64,000 nt of DNA, from contig CAWETI010000002.1 of the NCBI GenBank assembly GCA_963812015.1, forward strand, positions 1,536,001-1,600,000, in the 5' to 3' direction. The notes below the pieces were generated by a model. It made no database searches and was not told the DNA's origin. It was given only the letters and a program-made list of their open reading frames with translations. The first letter of the stretch is position 1. The number at the start of each line of letters is the position of its first letter. The DNA is from an uncultured delta proteobacterium (GTDB lineage Bacteria; Desulfobacterota; Desulfobaccia; Desulfobaccales; 0-14-0-80-60-11). A program made the translations under genes and the position numbers. Of the stretch, positions 1-64,000 are shown in pieces.

Positions 1-309
1 ACCGCAGACCGATAGGATAACAGTAAACCCGATTGTGGCGGTGACGATATCCTGGAGCAGCTTGGGAACAGGGTGGCCCAAGCGCTTTTCCAAATTCGAC
101 CACAGGAGCGATTGGATAATTCCCGAAGCTAACCATCCGAAAGAGGTCCACACGAAGATTTCGATTAAGACGCCTATGAGATGAGGCAGTTTCCCCCAGC
201 CGAAAACCGTAATTAATCCCTGCAGATACGCCTTAAAATTAAGCAGCAGCAGGGCGCAGAAAACCACCCCTATCTGAAAAACAAATTTTTTTGGATAATT
301 GACTGCCAT
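1..309 (-). CDS. 5' part of a membrane protein, probably MscS-family mechanosensitive channel (runs off the window)
   Basis: Manual translation from ATG 309: MAVNYPKKFVFQIGVVFCALLLL...LEKRLGHPVPKLLQDIVTATIGFTVILSVCG, open to base 1; several hydrophobic helices and a PKLLxDIV segment like MscS N-termini. Not in the ORF track. Confidence 0.55.
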   Translation of the reverse strand, partial: MAVNYPKKFVFQIGVVFCALLLLNFKAYLQGLITVFGWGKLPHLIGVLIEIFVWTSFGWLASGIIQSLLWSNLEKRLGHPVPKLLQDIVTATIGFTVILSVCG

Positions 310-778
310 GGCCTATTTCCCCTAATTTTTTCGGCGATTCCACCAAGACAGATAGATTGCTCCCTTAAGCGTCATCGTAAGAGTTTATCTGACTCAGGTT
401 TTCTTTAACCGGAAGTAATGATCAGCGCTTATGCCAATCAAGAGGTCCCAAGTTTAGCGGATAAAGCAATTTTAATAAATATATAATGTATAGAACCGCA
501 TTTTATCCCTCATGGACGCCCACGGAAACCACAAACCGCGCCGATCGCCGCCGGTCCGCCCCGGCTTCGATCAAGCTCAAGATGGGCAGGTTTCCGGCAA
601 GATATAGTTATTGCAAAAAAAATAATTTCGTTCGGTAACGGCGGGGCCAGTCGGGTCCTGTCCTTTCAGGGCCCAGGGCGCAGTGCCCGGACAAACCAAA
701 GCATAATGAATCGGAAAAACTGTTGGCAATCGCGAGAACCGCACCTGTGCGTAGTTTCACAAAACCCAGCTCGTAGGC

Positions 779-807
779 TTGACAGTGGCAGGAATTCCAA
801 ATAAAAT
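779..807 (+). promoter_or_regulatory. sigma70-type promoter for the aminotransferase-serA operon
   Basis: TTGACA (779-784), 17-nt spacer, TAAAAT (802-807), about 70 nt upstream of ATG 876. Confidence 0.7.
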
Positions 808-875
808 TATTAATTCCACAGGCTTCTTACAAATTCCCTCGCAGGTTTGCGAGGTCGTAAGGTAAGGTACTCACG

Positions 876-2021
876 ATGAAAATGTATTTGATGACCCCGG
901 GACCGACTCCGGTGGCCCCGGAGACCCAGCTGGCTATGGCTCAGCCCATCATTCACCACCGCTCACCCCAATTTATGGAGATCTTGGCGGAGGTGAGAGA
1001 TGGTCTGAAATATCTGTTCCAAACGGAGCAGGAAGTGCTCATGTTCACCGCGACCGGCACCGGCGCCATGGAAGGGTCGGTGGCCAACACCCTGTCCGCC
1101 GGGGATACCGCCCTGGTGGTGGACGGCGGCAAGTTTGGCGAGCGCTGGACCGAACTGTGCAACGTTTACGGGGTCAAGGTGAATCGCCTCGCCGTGGAAT
1201 GGGGCCGGGCCGTGGACCCCAAAGCAGTGGCCAAGATCCTGGATGCCAATCCGGACATCAAGGCGGTCATGGTCCAGGCCAATGAGACCTCCACCGGCGT
1301 GCAGCACCCGGTGAAAGAACTGGCGGCAGTGACCAAAAACCGCCCGGGGACCATCCTGATAGTAGACGCCATCTCGGCTTTGGGCGGCTATGCGCTCCCC
1401 ATGGACGAGTGGGGCATCGACGTGCTGGTGGCGGGTTCGCAGAAGGCCATGATGCTGCCCCCGGGCCTGGCGTTTGCGGCCCTGAGCCCCAAGGCCTGGG
1501 AGTTCGTCAAAAAATCCACCCTGCCCAAATATTACTTTGATTTCACCAAGCAGCTCAAATCCCAGGGGAAGAACCAGACGCCGTATACCTCGCCGGTCTC
1601 CCTGGTTTTGGGCTTGCAGGAAGTCCTGGGCAAGATCAAGAAGTCCGGGCTGGAGAAGATCTATGCCCACAACCGGCGGCTGTCCAGGGCCACCAAGGCG
1701 GCCATGGCGGCGATGGGGCTCAGTCTCTATTCCAAGGACAATGCCTCGGACGTCTTGACCGCAGTGGAGGCCCCGGCCGGGGTTGACGGTCAGAAGGTGG
1801 TGAGCAAGCTCCGGGAGCAGGGGATCTGGATCGCCGGCGGCCAGGCCCAGGCCAAGGGCAAGATCTTCCGCATCGCCCACATGGGCTTCATCGACACCGT
1901 GGATCTCCTGGGCACCCTGGGCGGGCTGGAGACGGTGCTCAATGGATTAGGATACAAGGTCGAACCCGGCGTGGGGCTGCGGGCGGCTCAAGATATCTTG
2001 ACCAAGGAGGCAGGGGCATGA
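876..2021 (+). CDS. class-V PLP aminotransferase (alanine-glyoxylate/serine-pyruvate family; possible SerC substitute)
   Basis: TPGPT N-terminus, HHRS, ETSTGV, VDAIS, GSQK PLP lysine, FRIAHMG; ATGA overlap with serA. Confidence 0.9.
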   Translation: MKMYLMTPGPTPVAPETQLAMAQPIIHHRSPQFMEILAEVRDGLKYLFQTEQEVLMFTATGTGAMEGSVANTLSAGDTALVVDGGKFGERWTELCNVYGVKVNRLAVEWGRAVDPKAVAKILDANPDIKAVMVQANETSTGVQHPVKELAAVTKNRPGTILIVDAISALGGYALPMDEWGIDVLVAGSQKAMMLPPGLAFAALSPKAWEFVKKSTLPKYYFDFTKQLKSQGKNQTPYTSPVSLVLGLQEVLGKIKKSGLEKIYAHNRRLSRATKAAMAAMGLSLYSKDNASDVLTAVEAPAGVDGQKVVSKLREQGIWIAGGQAQAKGKIFRIAHMGFIDTVDLLGTLGGLETVLNGLGYKVEPGVGLRAAQDILTKEAGA

Positions 2022-3601
2022 AAGTCCTGATCAGCGATAACTTACACCAGGCCGGGATTGACATTCTCAAGTCCCATGCCAACATTGAGGTAGTGGCCCG
2101 CCCCGGCATGAAGCCGGAGGAGTTGCTGGCGGAAATCAAGGACGCGGACGCGCTGGTCATCCGCAGCGCCACCAAGGTAACCGCGGATCTAATTGCCGCC
2201 TCGCCCCGGTTAAAGGTGGTGGGTCGGGCCGGCACCGGGCTGGACAACGTGGACATCCCCGCGGCCTCCAAACGTGGCATCGTGGTGATGAACACCCCCG
2301 GAGGCAACACCATCACCACCGCGGAGCACGCCTTGTCGCTCATGATGGCCCTGGCCCGGAACATTCCCCAGGCCTCCCAGTCCATGCGGGAAGGCAAGTG
2401 GGAGAAAAAGAAATTTCAGGGCACCGAACTTTTCAACAAGACCCTGGGAATCATCGGCATGGGGCGCATCGGCACCGTGGTGGCCGAACGGGCCCTGGGC
2501 CTGAGGATGCGGGTGCTGTGCTACGACCCCTTCATTACCAAGGAACTGGCCGCCAAGATCGGGGCGGAGCTGGTCTCCCTGGACGAACTTCTGGCCCGTT
2601 CGGACTTCATCACCATCCACACCCCGAAGACCAAGGACACGGCCAAACTCCTGAGCCGGGAAGCCTTCATGAAGATGAAACCCGGGGTGCGCCTGATCAA
2701 CTGCGCCCGGGGCGGTCTGATCGACGAGGCGGCCTTGCTGGAAGCCTTGAAGGAAGGGAAAGTGGCCGGCGCGGCCCTGGATGTCTACGAGACCGAGCCG
2801 CCCGCCGGTGACTGGCCGCTGCGGGAGATGCCCAATGTCGTCTGCACGCCGCACCTGGGGGCTTCCACCGAGGAGGCCCAGGCCAATGTGGCGGTGGCCG
2901 TGTGTGAGCAGATTCTGGAACTGCTGCTCTACGGGACCATCAAGAACGCGGTGAATGCGCCCTCGGTTTCCCAGGAAGCCATGGGCCAACTGAAGCCTTA
3001 TCTCACTTTGGCCGAGGCCCTGGGGGCTTTTCAGGCCCAGATCAGCGAAGGGGCCATCACCTCCGTGGCCATTGCCTATGTCGGCGAGGTGGCCAAGCTG
3101 GACACCAAGCCTCTGACCCATTCCATCCTGAAAGGCATGCTCTCCCTGGTGGTGGGCGATGAAGTCAACTACGTCAACGCCCCCTCCATGGCGGCCTCCC
3201 GGGGTATCCACATCAGCGAAGAGAAAGTGGACTCCACGGAGGATTTCTCCACCCTGATCCGTCTGACCGTCAAGGCCGGACGTGAGGAAAACGTGGTGGC
3301 CGGCACCATCTTCGGAAAATATGAGCCGCGCCTGGTGCGGATCAACAAGTTCCGCATGGAGGTCGTCCCCGAGGGGCACATGCTGTTCATTTACAACACC
3401 GACCGCCCCGGGGTAATCGGCGCCATCGGCTCCACCATCGGCAAGCATAGCATCAACATCGCCCGGATGACCGTGGGCCAGGAGAAGGAGCGGGGACAGA
3501 ACGTCATCCTGCTCACCACCGACACGCCCGTGACCCCGGAATGTCTCAAGGATGTGCTGGCCCTGGAACATGTGGCCATGGCCTATCAGTTGGAGCTCTA
3601 A
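2018..3601 (+). CDS. serA: D-3-phosphoglycerate dehydrogenase (long form with ASB and ACT domains)
   Basis: RAGTGLDNVD, GMGRIG, INCARGG, TPHLGAST, C-terminal ACT DRPGVIG. Confidence 0.95.
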   Translation: MKVLISDNLHQAGIDILKSHANIEVVARPGMKPEELLAEIKDADALVIRSATKVTADLIAASPRLKVVGRAGTGLDNVDIPAASKRGIVVMNTPGGNTITTAEHALSLMMALARNIPQASQSMREGKWEKKKFQGTELFNKTLGIIGMGRIGTVVAERALGLRMRVLCYDPFITKELAAKIGAELVSLDELLARSDFITIHTPKTKDTAKLLSREAFMKMKPGVRLINCARGGLIDEAALLEALKEGKVAGAALDVYETEPPAGDWPLREMPNVVCTPHLGASTEEAQANVAVAVCEQILELLLYGTIKNAVNAPSVSQEAMGQLKPYLTLAEALGAFQAQISEGAITSVAIAYVGEVAKLDTKPLTHSILKGMLSLVVGDEVNYVNAPSMAASRGIHISEEKVDSTEDFSTLIRLTVKAGREENVVAGTIFGKYEPRLVRINKFRMEVVPEGHMLFIYNTDRPGVIGAIGSTIGKHSINIARMTVGQEKERGQNVILLTTDTPVTPECLKDVLALEHVAMAYQLEL

Positions 3602-3633
3602 AGTATTGCGACACGTAGACGCCGGAGGCAGGC

Positions 3634-4071
3634 ATGGGTGAGTCCGAAGATAAAGGTTATTCCGTCGAGGACCGGCGTTATCTCCATATGAGCGAGGAAG
3701 AGAAGGCCAAACGGCGGGAGGCGGCTGCCGAAGATGCGGTCAAAGCGGCTGCGGCTGAAGAAGCCTTTCAGGAGGCTTCCCATAAGGCCGCGTCTGAGGG
3801 CGACCAAACCGGCCAGGAAGTCCCCTTGCCGGACATCACCTTCTCTTCCCTGATCTTCTCGTTAAGTTCCTCGGCTTTTGTCGGCCTAGGGGCTATTCCG
3901 GACCCCAACACCGGCAAGACGGAAAAGAACCTTGACCTGGCCAAGCAGACCATCGATCTGCTGGGCATCCTGCGGGAAAAAACCCGGAACAACCTGAGCC
4001 AGGAGGAGGAAAACCTCTTCGATCACCTGCTCTATGATTTACGGATGTCGTATGTCAGGGAGATCGGCTGA
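3634..4071 (+). CDS. DUF1844-family protein
   Basis: N-terminal VEDRR; C-terminal LAKQTIDLLGILREKTRNNL...LYDLRM pattern; typical position upstream of ispE. Confidence 0.8.
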   Translation: MGESEDKGYSVEDRRYLHMSEEEKAKRREAAAEDAVKAAAAEEAFQEASHKAASEGDQTGQEVPLPDITFSSLIFSLSSSAFVGLGAIPDPNTGKTEKNLDLAKQTIDLLGILREKTRNNLSQEEENLFDHLLYDLRMSYVREIG

Positions 4072-4964
4072 TTACGGACGCCGCCGGGGAAGCGATCCGG
4101 GTACTGTGCCCCGCCAAGGTTAACCTCTACCTCAGGGTGGTGGGGCGCCGCGCCGATGGTTACCATGAACTGGTGACCGTGATGCAGCCCTTGACCATGG
4201 CCGATGAATTGACCGTAAGCCTGGCCGGGCAGGGTATCAGCCTGGAATGCGACCATCCGGAGCTGCCCCGGGGGGAAGAGAACCTGGTCTGGCGCGCCGC
4301 CCGACGGTTTCAGGAAGAGACTGGCCAGAAGTTGGGGGTGCGCCTGAACCTGCGCAAGCGGATTCCCGTGGCCGCGGGACTGGGAGGCGGGAGCAGCGAC
4401 GCGGCCGGGACCCTGTTGGCCTTGAATGACCTGGCCGGGGCGCCTCTTTCCCAGACCCGGTTGCACCGTCTGGCCAGCCTCCTGGGGGCGGATGTGCCGT
4501 TTTTTCTCAACCGGGGACCGGCGGTGGGGCGGGGCACCGGCACTGAGCTCAGTGTCGTGACCTTGCTCCCTTACTGGTATTTGCTGGTTAATCCGGGTGT
4601 GCCCCTGTCCACCCGCTGGGTCTATGAAAATCTCGATCTGGCCGGCCTGCCGGGGCCGCCGGCGATTGAGGCCTGGGACCCGGACCATCCGGAAACCTGG
4701 GTGCGCAACGATCTGGGGACGGTGGCGCTGAAGCGTTTTCCGGAACTGGGGGGGCTTCTGGCAGGACTGAAGGAATCAGGGGCCTGGTGCCAGGGCATTT
4801 CCGGGAGCGGCCCCACTTTATTCGGCCTGTTCCGAAGCCGGGAGGCGGCGCAGCAGGCGGGCCAGAGGTTACGCCGGACCTTCCGGGGCTGGCTGGCCGT
4901 AGCCCGGGGCCTCACCGGCCCGGAACCCGAGACGACCTGGGAGAACCACGCATGGATGATCTAA
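4068..4964 (+). CDS. ispE: 4-diphosphocytidyl-2-C-methyl-D-erythritol kinase (probable CTG start at 4068)
   Basis: PAKVNLYL motif lies upstream of the ORF-track start 4137; GYHEL, IPVAAGLGGGSSDAA, LGADVPFF, SGSGPT. Confidence 0.93.
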   Translation: MITDAAGEAIRVLCPAKVNLYLRVVGRRADGYHELVTVMQPLTMADELTVSLAGQGISLECDHPELPRGEENLVWRAARRFQEETGQKLGVRLNLRKRIPVAAGLGGGSSDAAGTLLALNDLAGAPLSQTRLHRLASLLGADVPFFLNRGPAVGRGTGTELSVVTLLPYWYLLVNPGVPLSTRWVYENLDLAGLPGPPAIEAWDPDHPETWVRNDLGTVALKRFPELGGLLAGLKESGAWCQGISGSGPTLFGLFRSREAAQQAGQRLRRTFRGWLAVARGLTGPEPETTWENHAWMI

Positions 4965-5887
4965 AGGTCTTTAGCGGCAACGCCAACCGCCCTCTGGCGG
5001 AGAAGATTTGCCAGCATCTCGAAATACCTCTGGGAGATGCAGCGGTGGGACATTTTTCTGACGGGGAAATCTCGGTGGAGTTTCGGGAGAATGTCCGAGG
5101 TAAGGATGTTTACATCGTGCAGCCCACGTCCATGCCCTGCAACGAACACCTCTTAGAACTGCTTATCATGATTGACGCCCTGAAACGGGCTTCGGCGCGC
5201 TGTATCACGGCCGTGGTGACTTATTACGCCTACGCCCGCCAGGATCGGAAGACCGCGCCCCGGACCCCCATTTCCGCCAAGCTGGTGGCCGATCTCATCA
5301 CCACCGCCGGGGCCAACCGGATGATCACCATGGACTTACATACCGGGCAGATTCAGGGATTTTTCAATATTCCGGTGGACCATATTTATGCGGCCCCTGT
5401 GACCCTGGAGTATATTCGCGAAAATTTCACCGGGGACGTGGTGGTGGTGTCTCCCGATGCCGGCGGGGTGGAGCGGGCCCGGGCCTTTGCCAAGCGCCTG
5501 GACACCTCCCTGGCGATCATCGATAAGCGGCGGGACGCCACGGCCATCAAGGCCATGACCCTGATCGGCAATGTCTGGGGCAAGGAGGCCATCATCCTGG
5601 ATGACATGGTCGCCACCGGCGCCACCCTGACCATGGCGGCGGAACTCCTGATGCGCCACGGGGTGCGGGCGGTCCATGCCTGCGTCACCCACCCGGTGAT
5701 GTCGCGCAACGCCGTAAGCAACCTCCAGGGGTCCATGGTCCAGACCCTGGCGGTCACCGACACCATTCCTCTCACCCCCGAGGCCTCGGCCCTGGAAAAA
5801 ATCCGGGTCCTGTCCGTGGCTCCGCTCCTGGGGGAGGCCATCAAGAGGATCCACAATCAGGATTCAGTGAGCTCTCTGTTCGTGTGA
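4952..5887 (+). CDS. prs: ribose-phosphate pyrophosphokinase
   Basis: Starts MDDLKVFSGN; FSDGE, YARQDRK, DLHTGQIQGFF, VSPDAGG, C-terminal SVSSLF. Confidence 0.95.
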   Translation: MDDLKVFSGNANRPLAEKICQHLEIPLGDAAVGHFSDGEISVEFRENVRGKDVYIVQPTSMPCNEHLLELLIMIDALKRASARCITAVVTYYAYARQDRKTAPRTPISAKLVADLITTAGANRMITMDLHTGQIQGFFNIPVDHIYAAPVTLEYIRENFTGDVVVVSPDAGGVERARAFAKRLDTSLAIIDKRRDATAIKAMTLIGNVWGKEAIILDDMVATGATLTMAAELLMRHGVRAVHACVTHPVMSRNAVSNLQGSMVQTLAVTDTIPLTPEASALEKIRVLSVAPLLGEAIKRIHNQDSVSSLFV

Positions 5888-5890
5888 GGG

Positions 5891-6028
5891 AGCGGTCAGC
5901 AGTCAGCTTTCCACAATCAGCGGCTTTCATCATTTTCTTGTGTTCTCATGCCGTTCCGGTTGATAATCTTTCAAGGCGTAGAATCTCGCTGTTTTCAGCG
6001 GTAAGCTGATATGCCTACTGATAGCTGA
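5891..6028. repeat. degenerate heptamer micro-repeats (GTCAGC/GCTGA type) in the prs-pth spacer
   Basis: agcggtcagcagtcagc at the left; tcagcggtaagctga and ctgatagctga at the right, partly inverted. Confidence 0.4.
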
Positions 6029-6036
6029 AGGCTCAT

Positions 6037-6618
6037 ATGCGATTGATCGTGGGATTAGGGAATCCCGGCCGGGAGTATGCCTGGACCCGGCATAATCTGG
6101 GATTCCAGGTGGCGGCGCATCTATCGGAACTTTGGGGTATTCCGTTAAACCGCCACAGTCATGCCTCGGTCTGGGGCCGGGGACGGGTGGGATCGGAGGC
6201 CGTCATCCTGGCCCAGCCCACCACGTTCATGAATCTAAGCGGTCAGGCGGTGTCCCGCCTCATGGCCTATTTCAAGCTCACTCCCGGGGATTTAGTGGTC
6301 ATCCATGACGATCTGGATGTGCCTTTGTGGCGCCTTAAGCTCACGACGCGGGGCGGCCCCGGAGGCCATCGGGGCGTTCTGGACCTCATTGCGACTCTGC
6401 ACACGGAGGAGTTTCTCAGGGTCAAGCTGGGGATTGGCCGGCCCGCCCCCGGAATGCCGACGGAACGATATGTGCTGTCGCCTTTCCCGGCTGAGGACGC
6501 TGAAAACGTGGCTGAACTGATCGAACGGGGGGGCCAGGCGGTGGCGACGTTGCTGACGGAAGGGCTTACTGCGGCCCAAAACCGCTTCCACGGAGAGGCG
6601 ATCGATTCGAAAGAATAG
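6037..6618 (+). CDS. pth: peptidyl-tRNA hydrolase
   Basis: LIVGLGNPG, TRHNLGF, FMNLSG, HDDLD, GGHRG, LGIGRP. Confidence 0.95.
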   Translation: MRLIVGLGNPGREYAWTRHNLGFQVAAHLSELWGIPLNRHSHASVWGRGRVGSEAVILAQPTTFMNLSGQAVSRLMAYFKLTPGDLVVIHDDLDVPLWRLKLTTRGGPGGHRGVLDLIATLHTEEFLRVKLGIGRPAPGMPTERYVLSPFPAEDAENVAELIERGGQAVATLLTEGLTAAQNRFHGEAIDSKE

Positions 6619-6628
6619 AACTTATACC

Positions 6629-6668
6629 GGTGGCACAGGCAACTCGCCTGCGCCACCATTTGGTTTTG
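6629..6668 (+). terminator. hairpin after pth (possible intrinsic terminator)
   Basis: GGTGGCACAGGC-AACTC-GCCTGCGCCACC followed by atttggtttt. Confidence 0.45.
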
Positions 6669-6728
6669 GAGCTTTTCCAGCCAGTCGCAGATGAGCCTTT
6701 GCTTCACGCGAAACTATGAAGGTCCCTG

Positions 6729-6756
6729 GTAGGGGCGGTTCGCGAACCGCCCCTAC
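6729..6756. repeat. GTAG-type REP-like perfect 28-bp palindrome
   Basis: GTAGGGGCGGTTCG|CGAACCGCCCCTAC; near-identical copy at 20203-20230. Confidence 0.8.
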
Positions 6757-6816
6757 GGGGACTTTTCCCGTGATGTGATAGCGTTTGCCACAAAATCATT
6801 TCACTGGCTGATTTTT

Positions 6817-6902
6817 AAATCCCCCTCAATCCCCCTTTGCCAAAGGGGGACTTGATTGTCAATTTTCCTTGGTCCCCCCGTTGCTCAAGGAGGGCAGGGG
6901 GG
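6817..6902. repeat. C-tract/G-tract hairpin repeat
   Basis: aaatccccctcaatccccctttgccaaaggggga then cccccgttgctcaaggagggcagggggg; similar tract near 52606-52633. Confidence 0.5.
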
Positions 6903-6978
6903 TTGGTTTTGAGAACATTTCCCATAAGGGAAAAACCTTTTGCATTCGCTATGATTGATAGCGGGGGAGGGATGGAGC

Positions 6979-7467
6979 ATGCCGCCCAAAAGGGATGATG
7001 ACGACCGGGAACGGCCCAGCTGGCGGGAGATCGACCAGCGGCGGGACGGCACGCGCCACCGGGGACCGGCGCGGCCCCCGGTGTCCAAGCCCCAGGCGGA
7101 GTCGATCCGCAAACAGGCCCTGGCCCAGGCCGAGGCCCTGTTTAAGGGCAAACGGGCCCGGCCGGAATATCAAGCCGATCTAAAAAAGTTGGAAGCCAGC
7201 CACGGCGGCAAGAAATTCCCCGGACTGGCGAAAAAATTTCTGGAGGAGTACGGGTTGCCGGAAGAGTGGGGCGCCCTGACCCGGTTTCTGGATTATGCCG
7301 ACCCCACGGTGGTGGTGGAAGTGCTCCAGGCCATGGCGGGCCAGGCGGCAAAGCGCAGCCGGGTGGAGCAGCAGGGTTTCAAGGGCCGCTTGCAGGTTCT
7401 GGCCTTAACCAGCCCTCATGGGGAAGTGCGGCGGGTGGCTGAGGAGATTCTGGCCGGAATGGCGTGA
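6979..7467 (+). CDS. hypothetical protein (charged N-terminus with SWREID motif, helical C-terminus)
   Basis: ORF with GC-rich coding bias; GGAGG about 7-8 nt upstream of ATG 6979. Confidence 0.7.
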   Translation: MPPKRDDDDRERPSWREIDQRRDGTRHRGPARPPVSKPQAESIRKQALAQAEALFKGKRARPEYQADLKKLEASHGGKKFPGLAKKFLEEYGLPEEWGALTRFLDYADPTVVVEVLQAMAGQAAKRSRVEQQGFKGRLQVLALTSPHGEVRRVAEEILAGMA

Positions 7468-7513
7468 TGAAGGCGTGGTCACTTTAATTTAATTAAATTG
7501 ATGAATAAATAAA

Positions 7514-7543
7514 TTGACAGTAATTTTACTAATGTTGTATTAT
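7514..7543 (+). promoter_or_regulatory. sigma70-type promoter with AT-rich upstream tract
   Basis: TTGACA 7514-7519, 18 nt, TATTAT 7538-7543; very AT-rich 7482-7513. Confidence 0.55.
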
Positions 7544-7644
7544 CGAACCTACTTACATGATGTGGAGGAGTTATCATAAACTTATAGCATAGTTGCATCT
7601 TAACAACCTCAAGGACCATCTACGGCAGCACAAGGAGGTGCGGA

Positions 7645-8679
7645 ATGATCAGGAATGATCACCGTGTGGTTCGAGGGCTAGAAGACCCCTTCGACCCGTC
7701 TCGGATTCCCGAATTAACCGACATCATCACCGCAGACCCGCATTTCCAGGAAATCCTGGCCTGGCTGCCCATCTGCGCCGGCTCCGATCTCCCCATTCTC
7801 CTCACCGGGGAGCCCGGCACCGGCAAAGAACTGGTGGCCAGGGCTATTTATGCGCTGGGGCCGGCCTGGAGCCGGACCTACCAGCGCCTCAACTGCGCCG
7901 CCCTGACGGAGTCCCTGTCCTCCAGCGAGCTGTTTGGGCACATACAGGGGGCTTTTACCGGGGCGAGCCACGCCCGTCCGGGCAAGTTCAAGCTGGCCCA
8001 TGGGGGGACCCTGTTCCTGGATGAAGTGGGGGAACTGCCCCTGTCCATCCAACCCAAACTCCTCCGGGCGGTGGAGCAAGGGGAGATCGAACCGGTGGGC
8101 GGCGATGCCAGCGTCAAGGTGGATGTGCGCCTGATCGCCGCCACCAACCAGGATCTTGCCGGCCTCATTGCCCAGGGACGCTTCCGCCAGGATCTGTACG
8201 ACCGGTTGGCGGTACTGGCCATCCATCTGCCGCCCTTGCGGGAGCGCCCCGCTGACATCCTGCTCTTAGCGGAGCATTTCGGCCGGGAGGCGGCCCAACG
8301 CTATGGCCGAGGCCAGTCTTTGCAGTTCAGCAACGCCGCCCGGCGCCGACTGGGGAGACAGGCCTGGCCGGGTAATGCCCGGGAACTCAAGAACGTGGTC
8401 ACCCGGGCCGTGCTGTTAAGTTCAGGCAGCCTCATCCGGGAGCAGGATCTGTTTTTTAACCCGGGGAAGTGTTTGCCGCCGAAGCTTACCCCGGACCCGG
8501 GGGAAGGGGGGCTGGCGTCCCGTCCCTCGGCGGGGCGACTGAGGGAACTTTTGGCGTCGGAAGGGGGGAACGTGGCGGCTTTGTCGCGCCGCCTCCAAGT
8601 CTGCAGCAAGACCATCTATCGCTGGGTCAAAACCTATCACATTAATCTGATGGACAGCCGTGACGCCGCGGTAGTTTGA
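7645..8679 (+). CDS. sigma54-dependent enhancer-binding protein (AAA+ and Fis-type HTH, no N-terminal sensor)
   Basis: GEPGTGKE, ELFGH, GAFTGA, LFLDEVGE, WPGNAREL, C-terminal HTH; AGGAGG SD. Confidence 0.92.
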   Translation: MIRNDHRVVRGLEDPFDPSRIPELTDIITADPHFQEILAWLPICAGSDLPILLTGEPGTGKELVARAIYALGPAWSRTYQRLNCAALTESLSSSELFGHIQGAFTGASHARPGKFKLAHGGTLFLDEVGELPLSIQPKLLRAVEQGEIEPVGGDASVKVDVRLIAATNQDLAGLIAQGRFRQDLYDRLAVLAIHLPPLRERPADILLLAEHFGREAAQRYGRGQSLQFSNAARRRLGRQAWPGNARELKNVVTRAVLLSSGSLIREQDLFFNPGKCLPPKLTPDPGEGGLASRPSAGRLRELLASEGGNVAALSRRLQVCSKTIYRWVKTYHINLMDSRDAAVV

Positions 8680-8818
8680 GCTTTAAAAGGGCACAGCACG
8701 GTTGGCCCGCTATGGTTACTATACGAGGCGGGGACAGGTTCGCCCCTACGATACGCCGTTTTTTGCATACAACTCAGTATTACGGGTGGGCCGCAGGCCC
8801 ATGAACGACTGTCTGGGC

Positions 8819-8854
8819 AAAAAAAACCGCCCTCCTTGGCGGGAAGGCGGCGGT
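8819..8854 (-). terminator. intrinsic terminator of the nuo operon
   Basis: On the minus strand, GC hairpin accgccgccttc...ggagggcggt followed by a T-run, about 20 nt after the nuoN stop. Confidence 0.6.
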
Positions 8855-8876
8855 GGTTGACGGGGGTGAGGCGGGA

Positions 8877-10292
8877 TCAGAGCACGGCTTTGGCCGCGGC
8901 CTTGGCCAGTTCGACGATGCGGTCCGGGAAGAAGCCGAAGCCGATGATGATGGCCGCCAGGGCATAGTTGAGCAGCCGGATGGGCAGGCTCAGGGTAATG
9001 GGGGGCAGCCCCGGGTCATCGATGAAGTAGGCGGCATAGATCACTTTCAGATAGTAATACAGGCAGATGGTGCCGTTCACCGCCCCGATGAGGACCAGCC
9101 AGAAGTATCCGGAGTTCATGGCCGAAGTGAAAATGAGCAGCTTGCCGGTGAAGCCGATGGACGGCGGCACCCCGGCCAGGGCGAAGATCCCTAAAATCAG
9201 GCTCATGCCCAACAGGGGGCAGCGGCGGTAGAGGCCGGCCAGTTCGGCGATCTTGAGGTCCCGGCCGTCAGTGGCCACCTCGGAGAGCACCATGAACACG
9301 GTGAAGTTCATCACCAGGTAGGCCAGGGCATAGTAGATGGCACCGATGTAGCCGGCTTCGGTTATGGTCAGGACGCCCATGAGGAAGACGCCGGCATGGG
9401 CGATGGAGGAGTAGGCCAGCAGGCGTTTAAAATCTTTCTGGACAATGGCCACCAGGTTGCCCAGGGTCATGGAGACGATGGAGAGGATGACCAGGGCGAT
9501 GGTGAAATTATAGCCAAAGGCGTGGCCCAAAACCGCCAGGCGCAGCAGCAGGGCGACGGCGGCGGCTTTGGAGGCGGTGGCGATGAAGGCGACGACCTGG
9601 TTGGTCGCCCCCTGGTAGACATCCGGGGCCCAGAAGTGGAAGGGGAATACCGAGAGCTTGAAGAAAAAGCCCGCCATGGCCAGGAGCAGCCCGATGATGC
9701 CGATGGGGCTGTTCACCAGCAGGGCCATCTTGGGAAGAATGTCGACCAGGTAGGTGGAGCCGGTGGCGCCGAAGATGTAGCTTAAGCCGAAGAGCATGAA
9801 GCCCGAGGACACGGCGCCGATGAAGAGATACTTGATGCCGGCTTCCACGTCGATGCCGTCACCGCGCCGGAGGGGCACCAGGATATACAGGGAGTAGGAG
9901 GACAGCTCCAGGGCCACGTAAATGGTGAGGAGTTCCACCGAACTCACCAGCATCATCATGCCGATGGTGGTGGTGGTGAGGAAGAGGTAGAATTCCGCCT
10001 GGTAGCGCTCCTCAATCTGGGCCAGGTTGTGGGAGATGGTCAAGACCAGGAAGAGACCCAGGGCCAGGGCGAACTTGAAGATCTGGCTGAACAGGTCCAC
10101 CCGGTAGGCCTTGAAGAACAGGTCCCCCTGTTGAAACAGGCAATAGCCGGTGACCAAGACGCCGATGGCCGACAAGGCCAGGGCAACCTGGTAGTCCAGC
10201 CGCACCTGCACCTCGCGCCTCAAGGTGAAGCAGAAGAAGACCAGGGCCATGCCCAGATAATAGAGTTCCGGTCCGAAGAGCATCATGTTCAT
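8877..10292 (-). CDS. nuoN: NADH-quinone oxidoreductase subunit N
   Basis: EAGIKY, FKLSVFPFHFWAPDVYQG, KRLLAYSSIAH; last gene of the nuo series. Confidence 0.93.
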   Translation of the reverse strand: MNMMLFGPELYYLGMALVFFCFTLRREVQVRLDYQVALALSAIGVLVTGYCLFQQGDLFFKAYRVDLFSQIFKFALALGLFLVLTISHNLAQIEERYQAEFYLFLTTTTIGMMMLVSSVELLTIYVALELSSYSLYILVPLRRGDGIDVEAGIKYLFIGAVSSGFMLFGLSYIFGATGSTYLVDILPKMALLVNSPIGIIGLLLAMAGFFFKLSVFPFHFWAPDVYQGATNQVVAFIATASKAAAVALLLRLAVLGHAFGYNFTIALVILSIVSMTLGNLVAIVQKDFKRLLAYSSIAHAGVFLMGVLTITEAGYIGAIYYALAYLVMNFTVFMVLSEVATDGRDLKIAELAGLYRRCPLLGMSLILGIFALAGVPPSIGFTGKLLIFTSAMNSGYFWLVLIGAVNGTICLYYYLKVIYAAYFIDDPGLPPITLSLPIRLLNYALAAIIIGFGFFPDRIVELAKAAAKAVL

Positions 10293-10294
10293 GG

Positions 10295-11767
10295 TTACAT
10301 TCCCTGGAGAAACGGTACTACCGATGATTTAATCATGCTGACCATCAGCTGCGGGAAGAACCCGAAAAGGAGCAGGGTGCCGATGAGGATCATGCGGGGC
10401 AGCGCCAGGAAGGGGCTGACGTCCTCAAAGTGCACGAATTTCGGGTTGGGTTGGTTGAAGAAGGTGCTTTGGACCACCCGCAAGGCAAACAGGGCGCCCA
10501 CCACCAGGGCGGCGATGGCTAACAGGCCGGCCACCGGGAAGACCTTGACCGCGGCGACAAAGACCAGCAATTCGGCCCAGAAGCTGGCAAACCCTGGCAC
10601 CCCGGCGCCACAGAGGGCGGCGGTGATGAAGAAGGCGGAAGCCACGGGCATGATCTTGGAGAAGCCCCCCAATTGGTGGATATCCCGGGTGTGGGTGCGG
10701 TCATAGATATAGCCCACCGAGGAGAAGAAAAGGGCGGTCATGGCGCCATGGGCGAACATCTGGAACACCGAGCCGTTGAGGCCGTCCACGGTGCCGGTTG
10801 ACAGCCCCAGGCAGACGATGCCCATGTGGGAGACCGAAGAATAGCCGATGACGTATTTCAGATCGGTCTGGGCCAGGCCCACGAACACCCCGTAAACGAT
10901 GCCGACGGTGGCCAAGAGCATCATGAGATTGGCCCAGTATTGGAAGCCCTCGGGGAGCAGAAACATGGCGACCCGCAGGATGGCGAAGGAGCCCAGCTTC
11001 ATCAACACGCCCGCATGGAGCATGCTGACGGCGGTGGGAGCCGCCACGTGGCCGACGGGGGACCATGTGTGGAGCGGCCAAACCGCGGCCAGCACCCCAA
11101 ACCCGAAAAACAGGAGGATGAAGGCAACCTTCTGAACCCAGGGGGTGAAGTGGGCTCCGTGGAGCATGAGCATGTTGAAGGTGTTGAGCCCTGAGCTGGC
11201 ATAGAGGAGCAGGATGCCGGGGATAATGAGACCACTACCGGCCATGAGGTACAAGGTCAGCTTCATGGCGGCGTATTCTTTGCGGGTGGAGCCCCAGACC
11301 AGGATGAGGATGTACATGGGCACCACGGCGATCTCATAGAACAGGAAGAAGAAGAACATGTCGTAGGACATGAAGACGCCGAATACTCCGGTCACCAGGG
11401 CCATCATCCAGATGAAGTATTCCTTGGTGCGGGTCTCCAGTTCCCACATGGTGAGACAGCCGGTGAAGATGACGATGCCGGTGAGGAGCAGCATCGGGGC
11501 ATTCAGGCCTTCGACGCCCACAAAGTAGGTGATGCCGAAGGTCTTCACCCACTCGTACTTCTCCACGTACTGCAGGCCCCCCAGACCCTTGTCGTAGGTC
11601 ACAAAGACGAAGATGGCCAGAGCCATGGAGATACCGGCCGCCACCACGCTTACTGCCCGGATAAGGAACTTCTGCTCTTCCTTCAGGGTAAGGAGGATGA
11701 GCAGACCCGTAAACGGGGCCAGCAGCATACAACTCAAATACGGAAATGAAGCAGCATGTTCGGTCAT
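10295..11767 (-). CDS. nuoM: NADH-quinone oxidoreductase subunit M
   Basis: WPLHTWSP, APTAVSMLHAGVLMKLG, YSSVSHMG. Confidence 0.93.
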   Translation of the reverse strand: MTEHAASFPYLSCMLLAPFTGLLILLTLKEEQKFLIRAVSVVAAGISMALAIFVFVTYDKGLGGLQYVEKYEWVKTFGITYFVGVEGLNAPMLLLTGIVIFTGCLTMWELETRTKEYFIWMMALVTGVFGVFMSYDMFFFFLFYEIAVVPMYILILVWGSTRKEYAAMKLTLYLMAGSGLIIPGILLLYASSGLNTFNMLMLHGAHFTPWVQKVAFILLFFGFGVLAAVWPLHTWSPVGHVAAPTAVSMLHAGVLMKLGSFAILRVAMFLLPEGFQYWANLMMLLATVGIVYGVFVGLAQTDLKYVIGYSSVSHMGIVCLGLSTGTVDGLNGSVFQMFAHGAMTALFFSSVGYIYDRTHTRDIHQLGGFSKIMPVASAFFITAALCGAGVPGFASFWAELLVFVAAVKVFPVAGLLAIAALVVGALFALRVVQSTFFNQPNPKFVHFEDVSPFLALPRMILIGTLLLFGFFPQLMVSMIKSSVVPFLQGM

Positions 11768-11768
11768 A

Positions 11769-13727
11769 TCAGCGACCCATCACGAGATAGATCCCGACGC
11801 CAGCCAGGACCAGTACCATAAACAGCAGGTTGTATTGTAAAAACGCGGTTTGAATATAGGACAGTATCCGGCCGCTGCCGACGGTGGAGAAGGCCACCGC
11901 ATCGACGCCGCCATCCACCACCCGGCGGTCGTTGTAGGTGAACACCCGGGAAAAGGTGCCATAGATGAACCGGTTCAGGAACCAGCGCCAGAAATGGTCC
12001 ATGTACCACTTCTGGATGAAAAAGTTTTGCAGGGCGGGGACCTTACTGATGAAGCCGACACATTTGGCGTTCTTGGCGCCCCAATCGAACCAGGCCAGCA
12101 CGATGCCCCCCACGGCGCAGCTAACCGCCGAGGCCAGGAGGAAGTAATTCATGGCGTGGTGATGCACTTCCCCCAGGAGCATCTTTTGGAGATAGCCTTC
12201 ACAGAAACCCAGGATCAGGGTGAAAGAGGCCAGCACGATGAGGGGGAAGGCCATGACCCAGGGCACCCCGTGAGGCTCGTCGTGGCCGTGGCCGTGGCCG
12301 GCGGCATCATGGCCGTGGGCGTCCTGCCCATGGGCCTCTTCTTCGACGGGGACAACATGGCCGGGGACCTGGGCATAAGCTGAAGGCTGCTTGGGGAAGA
12401 GCATGACAAAGATTACCCGGAAGGCGTAATACGCGGTCAGGAAGGCGCCTCCCAGGCCCAGGACCAACCAGAGCTTGTTGTCTAAATGGGCCAGGGCCGT
12501 CAACACCAGTTCCTTACTGAAGAAGCCGGCCAGGGGGAAGATGCCGGCCAGGGCCAGGGCGGCAATGGTGATGCAGGTCATGGGGATGATCAGCTTGCGC
12601 CCCCCCTGGGTGGCCATGGTAAAGAAGTCGTTGGTGCCGAAATGGTGGATGAAAACACCGGAACAGAGGAACAGGAGGGCCTTGAAGGCCGCATGGGTGG
12701 TCAGGTGGTAGTAGCCGGCGAACAGGGTGCCGGAGGCCAGGGCCGCGGCGGCGAGGCCCATGGCCATGAAGCCTAGCTGGCTCACGGTGGAGTAGGCCCA
12801 GACCTGCTTGATGTCCGTGGCCACCATGCCGATGGTGGAAGACAGGATCAGGGTGATGGAGGCGATGACAAGGATTACGGTCATGGCCGTGGCCGAGGCC
12901 GCAAAGAACGGGAAGATCCGGGTCATGAGGTAGACGCCGGCGGCCACCATGGTGGCGGAATGGAGCAAGGCCGAGACCGGGGTGGGGCCTTCCATGGCGT
13001 CCGGGAGCCAGACGTGCAGCGGGAACTGGGCGCTTTTGCCCATGACGCCGCAGAAGATCAAGAGGGCCGAGGTGGTGAGGAGCCAGGGGGGCATCTTGTG
13101 GGCCACCGCGGCGGCGTTAACCGTGGCGATATCCAGGTTGCCGTAGAACAGCACCAGGAAGACCAGGCCCATGAAGAAGCCGATATCCCCGAAGCGGGTG
13201 ACCACAAAGGCCTTTTTGCCGGCTTCGGAGGCGGAGAATTTCTCGTACCAGAAGCCGATGAGGAGATAGGAGGCCAGGCCCACCAGCTCCCAGGCGATGT
13301 ACAACTGGAGGAGGCCGCTGGAGATCACCAGGGTAAGCATGGCCAGGGCAAAGAGGGACAGGTCGGCGTAATACCGGCCGAACCCGGGGTCCCCCGCCAT
13401 GTAGCCGATGGAGTAGACCTGCACCAGCCAGCTGATGGTGGCCACGATCACGAACATGATCAGGCTGGTAGGATCAAGGAGAAAGCCGAAGGGCACCTTG
13501 ACGATGTCGGACACCAGCCAGTCGAAATTGTAGATGATGGGTGCGTGGCTACCCAGCTTGAAGAAAAAGGTCCAGGCAATCACCAGGGGGATGGTGGAGG
13601 CCACGAGGGAGATGGCCAGAGACAGCTTGGGATTATCCCTGGTGAAGATCATAATCAGGGCGAAGGCCGACAACGGCAAAAAGACCGTCAGCAGACAACC
13701 TAAGAGAATCGGATCAGACAAACCCAT
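11769..13727 (-). CDS. nuoL: NADH-quinone oxidoreductase subunit L
   Basis: GKSAQFPLHVWLPDAMEGPTPVSALLHSATMV, YSTVSQLG, HAAFKALLFL, His-rich loop; ATG 13727 chosen over TTG 13733. Confidence 0.95.
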   Translation of the reverse strand: MGLSDPILLGCLLTVFLPLSAFALIMIFTRDNPKLSLAISLVASTIPLVIAWTFFFKLGSHAPIIYNFDWLVSDIVKVPFGFLLDPTSLIMFVIVATISWLVQVYSIGYMAGDPGFGRYYADLSLFALAMLTLVISSGLLQLYIAWELVGLASYLLIGFWYEKFSASEAGKKAFVVTRFGDIGFFMGLVFLVLFYGNLDIATVNAAAVAHKMPPWLLTTSALLIFCGVMGKSAQFPLHVWLPDAMEGPTPVSALLHSATMVAAGVYLMTRIFPFFAASATAMTVILVIASITLILSSTIGMVATDIKQVWAYSTVSQLGFMAMGLAAAALASGTLFAGYYHLTTHAAFKALLFLCSGVFIHHFGTNDFFTMATQGGRKLIIPMTCITIAALALAGIFPLAGFFSKELVLTALAHLDNKLWLVLGLGGAFLTAYYAFRVIFVMLFPKQPSAYAQVPGHVVPVEEEAHGQDAHGHDAAGHGHGHDEPHGVPWVMAFPLIVLASFTLILGFCEGYLQKMLLGEVHHHAMNYFLLASAVSCAVGGIVLAWFDWGAKNAKCVGFISKVPALQNFFIQKWYMDHFWRWFLNRFIYGTFSRVFTYNDRRVVDGGVDAVAFSTVGSGRILSYIQTAFLQYNLLFMVLVLAGVGIYLVMGR

Positions 13728-13729
13728 GA

Positions 13730-14047
13730 TCAACCCCTAAGCTCGGTGGCGTGTTCGACGTTGATGGATTTCAGTTTCCGGTACACGGCCACGATAATGC
13801 TCAAGGCGATGGCGGCTTCCGCCGCGGCCACGGCCATGATGAACAGGGTAATGACCTGCCCGACGGCCGGGTGGGGCGCCAGGAAGCGGTTGAAGGCCAT
13901 GAAATTGATGCTGGCGGCGTTCAAGATCAGCTCCACGGAAATCAGGATGGCGATGAGCGAGCGCCTGGTCAGGACACCGTAGAGGCCGATGACAAAGAGC
14001 ATCAGGGCCAGATAGAGGTAAGTCTGCAATTGGTTAAACAGCAACAT
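13730..14047 (-). CDS. nuoK: NADH-quinone oxidoreductase subunit K
   Basis: SVELILNA, AVAAAEAAIAL. Confidence 0.93.
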   Translation of the reverse strand: MLLFNQLQTYLYLALMLFVIGLYGVLTRRSLIAILISVELILNAASINFMAFNRFLAPHPAVGQVITLFIMAVAAAEAAIALSIIVAVYRKLKSINVEHATELRG

Positions 14048-14061
14048 CTCAAACCCTCGGA

Positions 14062-14595
14062 TTAAGGTTTACCGCGGCCGCCCCGGGCAGTGACGATGGC
14101 GCCCAGCATGGCCACCAGCAGCAGCAGCGAAACCAGTTCAAAGATTAAGGCGTAATTGGTGAGGAGGTAATGACCGATGGTGGTGATGGACCAATCGGCG
14201 CTCCGTTCCGGGGCCGGGGTCCACTGGGTCTTCTTCAGCAACAGCGCCAGGAAAACAAAGATGGCGCCGGCGCCCACCGCGGCCCCCAGGACCTTGGCCC
14301 GGTTGCGGGGCGGCGGGGGGAGATACAGGGGCGTGGAGAGCATGATGGCAAAGCAAATGGCGATGCAGATGGCCCCGACATAGATGAGGATCTCCATCAG
14401 GGCGACGAAGGGGCTGTTGAGAAAGAGAAAGATACCGGACACCCCGAACAGGGAGAGACACAACCCCAGGACATTGTGGAAGATGCTCCGGGCTCCCACC
14501 GCGATGAGAGCGCCCAGGATGGTGAGTCCCACCACCATCACAAAGGCGGCGGTGGCCGCAGTCTGGGGAGTCAACCAGGCGCTTACGAAGTTCAT
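14062..14595 (-). CDS. nuoJ: NADH-quinone oxidoreductase subunit J
   Basis: ILIYVGAI, FELVSLLLLVAMLGAI. Confidence 0.9.
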   Translation of the reverse strand: MNFVSAWLTPQTAATAAFVMVVGLTILGALIAVGARSIFHNVLGLCLSLFGVSGIFLFLNSPFVALMEILIYVGAICIAICFAIMLSTPLYLPPPPRNRAKVLGAAVGAGAIFVFLALLLKKTQWTPAPERSADWSITTIGHYLLTNYALIFELVSLLLLVAMLGAIVTARGGRGKP

Positions 14596-15191
14596 TCTTT
14601 GACCTCTTTGTTCTCTTTGGAGGGGGCCGCTTTGGCCTCGGCTTTCGCTTTGGCTTCTTGTTCTTTTGCGGCTTTCGCCGCAGCCTCAGCCGCAATAGCC
14701 GCGGCGATGTCCGCTTCCGTCGGGATAGGAGTGACGGGCAGGCCGGCAGCCTTCTGCCGGGTTTGCAGCAAGGTCAGGTGATCGAAGACGAAATCTTCCC
14801 GGGTGTAGCCCGCCAGCCGGTAAACCTGGGAGAATTCCAGGGCCGAGGTGGGGCAGACTTCAACGCACAGGCCGCAAAGACTGCAATATTGATGCTCATG
14901 GATGTACTTGGTGGCTCGCTTCTGCTTTTCCCCGGGGAACTTCGTGCCCTCCACGGTAATTAGTTGGGAGGGGCAGATGCGGGCGCACATCTCGCAGGCG
15001 ATGCACTTGTGCGTCTGGGTCTCGGGGTCGATGATAAACTGGGGATAGCCCCGATACCTCGGGGTCATCTGGATCTTTTCCCGAGGGTACTGGACGGTGA
15101 CGATGGGTTTGACAAAGTAGCGGATGGTCACCGCCATGCCTGCCAACAGACTCCAAAACCCCACCGCAATTTCTTTGAAATAACTCATCAT
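14592..15191 (-). CDS. nuoI: NADH-quinone oxidoreductase subunit I (2x[4Fe-4S])
   Basis: TVQYP, CIACEMCARICP, CSLCGLCVEVCP; Ala/Lys-rich C-terminal tail. Confidence 0.93.
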   Translation of the reverse strand: MMSYFKEIAVGFWSLLAGMAVTIRYFVKPIVTVQYPREKIQMTPRYRGYPQFIIDPETQTHKCIACEMCARICPSQLITVEGTKFPGEKQKRATKYIHEHQYCSLCGLCVEVCPTSALEFSQVYRLAGYTREDFVFDHLTLLQTRQKAAGLPVTPIPTEADIAAAIAAEAAAKAAKEQEAKAKAEAKAAPSKENKEVKE

Positions 15192-15230
15192 CGCTACTCA
15201 ACCTTTATTCCGGCAGTTAACCGGCCCACC

Positions 15231-16205
15231 TCATCTAAGTTTCAGCACAAAGGCAGTTATGAGCAGATTGACAAAGGCCAGAGGGATCAAGATTTTCCAG
15301 GCGAAAGTGACCAGTTGGTCGAAGCGCACCCGGGGGAAGGTCCAACGGAACCACATGAGCAGAAAGACCATGGCATAGACCTTGATAAGGAACCAGATGA
15401 CCCCGGGCAGGAAGGGCCCGTGCCAGCCTCCCAGGAAGAGCACCGTGGCCACCGCCGAGGCGATGAAGATGTTGGTATATTCCGCCAGGAAGAAGAGGGC
15501 GAACCGCATCCCGGTGTATTCGGTGTGGAAGCCGGCCACCAGTTCAGATTCCGCTTCCGGAAGGTCAAAGGGGGCCCGGTTGGTCTCGGCGGTGGCGCAG
15601 ATAATATAGAGAATGAACGCCAGGGGCTGCACCGCCACGAACCAGTAACGGCTCTGGGCGGCGACAATATCGGAGAGCCTGAACGACCCCACCATGAGAA
15701 TGATACTCATGACGGTGACGAGCAGGGGAATTTCGTAGGCCACGTTCTGGGCCACGGAGCGGATGGCGCCTAAGACCGAGTACTTATTGTTGGACGACCA
15801 TCCGGCCATGAGAATGGCCAGCACCGACAGGGTGGAGAAGGCGAGGATCAGAACGATGCCGACGTTCATGTCCCGGAGGATCAGGGTTTGGGAAAAGGGA
15901 ATGACCAGGAAGGAGAGCAGAACCGGCAGGAAGACCACGATGGGGGCCAGCCAATAGATGGGCTTGTCCACTTCTTCCGGGGTGATGAGCTCCTTGCCCA
16001 TGAGCTTGAGGGCATCAGCCAGGGACTGGAGGACTCCGTGGGGGCCGACCTCCATGGGGCCGGGGCGGAGCTGTATATGAGCCGATACTTTGCGCTCCAC
16101 CCAGATGAGAAACAAGGCGTTCACCGAAACCAGGGCGATGACCCCGATCAGGCCCACGATCATCCGGGCCCCAGCACTACCCAATAATTGCCCCACAAGT
16201 TCCAT
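15231..16205 (-). CDS. nuoH: NADH-quinone oxidoreductase subunit H
   Basis: [42 protein letters not shown]. Confidence 0.95.
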
Positions 16206-16226
16206 AGTTTGCGCTCGTATCCGTAC

Positions 16227-17342
16227 TTACCGGTCAATCTCCGGGATGACCACGTCAATGGAGCCCAGGTTGGCCACCAGGTCGGCAACCAGGTTGTCCA
16301 CGGCCATTTCCGGGAAGAGGCTGAGATTGGCAAAGGACGGGACCCGAAGTTTGATCCGATAGGGTTTCACGTCACCCTGGCTGACGATGTAGCAGCCGAA
16401 TTCCCCCCGGGCGGTTTCCACGGCCTGGTAGACCTCGCCCACCGGCGGCTTGATGCGTTTGGGCACTTTTTCCGCCATGATGGGGCCGTCGGGGAGCTTG
16501 TTGCAGGCCTGCTCGATGATGCGGCAGCTCTGCTCCATCTCGGCCAGGCGTACTATATAGCGGTCAAAAATGTCGCCCTTGGACCCGATGGGGATCTCAA
16601 AATCAAAGAGCGGATAGGCGGAATAGGGCTCGCTTTTGCGGATATCGTAAGGGATGCCGCTGCCCCGGAGGTTGGGGCCGGTGATGCCGTATTTGACGCA
16701 CTGATCCTTGGTGATGAAGCCGACGTCCCGGGCCCGGTTGATGAAGATGACGTTCTTGGTCACCAGGTTGTCGTAGTCGGCCCAGCGGCTGCGCAGCCGC
16801 TGAATGAAGGCCCGGCAGCCGGTGATGAATTCCTCATCGAGATCAACGGGGACGCCGCCGAACCGATAGAAGCAGTAGGTGAGGCGCGAGCCGGTGATGC
16901 GGTCCAGGAGGTCCAGGATATGCTCCCGGTCGTCAAAACAATACATGATGGGGGTGAAGGCCCCCAGGTCCAGGAGATAGGCGCCGAACCACAGCAGGTG
17001 GGAAGTGATGCGGTTGAGTTCGGCGAGGATTACCCGGATGAACTCGGCCCGCTCCGGGACCGTGAGGCCCAGGAGTTTTTCCACCGCCATGCAATAGCCC
17101 TGATTGTAGGCCAGGGCGTGGAGGTAATCCACCCGTCCCATATTCGGCAGGAATTGCTGGTAATTGCGATTCTCCGCCATGTGCTCGTGGCCACGGTGCC
17201 CGTAACCGATGACCGGCTCCGCCTTGGTGATGAACTCGCCGTCCATCTCCAGGAGCACCCGCAGGACGCCGTGGGTGCTGGGATGCTGCGGACCCAAATT
17301 CAGGGTATAAGTCTTTTCTTCTAGTCCGAATAGCTCAATCAT
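16227..17342 (-). CDS. nuoD: NADH-quinone oxidoreductase subunit D
   Basis: LGPQHPSTHGVLR, RVDYL, C-terminal EIDR; no CxxC Ni-binding motifs. Confidence 0.93.
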   Translation of the reverse strand: MIELFGLEEKTYTLNLGPQHPSTHGVLRVLLEMDGEFITKAEPVIGYGHRGHEHMAENRNYQQFLPNMGRVDYLHALAYNQGYCMAVEKLLGLTVPERAEFIRVILAELNRITSHLLWFGAYLLDLGAFTPIMYCFDDREHILDLLDRITGSRLTYCFYRFGGVPVDLDEEFITGCRAFIQRLRSRWADYDNLVTKNVIFINRARDVGFITKDQCVKYGITGPNLRGSGIPYDIRKSEPYSAYPLFDFEIPIGSKGDIFDRYIVRLAEMEQSCRIIEQACNKLPDGPIMAEKVPKRIKPPVGEVYQAVETARGEFGCYIVSQGDVKPYRIKLRVPSFANLSLFPEMAVDNLVADLVANLGSIDVVIPEIDR

Positions 17343-17781
17343 TGCCCTGGGACTCTCCGAAATCTTTCAGTAAGGGATGGAAATCGGCATCTTCCGGCAG
17401 CAAGATTCGCTTCAGGTTGGGATGCCCGAAGAAATGGATGCCGAAGAGGTCAAAGACCTCCCGCTCATACCAATCAGCCCCCGGATAGATCTGGGAGATG
17501 GTGTACATGCCCTTCTTCTTGCCGAGAGGCACGTGCACGACGGTCCGGCATAGTTCATCGAAACTGGCGAAGTGGTACACCAGGTCGAAAGAGTCTCTTA
17601 AGTCCACCGCGGTGAAGGATTCCAGGAAGCAACCCGCGTCCAGCATAACCTGGGCCACGTCCGACATTTGGGTCGGTTGGGCTGCCACCTCCAGGTGGTA
17701 TCCGGTCTTGGCGTAGTCGCCCTCGGCCACCTTTTCGAGATTCAAGGGGGCCAGCGCTTTGTGGAGATTATCCTTTAGCAT
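17335..17781 (-). CDS. nuoC: NADH-quinone oxidoreductase subunit C
   Basis: [32 protein letters not shown]. Confidence 0.92.
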
Positions 17782-18268
17782 CTCTGAACTTCCTGAGACG
17801 GCCCCGTTTGGTGATTTTTTCTTCCAGTAGAAGGATGCCTTCGATCAACGTCTCAGGCCGGGGCGGACAGCCGGGGACGTAGACGTCCACGGGGATGATG
17901 AGGTCGGCGCCGGGAACGATGGCATACTGGGTCGGATAATAAAAGGGGCCACCAGAAATGGCGCAGTTCCCCATGGCGATGACCCATTTGGGGGCGGGCA
18001 TCTGCTCGTAGAGCCGCACCACTGCCGGAGCCATCTTCTTGGAGATGGTGCCGGCCACGATCATCAGGTCGCACTGCCGGGGTGAGGGCCGGAAAACCTC
18101 GGCCCCGAAACGGGCCAGATCAAACCGGGCCATGCCCACGGCCATCATCTCGATGGCGCAGCAGGCCAGGCCGAAGGTCATGGGCCACAGAGAATTGGCC
18201 CGGGCCAGGTTGAGGGCCTTTTCCAGGACTCCAAAATGGATTAGGGGTTCACCTGTTTTCGTTTCCAA
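17768..18268 (-). CDS. nuoB: NADH-quinone oxidoreductase subunit B (TTG start)
   Basis: [35 protein letters not shown] upstream of TTG 18268 (ORF-track start 18490 lies inside nuoA). Confidence 0.93.
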
Positions 18269-18633
18269 CTGAACACTCCTCTGTTCCAGGCATAGACGAT
18301 GACCAGGGACAGAATGCCGATGAAGATGGTTACTTCGATGAAGTCCCGCCAGACATAGCCTTTGCCGTAGGCCAACAGCACCGGGAAGAGAAAGAGCACA
18401 TCCACGTCGAAGGCCAGGAACAGCAAGGCAAAGAGATAGTAGATCACCGCTACCTGAATCCAGGCGCTGCCGATGGTGGGCATGCCGCATTCATACACGG
18501 CGTCCCGGGCGGCGCCGAAGCTCCGGGGGGCGATCAGTTTGGCGATGAGGAGGGGACCCATGGCGAACAGCCCCGCTGCCACCAGGTACACGAGAACAAA
18601 CGAGAAATCGCTCAAGGCCTGCGGAATTTCCAA
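18241..18633 (-). CDS. nuoA: NADH-quinone oxidoreductase subunit A (TTG start)
   Basis: [26 protein letters not shown]. Confidence 0.92.
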
Positions 18634-18670
18634 CGCCCGACTCCTTGTGCTTTTTGGTACAACCTCGCCT

Positions 18671-18700
18671 TTTATACCCCAGGGGGGAAAACATAGTCAA
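18671..18700 (-). promoter_or_regulatory. candidate sigma70 promoter of the nuo operon
   Basis: minus strand TTGACT, 18 nt, TATAAA, ending about 37 nt upstream of nuoA. Confidence 0.5.
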
Positions 18701-18923
18701 GGAGTTTTTCCCCGCTCAGTGGAAAAAAACTTCTGGCGCCAGAGCAAGCACTGGCTCAAAAAGAGTTTTTCCTCACAAGAAAATTCGAACCAAGTGAATT
18801 TAAGCAGCCGTTGTTTCTCAAAACATGTTAGCATCGATCGAATGGCGGTGGCGCGGCGCAGGCCGGGCCTCGGTCCCCGGGGGCTTTGGCTCGAGTGGCC
18901 ACGAAAAAGGAGTGGGCAGGCGG

Positions 18924-19658
18924 ATGTCTCACTGGGAAGATTTGACCATGCCGGGTTTCGAGGCCCTGGGGCAGAAAACCCAAACGGTGATCTTGCCGGT
19001 GGGGTCGCTGGAGGAGCATGGGCCGCATCTGCCCCTGGGCACGGACACTTTTCACGCCCTGGAGGTGGCCCGGCGGGTGGCGGACCTGCGCCCGGTGGTG
19101 GTGGCCCCGCCCCTGTTTTACGGCATGTGCCGCTCTACCCGGGAGCATCCGGGCACGGTGAGTATCTCGGGGGACGCCTTGCGGGCCCTGCTCCTTTCGG
19201 TGGGCCGAGAATTCCACCGCCAGGGGATGCGCCACCTGGTGTTCGTCAGCGGCCACGCCGGCGGCACCCATATCAGCGCCATCGTCGAGGCGGCCGAATG
19301 CCTGCTGGCGGAGCTGCCCGAGGTTAGGGTCGCGGTGGTCAATCTGCTGGAGCTGCTCCGGGAGGTGCTGGCGGATAAACCGGACCTGGTCAAAACCCGG
19401 GGGGACTCTCATGCCGGGGAGGTGGAGACGGCCATCATGATGGCGGCCTACCCGCATCTGGTTAAGGGGAGCGCCCCGGAGGAATGGCCTCGATTTCCCC
19501 GGTACCTGCTGGTACGGGATAAACGGCGTTACTGGCCTGGAGGGGTGTGGGGCAATCCGGCCCCAGCCACCGCCGCCCAGGGCGAGGAAATCTTAGCAGC
19601 GGAGGCAGCCAGATTGGCTAAGGTTATCAGTGAGTTAGAAGAGTTCAGGAATGATTAG
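18924..19658 (+). CDS. creatininase/creatinine amidohydrolase family protein
   Basis: LPVGSLEEHGPHLPLGTD, HPGTVS, GHAGG, DSHAGEVET, GVWGNP; ATG 18924. Confidence 0.9.
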   Translation: MSHWEDLTMPGFEALGQKTQTVILPVGSLEEHGPHLPLGTDTFHALEVARRVADLRPVVVAPPLFYGMCRSTREHPGTVSISGDALRALLLSVGREFHRQGMRHLVFVSGHAGGTHISAIVEAAECLLAELPEVRVAVVNLLELLREVLADKPDLVKTRGDSHAGEVETAIMMAAYPHLVKGSAPEEWPRFPRYLLVRDKRRYWPGGVWGNPAPATAAQGEEILAAEAARLAKVISELEEFRND

Positions 19659-19737
19659 GTTTTTTCCTTGACAATATTTCGGATATATACAAAGATACAA
19701 GCACAATATTTATCGGAACAGAAAGGGAATATCTTTA

Positions 19738-19986
19738 ATGATCGTGGAAACCATTGAACATATTGCCGACCGGGTACTCGCCTACGAAGAAACCGACCTC
19801 ACCGCCCTCCTCAACCATTTTAAAACGCGCATGGAAGATTTTGAACCAGGACCCGCCTGGGAAAGAGCGGTAATTGCCTACTTTTTGATTAATGGGGTTC
19901 GAGTCAAGAATGCCCTGAAGCAAGGCAAGTTGCACAATCAGGAGATAACGCCGGGAAGCCGACCGGCGTTGCGAGTGGTCAAATAG
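19738..19986 (+). CDS. small hypothetical protein
   Basis: 82-aa ORF with SD-like aaggga; WERAVIAYFLINGVRVKN and terminal LRVVK look protein-like. Confidence 0.7.
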   Translation: MIVETIEHIADRVLAYEETDLTALLNHFKTRMEDFEPGPAWERAVIAYFLINGVRVKNALKQGKLHNQEITPGSRPALRVVK

Positions 19987-20166
19987 GCGATAGTTTTTTC
20001 TCCCTCCCTGTCATCAGTTCCCCACCTCTCCTTCCAGCCGGGAGAGGCATGGAATCATATTTTCTGTTTGGTTTCCCCTGCCGCCGTGGCACCTTTTGAA
20101 TCCTCCACCAGCATACCCCTTACTCCATCAGGCGTTCCTCGAAATTCAGCTGGAAGCGAGGGATAA

Positions 20167-20280
20167 TACCAAGTTACCGTCAAACGAGTAATAATCTGAA
20201 TTGTAGGCGCGGTTCGCGAACCGCCCCTACAGGGGTTGCTATCATAAAGCCAGAATTACCTTTATGACGGCAACTTAGTA
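20167..20280. mobile_element. MITE-like element with 16-bp terminal inverted repeats enclosing a REP-like palindrome
   Basis: TACCAAGTTACCGTCA (20167-20182) vs TGACGGCAACTTAGTA (20265-20280), 14/16 match; internal GTAGGCGCGGTTCGCGAACCGCCCCTAC at 20203-20230. Confidence 0.6.
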
Positions 20281-20305
20281 AAACGGTCCGCGTCGGCCCG
20301 CGGGC

Positions 20306-20333
20306 TTGACAAGAAATGGCCTTAGCTTATCAT
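20306..20333 (+). promoter_or_regulatory. sigma70-type promoter
   Basis: TTGACA, 16 nt, TATCAT upstream of the ORF at 20372. Confidence 0.55.
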
Positions 20334-20371
20334 TAAAGTGAAAAAATCCTTTCTCATGGGGAGAGCTGGTT

Positions 20372-20656
20372 ATGAAGTCGAAAGTAGCAGCCCTGGTGAT
20401 CGCGATGGCAGTAGGAGCGCTGGCGGCGGGAACCGTCGGCCATGCCGCGAGCGAGGGTAAGGGAACCGGGGACAAGAAAGAGGTTGCGGGCCAGCAATTG
20501 TGTCCGGCCACTCCGGGAGGCGGAGTCTGCCAGGTTAATGGCGACGGATGTTGCTCCACCCAAACCCCGGGGCAGACCGCCTGTCAGGCACCCAGTGATT
20601 GCCCCCCGGCCAAGCCGTCGGTCAAAGCCAAGAAAGAATCGAAGAAATCAGACTAG
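20372..20656 (+). CDS. small exported cysteine-rich protein
   Basis: Sec-type signal peptide MKSKVAALVIAMAVGALAAGTVGHA; six Cys in C-C-CC-C-C order; Lys-rich tail; GGAG SD. Confidence 0.7.
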   Translation: MKSKVAALVIAMAVGALAAGTVGHAASEGKGTGDKKEVAGQQLCPATPGGGVCQVNGDGCCSTQTPGQTACQAPSDCPPAKPSVKAKKESKKSD

Positions 20657-20691
20657 TCCGGGTCCGGAGCAAGATTTGGACCTGAGACGAG

Positions 20692-20722
20692 ACAGGGCCG
20701 AGCCGCAAGGTTTCGGCCCTGT
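20692..20722. terminator. strong hairpin between convergent genes
   Basis: acagggccgagcc-GCAA-ggtttcggccctgt. Confidence 0.5.
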
Positions 20723-20738
20723 GGCGTTTGGGGCCCGG

Positions 20739-22079
20739 TTACTTCGATCCCGGGGCCCGGCGCTGGCGGCCCTTGAGAATGAGGCGCAGCGGGGCGTAGG
20801 TCAGGCCCAGCTTTTCCCGTAATTGCTTTATCAGGAAGCGGCGGTAGTGGTCCGGCACCCCATCGGGCTGGTTGACGAAGGCCACGAAGGTGGGGGGCTG
20901 GGTCTCGGCTTGGGTGAGGTAGAAGAACTTGACGGGGTGATCCCGGTAGCGGGGCGGGGGCAGCCGATCGGTGATCACTTTGAGGAGGCGGTTGAGCTCC
21001 CCGGTGCCCACCCGGGTGCCGCCCTGGGTATGGATCGCCTCGACCAGAGGAAAGACCCGCCTCAGATTGTAGCCGGTCAAGACCGACACGGGCAGGACCG
21101 GGGAGTAGGCCATGAACTCTAGGCCTGAGGTAACTTTATTGAGGATAGCCCGGGCCTCCTTGGTATCATGGCGCACCAGGTCCCACTTGTTCACCAGGAT
21201 GAGGCAGCCCTTGGCCTGGTCCTCGATGAGCCCAATGATGCGTAGGTCCTGGCCGGTGAGGCCTTCGGCCGCGTCCAGCATGAGCACCGCGACGTCGGCC
21301 CGGGCCAGGGCCTTGATGGTCTTCAGAACCATCTGGCGTTCCAGACCGCGGTCCACGTGGCTGGGGCGGCGCAGGCCGGCGGTGTCCACCAGGACGAAGT
21401 CCACGCCGTCACAGGTGAAGGGCGAATCGATGGCGTCCCGGGTAGTGCCGGGTAGGGGGCTCACCAGGAGGCGCTCCTCTCCCAGGAAATAATTGATCAA
21501 GGAGGATTTCCCGACGTTGGGGCGGCCCAGGATGGCGACCCGAATCCCCGGGGTCGGGGCCGGGACCTCCCGGGGCAGAGGCAGGGCTTCCCCCAGGGCC
21601 TCCAGCAAGGTTCCCAGGCCCAGGCCGTGGGTGGCGGACACGGGGTAGAGGGGGTCCAGGCCGAACCGGTAGAACTCCGGCAACTGAGCCTCCAGGCCGG
21701 GGTGGTCCATCTTGTTCACCACTAAGAGGATGGGCTTGGCGGTGCGGCGGAGATAGTCCACCACCTCGTAATCGCCTGCCTGGGGACCCTGGCGGCCGTC
21801 CACGACCAGGAGGATGGCGTCGGCCTCCTCCACCGCGGCTTCGGCCTGCCCCCGCACCTGTCCGGACAGGTCTTCTTCGCCCCCCACCAGGCCGCCGGTA
21901 TCCACCAGCAAAACGGTATGGTCATCCCAGGTGAGGCTGCCGTAATGACGGTCCCGGGTGACCCCGGGGATATTCGCCACCAGGGCCTGGGACGAGCGGG
22001 TGAGGCGGTTGAAGAGGGTGGACTTCCCCACATTGGCCCGGCCGATAATGGCCACCATCGGTTGCTCGGCCGGAACCAT
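20739..22079 (-). CDS. der: ribosome biogenesis GTPase Der
   Basis: two G-domains: GRANVGKST/DTGG/NKMD and GRPNVGKSS/DTAG/NKWD; C-terminal KH-like region. Confidence 0.96.
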   Translation of the reverse strand: MVPAEQPMVAIIGRANVGKSTLFNRLTRSSQALVANIPGVTRDRHYGSLTWDDHTVLLVDTGGLVGGEEDLSGQVRGQAEAAVEEADAILLVVDGRQGPQAGDYEVVDYLRRTAKPILLVVNKMDHPGLEAQLPEFYRFGLDPLYPVSATHGLGLGTLLEALGEALPLPREVPAPTPGIRVAILGRPNVGKSSLINYFLGEERLLVSPLPGTTRDAIDSPFTCDGVDFVLVDTAGLRRPSHVDRGLERQMVLKTIKALARADVAVLMLDAAEGLTGQDLRIIGLIEDQAKGCLILVNKWDLVRHDTKEARAILNKVTSGLEFMAYSPVLPVSVLTGYNLRRVFPLVEAIHTQGGTRVGTGELNRLLKVITDRLPPPRYRDHPVKFFYLTQAETQPPTFVAFVNQPDGVPDHYRRFLIKQLREKLGLTYAPLRLILKGRQRRAPGSK

Positions 22080-22081
22080 GG

Positions 22082-23443
22082 TTATTTCTCGGGGGTCTGG
22101 CCCAGGGCCATATTTTTGGGAGGCCAGTGGCGGAGCAACTCTACGGCGCGCTTCAGTTGGGGATCTTTATCCAGCTCCTCCGGGGTAATGGGCTGGTTCC
22201 AGGGCTTATCGGTCAAACCTTCCTGGCGCATGTGCCGGGAGAGGATTTCGTCCCGCTGCTTCTGCAGCGACTCATCCTGCGGGGGAGCCTTATCTTCCAC
22301 CACCACGTCGGGTTGGATACCCTTCTCGTTAATGGTAACCCCGCTGGGGGTATAATACAGGGCGGTGGTCAGACGCAGGGCGGAGCCATCGTCTAAGGGG
22401 ATGATGGTCTGGACCGAGCCCTTGCCGAAGCTCTTGGTACCCACGATCAGGGCCCGCTTCTGGTCTTTGAGGGCTCCGGCGACAATCTCGGAGGCCGAGG
22501 CGCTGCCCTCATTAATGAGAATCACCATAGGGGCCGAGGCCAACTTGCCTTCCTGACCGGCCCGGGCATAAAACCGCATGTTCTGGACCCGGTTGCGTCC
22601 TTCGGTGTAAACGATCAGGCCGGACTTCAAAAATTCGTCGGAGACGCGCACTGCCTGCTCCAGCAAGCCGCCGGGATCGTTGCGCAGATCCAGAATCAGC
22701 CCCTTGAAAGGCGTGAGGCGCTGCTTCATCTTTTTGAGGTAGGCCTGGAGATCGTGATCGGTTTGATCCTGAAAATTGGTGACCCGGATGTAACCGATAC
22801 CGTCGTCCAGGATGCGGGCCTTGACGCTGTGGATGGGGATGATTTCCCGGATGATCGCGAAAGCCTTGGGCTGCTGGAAGCCCTCCCGGTTAATGGTGAG
22901 GGTCACCTTGCTCCCTTTGGGCCCCCGAATCATCTTCACGGCTTCCATGATGGTGATATTCTTGGTAGGTTTGCCGTCGATCTTGATGATCTGATCGCCG
23001 GCCTTCAGACCGGCCTGATAGGCCGGGGTGCCTTCAATGGGGGAGACCACCGTCAAGGTGCGGTCCTTCAAGGCAATTTCGATGCCGATGCCGCTGAACT
23101 TCCCCTTGGTTTCGATCTGCAATTCCCGGAACTCATCCGGAGTCATGAAGGATGAATGGGGGTCCAGGGTTCCCACCGCGCCCTGGATGGCGCCGTAGAC
23201 CAGGTCTTTGGTAGTTTTGGACTCGGCATACTGTTCTTCAATGAGGGCCAGAGCCTGGGCGAACACCTTTAACTTGGCGTCGCTGATGGGAGAGGGCGAG
23301 AGCGACGCTTCCAGACTCTTGGCGGTTTCCGGGACATTCGGGTTCTGGCCGAAGACCGCCACGGGCCCGGTGAGGCCCCAGCCGATTACCAACCCTAAAA
23401 CCAGTGCCACGCCACCCCAAAGCCACGATTTCCGTAACATCAT
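22082..23443 (-). CDS. ctpA: carboxyl-terminal processing protease, S41A family (intact catalytic motifs)
   Basis: signal/TM segment, LDPHS, PDZ FSGIGIE, DLRNDPGG, SASASE (catalytic Ser), SFGKGSVQ (catalytic Lys). Confidence 0.93.
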   Translation of the reverse strand: MMLRKSWLWGGVALVLGLVIGWGLTGPVAVFGQNPNVPETAKSLEASLSPSPISDAKLKVFAQALALIEEQYAESKTTKDLVYGAIQGAVGTLDPHSSFMTPDEFRELQIETKGKFSGIGIEIALKDRTLTVVSPIEGTPAYQAGLKAGDQIIKIDGKPTKNITIMEAVKMIRGPKGSKVTLTINREGFQQPKAFAIIREIIPIHSVKARILDDGIGYIRVTNFQDQTDHDLQAYLKKMKQRLTPFKGLILDLRNDPGGLLEQAVRVSDEFLKSGLIVYTEGRNRVQNMRFYARAGQEGKLASAPMVILINEGSASASEIVAGALKDQKRALIVGTKSFGKGSVQTIIPLDDGSALRLTTALYYTPSGVTINEKGIQPDVVVEDKAPPQDESLQKQRDEILSRHMRQEGLTDKPWNQPITPEELDKDPQLKRAVELLRHWPPKNMALGQTPEK

Positions 23444-23527
23444 TTACCTCTATCACGTTGATGCGTAGGTAAGGCTCGGCAGGGGATTATTCATCGCAGT
23501 TGTCGGCCTTCCTGCTTGCTAGTGCTC

Positions 23528-24790
23528 TTAAGAAGTCTGTTTTTTTTGAGCCCCCACCTTGGGTTTTCCGGAAGTCAACACCTCCACCGCCTGCTGTACC
23601 CAGGGGTCCTCTTCCGGAGTCATCTCTTTTGGGGGGGCCTTGGCGTGAGTCTTGTCGGCCTCGGGGGTTTTCCCCGGGACCTCGGGTTCAAGGCCTTTCC
23701 CCTGGATTTTATCCCCTTTGGGGGTATAACACTGAGCCACGGTCATCACCAGGGCGGAGCCGTCATCCAGGGGGAAGGTTTTGGTGAGGCCGCACAGCCC
23801 CAGGGTCTTGGCCCCCAGCAAGGTGGCGCGGGCTTGGTCCCGGAGGGCCCCGGCTATGATCTCAGCCGCCCGGGCGGTCCCCTGGTCCACCAGCACCACT
23901 ATGGGAGGCAAGGTTTTGAAAATCTGATCCCGGTCTTTGCCCTTGAACGATTCTTCGGTCTTGGAGGAGCGCCCTTTGGCAAGGAGGACTGGCTGGTCAC
24001 CCAGGAAGAGGGAGGCGCTGCGCACCGCGTCCTCCATGGTGCCCCGGGCGTTGTTGCGCAAGTCCAGGATAATGCCCCGAACCGACGGTTGATGCTGCTT
24101 GATTTTTTTCAAGGCCGAGTCCAACTCCACCGGCGTTTCGTTGTTGAAATAACGGATACGAATATAGGCGACGTTGTTATCCAAATACCGATTCGTGACG
24201 GTGCTCAATCCCAGGGGCTCCAGGGTGACGGTCAGATCCAGGGGTTTGACCTCGCCGTTACGGAGCACTTGCAGCTTAAGCTTGGTGTTGGGGGGGCCTT
24301 GAAAGCGCCGGGCGGCCTCCTGGGTCGTGAGGTTGCGCACCATTTGCCCATCGATCTTGGAAATGTAGTCGTCGGCCTTCACGCCGGCCCGGGCGGCGGG
24401 GCCGTCATCGATGACGCTGGCCACGATGACGAGGTTGTTCTTGACGATCAACTCCAATCCGGCTTCAGCCGAGGCGCCTTTTTGACCGTGGAGATAGCCC
24501 TGATATTCCTTGGCCGTAAGAAATGAGGAGTCCGAGTCCAGGGAATTCATCATCCCCCTGAGGGAGCCGTAAATCAACTCATCTTCATTTTTGGGCCAGA
24601 CATATTTCTGGGAGACCTCGAAGAGAGCCTCGGTGTAGAGGCGCAGCGAGTCATAGTTGGAAGTGGGGGCGGCCCAGGCCGGCATCAGAAAATACGCCGT
24701 CAGGGCTATGACTGTTATGATCACTCCCAATCGCAGGGATGACTTGAGCCATCCGGGACCTGAGGTTTTTAACACCTTGAGCTGCTTCAC
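23528..24790 (-). CDS. S41/CtpA-like paralog lacking catalytic Ser and Lys (probable pseudoprotease)
   Basis: same architecture as the neighbour, but TARAAE replaces SASASE, TLGLCG replaces SFGKGS and DLRNNARG replaces DLRNDPGG. Confidence 0.85.
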   Translation of the reverse strand: MKQLKVLKTSGPGWLKSSLRLGVIITVIALTAYFLMPAWAAPTSNYDSLRLYTEALFEVSQKYVWPKNEDELIYGSLRGMMNSLDSDSSFLTAKEYQGYLHGQKGASAEAGLELIVKNNLVIVASVIDDGPAARAGVKADDYISKIDGQMVRNLTTQEAARRFQGPPNTKLKLQVLRNGEVKPLDLTVTLEPLGLSTVTNRYLDNNVAYIRIRYFNNETPVELDSALKKIKQHQPSVRGIILDLRNNARGTMEDAVRSASLFLGDQPVLLAKGRSSKTEESFKGKDRDQIFKTLPPIVVLVDQGTARAAEIIAGALRDQARATLLGAKTLGLCGLTKTFPLDDGSALVMTVAQCYTPKGDKIQGKGLEPEVPGKTPEADKTHAKAPPKEMTPEEDPWVQQAVEVLTSGKPKVGAQKKQTS

Positions 24791-24800
24791 GGTAAGAACG

Positions 24801-25808
24801 TTACCTCCCTGCCAGGGTGGGGGCTTGAAGATCCAGAACCGGCGAGGCCAGATGGCCGGCCTTCCGGGACATGACCTTGAGGGCCGCCTGTTTGATATCG
24901 TCAGCGGTTAGGCCGTAATGTTTTAAGAGATCAGCGGGTTGCCCGGACATGCCGAAGGTGTCCCTCAGGCCGATGCGTTGTAAGGGCGCCGGGCAGTGCT
25001 CGCTGAGGATTTCGCTCACCGCGCTGCCCAGACCGCCGCTGACCATGTGTTCTTCGGCGGTGACCAGGGCCCCGGTGCGCCGGGCCGAATCCACCACCAA
25101 CTCCCAGTCCAGGGGTTTGAGACAGGAGAGGTTGACGACCCGGGCGGCGATATTCTCCTGGGCCAGCATAGCGGCGGCGTCGAGACAGGCCTGGACCATG
25201 ATGCCGATCCCCATCAGGGTCACGTCCCGGCCCTCCCGCAGGACGGTCCCCCGTCCCAACTCAAAGGTATAGGTGTCGTCGTAGATCAGCGGCACGGCCA
25301 TGCGGCCGGTGCGCATGTAGACCGGGCCGTGGTAGCCGGCGGCCCAACGGGTCATGGCCCGGGTTTCGGGGCCATCGGCCGGCACCAGCACCACCATATT
25401 GGGCAGGATGCGCATCAGGGCCAGGTCTTCCAGGGCCTGATGGGAGCCGCCGTCTTCCCCCACCGTCACGCCGCCATGGGAGGCGACGATCTTGACGTTG
25501 AGGTTGCCGTAGGCGATGGTTTGGCGGATCTGCTCCCAGGCGCGGCCGGTGGCAAACATGGCGAAGGTGCTGGCAAAGGGAATTTTGCCTCCCAGGGCCA
25601 GGCCCGCGGCGGTGCCCATGAGATCCTGCTCGGCGATGCCCATGTTAAAAAACCGGTCCTTGAAGACTTTGGCGAAATGGTGAGTCTGAGTGGAGCCGGA
25701 AAGATCCGCGTCCAACACCACGATCAGGGGGTTTTCGGCCCCCAACTGGGCCAGGGTCTTACCGTATTCGACTCGGGTGCTCTCTTTGGCAGACAAATTA
25801 TGCCTCAA
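24801..25808 (-). CDS. transketolase, C-terminal subunit
   Basis: DADLSGST, MGIAEQ, GEDGGSHQ, TAEEH. Confidence 0.92.
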   Translation of the reverse strand: MRHNLSAKESTRVEYGKTLAQLGAENPLIVVLDADLSGSTQTHHFAKVFKDRFFNMGIAEQDLMGTAAGLALGGKIPFASTFAMFATGRAWEQIRQTIAYGNLNVKIVASHGGVTVGEDGGSHQALEDLALMRILPNMVVLVPADGPETRAMTRWAAGYHGPVYMRTGRMAVPLIYDDTYTFELGRGTVLREGRDVTLMGIGIMVQACLDAAAMLAQENIAARVVNLSCLKPLDWELVVDSARRTGALVTAEEHMVSGGLGSAVSEILSEHCPAPLQRIGLRDTFGMSGQPADLLKHYGLTADDIKQAALKVMSRKAGHLASPVLDLQAPTLAGR

Positions 25809-25873
25809 CTCTTTATATTATGGCGTCCTGGCGGGGAAAATATATTGCCCCGAGGCGCAAAGGTGCAAAGAAG

Positions 25874-26698
25874 TTATCCACCCAACTCCTGCATGGCCCG
25901 CTGATATTCTTCCGGATTCGGGGCGGCGCCGTGATATTTTTTCTGGCCTTCGAAGATGGACACGCCCTTGCCTTTGACGGTATGGGCGATGATCATGCTG
26001 GGCTGTCCTTTTACCCCCTGGCAGGTCTTGAAGGCCTCCAGGAGCTGGGAGATATCGTGGCCGTCCACCTCGAGGGTGTGCCAGCCAAAAGCTTTCCACT
26101 TATCGGCGATGGGCTCGATACTCATGATCTCAGCGGTATGGCCGTCAATCTGGATGAGGTTGCGGTCCAGGATGCCCACCAGATTGTCCAGCCGGTAGTG
26201 GGCCGCACTCATGGCCGCCTCCCAGATCTGGCCTTCCTGCACTTCCCCATCTCCCATCAGGACGTAGACCCGGCTGTGGTGGCCGTTCAAGCGGCTCGCC
26301 AGGGCCAGACCGTTGGCGATGGACAGGCCCTGTCCCAGGGAACCGGTGGGGATTTCCACCCCGGGGGTGCAGCCGGGATCGGGATGCCCCTGCAAAATGC
26401 TGCCAAACTGGCGCAGGGTAAAGAGTTCCTCCCGGGGAAAATAACCCAGACGGGTCAGGATGGCGTAATAGGCCGGGGCCCCGTGACCCTTGGACAGGAT
26501 AAACCGATCCCGGTCGATCCAGCAGGGATCACCGGCCTTGGCGCGCATCTCGCCGAAAAAGAGCGCCACCAGGATATCGGTGGCCGAAAGGGAGCCGCCC
26601 AGGTGCCCGGAACCGGCGCGGTAGAGCATCTCAATGATGTCGACGCGCACCTGTCGGGCGATTTCTTTAAGGTGGGATTGGTCCGGGATGGCGTTCAT
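25874..26698 (-). CDS. transketolase, N-terminal (TPP-binding) subunit
   Basis: GHLGGSLS, DRFILSKGH, TGSLGQG, GDGE...N. Confidence 0.93.
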   Translation of the reverse strand: MNAIPDQSHLKEIARQVRVDIIEMLYRAGSGHLGGSLSATDILVALFFGEMRAKAGDPCWIDRDRFILSKGHGAPAYYAILTRLGYFPREELFTLRQFGSILQGHPDPGCTPGVEIPTGSLGQGLSIANGLALASRLNGHHSRVYVLMGDGEVQEGQIWEAAMSAAHYRLDNLVGILDRNLIQIDGHTAEIMSIEPIADKWKAFGWHTLEVDGHDISQLLEAFKTCQGVKGQPSMIIAHTVKGKGVSIFEGQKKYHGAAPNPEEYQRAMQELGG

Positions 26699-27304
26699 CT
26701 CCTTTCAGTCGGTCATTTCAGGAAGCACAGGGGTGGATGGGCAATCTCCATCCGGCCCCGGGTAAAATCCCGAACCTGGCGCCAGCCGTGGCTGGATAAA
26801 AAACTTTCCCGGCAAATTTCCAGGAAGGGAGGCTGCGTCCGCATTTCAGCCCTTCTCCCCGGTTTCGGGGAATGCCGGATTTCCTGAAATCTCGGTAGCG
26901 GGCCACGCGGCGCCTGGGATAGATCCCCCGAATTGTTGATATTATGATTAACTATATCGTAAGGGCAATGCTTTTTCCACCCTAATGCCAAAAATTCCTG
27001 TCCCCTGGGATAACTATTTCATATTCTTAAGATTGTTTTTAGACCGGTTTTGTTAAAGGCCGGCAATTTTTCAGGGCTCATGGGAGCAAAAAATTGTGAG
27101 ACAGACCGGCGGCGGGGGGCGGTTTCTGCCGAAAGGGAGATTATCTCGGCCGGAGGATTTCTCTTGGTTCCCACCTCATCCTTGCAGTATATAATAAGGA
27201 TTGGCAAAAATTCGCCCGGACCCGGCCGGCAGGCAGATGGCCGGTTTCCGTGAAGCCGCCGGGGTGCGGCGGCGGCCTGGCTGGGCGACAGTAGGGAGAA
27301 CTCC

Positions 27305-27589
27305 ATGGCCTTGACCCGAGAGGAAGTGCTCCACGTGGCCGATCTGGCCCGGTTGAGTCTGGCTCCGGCTGAGATTGAACTCTTCACCCGACAGCTCAAT
27401 GACATTTTGGCCTACGTCGAGAAGTTGCAGGAACTGGACACCGAAGGGGTTCCACCCCTGGCCCACGTGATTCCGGTGTTCAACGTCTTCCGGGAGGATG
27501 TCGTCAGGGACGGGCTTGACCGGGATTCTGCCCTTGACAACGGACCGGCCCGGGAAGAGGGCGCCTTTGTCGTGCCCCGGGTCATTTGA
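27305..27589 (+). CDS. gatC: Asp/Glu-tRNA amidotransferase subunit C
   Basis: VLHVADLARL...FREDV...FVVPRVI. Confidence 0.93.
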   Translation: MALTREEVLHVADLARLSLAPAEIELFTRQLNDILAYVEKLQELDTEGVPPLAHVIPVFNVFREDVVRDGLDRDSALDNGPAREEGAFVVPRVI

Positions 27590-27592
27590 GAA

Positions 27593-27615
27593 GGTTTCCG
27601 GTTTTCGGTTTTCGG
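27593..27615 (+). repeat. heptamer micro-array (GGTTTTC)n
   Basis: GGTTTCC GGTTTTC GGTTTTC GG; reverse-complement array at 33257-33284. Confidence 0.55.
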
Positions 27616-27637
27616 TGAAAAGCACAAGGTGGTTTGA

Positions 27638-29098
27638 ATGACGGAACCTTTATATAGTCTGAGTATCAGTCGGCTGGCGCCGATGTTGGCCAGGGGTGAG
27701 GTATCGCCGCTGGAGGTGACCGAGGCTATGCTTACCCGCATTAAGGAACGGGACGGCGAACTCAACACCTATATCACCGTGGATGAGGCCGGGGCCCGGG
27801 CCATGGCCCAGGAGGCCGCGACTCGATTCAAGCAAGGTGAGGCCACGCCGCTGATGGGCATTCCTCTGGGCCTCAAAGACGTTATGGTCACCCGGGGTCT
27901 GAGAACCACCTGCGGCTCCCGGATCCTGGCGAACTTCATCCCCCCCTATGACGCCACGGTGTGCGCCCGGCTGCGCCAGGCCGGGGCGGTGTTCTTGGGC
28001 AAGGTCAACATGGATGAGTTCGCCATGGGATCAAGCACGGAGAACTCGGCCTTTGGGCCCTCCCGCAATCCCTGGAATCGGGATTATATCCCCGGCGGGT
28101 CCTCCGGAGGATCGGCGGCGGCGGTGGCCGCGGACTTGTGCATCGGCTCGCTGGGCTCCGACACCGGCGGCTCCATCCGGCAGCCCGCCTCCCTGTGCGG
28201 GGTGGTGGGCTTGAAGCCGACCTATGGGCGGGTCTCCCGGTACGGGCTGGTGGCCTACGCCTCCTCCCTGGACCAGATCGGCCCCCTCACGAAAGAAGTG
28301 CGGGATGCGGCCATCCTGCTCCAGGCCATTGCCGGCCACGATCCCAAGGACTCCACCTCGGTGGCGGCGCCTGTGCCGAATTACCAGGAGATGCTGGGCC
28401 GGGAGATCAAAGGCATGAAGGTCGGGGTGCCCCGGGAATTTTTCGGGGTCGGGCTGGACCCGGAGGTGGAAGCCGCGGTGCAGGAGGCTTTGAAGACCCT
28501 GACCGGCCTGGGGGCGGAACTCATCGAGATCAGCCTGCCCCACACCGAGTACGCGGTGGCCACCTACTACGTCCTGGCGGTGGCCGAAGCCTCCTCCAAC
28601 CTGGCCCGCTATGACGGGGTGAAATACGGCTTCCGGGCCGAAGGCAAGAATTTACTGGAAATGTATTCCCAAACCCGGTCCCAGGGATTCGGGGCCGAGG
28701 TGCGGCGGCGGATTATGCTGGGGACGTATACTTTATCTGCCGGCTATTATGATGCCTATTATAAAAAAGCTTCCCAGGTGCGGGCCTTGATCCGCAGAGA
28801 CTTTGAGGCCGCGTTTGGGCAGTGCGAGGTGATCGCTACGCCCGTGGCTCCCACCCCGGCCTTCCGTCTAGGGGAAAAGGTGGATGATCCGCTGACTATG
28901 TACTTATCGGACATCTTCACCATTTCCGCCAACCTGGGTGGGATTCCCGGCATTTCGGTGCCCTGCGGTTTTTCTTCCCGGGGCCTGCCCATCGGCCTGC
29001 AACTCATGGGACCGGCGTTCGGGGAGGCGGACTTGCTCAAAGCGGCGTATGCCTTCGAGCAGGCCACCGACTTCCACCGCCGCAAACCTCCCTTTTAG
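27638..29098 (+). CDS. gatA: Asp/Glu-tRNA amidotransferase subunit A
   Basis: [38 protein letters not shown]. Confidence 0.96.
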
Positions 29099-29317
29099 GT
29101 TTCCCTACAGCGTCTGCCGGGGCTGGGGCAGACTACAAGGCATTGGAGGGCTTGGGCCCGGCGGGCTTGCATTAACGAATCGAGGCTTATATCATCTGAT
29201 ATCACGAGGCAGGTCCGGGGGCGCCGGCAAGCTGGGCGGCGCGGCCCAGGCTGCCTCCGGGTGACCGGAGCGCGGGGTCGTCTCCCCAGCGCTTTGTTAA
29301 TGAGGTGAAGTTCAAGC

Positions 29318-30661
29318 ATGCGGCAGACATCCAGGAAAATCGAGGCGCTCTTGTTGTTTATCGCCGTCATGGTTTCGGGTCCCGGGGCCGCGGCCGCGGC
29401 CGAGATGGGCGGGAGCCTCACTCTGAACCAGGCGGTTGACATCGCCATGGGACAACATCCGGCCATCAAGGAGTCCCGGGAAAATGTGGCCGCGGCCCGC
29501 TATAATATCGGGGTGGCCCGGGCCGCCTATTTACCCCAGGTCAATTTTGTGACGAATTATTATTACGGCAACGCCTATCCCGGTTATTCCAGTACTTCCA
29601 GTACCTCGCGAGTCACTGGAACGGCCGGCAGTATTGGCGGGCTCGGGGTGACCAATTTTTATCTTTATCAATTTCAGGCGAATCAACTGATCTACGACTT
29701 TGGCAAAACTCCTGGCCTGATCCACGAGTCCCGGGCCTCCTTTGGCCAGACGCAGCAGGATTACGCCGGCAACCGGCAACAGGTGGCGCTGGACGCCCGC
29801 ACCGCCTATTTCGGCTATCTAGCCGCCCAGCGGGCCGAAAAAGTCCAGGAAGAAACGGTGCGGCAAAACCAGGAATTGTTAAAGCAGGCCCAGGGGTTTT
29901 ATAAGGTGGGCCTCAAGGCCAAGATCGATGTGACCAAGGCCGAGGCCAACCTCTACGACGCCGAGGCCAACCTCATCAAAGCCAAGAACGCCGTGGACCT
30001 GTCCCGGGTCACCCTGATGACCGCCCTGGGATTGAAGACCTGGCCATTTAGCCAGGTGGAGGACGTGCTGGAAGTCCAGGCGCAGCCCCGGTCTCTGGAA
30101 GAACTGAAGTCCCAGGCCCTGGAGCGGCGGCCGGAACTGTTGAAAAATCGCTACCAGCAAGACTTTAACCAGGCCGGCATTAAAGTGGCTCAGGCCGGCT
30201 ATTTCCCCGTGCTGACTTCCACCGCAGCCTACGGCTGGCAGAGTGTCGCTCAACCGTTTGCCACCTTGCCCAGCAACTGGTATGTGGGCGCGGCGATGAC
30301 GGTGCCGTTGTTCGAGGGCTTGGCCACGACCTATGCGGTCAACCAGAATAAAGCGCAACTGCGGGCTACCCTGGAAAATAGCGAAGTGCTGCGGCAGAAC
30401 GTCAACAAAGAAGTGGAGCAGGCCTACCTGGATGTCAAGTCGGGTTGGGAGTTGATCCGGGCTTCCAAGAAGGCCCTGGAGGCGGCCCGGGAAAACCTGC
30501 GCCTGGCCTGGGGCCGCTACCAGGCGGGGGTCAGCACCATCATCGAAGTCACCGACGCCCAGGTACAATTTTCCCAGGCAGATTTGAAATTCGTACAGGC
30601 CCTCTATGATTATCGGGTATATGAGGCCAGGCTGGATAAGGCCATCGGCAAGCCGTACTAG
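29318..30661 (+). CDS. TolC-family outer membrane efflux protein
   Basis: signal peptide; two OEP repeats with AAYLP and AGYFP; RYQAG...IEVTDAQ. Confidence 0.9.
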   Translation: MRQTSRKIEALLLFIAVMVSGPGAAAAAEMGGSLTLNQAVDIAMGQHPAIKESRENVAAARYNIGVARAAYLPQVNFVTNYYYGNAYPGYSSTSSTSRVTGTAGSIGGLGVTNFYLYQFQANQLIYDFGKTPGLIHESRASFGQTQQDYAGNRQQVALDARTAYFGYLAAQRAEKVQEETVRQNQELLKQAQGFYKVGLKAKIDVTKAEANLYDAEANLIKAKNAVDLSRVTLMTALGLKTWPFSQVEDVLEVQAQPRSLEELKSQALERRPELLKNRYQQDFNQAGIKVAQAGYFPVLTSTAAYGWQSVAQPFATLPSNWYVGAAMTVPLFEGLATTYAVNQNKAQLRATLENSEVLRQNVNKEVEQAYLDVKSGWELIRASKKALEAARENLRLAWGRYQAGVSTIIEVTDAQVQFSQADLKFVQALYDYRVYEARLDKAIGKPY

Positions 30662-30664
30662 GCC

Positions 30665-31288
30665 TTACCAAAGGTGGTGGCGCGCCAACTCCCGTTGCAT
30701 ATCCTGGGGAGAGCGAAACTGCCAGGCCGCCAGCCCCTGACCCCGGGCCGCTTCCACAAAGGATTCCTTATCATCCAAAAAGAGGATTTCCTGGGGGGGA
30801 CGCCCCACCCGCCGGATAAGGGACTGGTAAATGGCCGGCTCCGGCTTGCGGCTGCGCACCTGGTAGGACAGGACGAAGGCCCGGAAAGGCTCCAGGATGG
30901 CGGCAAAGCGCGCCTGGATATAATCGAAGTGCAGGGAATTGGTGTTGGACAGAAGATACAGGGGAAAGCGGGACGCCAGGTGCTGCACCAGCCCCGTCAT
31001 GCTGTCCATGGGATCGAAGATGTCGCACCAGAGGTCGCAGAATTCGGAGTAGGAGAGGGCGACCCCGAAGTGGACCATAACCCGCTCGTAGAACTCCCGG
31101 GAGGAGATGCGGCCGGTATCGTAGCCCGGTTCCAGGCTGGAGCCAAACACCTGGGCAAAGACCTCCTGGGGGCTCAAAGCGGCCAGGGCGGCCAGGCGCC
31201 GGCAGAAGCGCAGGTGATCCACCTTGACCAGGACGTTACCCAGGTCAAAGGTGATGGCGGTGATTTGCCGGGGGGCGGGTGAGTTCAT
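30665..31288 (-). CDS. HAD-family phosphatase (YihX-like)
   Basis: FDLGNV, LSNT, RKPEPAIY, FLDD; ATG 31288. Confidence 0.88.
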   Translation of the reverse strand: MNSPAPRQITAITFDLGNVLVKVDHLRFCRRLAALAALSPQEVFAQVFGSSLEPGYDTGRISSREFYERVMVHFGVALSYSEFCDLWCDIFDPMDSMTGLVQHLASRFPLYLLSNTNSLHFDYIQARFAAILEPFRAFVLSYQVRSRKPEPAIYQSLIRRVGRPPQEILFLDDKESFVEAARGQGLAAWQFRSPQDMQRELARHHLW

Positions 31289-31529
31289 GGGCCGCTTGGT
31301 TCCTGGAGGTGCAGGCTTCCTGAATTCATGAGGTTTATTTAACCTGCTCCGTGCCCGGTGACAAGTCCCGGGGGACCACATTGTGATATAGTTGTCCCAG
31401 AAGGATCAGGCCGGACAGATGGCCTGACATCCCGCCGGGGGTGGATCCAGGGGGGTAGGGGCCGAGGTGATGGCCCCGGGTGGCGCCTGGAGGCCTTACC
31501 CGGCCAAATTCGCCAAACGGAGGTGCCGG

Positions 31530-31979
31530 ATGGCGCGCAATAAGGGCTGGACGTGGACGGTGATCATCAGTATGTTGGCGGGGGCCGTGGCTTCCAGTAT
31601 TTTTTGGCGGTATAGCCCCTATGGGCATGACCAGTTGGCCCAGCAGGTCGCCGAGGACTTGCAGGCCCAGCGGCTGCCGGCCACGGTGAAAGGCGCTGGC
31701 CTGCCCTGCCAGAAGCTGGCGACCCAGGCGATGGGACTCCGGTTCCAGATGGTGGCCGACAGCAAGCAGATCTTTTTGGTGGATCTAAAGAACGGCCGGG
31801 TATGGCGCTATTTCCACCAGACCAAGGCAGAGGGCTTCAGCCAAGAAGATGAAGGTTTTCTGCCCGTTGCCATGTTTTATGCCGGCCGGAAGCATTACGC
31901 GGCCTCGGAGATCGAGCCGCCCCCTGACCTACAGGCGAGTCCAGCCCCGGCTGCGCCCACGGGGAAGCCTTCCCAATGA
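31530..31979 (+). CDS. membrane-anchored hypothetical protein
   Basis: GGAGGT SD before ATG 31530; N-terminal TM; ATGA overlap with the rhodanese gene. Confidence 0.65.
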   Translation: MARNKGWTWTVIISMLAGAVASSIFWRYSPYGHDQLAQQVAEDLQAQRLPATVKGAGLPCQKLATQAMGLRFQMVADSKQIFLVDLKNGRVWRYFHQTKAEGFSQEDEGFLPVAMFYAGRKHYAASEIEPPPDLQASPAPAAPTGKPSQ

Positions 31980-32479
31980 GCCGCGTGTGGCGGCAGGACT
32001 TGGTCTGGGCCGGATTTATCCTGGGGATCGCGGTGCTCTTGGGGCTGGCGCAGCAGTGGCCCCTGGTGCGCCAATCCTGGCGGGGCGAACTCGCGGCCCG
32101 GCTGGAGCAGGTGCGGAGCCAGCGGCGCCAGGAACAGTTCCAGGGCGTAAAAACGATCAATCTGCCCCAGGCTTACGCCCAGTTTCAAGGGGGCCAAGCC
32201 CTGTTCATTGACGCCCGGAAGCCTGACGAGTACGCGGAGTTGCATATCTCCAAGGCCCTGAATATCACCCCGAGTATGCTGGAAGCCGGCGGGGCCGAGA
32301 AGGTGGCGGGCCTCGCCAAAGACCGGGAGATCGTGGTGTATTGCGACCAGGTTAGCTGCGACCTGGCCCTGCGGGTGGCGGAGCAACTCCAGGCCCTGGG
32401 ATTTACCCGGGTGACGGCCTTTGTGGGGGGCTTTAAGGCGTGGGATGAAGCCGGCTACCCGGCGGATACGAGTAAATAG
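31976..32479 (+). CDS. membrane-anchored rhodanese-like domain protein
   Basis: FIDAR, HISKALNI, VVYCDQVSC, GGFKAWDEAGYP. Confidence 0.88.
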   Translation: MSRVWRQDLVWAGFILGIAVLLGLAQQWPLVRQSWRGELAARLEQVRSQRRQEQFQGVKTINLPQAYAQFQGGQALFIDARKPDEYAELHISKALNITPSMLEAGGAEKVAGLAKDREIVVYCDQVSCDLALRVAEQLQALGFTRVTAFVGGFKAWDEAGYPADTSK

Positions 32480-32480
32480 C

Positions 32481-32789
32481 AGGGGAAAAAGGGAAAAACG
32501 CGAAAAGGGGAAAAGGAAAAACCAAGAAATTTTTCATATACAGCCCAGCTTGACCCTGTTCAGGAGAACTGTGGAAAATCTCTTAGGGACATGATTTATC
32601 ACTCTCAGGGTGCAATGAATTACGGGTCTGCCAAAGGTCATTTTGCGATAAGTTTCTGAAACTGGATCAGGTTTTTCATGCTTTTATATAATATTCGCAA
32701 TTTTCGCTAAGGTAACGAATATGGTTCTATTTAATAAAGATATTACCCGCTTTCCCTTTTCGCCTTTTTCCCTTTTCGCCTTTTCCCCC
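32481..32789. repeat. AT-rich spacer bounded by inverted octamer arrays (GG[C/G]GAAAA-like)
   Basis: left aggggaaaaagggaaaaacgcgaaaaggggaaaagg; right ccttttcgcctttttcccttttcgccttttcccc. Confidence 0.6.
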
Positions 32790-32809
32790 TATCTTTTTGG
32801 GAGTGAGCC

Positions 32810-33280
32810 TTGCGGATAAGCAGCAGCTTTATTGCCCTCCGGATGCTGGAAGTGGTGTTGGGCGGGCTCTTTGTTTACGCCGGCCTGCAAAAATCCTTGC
32901 ACCCCTATGAATTCGCCGAGGCCGTGCTGGCTTACCGATTGGTGCCGGAGGGCCTGGTGGGGGTGGTGGTGGCGGTACTGCCGTGGGTGGAGATCGTTGC
33001 GGGGCTCACCCTGGTTGTAGGGCTGAAGCGGCGGAGCGGCCTGCTTCTCCTGGCCGGCCTGGTGGGAGGTTTCCTGGCCATCATCCTCATCAGCATGGCC
33101 CGGGGGCTCAAAATCGACTGCGGCTGCGGCCTGTTTTTTCAACGGCAGGTGGGGCTGGTCGCGGTTATGGAAGATGCGGTTTTTCTGATCTGGGCTGCGG
33201 GGCTCTATGTTTGGGAGCGCCAGACGGCGGGTCGTGCCCACCCTATATTTTTTTCCCGAAAAACGAAAACCGAAAACTGA
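32810..33280 (+). CDS. MauE/DoxX-family membrane protein
   Basis: LFVYAGLQK, LPWVEIVAG, RGLKIDCGCG; TTG start after GGGAG. Confidence 0.85.
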   Translation: MRISSSFIALRMLEVVLGGLFVYAGLQKSLHPYEFAEAVLAYRLVPEGLVGVVVAVLPWVEIVAGLTLVVGLKRRSGLLLLAGLVGGFLAIILISMARGLKIDCGCGLFFQRQVGLVAVMEDAVFLIWAAGLYVWERQTAGRAHPIFFSRKTKTEN

Positions 33281-33289
33281 AAAATCCCC

Positions 33290-33991
33290 ATGGCCAGATT
33301 CTTTAATTTTTACGATCCGTTGGAGAAACGCTACGTCTTCAACAGCTTCCTGGTGGTGGTGGGGCTGGTGGAGATCCTCATCCTGGTCTTCACCCTCATC
33401 TGGTCAATGGATGAAGGCATCTTCACCGATCATCCGAAAATCATCCCGTTCCCCTGGACGGTATACCTGTTGGCCGCGTTCGTTGCCCCCATCGTCTTGT
33501 TGTTTCTCTTCGGCGTCATCATCCAGGGATTCGAACTGCTCTGCCAAGAGACCCCGGCGGACACCCCTGGCGGTCCCCGGAACCTATGGGGCCCCCGGCT
33601 AGGGCGGATTCGCTACCTTCTGGGGCTCCTGGCCTTCGTGGCGGTTCTGGGGCTCGCCCTGCAGGGGAAGAACGCCCTGCCGCTGGCGGCGGCGGCCATC
33701 AAGTTCGTCGGGCTGGGGGGAGCCTATGGGCTCGTCGCCCTATTGGCCCTGGCGCTGCTCTATCTGCCGCTGCGTCTTTGGCTGCAATACCGCCTTAAAA
33801 AGCAGGCCATGGAGTATCAATACCTTTTGACCCTGGCGGAGCGGCACGGGGTGGTGGTGGTGGACCCAAAACTCCATCCGGAGCTGGCGGCAGAGCTGGA
33901 GGCGAAAAAAAATTTATCCGCTCCAGCCGTAACTCTGCTGGCTGGTCCGGATTTTTCGGAAGACCCCGGCCCCAATAAATCGGACTTGTGA
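33290..33991 (+). CDS. hypothetical integral membrane protein (about 4 TM)
   Basis: ORF with coding-type bias and four hydrophobic segments. Confidence 0.65.
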   Translation: MARFFNFYDPLEKRYVFNSFLVVVGLVEILILVFTLIWSMDEGIFTDHPKIIPFPWTVYLLAAFVAPIVLLFLFGVIIQGFELLCQETPADTPGGPRNLWGPRLGRIRYLLGLLAFVAVLGLALQGKNALPLAAAAIKFVGLGGAYGLVALLALALLYLPLRLWLQYRLKKQAMEYQYLLTLAERHGVVVVDPKLHPELAAELEAKKNLSAPAVTLLAGPDFSEDPGPNKSDL

Positions 33992-34156
33992 AATTTTTCC
34001 TTTACACCCGGTGCCTTTTTGGGGTATGAATTGACATTCAGCTAATAAATTGCTCACAGTTCCAGAAACAGGGTAGGGGAGGTGATGCAAGGTTAGCTCG
34101 GAAGTTTTGGTTAAAGACCTTAAATCTTAAGGAAATCATTACGTTATAGGAGGGAA

Positions 34157-36235
34157 GTGGACAGTATGGATATTATGAGCTTTGCGTTGATTTGTGGTGC
34201 AGTGGGCGTGGCCTATGGCCTGTTCACCACCACCTGGGTCCTGAAACAGGATGCCGGCAATCCCCGGATGCAGGAAATCTCCGCGGCGGTGCGGGAAGGG
34301 GCCAATGCCTTCCTGAACCGGCAGTATAAGACCGTGGCCATGGTTGGCGCGGTGGTCTTCGTGCTCCTGTTCGCCCTGGGCAAATACACCGCCATCGGCT
34401 TCGTCATCGGCGCGGCGGGTTCGGCCCTGGCCGGTTATGTCGGCATGTACGTGTCGGTGCGGGCTAATGTGCGCACCGCCCAGGCGGCTTTCACCAGCAT
34501 GGCCCACGCCCTGAAAGTATCCTTCCGGGGCGGCTCCGTCACCGGCATGCTGGTAGTAGGCCTGGCCCTGTTGAGCGTGGCCGGCTACTACAAATTCTTG
34601 ATGACGGCTGCTCCCGAGCATGCCATGCACGCCCTGATCGGTCTGGGCTTCGGCTGCTCCCTGGTGAGCGTCTTCGCCCGGTTGGGCGGCGGCATCTACA
34701 CCAAGGCGGCGGACGTGGGCGCCGACCTGGTGGGTAAAGTGGAAGCGGGCATCCCCGAAGACGACCCCCGGAACCCGGCGGTTATCGCCGACCAAGTGGG
34801 CGACAACGTGGGTGACTGCGCCGGTATGGCCGCCGACCTTTACGAGACTTACGTCGTGACCGTGGTGGCCGCCATGCTGCTGGCCTTCACCGTGTACGGC
34901 GCCGGCTCCAATGCCATCGTCTTCCCCATGGTCATCGGCGGCGTGTCCATCATCGCCTCGGTTATCGGCACCTACTTTGTCCGGCTGGGCAAAGGCGGCT
35001 ACGTCATGGGCGCCCTGTATAAGGGACTGGCTGCGGCGGGCATTTTGGCGATCATCGCTTTCTACCCCCTGGTTAACAAGTTCATGGCCGGCGTGGCCTC
35101 TAAGGCCGCCCAGGGCGCCGTGGGTTTTGCGATTCCGACCTTTAACGTCTTCCTGCTGGCGGTGATCGGCGTATTGCTCACCGGGCTGATCGTGGGTATT
35201 ACCGAATACTTCACCTCCAAGAGCTTTAATCCGGTGAAGTCCATTGCCAAGGCCTCCACCACCGGCCACGGCACCAACGTCATCCAGGGCCTGGCCATGT
35301 CCATGAAGTCCACGGCGGCGCCGGTTATCGTCATCGTCGGGGCCATCCTGGCGGCCTTCCACCTGGGCGGCGGTTTGGCCCACCCCGGCACCGGCCTCTA
35401 CGCCATTGCGCTGACCGCGGTGGCCATGCTTTCCATGACCGGTATCGTGGTGGCCATTGACTCTTACGGTCCCATCACCGATAACGCCGGCGGCATCGCC
35501 GAAATGTCGGAACTGCCGCAAGAGATCCGGGACATCACCGATCCCCTGGATGCGGTGGGCAACACCACCAAGGCCGTCACCAAGGGTTACGCCATCGGCT
35601 CTGCCGGTCTGGCCGCCCTGGTGCTCTTCGCCGAGTACTCCCGCTCCTTCCCCGGGGTCATGACCTTTGACTTGTCCGACCCCCGGGTCATCGCCGGCCT
35701 GTTCATCGGCGGGCTGCTGCCTTACTTCTTCGCCGCTCTGTGCATGGAGGCCGTAGGTAAGGCCGCCGGCGGCGTGGTTGAGGAAGTGCGCCGTCAGTTC
35801 CGGGAAATCCCCGGCATCATGGAAGGCACCGGCAAACCCGAATACGGCACCTGCGTTGACATCGTCACCAAGAGCGCCCTGCGCCAGATGATGCTGCCGG
35901 CCCTGATCCCGGTGTGCGCGCCCCTGATCGTGGGCTTCATGCCCGGCCTGGGTCCCGTAGCCCTGGGCGGCATGCTCATCGGCTCCATCGTCACCGGCTT
36001 GTTCCTGGCCATTGCCATGACCTCCGGCGGCGGCGCCTGGGATAATGCCAAGAAGGCCATCGAAGACGGCCTCTACGGCGGCAAGGGCAGTGACGCCCAC
36101 AAAGCCGCGGTCACCGGCGACACCGTAGGCGACCCCTACAAAGACACCGCCGGCCCCGCCATCAACCCGATGATCAAGGTCGTCAACATCGTGGCCCTGT
36201 TGATCGTGCCCCTGCTCATCAAGTACCTGAAATAA
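34157..36235 (+). CDS. hppA: membrane-bound H+-translocating pyrophosphatase, K+-independent type
   Basis: [33 protein letters not shown] (Lys form), DTVGDPYKD; start may be ATG 34166. Confidence 0.95.
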
Positions 36236-36278
36236 TATCTTGCAGGGTGCGCCCGGCGCCCCCTGCCTCGAACCAAGG

Positions 36279-36308
36279 AGCCGGCCCCGTCTGGGGCCGG
36301 CTTTTTTT
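36279..36308 (+). terminator. intrinsic terminator after hppA
   Basis: agccggcccc-gtct-ggggccggct followed by a T-run. Confidence 0.8.
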
Positions 36309-36363
36309 GTGGGCGATGTAATCGGCAACTTAGGGGAATTTGTGGTAATATGCTAATTGGCTT

Positions 36364-36385
36364 TATCTTTGCGTCTTTGCGAGAG
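36364..36385. repeat. octamer array, TCTTTGCG orientation (left boundary of cassette)
   Basis: tatctttgcgtctttgcgagag. Confidence 0.8.
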
Positions 36386-36389
36386 AAAA

Positions 36390-36773
36390 ATGCACGAAAA
36401 TGATATCACGAGACTGATTGTGGGTGCTTCATATAAAATACATACCACGCTAGGTCCAGGTCTCCTGGAGTCAGTTTATGAAGCCGTGCTTTTTTACGAA
36501 TTGGAAGAGCTGGGGTTGGTAGTGGCCCGCCAGGTTCCCATCCCCGTGGTCTATTCAGAAATTAAGTTTGATGAAGGCTTTCGTGCAGACTTGATAGTAG
36601 CTGGAAAAGTGATTGTAGAATTGAAGTCCATTGAGAAAGTGGCGCCTGTTCATAAGAAGCAGCTTCTTACTTACCTAAAATTGGCTGATAAGCGGCTTGG
36701 ATTGTTGATTAATTTTGGAGAGGCGCTGATTAAGTATGGCATTACTCGCATAGTAAACCAACTTCCTGATTAG
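36390..36773 (+). CDS. GxxExxY protein (PD-(D/E)xK nuclease-like fold)
   Basis: LGPGLLESVY, FRADLIV, IVELKS, QLLTYLK, GLLINF; low GC; ATG 36390. Confidence 0.92.
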   Translation: MHENDITRLIVGASYKIHTTLGPGLLESVYEAVLFYELEELGLVVARQVPIPVVYSEIKFDEGFRADLIVAGKVIVELKSIEKVAPVHKKQLLTYLKLADKRLGLLINFGEALIKYGITRIVNQLPD

Positions 36774-36774
36774 G

Positions 36775-36808
36775 CTCTCGCAAAGACGCAAAGACGCAAA
36801 GGCGCAAA
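36775..36808. repeat. octamer array (CGCAAAGA)x4 between GxxExxY and MTase genes
   Basis: ctct cgcaaaga cgcaaaga cgcaaagg cgcaaa. Confidence 0.85.
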
Positions 36809-36812
36809 TAAA

Positions 36813-38459
36813 ATGGACAACTGGAAAAACCAGCTTTTTTTCGGGGACAATCTGGAGATTCTGCGGAGCGGCCGTATTCCCGTGGGGAGCGTGGACCTGG
36901 TTTATCTGGACCCGCCGTTCAACTCCAACGCCACCTACAATATCCTGTTTGCGGAAAAGAGCGGGGAGAAGTCCGCGGCCCAGATCACTGCGTTCGAGGA
37001 CACCTGGCACTGGGGCGAGGAAGCCATGACGGCCTATGACGACGCCATGAAACTCGGCGCGCCCCGCCTGGCGGACCTGCTCCAGGCCCTCCGGGCCTTC
37101 CTGGGCCAAAACGACATGATGGCCTACCTCACCATGATGGCAGTGCGCCTGGTGGAACTGCACCGGGTCCTGAAGCCCACGGGGTCTTTGTACCTGCATT
37201 GTGATCCCACCGCGAGTCATTATATCAAGCTACTTTTAGATGCAATATTTAGCCCAAAGAATTTTAGAAATGAAATAATCTGGAAGAGAACCAGTGCGCA
37301 CAGCAGTGCCAAAAGATTGGGACCAATTCACGATACAATTTTTTATTATACAAAAACTGATTCTTATATGTGGAATCCTCTATATACCGAACATGCTGAG
37401 AAATATATTAGATCTCATTACTCCCAAATCGACGGCGAGGGGCGGAGATGGACTGCAAGCGATCTTACGGCAAACGGCATTCGGCATGGTTCATCCGGTG
37501 GGCCATGGCGAGGATTTGATGTTACTGCTAAAGGAAATCATTGGAAATTTAAAATTGAAAAATTAGAGCAATTAGATGCAGACGGAAGAATATATTGGCC
37601 TGCTGGTGGAGGCTGGCCACGGTATAAAAGATATTTGGATGAATTGAAAGGCGTCTCTCTTCAAGATTTATGGGATGATATTCCACCAATCAATGCAGTT
37701 GCCAAAGAACGCCTGGGCTACCCCACCCAAAAGCCCGAAGCCCTGTTGGAGCGGATAATCCAGGCCTCCAGTAATGAAGGCGATATCGTGCTGGACCCCT
37801 TCTGCGGCTGCGGCACCACCATTACCGTGGCGGAGCGCCTGCACCGCCGCTGGATCGGCATTGACATCACCCATCTGGCCATCACCCTGATCAAGAAGCG
37901 GTTGCACGACACGTATGGCCCGGAGTTGGCCCCTTATGAAGTGATCGGCGAGCCCGCCGACGCCATGGGGGCCGAGGCTTTGGCGGAGCAGAATCGCCAC
38001 CAGTTCGAGTGGTGGGCCTTGGGGCTGGTGGAAGCCTTCCCGGCCCAGGACAAGAAAAAGGGGGCGGACAAGGGGGTGGACGGGGTGATCTATTTCAAGG
38101 ACGACGCCGGCGGCGTGCATAAGAAAATCATCGTCCAGGTGAAGAGCGGCCACGTCGGCTCGGGCCAGGTCCGGGATTTGAAAGGGGTCCTGGAGCGGGA
38201 CCAGGCGGCCATCGGGGCGCTCATCAGCCTGAAGCCGCCCACCCGGGATATGAGGGTGGAAGCCGCGGCCGCGGGTTTCTATGTGCCGGAGCAGTTCCCG
38301 GAGCATCGTTTTCCGCGTCTCCAGATTCTCACCATCGCCGAACTCTTCGCCGGCAAGAAGCTGGAATATCCCCAATGGGCGCCGTCTTCGACCTTTAAAA
38401 AAGCGGCCCGCCGCCGCAAAGGCCCCAGCGATGAAGAGAGGCAGGGGGAATTGCTGTGA
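36813..38459 (+). CDS. N6/N4 DNA methyltransferase (beta order) fused to a C-terminal Mrr-like endonuclease-fold domain
   Basis: YLDPPFN before DPFCGCGT; YPTQKP; C-terminal DKGVDG...IIVQVKSG. Confidence 0.9.
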   Translation: MDNWKNQLFFGDNLEILRSGRIPVGSVDLVYLDPPFNSNATYNILFAEKSGEKSAAQITAFEDTWHWGEEAMTAYDDAMKLGAPRLADLLQALRAFLGQNDMMAYLTMMAVRLVELHRVLKPTGSLYLHCDPTASHYIKLLLDAIFSPKNFRNEIIWKRTSAHSSAKRLGPIHDTIFYYTKTDSYMWNPLYTEHAEKYIRSHYSQIDGEGRRWTASDLTANGIRHGSSGGPWRGFDVTAKGNHWKFKIEKLEQLDADGRIYWPAGGGWPRYKRYLDELKGVSLQDLWDDIPPINAVAKERLGYPTQKPEALLERIIQASSNEGDIVLDPFCGCGTTITVAERLHRRWIGIDITHLAITLIKKRLHDTYGPELAPYEVIGEPADAMGAEALAEQNRHQFEWWALGLVEAFPAQDKKKGADKGVDGVIYFKDDAGGVHKKIIVQVKSGHVGSGQVRDLKGVLERDQAAIGALISLKPPTRDMRVEAAAAGFYVPEQFPEHRFPRLQILTIAELFAGKKLEYPQWAPSSTFKKAARRRKGPSDEERQGELL

Positions 38460-38469
38460 ACCTTTGTGC

Positions 38470-38556
38470 CTCGCAAAGACGCCAAGGCGCAAAGGAAGTA
38501 GTGTGCGCTCTGCGCATACTACTTGATATCTTTGCGTCTTTGCGCCTTGGCGTGAG
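38470..38556. repeat. inverted octamer arrays enclosing a GTAG-type hairpin (right boundary of cassette)
   Basis: ctcgcaaagacgccaaggcgcaaag / aagtagtgtgcgc-tct-gcgcatactactt / ctttgcgtctttgcgccttggcgtgag. Confidence 0.85.
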
Positions 38557-38569
38557 ACTATAGTGAATC

Positions 38570-40276
38570 TTGGATCGCGCATCCGACACTCAAGATAAAC
38601 GGGACTGGCCTTTCCTCCTGGGATTATTCCTGGCGGGGCTGGTGCTGTTTTTCTACCGCCTGGGGGCTCCGGGGCTCATGGACCCGGACGAGGGAAGGTA
38701 CGCCGAGATCGCCCGGGAGTTTTTCGTCCGGCGGGATTGGCTCATCCCCCACCTCAATCTGCTGCCCTACCTGGAGAAGCCGCCCCTGGTCTACTGGCTT
38801 ACGGCGTTGAGCTTCAAGGTCTTGGGCGAAACCGAACTGGCGGCCCGCCTGCCGTCGGCCCTCAGCGCCCTGGCCGGGCTGTTCCTGGCCTACGGGCTGG
38901 GCCGGGCGATGTGGGGGCCCCTGGCCGGGGTCCTGGGCGCCCTGGTCCTGGCCACCGCAGCCGGTTACGTGGCCCTGGGCCGGATTCTCACCCTGGACAT
39001 GACCTTCGCCCTGTTCCTGAATCTGGGGATCGGCCTGGGATACCTGGCCCTGAGCCGGGAGCGGGTGCGGCTGTGGCCCTGGGCTTATGGGGCGTTGGCC
39101 CTGGCGGTCCTGACCAAGGGACCGGTGGCGCTGGTGCTGGCCGGGCTCACCTGGGGTCTCGGGGCGTTGTTCATGAAACAGGGGGTTCAAGAGAAGGCAG
39201 GGGAACGAGGCAGTATTTTTTCCCGGCTGCGTTCACTCTGGCGGCGGCGCCCCTGGCAAGCCCTGATCCAGCCTCGAAGCTGGGGCCTTCTTTTGCTCAT
39301 CACCCTACCGTGGTTTGTCTACGTGCAGTGGCGCTACCCGGAGTTCTTCCGGTTTTTTATCCTGGAGCAGCATCTGGGCCGATTTCTGACCCCGGCCATT
39401 CATCCCGAGCCCTTGCTGTTCTATGTCCCGGTGCTCCTGGGGCTGCTGCTGCCCTGGACCTGGCTTCTGCCCTGGGCCCTGGGGGTGAAGAGCCGGTGGC
39501 GGGACCGGGACTGGCAATTCCTGGCGATCTGGGCCGGGGTGATTGTGGTCTTTTTTTCCCTGTCCCGGGGCAAGCTTGTGCCTTACATCCTGCCGGCGCT
39601 GCTGCCCCTGGCGTTACTGGTGGGGCACAGCTTAGGGCTGCTCGCCGGGGCCGGGCGGTTATCCTTCAACAGCCGGACGCTCAAGGCCAGCCTGGTGGTT
39701 TGGGCCGTTACCGGCGTGGCGCTGGTGGCCCTCAGCCTCCGGCCCCCGGCGCCTTTAGTCCAGGCCCTGGCCAAGGGCAACCTTGTCAGGCCCTATCTCC
39801 TGACGCTCGCCCTGATTTGGGCCCTGACCCCCCTGGCCGCCCTGGTTTGGCGGCACCTGGGGGCGCTGCTACTGGGGGCGCTCCTGCTCGCGGCCCTGAT
39901 GCCCCTGGGCATCGACCAGGTGAGCCGGGGGCGCTCGTTTAAGGATATGGGCCTGGCGCTCAAGTCGGGATGGCAGCCCGGGGCGGCTCTGGTGGGGATG
40001 CAGCTTTATTCCCAGGGGCTGAGCTTTTACAGCGGCCACATCTTCCATCTTTTGGGCTGCCGCACCGAGCTGGACTTCGGGGAGCGCCTGGCGCCGGAGC
40101 AAGGGTTATGTCTGGCCGATAAGGCGGCGTTGCCGGCCTTTACCGGGGCGCGTCCGCTCACTTATTTTTTCCTCAAGGCGGACGATCTTACCTGGCTCAA
40201 GGAGGGGCTGCCGGGAAAATTCCACCGGCTGGCCGCGCATAAGGATTGTATTTTAGTGACCTATGAGGGAAAATGA
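38570..40276 (+). CDS. ArnT-like integral membrane glycosyltransferase
   Basis: DPDEGRYAEIARE, YLEKPPLVYW, LTKGPVA, SRGKLVPYILP. Confidence 0.88.
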   Translation: MDRASDTQDKRDWPFLLGLFLAGLVLFFYRLGAPGLMDPDEGRYAEIAREFFVRRDWLIPHLNLLPYLEKPPLVYWLTALSFKVLGETELAARLPSALSALAGLFLAYGLGRAMWGPLAGVLGALVLATAAGYVALGRILTLDMTFALFLNLGIGLGYLALSRERVRLWPWAYGALALAVLTKGPVALVLAGLTWGLGALFMKQGVQEKAGERGSIFSRLRSLWRRRPWQALIQPRSWGLLLLITLPWFVYVQWRYPEFFRFFILEQHLGRFLTPAIHPEPLLFYVPVLLGLLLPWTWLLPWALGVKSRWRDRDWQFLAIWAGVIVVFFSLSRGKLVPYILPALLPLALLVGHSLGLLAGAGRLSFNSRTLKASLVVWAVTGVALVALSLRPPAPLVQALAKGNLVRPYLLTLALIWALTPLAALVWRHLGALLLGALLLAALMPLGIDQVSRGRSFKDMGLALKSGWQPGAALVGMQLYSQGLSFYSGHIFHLLGCRTELDFGERLAPEQGLCLADKAALPAFTGARPLTYFFLKADDLTWLKEGLPGKFHRLAAHKDCILVTYEGK

Positions 40277-40324
40277 AGCGGTCGTAGAGTCGCCGCCCAT
40301 CGAGTCCGAGAAAATCAACCTATC

Positions 40325-41479
40325 ATGCCCCAAATCCTTTACCGCTATTTGATCCTGGAAATCCTGCCCCCCTTTGGGGTGAGCCTGCTGGGCTTCACCG
40401 CCATCGTGTTTCTGGGGCGCATGATGAAGATCACCCAGATGATCGTGGTCAAGGGGGTGGGTCTCATCGACGTCCTGAAGATGTGCGCCTTTCTGCTGCC
40501 CTATCTGCTGGTGTTCACCCTGCCCATGGCGGCCACGGTGGGGATTTTGCTGGCCATGACCCGGCTGTCGGCGGACCAGGAAGTGATCGCCATGAAGACC
40601 GCGGGGTTAAGCTTTGCCCAACTGCTGCCGCCGGTCCTGGGGTTTGCTATGGCGGTGGGGCTGCTCTCCCTGGGCCTGACGGTTTTTGCCAGCCCCTGGG
40701 GGCAGCGGTCGACCAAAGATTTGATGAAGGATGTGGTCAAGCGGCGGGCCGATATGGGCATCCAAGAACAGACGTTTAATACCGACTTCAACGGCATGAT
40801 GCTGTTTGTCAATCACGTCGTCCGCAAGGGCGGCCACCTGGAAGGGGTGTTCGCCTATGATTTCCGGGACCAGGAGAATCCCCTGACCATTTATGCCGAG
40901 CAGGGGGACTTGAGCTACGACCGGGAGCAGGAAACCATGCTCATGCAGCTCTATGACGGGCGGATCCTGCGGTGGGAGAAAGAGCCGCACCGCTGGCAAG
41001 CCATGGAGTTCAAGACCTATAAACTGCCCCTGGAGGTCTTTAAATTTGCCCTACAGGGGGCTAAATCCGAGTCGGAAATGACTTTGGGGGAATTGCGGGG
41101 CATCGTGGCGACGGAGCCCCGGGGGTCGGACGCCTCCAACCGGGCCCTGGTGGAGGTGAACCAGCGGTTTGCCCTGCCGGTAGGGGCGATGCTGCTCTGT
41201 CTGATGGCCATGCCCCTGGGTTTGAGTCCCCGGCAACACGGGCGCACCTGGGGCCTGGTCCTGGGCCTGGTGGTGTTCCTGGTGTACTATGTAATTTTTA
41301 CCGCGTCATGGCGTCTGGCCGTCAACGCCCGGATCAATCCGGCCCTGGCGCCCTGGCTCTCCAATTTCCTGTTCATCTGGGTGGCCCTCTATTTCTGGCG
41401 CCGGACGGTGCGGGAGATGCCATTGCTGCCGGACTGGGTGGTTTGGCGGATCAGGCGCCGGTCCACCGCCGGTGGGTAA
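40325..41479 (+). CDS. lptF: LPS export ABC transporter permease, LptF/LptG family
   Basis: ILYRYLILE, RLSADQEVIAMKTAGLS, RFALP, LAPWLSN. Confidence 0.85.
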   Translation: MPQILYRYLILEILPPFGVSLLGFTAIVFLGRMMKITQMIVVKGVGLIDVLKMCAFLLPYLLVFTLPMAATVGILLAMTRLSADQEVIAMKTAGLSFAQLLPPVLGFAMAVGLLSLGLTVFASPWGQRSTKDLMKDVVKRRADMGIQEQTFNTDFNGMMLFVNHVVRKGGHLEGVFAYDFRDQENPLTIYAEQGDLSYDREQETMLMQLYDGRILRWEKEPHRWQAMEFKTYKLPLEVFKFALQGAKSESEMTLGELRGIVATEPRGSDASNRALVEVNQRFALPVGAMLLCLMAMPLGLSPRQHGRTWGLVLGLVVFLVYYVIFTASWRLAVNARINPALAPWLSNFLFIWVALYFWRRTVREMPLLPDWVVWRIRRRSTAGG

Positions 41480-41591
41480 AGGGGAGCAGCAGGGCCGGGG
41501 GAGCGATTTTCCCAGACGGTCTTTTTCTATATTTCCCGATAACATGATAAGGTTCGACAACCTGAGAGAAAACGCACACATGGGGTGAGTT

Positions 41592-42584
41592 ATTTCCGAG
41601 TTAGATAAACTCAGCGGCGCCCGCGTGCTGATCACCGGCGGGGCGGGGATGATCGGCAGCACCATAGCCCACCTGGCGGTGACCCGGGGGGCCCGGGTCA
41701 GCATCCTGGATGCCATGTTGCCCCTGTATGGGGGAAACCGGTACAATCTCCGAGGTATTCTCGATCAGGTGGAGTTCATCCAGGGAGATATTCGGGACCT
41801 GGAGCTGATGCGGCGGGTGGTGCCCGGATACGATTATATTTTCAGTCTAGCCGGCCAGGTGAGTTACGTGGACAGCAACACCGATCCCCTCCTGGACCTG
41901 GATATCAACTGCAAGGGGCACCTCCAGGTGTTGGAGGCCTGCCGATTGGAGAACTCCCAGGCCAGGCTGCTCTTTGCCAGTTCCCGGTTTGTCTATGGCC
42001 GGATCGAGTACAACCCGGTGGATGAAAACCACCCGTTTAACTGTCTGAGCATCTACGGCATCCACAAGCTGGCGGGGGAGAAATATTATCGCTTCTATCA
42101 CGAGGCCTATGGTTTAAAGACCGTGAGCGTGCGCATCGCCAACCCCTACGGACCCCGGCAGCAGATGAAACACAGCAAATACGGCATTGTTAACTGGTTC
42201 ATCCGCCTGGCCCTAGAGGGCCAGCCGTTGACGGTGTTCGGTGACGGGCAGCAGCGCCGGGATTATATCTTCAATGCGGATCTGGCCGAAGGTTGTATGG
42301 CGCTCCTGCTGAGCCCGGGAACCGAGGGCCGGGTCTACAACCTGGGGACCGGCACCGGGGTGCCGTTCATCGAGATGGCGCACCTGGTGGCGGCGGCGGT
42401 GCCCGGCACCGAGGTGCGGCAGGTGGAGTGGCCCCGGGATCGGTACTTTGTGGAAACCGGGGACTACCAGAGCGATATCAGCCGGATCACCGCGGCCTCG
42501 GGTTGGCGGCCCCGAACCAGCCTAAAGGATGGGATTGAGGGCACCGTGGCTTATTATCGGGAACATCGGGAAAAATACTGGTAG
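41592..42584 (+). CDS. NAD-dependent nucleotide-sugar epimerase/dehydratase (start uncertain: 41592 or 41625)
   Basis: LITGGAGMIG, YGIHK, NPYGPRQ. Confidence 0.85.
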   Translation: MSELDKLSGARVLITGGAGMIGSTIAHLAVTRGARVSILDAMLPLYGGNRYNLRGILDQVEFIQGDIRDLELMRRVVPGYDYIFSLAGQVSYVDSNTDPLLDLDINCKGHLQVLEACRLENSQARLLFASSRFVYGRIEYNPVDENHPFNCLSIYGIHKLAGEKYYRFYHEAYGLKTVSVRIANPYGPRQQMKHSKYGIVNWFIRLALEGQPLTVFGDGQQRRDYIFNADLAEGCMALLLSPGTEGRVYNLGTGTGVPFIEMAHLVAAAVPGTEVRQVEWPRDRYFVETGDYQSDISRITAASGWRPRTSLKDGIEGTVAYYREHREKYW

Positions 42585-42689
42585 CCGGGGTTGGGGTGGA
42601 AATGCCGAGCGTCACCGGAGGGTGATGCTTCGCAGATAATAAAGTTTTGTTCCTTATCCATCTACCGCTAACTTTAAGAAAATAGGCTT

Positions 42690-43688
42690 ATGACGGATTG
42701 GACCTCTGAAGTTAAGAACTATACGTTTCTGGTGACCGGCAGCGCCGGGTTCATCGGGTTTCATGTGGCCCGGAGCTTGCTGGGCCACGGGGCCCGGGTG
42801 GTAGGGCTGGACAACTTCAACGATTACTACTCCCCGGCTTTGAAACATGACCGGGACCGGGAACTGCGCCAGCACCCCAACTTTGTCTCGGTTGCGGCCG
42901 ACCTGGCCGACCTGCCGGCCCTGGAAGCCCTGTTCAGCGCCCACCAGCCCCAGAAAATCTGTCATCTGGCGGCCCAGGCCGGGGTGCGGTACTCCCTGAC
43001 CAACCCCTTTGCCTATCAGAAGTCCAATCTGGAGGGGTTCGTCAATCTCCTGGAGCTGGTCAAAGGCTTTCGGCCGGAGCGCCTGGTCTACGCCTCCAGT
43101 TCCAGTGTCTATGCCGGCCTGACGGAAATGCCTTTTAGCGAGACCCAGAGGGTGGATAGGCCCATCAGTCTCTATGCGGCCACGAAAAAGGCCAATGAAT
43201 TGATGGCCCATGCCTACTCCCACCTGTTTGGCATCCACAGCGTGGGGTTGCGGTTTTTTACGGTGTACGGGCCCTGGGGCCGGCCGGATATGGCCATGTG
43301 GCTGTTCACCGAGGCGATGCTCCAGGGGCAACCCATCAAAGTCTTTAATTATGGGAAAATGCAGCGGGATTTCACCTATATCGATGACATTGTCCAGGGA
43401 GTGGTGGCGGCGTTGATGGCCCCGGGCCTGGACCCTTACGAGATCATTAACCTGGGGAACCACCGGGCCGAAGAACTTCTCAAGGTGATCAGCATCCTGG
43501 AAAGCGAACTGAAGGTCAAGGCGATCCAAGACCTTTTGCCCATACAACCCGGAGATGTCCCGGCCACCTATGCGGATATTGACCGGGCCAGGGCCAAGCT
43601 GGGGTTTCAGCCGCTCACTCCCATTGAGGTCGGGATCCCCCGCTTTGTGCAATGGTATTTTGATTATCACCGCCTGCCACGCCGCTAG
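42690..43688 (+). CDS. UDP-glucuronate 4-epimerase-like SDR
   Basis: VTGSAGFIG, LAAQAGVRYS, YAATKK, RFFTVYGPWGRPDM. Confidence 0.9.
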   Translation: MTDWTSEVKNYTFLVTGSAGFIGFHVARSLLGHGARVVGLDNFNDYYSPALKHDRDRELRQHPNFVSVAADLADLPALEALFSAHQPQKICHLAAQAGVRYSLTNPFAYQKSNLEGFVNLLELVKGFRPERLVYASSSSVYAGLTEMPFSETQRVDRPISLYAATKKANELMAHAYSHLFGIHSVGLRFFTVYGPWGRPDMAMWLFTEAMLQGQPIKVFNYGKMQRDFTYIDDIVQGVVAALMAPGLDPYEIINLGNHRAEELLKVISILESELKVKAIQDLLPIQPGDVPATYADIDRARAKLGFQPLTPIEVGIPRFVQWYFDYHRLPRR

Positions 43689-43723
43689 TGGCGGGCCCCC
43701 GGGCATAGGAGAGGATAGAGCAC

Positions 43724-45043
43724 GTGACGGATTTACTGGGCAAAATCAAGAATAAGCAGGCGTTGGTGGGCATCATCGGTTTGGGCTATGTGGGACTCCC
43801 GTTGGTGTTGCGTTTCTGTGAGGTGGGATTCCAGGTTCTGGGCTTTGATACGGATGCCAACAAAATAGAACGTCTGAACCGGGGGGAGTCCTATATCAAG
43901 CACATCCCATCCTTCCGGCTGGCGGCTTTGCTTACGCCCCAGGAGGGTACGGGGCGGTTTGCCGCCACTCATGACATGGGGCGCCTGGGGGAACCGGATG
44001 TCTTGATCATCTGCGTGCCCACCCCCCTGACTTCGAAACGGGAGCCAGACCTGCGCTATGTGGAGAACACCACCCGCCAGATTGCCGCCTGCCTGCGCCC
44101 CGGCCAGCTGGTTTCTTTAGAATCCACCACCTACCCCGGCACCACGGCGGAATTGCTTTTGCCCCTTCTGGGCCAGAAGCACAAGGTGGGGGAGGATTTT
44201 TACCTGGTCTTCTCTCCCGAACGGGAAGACCCGGGCAACCCCCAATTCCAGGTGAACACCATCCCCAAGGTGGTGGGCGGGGTGACGCCCGCGTGTTCGG
44301 AGCATGGGGTGGCGCTCTATTCCCAGGTGATCGAACGGGTAATTCCCGTGTCTTCCACCCAGGCGGCGGAGATGAGCAAGCTCCTGGAGAACATCTACCG
44401 GGCGGTGAACATTGCCCTGGTCAATGAACTCAAGATGCTGTGCCTGAGGATGGGGATAGACATCTTTGAAGTCATCGCGGCCTCCAAGACCAAGCCCTTC
44501 GGATTCCAGGCCTTTTATCCCGGGCCGGGTCTGGGAGGGCATTGCATCCCCATCGATCCCTTTTACCTGACCTGGAAGGCCCGGGAATACGATTTTTCCA
44601 CCCGGTTTATCGAACTGGCCGGGGAGATTAACACCTCGATGCCCTATTTCGTGATGCAGCGGGTGATCAAGGCCCTGGGTGACCAAAACAAGGCGCTGAA
44701 CGGCTCCAAGATCCTGGTACTGGGGGTTGCTTACAAGAAGGACGTGGATGATCCCCGGGAGTCCCCCTCCCTCAAGATCATGGACCTGCTCAAGCAGGAG
44801 GGCGCCGAGGTCAGCTATAATGATCCGCACATTCCCCGGTGTGCCGGGATGAGGCATTACCCCCATTTCGACCTGGTGTCGACGCCGCTGGACAAGCGCG
44901 CCCTCAAAGAGTCCGACCTGGTGCTCTTGGTGACGGACCACTCCGCCTATGACTATGCCTGGATCGCCTCCCAGGCCCGGCTGATCGTCGACACCCGGAA
45001 CGCCTTTAAGGGAATCGCCGGCAAGCACATCTACCCGGCCTAA
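43724..45043 (+). CDS. UDP-N-acetyl-hexosamine 6-dehydrogenase (WbpA-like)
   Basis: GLGYVG, CVPTP, ESTTYPG, SPEREDPG, GGHCIPIDP. Confidence 0.9.
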   Translation: MTDLLGKIKNKQALVGIIGLGYVGLPLVLRFCEVGFQVLGFDTDANKIERLNRGESYIKHIPSFRLAALLTPQEGTGRFAATHDMGRLGEPDVLIICVPTPLTSKREPDLRYVENTTRQIAACLRPGQLVSLESTTYPGTTAELLLPLLGQKHKVGEDFYLVFSPEREDPGNPQFQVNTIPKVVGGVTPACSEHGVALYSQVIERVIPVSSTQAAEMSKLLENIYRAVNIALVNELKMLCLRMGIDIFEVIAASKTKPFGFQAFYPGPGLGGHCIPIDPFYLTWKAREYDFSTRFIELAGEINTSMPYFVMQRVIKALGDQNKALNGSKILVLGVAYKKDVDDPRESPSLKIMDLLKQEGAEVSYNDPHIPRCAGMRHYPHFDLVSTPLDKRALKESDLVLLVTDHSAYDYAWIASQARLIVDTRNAFKGIAGKHIYPA

Positions 45044-45048
45044 GCAAT

Positions 45049-45200
45049 TTTTGGAGAGGGGGCCAGGGGCCGACGGCCCCTCCCCCCTCTCCCAAACCCT
45101 CTCCCCCAACCCCCATACAGGGGGCTGGGAGGGGAGCTTGAGGGGCGGGCGGGGGAATTTTTCGTATTTTCGTAAGGGCTTCCCCCGGTCCTCCCCTCAA
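45049..45200. repeat. cluster of G/C-tract hairpins between convergent genes
   Basis: tttggagagggggccaggggcc-gac-ggcccctcccccctctcccaaa; ttgaggggcgggcgggggaa...ttcccccggtcctcccctcaa. Confidence 0.55.
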
Positions 45201-45212
45201 AACACTCCTGAC

Positions 45213-46562
45213 TCAGGTCATCAGGGCCAGGAGTTCGGCGGTCTTTTCCTTAAGCAGGGCCGGGTCTTGCCGGGTTTCGACATTGAGGCGGAGCACGGGT
45301 TCGGTGTTGGATTTGCGCAGATTGAAACGCCAGGCGGGGAATTCCAGATTGAGGCCGTCGGTGCGGTCGCAGGCGACGGCTTCGGCCTGATAAAGCGCCT
45401 CCACCCGGCGGAGGACTGGACCGGGGTCGGCCACCTTGCGGTTGATTTCACCGCTGACGGGGTAGCGCTGCATTCTCGCCGCCACCAGAGCGGACAAGGA
45501 TTGCCGGCTGCGGCCCATGATCTCAAGGACCAACAACCAGGGAATCATACCGCTGTCACAGTAGGCGAAGTCCCGGAAGTAGTGGTGGCCCGACATTTCC
45601 CCGCCGTAGAGGGCGTTTTCGGCCCGCATTCTCTCCTTGATGAAGGCATGCCCGGTCTTACTCATGACCGGGCGGCCGCCGGCCGCCTCGACCATGTCGA
45701 TGGTATTCCAGGTCAGCCGGGGATCGTGAATGATGGCGGCGCCGGGATGATGCGCCAGCAGCGCCTGGGCGATCAGCCCCACCAGGTAATAGCCCTCGAT
45801 AAAGTTGCCCAGTTCATCAAAAAAGAAACAACGGTCAAAATCGCCGTCCCAGGCCAGGCCCAGCGCCGCCTCATGGTCCCGGACCGCCTGGGCGGTGATG
45901 TGCCGATTCTCGGGCAGCAAGGGGTTGGGCACGCCGTGGGGGAAAGACGGGTCGGGTTCGTGGCAGATCTTGATGAACCGGCAGGGGAGGTGGGGCTCCA
46001 GGGCGTCGAGCACCGGCCCGGCGCAGCCGTTGCCGGCATTGACCACCACCTTGAGGGGTTTCAGTATCTGGGGATCGATATAGCTCAACAGGTGGCCGAT
46101 ATACGCGTTGAGCGGGTCTGTGGCCCGCCGCCCCCCTTTCGGTCCGGGGGAGGCCGGCAACTGCCGGGCGGCGGCCAGCCGTTCGATCTGGTGAAGCCCG
46201 GAGTCGCCGCTGATGGGCCGGGATTGCTCCCGGACGAACTTCATGCCGTTGTATTCGGGGGGGTTGTGGCTGGCGGTGATCATGATGCCCCCGTCCAGGC
46301 CCAGGTGCGAGGTGGAGAAATAGATTTGTTCGGTGCCGCACAGCCCCAACTGCCAGACCTCCACGCCGCAATCGTTGAGGCCCGCGGCCAGGGCCTCGGC
46401 CAGGGGGAGACTGGAGGGGCGCACGTCCCACCCCACCGCCACCCGGGCCGGGGACAGGAACCCGGCGTAGGCCCGGCCGATCCGGTAGGCCAGGTCGGGA
46501 TTGAGTTCCTCGGGGACCCGGCCCCGGACGTCATACGCTTTGAAACAGTTTAGCTTTTGCAT
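45213..46562 (-). CDS. manB: phosphomannomutase (CpsG/ManB type)
   Basis: FKAYDVRG, ITASHNP, DGDFDR, GEMSGH, SNTEP. Confidence 0.9.
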   Translation of the reverse strand: MQKLNCFKAYDVRGRVPEELNPDLAYRIGRAYAGFLSPARVAVGWDVRPSSLPLAEALAAGLNDCGVEVWQLGLCGTEQIYFSTSHLGLDGGIMITASHNPPEYNGMKFVREQSRPISGDSGLHQIERLAAARQLPASPGPKGGRRATDPLNAYIGHLLSYIDPQILKPLKVVVNAGNGCAGPVLDALEPHLPCRFIKICHEPDPSFPHGVPNPLLPENRHITAQAVRDHEAALGLAWDGDFDRCFFFDELGNFIEGYYLVGLIAQALLAHHPGAAIIHDPRLTWNTIDMVEAAGGRPVMSKTGHAFIKERMRAENALYGGEMSGHHYFRDFAYCDSGMIPWLLVLEIMGRSRQSLSALVAARMQRYPVSGEINRKVADPGPVLRRVEALYQAEAVACDRTDGLNLEFPAWRFNLRKSNTEPVLRLNVETRQDPALLKEKTAELLALMT

Positions 46563-46831
46563 GATTGTCTCTTGTTCAACTATCATAACCGGGCGCTAAA
46601 GGCCAGGGTGAACCACCGCCTTCTTCCCATGGGCCAGGTTTTGCCTTTTTGTTAGGGGGTTGGCATCTCGCAGGTCAGGGACCGGTGGGCCCGGAAATGC
46701 TAAAAATCCGGCGGCGATGGTTGAAAAGAGTCGACAACAACCTGTATCATTACCAGGAGATGGCGCACCATAAAATAACCACACTCGGCCTGCACCTGGA
46801 GGGAGTGGGAGAGAGGACAGGCTCGAACCGG

Positions 46832-47956
46832 ATGATTCATATCTCCAGATCGATGGTGGGACAGGCGGAACTTGAGGCCATGGCCCGGGTCGTGCGCGAA
46901 GATGGCTACCTGGGTATTGGCCGGGAAGTTCGGGCTTTTGAAGAAGAGCTCCAGGAATATCTCGGCGGCCGAGACCGTAAGGTCGTTTGCCTCAATTCCG
47001 GCACCGCGGCCCTGCATCTGGCAGTGCAGGCGGTCACCCAACCCGGGGATGAAGTCCTGGTGCAATCGCTGACCTTTATTGCCTCGTTCCAGGCGATCAG
47101 CGCCGCGGGCGCGGTCCCGGTGGCCTGTGAAGTTTACCCGGAGACGGTAACCCTGGACCTTAAGGACGCCGGCCAAAGAATCACGCCTCGCACCAAAGCC
47201 GTGATGCCGGTCCATTATGCCAGCAACCCCGGGGACCTTGAGGCCATCTATGAGTTTGCCCAGCGTCATGACTTACGGGTGATTGAAGACGCAGCCCATG
47301 CCTTCGGATGCACCTACCAGGGGCGGAAGATCGGCTCGTTTGGCGACCTGGTCTGCTTCAGCTTTGACGGTCTAAAAAATATCACCTGCGGGGAAGGGGG
47401 GGCCGTGGTCACCTCGGACCCCAAGGTGATTCAATCGGTGCAGGATGCCCGCCTGTTGGGGGTGCACCGGGACACCGAAAAGCGGTATCAGGGGGCCCGG
47501 AGTTGGGAGTTTGACGTCCAGCAGCAGGGCTATCGGTACCATCTGAGCAACCTGTTTGCAGCCGTAGGACGGGTCCAGTTGCAGCGTTTTGAAGGGGAAT
47601 TTAAACCGCGGCGCATCGAATTGGCCCAAAAATACCGGTCGGCCTTGACCGGCGCCCCAGATCTAAAATTCTTCCAGGGTGATCCAGGTCCAATTGTTCC
47701 GCATATATTCCCCATCAGGGTGGTAAATGGCAAGCGGGATGGGCTGCGGCAATTTTTGCAGGACCGGGGTATTGAATCCGGCATTCACTATAAGCCGAAT
47801 CATCTCCTGTCATTTTACGGCGGGGCCAAAGGGTTGCTGCCGGTTACCGAAAGGCTCTATGAAGAGTTGTTAACTCTGCCCTTGCATCCCGGGTTGAGGG
47901 ATGAAGATGTTGATCATACCATCGCTGCGGTTATGGAATTCTTGTCTCATGCCTGA
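46832..47956 (+). CDS. DegT/DnrJ/EryC1/StrS sugar aminotransferase
   Basis: SGTAALHLA, EDAAHA, FSFDGLKNITCGEGG; ATG 46832. Confidence 0.92.
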   Translation: MIHISRSMVGQAELEAMARVVREDGYLGIGREVRAFEEELQEYLGGRDRKVVCLNSGTAALHLAVQAVTQPGDEVLVQSLTFIASFQAISAAGAVPVACEVYPETVTLDLKDAGQRITPRTKAVMPVHYASNPGDLEAIYEFAQRHDLRVIEDAAHAFGCTYQGRKIGSFGDLVCFSFDGLKNITCGEGGAVVTSDPKVIQSVQDARLLGVHRDTEKRYQGARSWEFDVQQQGYRYHLSNLFAAVGRVQLQRFEGEFKPRRIELAQKYRSALTGAPDLKFFQGDPGPIVPHIFPIRVVNGKRDGLRQFLQDRGIESGIHYKPNHLLSFYGGAKGLLPVTERLYEELLTLPLHPGLRDEDVDHTIAAVMEFLSHA

Positions 47957-47964
47957 GACCAAGT

Positions 47965-49080
47965 TCAGGTTAATAAGGCCTGGACAATCTTTTCTTGATC
48001 TGCTTGACCTAAATAGGGATGCATGGGCAGACTAAAAATGCGCTGTGAAGCGCTTTCGCTAACCGGGAAATCCCCTTTCTTATAGCCCAAGTGAGCAAAA
48101 GCTCTCTGCAGGTGTAAGGGTAAGGGATAATAAATGGCCGTGGGGATTTGGGCATTATGCAATTTCTGCAGCAAAAGCTCCCGTTGCTCGCTGAGCACCG
48201 AATACTGGGCCCAGACTGAGGTGCAATCCTGGGCCACAGAGGGCACCTCCACCACGGTGTTCAGAGCCTCGCCGTACTGCTGGGCCACTCTCTGGCGGGC
48301 CGTCACCTCCTGATCAAAGATTTCCAGCTTGGCCAGGAGCACCGCAGCCTGCAAGGTATCCAGTCGGCCGTTCAAACCGATGCGGACATTCTCATATTTA
48401 TGCTGCCCCTGGCCATGGACCCGGATGGAGCATAAGGCTTCAGCCAGGTCGTCGTCATCGGTAAAAACGGCCCCGCCGTCACCATAGCAGCCTAACGGCT
48501 TGGCCGGGAAAAAGGAGGTGGCGGCCACCTCCGCCAGGGCACCGGCCCGCCTCCCCTTATACGTAGCGCCAAAGGATTGGGCCGCATCTTCCAGGACAAA
48601 CAAGCCATGTCCTTGGACAATGGCATGGATGCGGTCGTAATCCGCAGGTTGGCCGAAGAGGTCCACCGGGATGACCCCTTTGGGTTGGAGATGAGCCGTC
48701 CTGGGGTTTTGCCCCAGGCTGCTGACTGCCTCCGCCAGGGCCTCCGGATCAAGGTTGAAGGTTTTGGGATCAATATCTACAAACACCGGGGTGGCTCCCA
48801 ACAGTTGGATCACTTCGGCGGTGGCGATAAAAGTAAAAGGAGTGGTAAAGATGGCGTCGCCTGGACCTACTCCATAAGCCATCAAGGGCATCAGCAGGGC
48901 ATCGGTGCCGGAAGAGCAGGAGATGGCGTGCTTGACGCCCACATACGTCGCCAGTCTGGTCTCCAATTCTCGGATCTCGGGCCCCATGATATATTGGCCA
49001 TGGGCCAGGACGCGTTGGATGTTCTCTTTGAGTAGGGCAGAAATTCTCTGTCGTTGAGCTTTCAGATCAATAAAGTCCAT
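47965..49080 (-). CDS. DegT-family sugar aminotransferase (WbpE-like)
   Basis: MDFIDLKAQ, SGTDAL, EDAAQSFG, SFFPAKPLGCYGDGG. Confidence 0.9.
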   Translation of the reverse strand: MDFIDLKAQRQRISALLKENIQRVLAHGQYIMGPEIRELETRLATYVGVKHAISCSSGTDALLMPLMAYGVGPGDAIFTTPFTFIATAEVIQLLGATPVFVDIDPKTFNLDPEALAEAVSSLGQNPRTAHLQPKGVIPVDLFGQPADYDRIHAIVQGHGLFVLEDAAQSFGATYKGRRAGALAEVAATSFFPAKPLGCYGDGGAVFTDDDDLAEALCSIRVHGQGQHKYENVRIGLNGRLDTLQAAVLLAKLEIFDQEVTARQRVAQQYGEALNTVVEVPSVAQDCTSVWAQYSVLSEQRELLLQKLHNAQIPTAIYYPLPLHLQRAFAHLGYKKGDFPVSESASQRIFSLPMHPYLGQADQEKIVQALLT

Positions 49081-49630
49081 GCGTTTTTCAGAGGTCACGG
49101 TTTCTTCATCCCCAGTGCCGGCGTTATCTCGGCCGGTAAAAAGTGAGTCCCTTTACTACCGGTTGACGGGAAATTTTTTATTTTTTCATATTTTCATAAA
49201 GGGGACAGATAATGAACGTTTTCTTTAAAAGGTGGCCAGCCGGCCTCCCTCTAAAGACCTGCTCATCCGTCCGCTTTCTCACCCGACACCCAGGTTGCTT
49301 GAAAGGCGTGCCCTATCCTCGGATGGCCAGGCAGAATATACCACGATCCCCTAATTTGGAGAAGAAGCTAAATTTCCTCACTCAACATGGTGCAAATTTG
49401 GGGGATAGACCAGAACGCACGCGGCCACCAAATAACCTGGCCAAAAGTGGCAGGAACTACTATTCGTTAAAAGCTCTGGTAAAATCCGTTCTGCCTGCCA
49501 TAATGAAAGCAGCGCCTAATTTCAACATGATAAAAATATGAGATGCTTCGTTCGGCTCAGAATGAAATTTTTCTTTCCAGGTGTTTAAGGATAAATTAAG
49601 CCAATTTCTCGCGCCAGGATGGGTTAAGAG

Positions 49631-50560
49631 ATGATCGAGACCAAGAGTCGTCTAGATGTGGGCCAGCCGGAGGAGATTGCCCCCGGCCCGGGGTGGAAGG
49701 GGATCATTTTGGCCGGCGGCGCCGGAACCCGCCTCTATCCCGTGACCCAGGTGGTCAGCAAGCAACTCCTGCCCGTCTATGACAAACCCATGATTTATTA
49801 TCCCTTGTCCACCCTCATGCTGGCCGGCATCCGGGAGATTCTGATCATCTCCACCCCTGAGGACCTGCCCAGGTTCAAGACCCTGTTGGGTGACGGGGCG
49901 CAATTGGGTTTGCGCTTCAGTTATGCGGAACAACCCCGCCCCGAAGGCTTGGCTCAGGCTTTCATCATCGGTAAGGAATTCATCGGCCAGGATCGGGTCT
50001 GCCTCATTTTGGGGGACAACATTTTTTATGGCCACGGGCTTGAGGAGATCCTGAAACGGGGGGTGCAGTTGACCGAGGGGGGCCTGGTGTTCGGCTATCG
50101 GGTCAAAGATCCAGAAAGGTACGGCGTGGTTGAATTTGACGAAACTGGCCAGGTCCTGGATATCGTGGAAAAGCCGGTAAAGCCGAGATCGTCCATTGCC
50201 GTGGCCGGCCTTTATTTTTACGACAACCGGGTGGTGGAAATCGCCTCGCGGCTTAGGCCTTCCGCCCGGGGAGAATTGGAGATCACCGACGTCAATAAGG
50301 TCTACCTGGAAAAGGGGGAGTTGCGGGTGGAGGTGTTGGGCCGGGGTTTCGCCTGGCTGGATACGGGGACCCACGAATCGCTCCTGGAGGCCTCCACCTT
50401 CATTGAGACCATCGAGAAGCGCCAGGGTCTCAAAATCGCCTGCATCGAAGAAATCGCTCATCACCTAGGCTTTATCGACGCCGGGCAACTACGCCGGCTG
50501 GCCGAACCGTTGCGGAAGAACGGCTACGGCCAGTACCTGCTAAAGATCTTATCGGAATGA
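49631..50560 (+). CDS. rfbA: glucose-1-phosphate thymidylyltransferase
   Basis: [41 protein letters not shown]. Confidence 0.95.
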
Positions 50561-50764
50561 ACCGGCGGCCGGCATAGCCTAAGATACAGCTATGACAACC
50601 ATATCAAGTAGTTATATTTTGGATTGAAACCGCGCATAGACAGCAGGTATCTTCAATCCCCCAGATTTTTAATTCCATCCTGCCACCGCTGGATCATTGC
50701 TGGGCGGCAGCCTTAGCGGTGCCAGTCTTAATGCCTATTTCGGCGAACTCCCAACTCTGAACCC

Positions 50765-51649
50765 TTACCTTTTGCTTCCTTCCGTTCCGCCCGACGAGCC
50801 ACTCATTTTGCCCAAGTCAATGAAGGGGACGGCTCCTCCAGAGACTTGAGGTAAAATCCCGTTCCATTTCTCGATACCCTTGTACTGCACGAGGATCGGG
50901 GTGATCGACCGTGATAGGGCATCATTGGCTTTGGCCTGTCCCTGAGCCACCACTAGAATGGATTCAGCCTCTCCTTTTGCCGTGGCAACCTTTTGCTGAG
51001 CTTCAATCTCGCGTTGGGCCAAAACCTGTCTCTGCGTTTCGACTTGTTGCTGGGCCACTTGTTTGGCCTCGATGGCCCCTTCATATTCGGGAGAGAATCG
51101 GATATTGGCAAAGTAGATGTCATCGACGATGATGTGATACCTCGCCAGATTATCTCCCAATTTTGTCATCGCCCTCTTCCGGATCTCCTCCCTTTTGGGA
51201 AGAATCTCCCCGATCGGGTAGGTCGGCACAACCTCCTTGACGAAGTCGTTGAAAGCCGGGTCGATCACTTTGTCAGCAAAATCGAGCCCCACTTTCTGGT
51301 AAAGGTCATTGACATAAGCCGGATCGATGTGGAAGTTCATCATTCCCGTCATTTTCACATTCTGGTATTCTTTTGAAGAGGCATCGATCTCCTTGAACGG
51401 ATGGGGTTGAACCTTGACATCCACCTTGATGACTCTTTCGGCAACGGGAACTATGAAATTGAGCCCCTCCCCCATGATTCTCTTCTCTACACTCCCCCAC
51501 CAGAGAACAACACCCCTGTGGCCAGCCGGGACGATGACAAAGGTGCTCCAACCCAGGATAAGGATGATGATAAGCAAAATGAGCATTCCAACATTTCGTG
51601 GCCTCGGCTTTTTGAATTCAGCTATGTTTATGATTCTTTCCACCATCAT
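50765..51649 (-). CDS. SPFH/band 7 (prohibitin-like) membrane protein
   Basis: N-terminal TM, VPAGHRGV, EGLNF, AIEAKQVAQQ coiled region, KWNGILP. Confidence 0.9.
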   Translation of the reverse strand: MMVERIINIAEFKKPRPRNVGMLILLIIILILGWSTFVIVPAGHRGVVLWWGSVEKRIMGEGLNFIVPVAERVIKVDVKVQPHPFKEIDASSKEYQNVKMTGMMNFHIDPAYVNDLYQKVGLDFADKVIDPAFNDFVKEVVPTYPIGEILPKREEIRKRAMTKLGDNLARYHIIVDDIYFANIRFSPEYEGAIEAKQVAQQQVETQRQVLAQREIEAQQKVATAKGEAESILVVAQGQAKANDALSRSITPILVQYKGIEKWNGILPQVSGGAVPFIDLGKMSGSSGGTEGSKR

Positions 51650-51929
51650 TTCACCTCATCTGGGTGTCTTAACTGAGATTATGCGCTACCTATCGACCCA
51701 ATTCCAAAATTATGGGACCTGTTCCCCTAAGTTTAAGCCATAAAATGACCCTCTTCGCGAAGGCAACCCTGCTCCTAGGAAGCATGATAGCACAAAATTT
51801 TGTAAGAGACTAACTTTCCCCCAGATTTCAGGGATACCCCATTATATTTCACCATACATCATCGATTTACCGGCCTAAATATAAATTCAGATTACCTGAC
51901 AATTGGTAGCAGAATGAAATCCCAGGAAT

Positions 51930-52553
51930 TTAAAATGTCTGGTGATGACGCTGAAGCGTAGCGAAAAGTTGGGTAGCCCGGATCTCCTGGCCGCTGGCAG
52001 CGACGCCCACGCCCAGGTGGGTGTAGTCCGGGCAGAGGATGTTCTCCCGGTGGCCGGAGCTCGACATCCAGGAATTCATAATGGTCCGTGCCAGGGCCTC
52101 GCGGTCGGCGGCTGACAGGTTGGAACCCTCCCAGATGTTTTCCCCCCAGCCGTAGATGGGGCCGGAGTAAAAGGGCCTGAGCCGCTCCTGGGCAGTCAGG
52201 CCCTCGGGATTGGTGTGGCTGAAGAAGCGGCGCCGCAGCATGTCATCGCAATAGGTCTGGGAGACCATTGCGAGTGTGCCTTCCTGGCCCACGGGGGGAA
52301 GGCCGTATTGCCGACGGACGTCATTGGTTAAGCGCCAGATCCGGTCTTCCACGTCCCGGAGGTGGACCGTGCCTTGGGACCAGGGCTGCATGGGGGCCGG
52401 GGCCTGGACACCCCAGGCCGATGGCGGCGAATATGGCTGGGCCTGGTACGGTTGCAATGGAAATAGGCCACAGCCCGCGCAGACCACCAGGGCGGCCAGA
52501 GAGGTGGTCACAGCCAGGGCAAATTTTATTGATTTTCTGACCTTTGATTTCAT
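51930..52553 (-). CDS. CAP/SCP-domain lipoprotein
   Basis: lipobox-like CAGC; FFSHTNP, GENI, WMSSSGHRENIL, GVGV. Confidence 0.88.
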   Translation of the reverse strand: MKSKVRKSIKFALAVTTSLAALVVCAGCGLFPLQPYQAQPYSPPSAWGVQAPAPMQPWSQGTVHLRDVEDRIWRLTNDVRRQYGLPPVGQEGTLAMVSQTYCDDMLRRRFFSHTNPEGLTAQERLRPFYSGPIYGWGENIWEGSNLSAADREALARTIMNSWMSSSGHRENILCPDYTHLGVGVAASGQEIRATQLFATLQRHHQTF

Positions 52554-52649
52554 AATCAAGTGGGCCTTATAATTGGCTGATTTCCCCCTACGACATCCTT
52601 TTTCACCCCCCCTCCCCCCTCAAGGCGGAGGGAATGATAAGGCGGCTTA

Positions 52650-52729
52650 TACCAGTTGTGGTCAAAGAAGCAGTTTATCCGTCGTAGGGTGGCCACCGGG
52701 GCTGGGGCGGACACATGGGTCGCCCATAC
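52650..52729. repeat. degenerate MITE/REP-like remnant
   Basis: TACCAGTTGTGGTCA resembles the left end at 20167; followed by gtaggg...gggcggacacatgggtcgcccatac. Confidence 0.35.
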
Positions 52730-53255
52730 TTTCAACTGGCAGACCAGGTTTTATCATCGTTAAGTGTGCCAGCCGTGATACCAACCGCCGCCCTGGCTAT
52801 GGTGGCGGCGCTCAGAGAAATCCTCGCCATAATGGCGGCTGATGCGGTGGTCGCTCCAAAAATTGTCTCCTTGCTCTGACCCTAACTCCGAGGCCTTCTC
52901 TCTTCATGCCATATTAGATAAATCGCGACGCCAGGTGTTAGGCACATTTCCGGCTCGTCGGCTCATTTGCGATATGGCGATTATCTATCTGGCTCTTGAG
53001 AATTTTGGCGATGATGAATCGCCAGGAAAGGCGGCGCTACCTGTACCTACCATCTCTTTCGGTTTAGAAACGGTTAGATAGCAGAAAATTTGCAATCGGA
53101 AGGGAGATGAATAGCGAAGATCTTGCCATTAACGAGACTGATGAAAAATTACCGATGGGGGTGGATATGATCAAGATAGCGAAATAAGCGTTTTGGGTTG
53201 AAGGAATTTCAGAAGAAAAGGGGTGAAGAAAGTCAGGTAAAACCTGGACCCACCG

Positions 53256-54218
53256 TTAAGGAGCAGGTTGCTGGTTGAGGCCGAAGTGGCGGCGGGCGAA
53301 GGCGATGCGGTCTTGGACGGTGGGTAATTCCTGGCAATGCGCTTCCACGAGCTTGACCCGGTGCATGAGGCCGGCGGCGTTGGCGATCTGGATGGCCAAC
53401 CCCGGGCGGGCGTTGAGTTCCAGGAGCAGGGGCCCCAGGTCCTGGTCCAGGACCAGGTCCACCCCCAGATAGCCCAACCCGGTGAGGTCGTGGGCCCGGG
53501 TGGCAACATCCAGCAGCGTCTCCCAATTAGGGATAGTGATGCCCTGGATGCTGTGGCCGGTGTCGGGGTGCTCGGTGACGATCCCCTGGCGGTCCACCCC
53601 CTTGAGGGTAACGCCGCTGGCCAGGTCGATGCCGGCCCCGATGGCCCCCTGGTGGAGGTTGGCCTTGCCCCTGGAGGCCCGGGTGGGCAGCCTCAGCATG
53701 GCCATGACCGGGACGCCCAGGAAAACGATGATGCGGACGTCCGGCACCCCCTGGTAGCAGATGTGTTCGAACACCGGGTCGAACCGGACCCGGTACTCAA
53801 CCAAGGCGGCATCCGTCTGCCCCCCCAGACTGTAGAGGCCGCCCAGGACGTTGAACACATGATGGTCGAGCTCTTCCTGGGTCATGATGAGGCCGCCCAC
53901 CGTGCGATAGTTGGCTCCCGACCGGCCGACGATCACCAGGATGCCCTCGCCCCCGGAGCCGTGGGCGGGCTTGATGACGAAATCCTCGCGGTCTTTGAGC
54001 AGGGCCGGCAGATGGCGCACCTGGTATTCCGACTGCACGACGCTGTAGAGTTCCGGGACCGGGATGCCCGCGACCACGGCAATCTCCTTGGTGCGCACCT
54101 TGTCATCCACCAGGGGATAGTAGCGGCGGGGATTATGGGCCAGGGTGAAGTCGGCGTTACGCCGGTTGATCCCCATGATCCCCAGGTCGGCAAGTCGGCG
54201 GGCCAGCCCGAACATCAC
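53256..54218 (-). CDS. alpha-L-glutamate ligase-like ATP-grasp protein (RimK-related)
   Basis: GINRRN, VDDK, FVIKPAHGSGG, GVPDVR, GKANLHQG, LELNARPGL. Confidence 0.92.
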   Translation of the reverse strand: MMFGLARRLADLGIMGINRRNADFTLAHNPRRYYPLVDDKVRTKEIAVVAGIPVPELYSVVQSEYQVRHLPALLKDREDFVIKPAHGSGGEGILVIVGRSGANYRTVGGLIMTQEELDHHVFNVLGGLYSLGGQTDAALVEYRVRFDPVFEHICYQGVPDVRIIVFLGVPVMAMLRLPTRASRGKANLHQGAIGAGIDLASGVTLKGVDRQGIVTEHPDTGHSIQGITIPNWETLLDVATRAHDLTGLGYLGVDLVLDQDLGPLLLELNARPGLAIQIANAAGLMHRVKLVEAHCQELPTVQDRIAFARRHFGLNQQPAP

Positions 54219-55744
54219 CTGCCCTCTTTCGCCAGGACTTTGAAGCGCAGGAGTTCCAGGAGGCGGTAGCCGGAATAGCGCCCCAGGAGCAGGGTGGCGG
54301 CCAGGAGCACCAACAACAGCTCGGGGAAGACGAAAAATAGGTGCTGGATTTCCCGGTGGTGCATCACCAGATAGGCCAGGGCCGCGGCCAAAAGACTCCC
54401 CAGGCCCTGCTTGAGGGCCTCATAGGGGCCACGCTCTTCCCAGACGATGGACATGCGCTCGATGGTCATGGTCAGGATGACCATTGGGAACAGGGCTACG
54501 GAGAGCCCCCGCTCGATCCCCAGCCGGTTGGTGAAAATGCTCATCAGGGCCATCATGATGACCACCACGATGAGGATCGCGGCCAGGCGCGGCACCAGCA
54601 ACAGCTTGAGGCGGTCCAGGTAAAAGCGGATGGTCAAGCCCAGGGCCACCAGGGAACTGAAGAAGACGATGCCCCAGAGCAGCTGGGTCTCCCGAAAGGC
54701 CAGGGCAATGAGCACCGGCATAAAGGTGCCGAAGGTGCTGATGCCGATGATGTTCCGCAAGATCACCAGCAAGAAGCCGCCCACCGGCACCATGAGCAGG
54801 ATGCGATAGACCTGCTGGGAATGAATGGGCAGACTCAGGAGAGAAAACTTAAGAAGCAACGGCTTTTTGATCTGGCCCCGGACCACGGCGGTGTTGATGG
54901 CGGCTTCCACCTCCCGGGTGACGGACAGGATGACGTGCAGGTCGGTGCCGCCGGTCAGCCTGGCCATAGGCAGGGGCCCGCGCCACCAGGCCAGATAATT
55001 GTCGGGGATGCTCGGGGCGCCGGTGATGGGATCGATGGCCTGCCACCACTTCTGGTTATATATTTCCAGCCAGTGGACCACGGGCAGCCGCTCTTTCTGT
55101 TCCTTAAGGGCGATGCCGTGCACCACCCGGGCCGGCACCCCGGCCAGGGCCAGGACTCGCGCCGCCAGCTCCATCTTGCCCGCCTCTGAAGGCTGTTTCC
55201 CCAGGAGGAGGGCGACATTATCATCCGGTTGGGGCTGCTTGAGGCGCTTGAGCAACTCCGCGGCCATGGTTTCATTGTCGGCGGAACGGCGGCGGATGCG
55301 GTCCACCAGGGCGTGGGCCGCGGCCAGGTCGGCTCCCTCGAACCCGGGATTATCAATGGTGGGTGGCTGGATGGGATTGATGGGTTCCCGGGTATTGACC
55401 CGCACCACCTCGGCCCGGTAATAAAGGGTTTGCAACCCATCGGCCTGGCGGATGGACCAGGTGGCCTGGCGGTTGGCGCTCTCAATGGCGGTGACGAGCC
55501 CATAACCCCGGGAGACAAAGGCTTCGTTGGTGACGGCGTAACGGCGGGTCGTCCGGGGGGTGAACAGGGTGACCTTGGCGGGCTCGCTGCCGGCGGTGAA
55601 GGTGACCTTGGCTTCCACGTTCCAGATATAGGACTCGACCCCCGGAGACAGGGGAAAGTTGAGGGCCAGGACTTTGTAGAGAAACAAGCCCAGACCCACG
55701 GCCGCCAAGATGCCGGCCAGAACGTAGAGGTGCGTTTTATTCAA
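54215..55744 (-). CDS. inactive transglutaminase-like domain fused to 7TM domain
   Basis: GVPARVVHG...WLEIY region without catalytic Cys; GISTFGTFMPVL, FPMVILTMTIER, GRYSGYRL. Confidence 0.88.
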   Translation of the reverse strand: MNKTHLYVLAGILAAVGLGLFLYKVLALNFPLSPGVESYIWNVEAKVTFTAGSEPAKVTLFTPRTTRRYAVTNEAFVSRGYGLVTAIESANRQATWSIRQADGLQTLYYRAEVVRVNTREPINPIQPPTIDNPGFEGADLAAAHALVDRIRRRSADNETMAAELLKRLKQPQPDDNVALLLGKQPSEAGKMELAARVLALAGVPARVVHGIALKEQKERLPVVHWLEIYNQKWWQAIDPITGAPSIPDNYLAWWRGPLPMARLTGGTDLHVILSVTREVEAAINTAVVRGQIKKPLLLKFSLLSLPIHSQQVYRILLMVPVGGFLLVILRNIIGISTFGTFMPVLIALAFRETQLLWGIVFFSSLVALGLTIRFYLDRLKLLLVPRLAAILIVVVIMMALMSIFTNRLGIERGLSVALFPMVILTMTIERMSIVWEERGPYEALKQGLGSLLAAALAYLVMHHREIQHLFFVFPELLLVLLAATLLLGRYSGYRLLELLRFKVLAKEGR

Positions 55745-56246
55745 GGCCGGCAGGATTGGGGCAATTGGGCTCGACGGTATACTTGGCCGAGGGGTCGATG
55801 ATCACAGCGCCTTCCATAAATTTGCGTCCGATGAGCATCCGGTAATTAAACCCGGTGCGGTCCACCAGATTGACCTCCGTTTCCTTATAGAGGTTGCCCA
55901 GGCAAACCCCCAGTTTGATAACGGGACACGTCTGGGCTTGAAGATAATGCCGCTTGATGGTGGCATTGCGCAACAGGGGCCGCTCAATGGTAATCTTTCG
56001 GCCATCCCCTTCGATCACGTCAAAGCGCACCCAAGGTTGGCCGTCGCGGTCAAACTGCGTGAGGTTGGCGGCGTCAAGAGAACTGTACTCCGCCCCGGAG
56101 TCCAGCTTGGCGTGGACGAGGAAGTTGCCGGGATAGATGCGGACCTTCTCGATCCATCCCACCATGGTTTTCTCCCCGGCGGCCGCAGGCAGGGCCAGAA
56201 CCAGGGCGCCGAGCAGGCCGGCGAGGAGAACGGACGGATATTTCAT
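55737..56246 (-). CDS. exported RimK-associated protease (retropepsin-like, usually annotated ATP-dependent Zn protease)
   Basis: signal peptide; GWIE, AKLDSGA, DRTGFNYRMLIGR. Confidence 0.88.
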   Translation of the reverse strand: MKYPSVLLAGLLGALVLALPAAAGEKTMVGWIEKVRIYPGNFLVHAKLDSGAEYSSLDAANLTQFDRDGQPWVRFDVIEGDGRKITIERPLLRNATIKRHYLQAQTCPVIKLGVCLGNLYKETEVNLVDRTGFNYRMLIGRKFMEGAVIIDPSAKYTVEPNCPNPAGLE

Positions 56247-56464
56247 AATTCACCTGCTTGAAAAAGTGATATTAGGTGTAGCGCTCGCATGACTTTTCTG
56301 GGGCAGACAATTTTTAACCGGCTCGAAAAATCCTGGTCGGCGGCACCACTTCCTGGCAGGCCCGGCCAATCCCCCGGGGAGAGGCGCACGCCTTCCTCAA
56401 CCCTTATTGTAATAGAAAACCCGGTTTTCACCAAATTACGGCGGCAGCACGAAAAATATTTTCC

Positions 56465-57292
56465 TCAGTCTTTACCGGGCTGGCATTCGGGACAGAAGAA
56501 GGTGCTGCGCCCGGCCTGGACCAGGCGAACAATGGGGGCGCGGCAACGGCGACAGGGTTCACCGGTCCGGCCATAGACCAGCAGCTCCAGCTGGAAGAGG
56601 CCGGCCTCACCTTTGCTGTTGAGATAGCTGGCTACCGTAGTGCCGCCCTTTTTAATGGCGTGCTTGAGGATCCTCCTGGTCTCGGCCAGCACCCGGTCCC
56701 AGTCCTCCAGGGTCAGGCGGCCCACCGGGGTGGCGGGATGCTGCCCCGCGGCAAAGAGGATTTCACAGGCATAAATGTTGCCGATGCCGGCCACTACCCG
56801 GGCGTCCAAGAGGAAGTTTTTGATGGGCCGAGACCGGCCCCGGGCCTGGGCTAGCAGCCAGGCCGGGGTTACTTTCCGGGAGAACGGCTCGGCCCCTACC
56901 TGGGCCAGGGGCGTGGGATCCACACCGGGAGGAAAGACCAGGACCTGGCCGAAACGCCGGGTATCCTGGAAAAGCAGGTCCAGACCGCCTTCCAGTTGAA
57001 AGACCAGGTGAACGTGGGGGAGGGGAGGGGAGGGGAGAGGCCCGGTGAGGAGGCGGCCGGTCATGCCCAGATGGATGAGCAGGGTGACCCCGCCTTCCAG
57101 GTGGAACACGAGGTATTTGCCCCGGCGCCGGAGGCTCTCGAGGCGTCGCCCCAGGACCCAGCGGCGCAACTCCCGGGGCGAAGACTGCTGCCGGAGACGT
57201 TGCTTACCTACCTGGATGGCCAGAAACCGCCGTCCCTGCAGCAACGGGGCCAGGCCCCGGCGGATGACCTCTACTTCAGGGAGTTCAGGCAT
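56465..57292 (-). CDS. mutM: formamidopyrimidine-DNA glycosylase
   Basis: MPELPEVE, RRGKY, HLGMTG, GIGNIY, C-terminal CRRC...CPECQ zinc finger. Confidence 0.96.
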   Translation of the reverse strand: MPELPEVEVIRRGLAPLLQGRRFLAIQVGKQRLRQQSSPRELRRWVLGRRLESLRRRGKYLVFHLEGGVTLLIHLGMTGRLLTGPLPSPPLPHVHLVFQLEGGLDLLFQDTRRFGQVLVFPPGVDPTPLAQVGAEPFSRKVTPAWLLAQARGRSRPIKNFLLDARVVAGIGNIYACEILFAAGQHPATPVGRLTLEDWDRVLAETRRILKHAIKKGGTTVASYLNSKGEAGLFQLELLVYGRTGEPCRRCRAPIVRLVQAGRSTFFCPECQPGKD

Positions 57293-57342
57293 AGACGAGA
57301 CTCCGGGGGGCGGCGGGGCGGGGCTTCAAGGAAAAACCTGGC

Positions 57343-57558
57343 CTAAAAAAGCATGTCCAGGAAGTGTTCGTGGTATTCTCGCAGCTCTTTGTGGCATTCT
57401 CCGCAAAAGAGGCGCACTTCCCCCTGGATCTCGGAATCATCGCTCACCGAAGAGAAACTACCGTCTTCGTTTTGTACGTAAAACGTGGTTATGGTCACCC
57501 CTTCGGCGACCTCGTAAAAATCCGTATCATTGCCGCAATAAGGGCAGGCAATCCTCAT
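57343..57558 (-). CDS. small zinc-ribbon-like protein
   Basis: CPYC and CGEC pairs in 71 aa; ATGA overlap with the upstream gene. Confidence 0.75.
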   Translation of the reverse strand: MRIACPYCGNDTDFYEVAEGVTITTFYVQNEDGSFSSVSDDSEIQGEVRLFCGECHKELREYHEHFLDMLF

Positions 57559-58169
57559 TTTCCATTCTCTTGCTGGATGAGTTGTTTCGGGTCTTGCTTA
57601 TATAAGGCGTTGTTGGGCGCCAGCTTGCGGGCCAGTTCCATTTCGATGGCGGCCCGTTTAAACTGCTGGTGGGAGATGCGCTTTTTGCCCTTATTGGCGT
57701 AAATCTGCCCCTGGTGGGCGAACAGGCAGGCCAGATAATAATGGGTCCGGGGGTTCTTGGGGTTGAGCTCGTTGGCGGACTGAAGATCATGTTCGGCTTG
57801 CTTGTACTTCTGCTGGTGGTAATGGATGATGCCCAGGTTGCGCCACAGGACCGCCCCGGAGGTCTTGTCCGGGCTTTTTATGGTCTTGAGGATCAGCAGT
57901 TCCAGGCGGGCCATGGTCTCTTGATCATTGAAGGTGTTGCTGCCATCGGCCAGGAGGCGGTCACTCAGGTCGGCCACCTCGGAGGCTGACAGGGTGCGTC
58001 CGGTCAGGCCTTCCTTCAATATAGCCAGGTCGGAGGTTCCGGGAGAGGACGGCTCCGCCGGGAAAACCGCGGCGGCTTTCGGGGGCGGCGCCTTCGGCGC
58101 CGAGCCACAGCCTAACAATCCACCCAGCAGAAATAGCGCCAACCAGGCAGCAACCACACGTGTCATCAT
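57555..58169 (-). CDS. TPR-containing lipoprotein
   Basis: lipobox LLGC; TPR-like WRNLGIIHY...LNPKN and THYYLA...LAPNN. Confidence 0.8.
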   Translation of the reverse strand: MMTRVVAAWLALFLLGGLLGCGSAPKAPPPKAAAVFPAEPSSPGTSDLAILKEGLTGRTLSASEVADLSDRLLADGSNTFNDQETMARLELLILKTIKSPDKTSGAVLWRNLGIIHYHQQKYKQAEHDLQSANELNPKNPRTHYYLACLFAHQGQIYANKGKKRISHQQFKRAAIEMELARKLAPNNALYKQDPKQLIQQENGK

Positions 58170-58449
58170 GAACCCAGGATCTCTCTCTGCCAGATGGAAT
58201 TTACGAACTAGTACCCTATCCACCGCAGGCCGTCAACCCCTTTTTGACCGGGGGTTGCCGGGCAAAGCCGGGAGATAGTAAGGGTCTGTCGGGGAAATGT
58301 TGGAAACCCTTGGGCAAAGTCTGTCGGTTGACGCGACCGGGGCGCAAGCGCTTGAGACAATGGTCAGCCAGATTAAGGGCCGGTTCCCGGTCGCCGGTGG
58401 TTGGCGATAAAAACTAACATTTGATATTGTCTACACGATACGCTATCTT

Positions 58450-59826
58450 TTGACTCAGTTTACCTTACTGCCGAATGCGCCCGGAGCCGCCCCAACCTTG
58501 GAAACCCTACCACCGGATTGCAAAAACCTCGAATCTATCCTGGACCACCTCCCGGATGGGATCATCTGCCATGATCGGGAGCGGCGGATTATCTGTTTCA
58601 ACCGGGCGGCGGAAGTCTTAACCGGTTACGCCCGGGCCGAGGTTGTGGGCCGGGACTGCCATGAGGCCTTTGGACGGCCGTTTTGCGGCAATCAATGCTC
58701 CTTTTGCGGGCAGGCGCCGGAGACCTGGACCAACCTCAACTACCCCCTCAATATTGTCACCAAGACTGGCGAACCCAAACAGGTCCAGATGGCGGTGGTG
58801 GGCATGAAGGATGCGGAGGGGCACCTGACCGGAGTGCTCGCCACGATCCGGGACATCACCAGCCTGGTGGGTTTGAAATTCTGGACCGAAGAATCAACCG
58901 GCTTCGCGGGCATTGTCGGGCGGGACCCCAAGATGGTCCAGATCTACCGGCAAATTCAAAAATTGGCGGAGCATGACTATCCCGTACTGATTACCGGGGA
59001 GACCGGCACGGGCAAAGAGTTGGTGGCGGCCGCGATTCACAGCGAAAGCCGGCGCCATCACGGCCCTTTTGTGCCGGTGAATTGTGGGGCCCTGCCCGAA
59101 GGCGTGGTAGAAAGCGAGCTTTTCGGGCACGTCAAAGGCGCCTTTTCCGGGGCGGTACGGGATAAAAAGGGGCGTTTCGAGCTGGCCCACGGGGGCACGA
59201 TCTTTCTGGATGAGGTGGCCGAGCTGGCCAAGAACCTCCAGGTAAAATTGCTGCGGGTTTTGGAAAACCACACCTTTGAGCGGGTGGGGGGCGAGAAGTC
59301 CATCACCGTGGACGTGCGGGTGCTCAGCGCCACCAACCGGGATCTCAAACGGGAAGTAGAAAAGCAGCGGTTTCGGGAAGACCTCTATTATCGCCTCAAC
59401 GTGGTGCCCCTGAAGCTGCCGCCCCTCCGGGAGCGACCGAACGACATCCCCCTGCTGCTGGAATATTTTCTGGAGCAGGCCAGGGGCCGGGGCCAGGCAG
59501 CCCCGCGGTTTTCCCCGGAAGCCGTAGCCCTCATGAGGCAGTATCCCTGGCCGGGGAATGTGCGGGAACTGCAGAACGCGGTGCATTATGTCCTGGCCGG
59601 TTGCCAGGGCGAGGTGGCGGGGCCGGATGACCTGCCCCCGGAAATCAGGCAGGGCCGTCCGCTCCGGGGGCCCGCCCCCAAGCTCAATCCGGAGGCCGTA
59701 ACGGCCGCCTTGCAGCAGTGCGGCGGCAACAAGGTCAAAGCCGCCAGACTGCTGGGGGTGGGCAGGGCCACCCTCTACCGCTTTCTGGTGTCCCATGAGG
59801 CATCTTTGTCTCACGAAGCAAGGTGA
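58450..59826 (+). CDS. PAS-domain sigma54-dependent enhancer-binding protein
   Basis: PAS FNRAAEVLTGY, GETGTGKE, GAFSGA, WPGNVREL, HTH LLGVGRATLYR; start uncertain. Confidence 0.93.
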   Translation: MTQFTLLPNAPGAAPTLETLPPDCKNLESILDHLPDGIICHDRERRIICFNRAAEVLTGYARAEVVGRDCHEAFGRPFCGNQCSFCGQAPETWTNLNYPLNIVTKTGEPKQVQMAVVGMKDAEGHLTGVLATIRDITSLVGLKFWTEESTGFAGIVGRDPKMVQIYRQIQKLAEHDYPVLITGETGTGKELVAAAIHSESRRHHGPFVPVNCGALPEGVVESELFGHVKGAFSGAVRDKKGRFELAHGGTIFLDEVAELAKNLQVKLLRVLENHTFERVGGEKSITVDVRVLSATNRDLKREVEKQRFREDLYYRLNVVPLKLPPLRERPNDIPLLLEYFLEQARGRGQAAPRFSPEAVALMRQYPWPGNVRELQNAVHYVLAGCQGEVAGPDDLPPEIRQGRPLRGPAPKLNPEAVTAALQQCGGNKVKAARLLGVGRATLYRFLVSHEASLSHEAR

Positions 59827-59948
59827 GAAGTTTTGTCGTAACTTCCTCTGAAAGATCAAGCTCTTATCTTAAGTGGGGCGGAGGTGTCTCATGGCCGCCG
59901 GCCGGCCCTCTCAGGTAGTTGATCCGTCCTCACCTCTTGCCTGGTTAG

Positions 59949-59961
59949 TAAGCCATTGATT
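59949..59961 (-). promoter_or_regulatory. IHF binding site
   Basis: minus strand AATCAATGGCTTA fits WATCAA-N4-TTR exactly. Confidence 0.6.
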
Positions 59962-60000
59962 TTCCTAGACATGATGATTATAAGATCAGGGGCAGACGGG

Positions 60001-60016
60001 TGGCACAAATCTTGGA
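60001..60016 (+). promoter_or_regulatory. sigma54 (-24/-12) promoter
   Basis: TGGCACAAATCTTGGA vs consensus TGGCAC-N5-TTGC; -12 C replaced by G; downstream of an EBP gene and an IHF site. Confidence 0.6.
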
Positions 60017-60083
60017 TTAAGAAAGGGCAAGGTTCGGGGAAGGACCAGGGAACCCCCCGGGAAATTCAATCAGGAACTTGCCC

Positions 60084-60287
60084 ATGGCGCCTACGAATGA
60101 ATGCCTCAAAAGGACTCTGGAGTTGGCCGAACGCATGCTGAAGCTGGCCGACGAAGGAGATGCGGCCCGCAAAGACGTGGGGTGCGGCGTGCTTTACGGG
60201 GTTTTGCGGGATTCGGCTTACCGCATCAAGAAACTGGCCGAGTCGGAGCGCCAGGCCCACATCAAAAAAGGCGGCTGGGAAACATAG
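60084..60287 (+). CDS. small helical hypothetical protein (GCGVLYG motif)
   Basis: 67-aa ORF with AGGA SD, first gene after the sigma54 promoter. Confidence 0.7.
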   Translation: MAPTNECLKRTLELAERMLKLADEGDAARKDVGCGVLYGVLRDSAYRIKKLAESERQAHIKKGGWET

Positions 60288-60303
60288 GTTAAAGGAGCAC
60301 AGC

Positions 60304-60462
60304 ATGCAAGACTACCAGTGTGACATATGCGGTTATCTCTACGAACCATCTAATGGCAACCCGGGGGCGAATATTCCCCCCAACACCGCGTTTGAAAATC
60401 TCCCTGCCGATTGGGTCTGTCCCATCTGCGGAGCCGGGAAAGACCAGTTCACCGCGGTTTAA
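60304..60462 (+). CDS. rubredoxin
   Basis: MQDYQCDICGYLY...LPADWVCPICGAGKDQF; AAGGAG SD. Confidence 0.95.
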   Translation: MQDYQCDICGYLYEPSNGNPGANIPPNTAFENLPADWVCPICGAGKDQFTAV

Positions 60463-60564
60463 TGAGCCTTTAAATCCGGGAGAAACCTGAAAAGGCCCCC
60501 ACCGGGGTGAACCTGAAAGAGCCAACCCAGAAGCAACCATGACACTTTTGCACAGGAGGAAACC

Positions 60565-61059
60565 ATGACGAAATCCGAACAATTTTTGATGGAAGCGTTT
60601 GCCGGTGAATCGCAGGCCAACCGTAAGTATTTGGCGTTTGCCAAGCAGGCGGAGAAAGAAGGCTATCCCCAGGTGGCCAAGCTCTTTCGGGCCGCCGCCG
60701 CGGCGGAAACCGTCCATGCCCACGCCCATCTTAGGGTGGCGGGCGGCATTAAGACTACTGCGGAAAACCTCAAGGCGGCCATCTCTGGGGAAACCCACGA
60801 ATTTGAGCATATGTATCCGGAAATGATTGCCGCGGCCCAGGCCGAAGGCAACAAGGCGGCGGAACGCTCCTTCTCCTATGCCAATGAGGTGGAAAAGGTC
60901 CACGCCGGCCTGTACGAGAAGGCCCTGGCCAACCTGGGCAAAGAGGAAGGCGTGGACTACTACGTGTGTTCCGTCTGCGGCTACACCTGTGAAAACGAGC
61001 CCCCCGAGAAGTGCCCGGTGTGCAACAGCGGCGCCAAGGCATTTTCCAAGGTGGTCTAA
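60565..61059 (+). CDS. rbr: rubrerythrin
   Basis: AFAGESQA, ETVH, ETHE, EKVH di-iron ligands; C-terminal CSVCG...CPVC. Confidence 0.95.
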   Translation: MTKSEQFLMEAFAGESQANRKYLAFAKQAEKEGYPQVAKLFRAAAAAETVHAHAHLRVAGGIKTTAENLKAAISGETHEFEHMYPEMIAAAQAEGNKAAERSFSYANEVEKVHAGLYEKALANLGKEEGVDYYVCSVCGYTCENEPPEKCPVCNSGAKAFSKVV

Positions 61060-61159
61060 GGCAATTGCGACCCGCCGGCCACCACCGAGTGACCGGCGGA
61101 ACCCATGACGGCCGAGACCGGGTCAAGGGCCCGGGGCTGGCGGTAAGGAGAGTTAAGCA

Positions 61160-61534
61160 ATGACGGAGAAACTGCAAATCTACAAATGTGAAGTCTGCGG
61201 CAATATCGTTGAGATGCTCCACGGCGGGGCCGGTCAGTTGGTATGTTGCGGCCAGCCGATGAAGCTCTATCAGGAAAACACGGTGGATGCCGCTAAAGAG
61301 AAACACGTGCCGGTGATCGAAAAGACCGCCGAGGGCATCAAGGTGAAAGTGGGGAGCGTGGCCCACCCCATGGAGGAGAAACACTATATCGAGTGGATCG
61401 AAGTTATTGCGGACGGCAAGGCCTACCGGGCATTCCTCAAACCGGGGGAGGCGCCGGAAGCGACGTTTGCACTCAAGGCCGAGAAGGTTACGGCCCGGGA
61501 GTACTGCAATCTCCACGGTTTGTGGAAATCGTAA
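61160..61534 (+). CDS. dfx: desulfoferrodoxin (2Fe superoxide reductase)
   Basis: YKCEVCGN...CCG, EKHVP, HPM, HYIEW, CNLHGLW. Confidence 0.96.
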
Positions 61535-61613
61535 GCCTTGGCCGGTGACCACCGGCAGAATGACAGCCAGGCCGCCGGGGTTGCCGACCGGCGGCCCCGG
61601 CGGCCGAACCTGG

Positions 61614-61651
61614 AGCGCTGCCCCGTAGCGGGGGATGGCGCTTTTTTGTTT
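61614..61651 (+). terminator. intrinsic terminator after dfx
   Basis: agcgctgcccc...gggggatggcgct followed by a T-run. Confidence 0.6.
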
Positions 61652-61830
61652 CCGGGGGGGCCGGATAGGCCCCCTAATAGGGGTCCCCGGATGGCTCCGA
61701 GATCGCCTCATCTTGAGGAATGGAACCCAGATTGTAGATATTTTTTTGCGGTTTTTGGGCTAAGTCAAAGACTAGCCGGTCAAGACGTATTATTTTGAGG
61801 AGCATTAACCAGCGACGGGAGGCGATCTGC

Positions 61831-63102
61831 ATGAAAAATTTAGTTATTTTGGGGCATGGCACCGGCGGCACCATCATCGCCGCCAAGATGCGGCAAAAAC
61901 TGCCGGAGAAGGAATGGCAGATAACCGTAATCGACCGGGACTGGCAGCACCACTACCAGCCCGGCTGGCTCCTGATTCCTTTTGGGATTTACACCGCGGC
62001 GGACTGCGTCAAGCCCAAGGCTAAATTTGTGCCTCCTGGGGTCAAGTTTATTCTGGACGATATCACCGGGATTGATCCGGTCAAAAAGCAGGTCAAAACC
62101 GGGCGGGACACCTATCCCTATGATTGGCTGGTGGTGGCCACCGGCTGTCGCATCATGCCGGAAGAAGTGGAGGGCCTGACCACCGGATGGGGCGAGGCTA
62201 TCCATAATTTCTACACCCCAGACGGCGCCGTCGCCCTATGTGAGAAGCTGAAGTATTTCGACAAGGGCAGGGTGGTGCTCAACATCGCCGAGTTGCCCTT
62301 TAAATGCCCGGTGGCGCCCCTGGAATTCGTCTTCATGGCCGACTGGTTTTTCACCATCAACGGCGTGAGGGACCGTGTGGAAGTCGAACTGGTGACGCCG
62401 CTACCGGGGGCCTTTACCAAACCCAAGGCCGCGGAGATCCTGGGCCAGATATGTGAGCAGAAAAAGATCAAGGTCACCCCCAATTACCAACTCGCCGAGG
62501 TGGACTCGGAAAAAAAGATTCTCAAGTCTTATCAAGGCCAGGAGGTCCCCTATGATCTTTTGGTCTCCATTCCGCCGAACTTCGGGGCCCAATGCATCAT
62601 CGACAGCCAGATGGGGGACCCTATGGGCTATGTGGAGACCGATAATTTTACCTTGAAGGCCAAGAAATTCGACCATATTTTCGTGGTGGGTGACGCCGCC
62701 AACGTGCCCACTTCCAAGGCGGGATCCGTGGCCCACTATGAGGCCGATGTGATTTGCGACAACCTGCAGCGGGAAATCGACGGCCATGAAGCCAAGCCCG
62801 ATTACGACGGCCACTCCACCTGCTTCGTGGTCACGGGATACAGCCAGGGTTCTCTGCTGGATTTCAACTATAAGATCGAACCCTTGCCGGGTAAGTATCC
62901 TTTCCCCGGCCTGGGGCCCTTTGACCTGCTGGGCGAGAGTTTTGTCAACTATATGGGCAAGATGATGTTCCGGTGGACCTATTACAACCTGATGCTCAAA
63001 GGCAGCCACCTGCCCCTGGAAAGCCAGTTCGTGATGGCCGGCAAGGTACGCGGCATTCTTGCTCCGGATATCGAGATGCCCCTGAGAAGGAGGCGGCCAT
63101 GA
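61831..63102 (+). CDS. sulfide:quinone oxidoreductase-like flavoprotein (type III-like)
   Basis: GHGTGG, HYQPG, FKCPVAP, GDAANVPTSKAGS, YDGHSTCF; GGGAGG SD before ATG 61831. Confidence 0.85.
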   Translation: MKNLVILGHGTGGTIIAAKMRQKLPEKEWQITVIDRDWQHHYQPGWLLIPFGIYTAADCVKPKAKFVPPGVKFILDDITGIDPVKKQVKTGRDTYPYDWLVVATGCRIMPEEVEGLTTGWGEAIHNFYTPDGAVALCEKLKYFDKGRVVLNIAELPFKCPVAPLEFVFMADWFFTINGVRDRVEVELVTPLPGAFTKPKAAEILGQICEQKKIKVTPNYQLAEVDSEKKILKSYQGQEVPYDLLVSIPPNFGAQCIIDSQMGDPMGYVETDNFTLKAKKFDHIFVVGDAANVPTSKAGSVAHYEADVICDNLQREIDGHEAKPDYDGHSTCFVVTGYSQGSLLDFNYKIEPLPGKYPFPGLGPFDLLGESFVNYMGKMMFRWTYYNLMLKGSHLPLESQFVMAGKVRGILAPDIEMPLRRRRP

Positions 63103-63797
63103 CCAACGAAGAGCTGATCCTGGAAAGACTCACCCGCATCGAGGCGAGGCTGGATGGAGTCGACCGGGTGGAGCAGCAGATGCAAGCCTTTGCCGGACCC
63201 TGGGAAAATTTGAGTGATCTGGGCCGGGACCTGTCCCTGTTGACGGAGCCTGCGGTCAAGAAGCTGACGGAGGAGATGGTGGAGGTGGAGATCGGGTTTC
63301 AGATGGAGGACTTCTTCGCCCTGATCAAAAAACTCCTGCCAAGCTTGAAATACCTCACCTGGTCCCTGGAACAGATGGAAAACCTCGTCGACTGGTGGCA
63401 GGATATGGAGCCCTTATTGAAGCTGGGGTTCCCCAAGCTGGTCGACTACCTGGATGACCTGGAACAAAAAGGCATATTCCGCATTAATGCGGCGGTTCTG
63501 GAGATGTATGGCAAAATCGCCGCAAATTATAATCCCGAGGATATTGACGCCATGGGCGATGGGTTCGTCCGGATGCATGGCGTGGTCAAGAAATTGTCGA
63601 ATCCCGAGTTGATTCAATTTCTCGACAGGATCATCGACATTCCTCTGGAAATAAATCTGGAGGAGGCCAAGCCGGCCGGTCCCTTTGGCTTGCTCTGGCG
63701 GATGCGGAGTAAAGAGTGCCGGGAAGGATTGGGCGTCTTGGTGGAGCTCACCCGGGCCCTGGGCAAGCTCAAACCGGGTCCGGAGCAGGCGGCTTAG
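63099..63797 (+). CDS. DUF1641-like helical protein
   Basis: AGGAGG SD and ATGA overlap with the SQR-like gene; C-terminal GPFGLLWRM...REGLG...LTRALG. Confidence 0.7.
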   Translation: MTNEELILERLTRIEARLDGVDRVEQQMQAFAGPWENLSDLGRDLSLLTEPAVKKLTEEMVEVEIGFQMEDFFALIKKLLPSLKYLTWSLEQMENLVDWWQDMEPLLKLGFPKLVDYLDDLEQKGIFRINAAVLEMYGKIAANYNPEDIDAMGDGFVRMHGVVKKLSNPELIQFLDRIIDIPLEINLEEAKPAGPFGLLWRMRSKECREGLGVLVELTRALGKLKPGPEQAA

Positions 63798-64000
63798 CCG
63801 GAGGGGGAAAAGGGCTCAAAAAATTCGTCAGAACTTAGCGAGTTCTCCAGTCAGCCGGAGCCTGTGGCTGGTTTAACCGCAAGGGGCCGGGAGATTTAGG
63901 CGCTTGAAGGGAGAGATGGTGAGGGGCCCCGATGCCGGCCAAGTTGCTCCCCCCCCTTGACAGCGAGCCGGCAACCGCATAAAACCTCGGGTAGCCGGCT

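Follow-up and report, generated by a model that had tools for sequence, protein, structure and literature searches.

The region studied lies in a 64,000-nucleotide stretch of DNA (the window) from an uncultured delta proteobacterium, between hppA and an ArnT-like gene (arnT). Past the hppA stop codon are a REP-like hairpin (36244..36263, no strand assigned), one of 11 copies of its family in the genome, and the hppA terminator-like hairpin with a T run (36280..36308, + strand). A promoter-like motif of the extended -10 type follows (36340..36351, +). Because a sigma-70 and terminator scan reported neither this motif nor the hppA hairpin, the putative promoter is called from its conservation and position. 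Next come a gene for a 127-aa GxxExxY protein (36390..36773, +) and a gene for a 548-aa protein with an amino-methyltransferase and an Mrr-type nuclease domain (MTase-Mrr; 36813..38459, +), punctuated by four short tandem arrays that we call arms. Arm A (36364..36385, -) has its head towards the GxxExxY start and is shortened to two octamers plus the head; its counterpart has three units in three related genomes (G002, G011 and G013). Arm B (36775..36808, +), inverted relative to arm A, has a head, three octamers and a partial fourth, and a full arm-loop-arm palindrome stands at its position in G001, G002 and G011. The array search placed arm C past the MTase stop (38469..38494, +) and arm D, inverted relative to arm C, before arnT (38527..38557, -). 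Arms C and D are separated by a loop with a REP-type GTAG...CTAC hairpin of its own (38496..38524, no strand assigned), which the original prediction had overlooked. An arm-hairpin-arm unit, or one arm of it, also precedes arnT in G003, G004 and G014, whose alleles have no GxxExxY gene in this interval. Assembled contigs of X1, a sequencing run with a large share that is possibly the source sample, bore out the window layout piecewise, with about 37142-37374 and 38346-38376 uncovered among the pieces listed. They also contain arm-arm joints with only 19-28 nt on the short side, compatible with other arm palindromes, and a loose end at 36807 that is the arm at C2:1091101. In the assembled contigs of the four runs examined, we saw no inversion, excision or circle junctions, which counts neither for nor against present inversion.

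The original prediction, made from the window alone, had read the region as a repeat-framed two-gene cassette whose arrays are sites of an integrase-free recombination system with restriction-modification cargo. Its observations and coordinates were confirmed as a whole: the 18-bp direct repeat (36364-36381 and 38527-38544) and the 13-bp direct repeat (at 36777 and 38470) are exact, G+C is 22/60 at 36661-36720, each ATG lies 4 nt past an array, and there is no integrase or transposase inside the unit. The perfect 19-bp inverted repeat around the GxxExxY gene (36367-36385 and 36775-36793) is also exact, but its true length is 20 bp. The interpretation was partly supported. The 18-bp repeat, taken as a bracket of the cassette, occurs only twice in the genome; however, exact matches of 18-22 nt also link other arms (5 of 52 pairs of a window arm with a remote arm, 3 of 78 pairs of remote arms), so it is no evidence of a target-site duplication or a cassette boundary. 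We rejected both roles, given equal or longer matches between unrelated arms and none in the empty allele described below. The repeat is what members of one repeat family share.

All four arrays are copies of a polar arm of ~30 bp, consisting of a TC[A/T] head and three CGC[A/C]AAG-N octamers. Among 160 arms collected with a profile search that required three units, C is found at -2 in 159 and T at -3 in 145, and a fourth unit is present in at most 10. Chance falls far short of explaining the arrays: at scores of at least 14 bits, 18 arms were detected in the genome, compared with 0 in every one of three codon shuffles. An origin by chance or as a slippage microsatellite is ruled out by the fixed head, the bounded length and the clade specificity. 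The window's genome (G000) has 15 arrays, and the genome-wide scan that the prediction had proposed thus added eleven to the window's four; these are mostly gene-less and lie between housekeeping genes. Gene-less arms occur singly or paired, head to head or tail to tail, in the space from a stop codon to a ribosome-binding site. Single arms fold like shuffles (z -0.15, +0.71) and folding is seen only in arm pairs; for the stretch from arm C through the hairpin to arm D, the folding energy is -56 kcal/mol (z -8.3).

Among relatives, arms occupy spacers that are short in kin. The rplF-rplR spacer, 16-19 nt long in 11 of 16 genomes, carries octamer arms in G008 and G009, with one possible 4-nt duplication, judged by eye, in G009. 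What one and the same spacer contains differs between close relatives: octamer arms in some, and in others heptamer arrays, different hairpins or nothing at all. The same genomes also carry a four-helix-bundle gene with inverted heptamer arrays. The 10 family genomes that have the cognate GxxExxY gene carry a median of 17 arms, versus 2 in the 15 that lack it, these genomes being kin and not independent. In G024 there are 58 highly uniform arms, but a GxxExxY gene of the close clade is missing and the one present is distant and has different arms; the gene was not found at all in the arm-bearing genomes G008 (13 arms), G015 (8), G031 (9) and G034 (6). Arms can therefore persist, or possibly even spread, where no cognate gene is detectable. 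At 20 sites in G024, for which there are no empty alleles, we detected no fixed target duplication and no fixed element ends.

The GxxExxY gene is single-copy in the window's genome, and its product matches TIGR04256 (144.8 bits, cut-off 35) and PF13366 (138.2 bits, cut-off 22). E77, K79, Q91 and Y95 do not vary across 70 sequences, and D67 is kept in nearly all (at least 90%); the conserved Q91-x3-Y95 is what we take to be a QxxxY motif. A structure model built with this 70-sequence alignment, from which one stop-codon locus was left out, reached a pLDDT of 94.5 (36 for the single sequence). Its top matches were Cas4, RecB-type, REase and resolvase folds, with modest scores (best Z 8.1, Foldseek E 9e-3; REase and Cas4 folds Z 7-8), and PADLOC gave a weak Cas4 match (E 5e-4). 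No solved structure related by sequence was found, and the flanked protein gave no Y1_Tnp family match. The fold model and the residue conservation agree with the nuclease-type fold and intact D..ExK that had been claimed for the family; the protein fits a PD-(D/E)xK fold with a catalytic-type D..ExK and is a predicted nuclease. It resembles Cas4/RecB-type nucleases (4r5q, 4ic1) in fold, D..ExK and QxxxY motif, but is only 127 aa long, has no Fe-S cysteines and stands alone.

What ties the arms to this protein is their position. Of 78 GxxExxY relatives, drawn from many phyla, 58 have arms on both flanks, against 0 of 132 control ORFs of the same loci, as the proposed association of arrays with GxxExxY genes would have it; a weak motif-free periodicity test gave 24/78 and 0/132. 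The flanking arms are inverted to each other, lie directly at both gene ends and are found in both polarities across phyla. The unit itself differs between clades: the octamer was found in 62 of 74 loci of the window's clade and 0 of 75 of a clade with 40% identity, whereas a nonamer was found in 39/75 of the latter and 0/74 of the former. It is the small nuclease-like gene that the repeats accompany, rather than a two-gene cassette.

The MTase-Mrr protein behaves differently. It gave matches to N6_N4_Mtase and Mrr_cat/NA-iREase1, and on PADLOC only to the MTase_II and MTase_III models. The ORF holds DPPF and FCGCG, followed by D-x-G-[VI]-D-G ... QVK; among the homologue rows, D-x-G-[VI]-D-G is present in 29/29 and Q-[VI]-K in 28/29, one row ending early. 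With a methyltransferase and a nuclease in one chain and a variable central specificity region, it resembles type III Mod proteins and the single-chain restriction-modification enzymes of type IIC/IIG, but DPPF precedes FxGxG and the Mrr-type domain is C-terminal; a restriction role is putative. The AT-rich central segment (37200..37650, +; 36-44% GC), which codes for the presumed target-recognition region, is 70-78% identical to MTases at other loci compared with 38-41% to orthologues in the same interval, suggesting that it was likely swapped. Homologues at other sites are bracketed by arms in 0 of 24 cases (six lacking one flank at a contig end), with a decayed arm on one side of one, and a slot-type MTase is near 0 of the 78 GxxExxY loci outside the hppA-arnT interval. 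In a relative from another genus, which branches first in the clade of MTases from this interval, the MTase has neither arms nor GxxExxY beside it; G022 has the MTase of this interval without arms, and G020 retains it as a relic. The MTase was lost by internal deletion, with its ends left, in G003, G011, G013 and G014, the cases in which both ends are visible. We rejected the MTase as dedicated cargo on the 0/24 and 0/78 counts and these deletions; the MTase is likely an older resident of the interval.

This interval, which we call the slot, is variable. In relatives it is empty and arm-less, holds a toxin-antitoxin pair plus the MTase or the MTase alone, or has GxxExxY in either orientation; the gene itself is patchy (16 of 41 genomes). 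The prediction anticipated an empty site holding one repeat unit, but the empty allele (G008) has no arm at all, and integron-like precise gain or loss at a repeat was not observed among the slot alleles, given that allele and the four internal deletions and setting aside G016 and G009, which fit either course. Since the slot is variable and the MTase was mostly lost internally, the two-gene cassette is composite in nature, and there is nothing special about the 18-bp repeat; of the integrase-free system, the link to GxxExxY and the two gene orientations stand. Twelve slot alleles, some with GxxExxY and some lacking it, have the promoter-like motif on the + strand; in G016 it is on the - strand, in front of an inverted GxxExxY gene. 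In the inverted alleles two arms enclose the hppA hairpin. Forward and inverted slot genes lie in one family-level clade (98 SH-aLRT), which also takes in four non-slot genes and has the forward ones as a subclade; the partly resolved hppA and arnT host trees do not fix the direction of inversion. G002 keeps mntA directly before the left arm and G013 an mntA 5´ stub there.

We favor the reading, at a probability of about 0.6, that the GxxExxY nuclease recognizes and spreads its cognate arms and that the MTase is an older neighbor that became surrounded. The ancestral slot would have been promoter-MTase-arnT, in the window's genus also with an MntA-HepT-like toxin-antitoxin pair. An arm-GxxExxY-arm unit would have entered between this pair and the MTase. 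Arms would also have spread to neighboring spacers and around pre-existing hairpins, and duplications and deletions would then have led to the present layout. The promoter-plus-GxxExxY block would have inverted between two arms at least once, and GxxExxY possibly flips itself in this way. The inversion rests on the promoter of one genome (G016), and forward and inverted subclades would also result if the gene had inserted twice, independently, near one terminator. Mechanistically, the protein may bind the octamer triplet and nick or cut near the arm head, with host repair or recombination copying arms into new spacers and moving or flipping the gene.

Other readings of the same data are each improbable in our estimate. 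The arms could be recombination sites of an integrase-free cassette system, in which GxxExxY and MTase-Mrr move jointly or the MTase is cargo that can be picked up and given off again. The MTase of G001 does lie between 102-bp direct repeats (99/102 identical), related arm pairs lie 5´ of it in G002 and G011, and G016 and G009, with inverted GxxExxY, have no MTase trace and keep the arnT-side arm or hairpin, as clean loss would look. A type I hsdS gene is bracketed by arms at one locus, and two GxxExxY genes have a helicase gene on one side and an MmeI-like gene on the other; bracketed genes elsewhere, however, include housekeeping enzymes. Removal at arms was seen in 0 of 5 forward alleles against internal deletion in 4 alleles, and the unbracketed homologues, the arm-less or relic MTases of G022 and G020 and the arm-less empty allele do not fit a cassette; we consider this reading improbable.

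Two further possibilities concern what the arms do and who spreads them. Arms in spacers of ribosomal-protein and other housekeeping operons, where they separate a stop codon from the ribosome-binding site that follows, with pairs that fold strongly as RNA, could be DNA operators or RNA hairpins served by GxxExxY as a host binding or processing factor. Clade specificity would fit any cognate pair, and for related triplet pairs of Geobacter metallireducens a role as global-regulator sites was suggested in PMC2700814. Yet the shifting spacer contents among close relatives are more in line with selfish elements in competition than with a conserved regulon, and the patchy gene and its conserved nuclease residues also count against a regulatory role, which we consider unlikely. 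Another agent, either one of the RAYT-like enzymes of the genome or host slippage and hairpin repair, might instead spread the arms, with GxxExxY a small defense- or toxin-type nuclease riding between them. Arm-rich genomes without the cognate gene, REP hairpins within arm palindromes and the GxxExxY gene of G002, which stands right after mntA where hepT stands in sister alleles, are in line with such a passenger, as are three Y1 transposase-like genes in G000, but each of the three is flanked by its own non-octamer hairpin. A third party leaves unexplained both the strict match of clade to unit and the presence, in phylum after phylum, of arms of either polarity immediately at the two ends of the gene, and we give this little credence.

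The best reading is of a selfish nuclease-plus-repeat system which, by analogy, would be RAYT/REP-like with a PD-(D/E)xK enzyme. Insertion sequences with MITE derivatives have a gene between inverted ends and gene-less end pairs elsewhere, and integrons have variable cargo behind one promoter. The slot resembles both in these respects, but the unit has no DDE, HUH, serine or tyrosine recombinase, arms surround the gene in both polarities, no fixed target duplication was seen at the 20 G024 sites, and attC-type cassettes are absent. Closer are the REP/REPIN-RAYT systems, in which, in the relevant sections of PMC3337134 and PMC3733652, a small single-copy enzyme gene is flanked by cognate repeats, one family per enzyme clade, with many gene-less intergenic copies that stand alone or form doublets, head-head or tail-tail, whose spacers vary. 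The GxxExxY genes and arms share the single-copy flanked gene, the dispersed gene-less copies and the clade specificity; however, the enzyme is PD-(D/E)xK rather than an HUH/Y1 transposase, the arm is a non-palindromic head with three tandem octamers rather than a self-contained hairpin, copies number tens rather than hundreds, and movement here is presumed.

GxxExxY proteins are a large prokaryotic family whose function (as PDDEXK_3) is given as unknown in a table of PMC3424549, and clade-matched arms provide a concrete candidate substrate, with the octamer and nonamer clades as a built-in specificity control that makes function directly testable. If GxxExxY mobilizes arms, it would be a RAYT/REP analogue with unrelated chemistry and would explain repeat families catalogued as guessed regulator sites. 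What the window contributes is the history of the slot, in which a gene enters a promoter-driven slot of defense-type genes in both orientations and leaves arms around its neighbors; it shows how apparent cassettes originate and cautions against reading them as cargo units. More tentatively, and at less than even odds, GxxExxY may represent an undescribed minimal 14-kDa PD-(D/E)xK mobilizing class. Such an enzyme would recognize three words of 8 or 9 bp in tandem, disperse them among the spacers of operons, and invert or move elsewhere what lies between arms (its own gene with a host promoter, at times a defense gene); the four-helix-bundle gene with heptamer arrays would then count as the second representative of a broader, unnamed group of selfish genes flanked by arrays.

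We found no link between GxxExxY and repeats in the literature, although arms may be described in Elhai et al. 2008, which is said to deal with small cyanobacterial repeats, or in the supplements of PMC2700814, PMC2996986 or PMC3543383. In the main text of PMC2700814 (2009), which has no match to "endonuclease" and no nuclease link in its passage on these sites, the Geobacter metallireducens class 2 "predicted global regulator binding sites" are intergenic, have three tandem repeats each, are paired on opposite strands at variable distance, and were proposed to bind a regulator or IHF/HU. The window unit CGCAAAG differs from theirs, but in our own comparison their published consensus, reverse-complemented, resembles the CACGGAG units around the GxxExxY gene of G024.

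Directly past hppA, the window contains a REP-like hairpin, then a terminator-like hairpin and a promoter-like motif (36340), followed by arm A on the minus strand, a GxxExxY gene for a small protein of the PD-(D/E)xK fold (36390-36773), arm B on the plus strand and the MTase-Mrr gene, a methyltransferase-nuclease fusion (36813-38459), with arm C, a GTAG-type hairpin and arm D (minus strand) in this order before arnT. The arms are ~30-bp polar repeats. Each repeat of the original prediction was present at its coordinates, and family scans bore out the gene names. Arms C and D with the hairpin between them had a predicted folding energy of -56 kcal/mol (z -8.3), and single arms folded no better than shuffled sequences.

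The best 80 of 539 confirmed GxxExxY loci in a genome collection were retrieved, 78 of them with both flanks. Arms (at least two units within 80 nt) were found on both sides of the gene at 58/78 of these loci and on at least one side at 74/78, compared to 0/132 and 10/132 for control ORFs from the same loci. The loci belonged to Planctomycetota, Cyanobacteriota, Acidobacteriota, Chloroflexota, Verrucomicrobiota, Bacteroidota and other phyla, and the arm heads faced the gene, as in the window, or faced away. In a far GxxExxY clade (80 metagenome loci, median 40% identity to the window protein) the repeat unit is 9 bp. The octamer was present in both 110-nt flanks at 62/74 loci of the near clade, to which the window gene belongs, and at 0/75 far-clade loci, while the nonamer was present in both at 39/75 far-clade and 0/74 near-clade loci. 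Arms are thus associated with GxxExxY genes, as had been predicted, and the repeat unit matches the clade. Across 25 family genomes, which as kin are not independent, the median arm count was 17 for the 10 that carry a near-clade gene and 2 for the other 15. At four far-clade loci from four relatives (L024, L034, L037 and L039), GxxExxY was followed by a putative nucleotidyltransferase (antitoxin-type) gene, as judged by eye.

The genome of the window has one GxxExxY gene and 15 arrays of at least two octamers, four at the finding and 11 elsewhere. A profile built from 160 arms at GxxExxY loci was polar, with T at -3 (145/160) and C at -2 (159/160) ahead of three octamers, a number that the search for these arms required, and no more than 10 had a fourth unit; scanning with the profile detected 18 arms in this genome, compared to zero in each of three codon shuffles. 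The remote arms, which were single, head-to-head or tail-to-tail, carried no gene and lay in spacers such as nusG-rplK, rplW-rplB, rpsE-rpmD and adk-map (gene names read from translations). Exact 18-22-nt matches joined 5/52 window-remote, 3/78 remote-remote and 2/6 within-window pairs; because such matches recur among remote arms, the 18-bp direct repeat noted around the two genes needs no special cause. In the ribosomal operon of 21 genomes, the contents of the same spacers differed: some had octamer arms, some heptamer arrays, some other hairpins, and some were bare. The rplF-rplR spacer, 16-19 nt in 11/16 genomes, carried octamer arms in two relatives (G008 and G009), past the stop codon and ahead of the ribosome-binding site. 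This placement was also seen for the repeat families of rplW-rplB, rpsE-rpmD, rplR-rpsE, rpsC-rplP and adk-map in 20 relatives (L173-L192), where the family filling a spacer differed by relative. In relative G024, 20 of 58 sites were inspected; they comprised single arms, dyads and arms enclosing other hairpins, and no long element was common to them. What spreads seems to be the arm or arm pair. At one locus (L122), six head-to-head pairs with ~167-nt spacing formed a BIME-like tandem array upstream of GxxExxY.

The slot between hppA and arnT varies among relatives. DNA past hppA was compared in 21 relatives and one further locus, with arnT in the stretch in 14. The slot was empty in G008 and contained no arm, so the expected empty site with one repeat unit was not what this allele held. 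Without arms or GxxExxY, G022, from another genus, had the MTase in frameshifted pieces and G020 an MTase relic. G003, G004, G006, G007 and G017 had a MntA/HepT-like pair (family matches mostly under the cut-off), in most with an MTase stub, and G014 the stub only. GxxExxY was forward in the window genome and G001, G002, G011 and G013, and inverted, with no MTase seen, in G016, G009, G021, G018 and locus L095 (arnT seen only for G016 and G009). G010, G012, G015 and G019 had no arnT nearby. Directly before arm A was mntA in G002 and an mntA start stub in G013, which suggests that the GxxExxY unit inserted downstream of the toxin-antitoxin pair and upstream of the MTase. Past hppA in G006 (L002), a tandem duplication of the MntA-HepT-like pair and the MTase start suggests repeated duplication and deletion in the slot.

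In 12 alleles, some carrying GxxExxY and some lacking it, the promoter-like motif closely followed the terminator on the plus strand. The G016 motif was on the minus strand ahead of the inverted GxxExxY, between two inverted arms. The forward and inverted slot genes fell in one clade (98, quick tree), together with four further genes and a long branch, and the forward genes made up a subclade. This fits a single old inversion followed by allele exchange, two nearby insertions being a possible alternative. Contigs of four runs, which cannot reveal rare forms, gave no supported rearrangement at the locus.

The original prediction had the MTase-Mrr as cargo of a cassette. We consider a cargo cassette system improbable: 0/24 MTase homologues at other sites in relatives were bracketed by arms (one had a decayed arm past its stop, six lacked one flank at a contig end and two weak matches were left out), 0/78 GxxExxY loci had a slot-type MTase within the at most 2.5 kb fetched, forward slot alleles aside, and no forward GxxExxY allele had lost the MTase at the arms. 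Internal deletions that kept both gene ends removed it in G003, G011, G013 and G014. In favor of a cassette, the G001 MTase lies between 102-bp repeats with 3 differences, and related arm pairs are on its 5´ side in G002 and G011; in G016 and G009 the MTase may have been lost cleanly. In the MTase phylogeny, the slot MTases grouped with two or three non-slot copies in a clade (97/98 and 100/99) whose first branch was the G022 copy. The central segment (37200-37650) is AT-rich, with 70-78% identity to non-slot MTases versus 38-41% to slot orthologues, and is apparently a swapped specificity region. At 17/78 GxxExxY loci there were arms >250 nt from the gene, and the neighbors included a type I hsdS as well as an aminotransferase and other housekeeping genes (11 proteins scanned). 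Several relatives had many MTase-Mrr paralogues (16 matches in G005, 12 in G006). At L096, L116 and L131, GxxExxY units were within defence operons, either after hsdS in a type I R-M operon with further arms before hsdS, or between a helicase gene and a MmeI-like gene (L131 neighbors named by likeness to L116 only).

The GxxExxY structure model was confident (pLDDT 94.5, 70-sequence alignment), with best matches to Cas4, AdnAB/AddAB, Holliday-junction resolvases and restriction-enzyme folds (Foldseek best E 9e-3, probability 1.0; VIA best Z 8.1, rmsd 3.6 over 101 residues). E77, K79, H88, Q91 and Y95 were invariant and D67 nearly so. Fold and residues support a putative nuclease and indicate no substrate. 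We favor, with a probability of about 0.6, a selfish nuclease-plus-repeat system, in which the protein would bind the octamer triplet and nick or cut near the arm head, and host repair would copy arms and move or flip the gene. Counter-evidence comes from G024, a 99%-complete genome with 58 uniform, near-identical arms, many single, where the sole GxxExxY found was distant and had different arms and no near-clade gene was found, and from G008, G015, G031 and G034, with 6-13 arms each and no GxxExxY found. Such genomes would suit a gene that is a passenger of other machinery, which the clade-matched units make doubtful. A regulatory pair of arms and GxxExxY is unlikely, although paired three-unit repeats of the same design in G. 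metallireducens are catalogued as guessed regulator sites in the available part of PMC2700814.

The nuclease-plus-repeat system resembles REP/REPIN-RAYT in working logic and differs in both enzyme and repeat type, as far as the accessible part of PMC3337134 describes it. Multicopy sequences are treated only in general terms in the sections seen of PMC2996986 and PMC3543383, and PDDEXK_3 function is given as unknown in those of PMC3424549. The papers searched held no link between GxxExxY and repeats, which subscription papers or supplements could contain. The new results from the window are a series of alleles for a single slot, the apparent inversion of promoter plus gene, and evidence that speaks against the MTase being cargo.

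Several array-type repeat systems exist side by side in the window genome. A period scan listed 84 arrays with a period of 7 and 29 with a period of 8; they belonged to several unrelated unit families, and many formed inverted pairs separated by 50-450 nt. The sole four-helix-bundle gene (TIGR02436; C2:1391920-1392395, L297), whose protein weakly matches DGR Avd, is between inverted arrays of a heptamer with 61 doublets in the genome, and in the G018 rplW-rplB spacer (L189:11460-11890) a TIGR02436 gene is inserted together with inverted arrays of a different heptamer. The pattern resembles a second, parallel system of a gene with its arrays. Two arrays of the window genome's heptamer (GGTTTTC/GAAAACC type) are at ~27592 and ~33257 in the window, away from the finding. 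Three Y1/RAYT-like genes (L294, L295 and L296) are each within their own inverted hairpin repeat.
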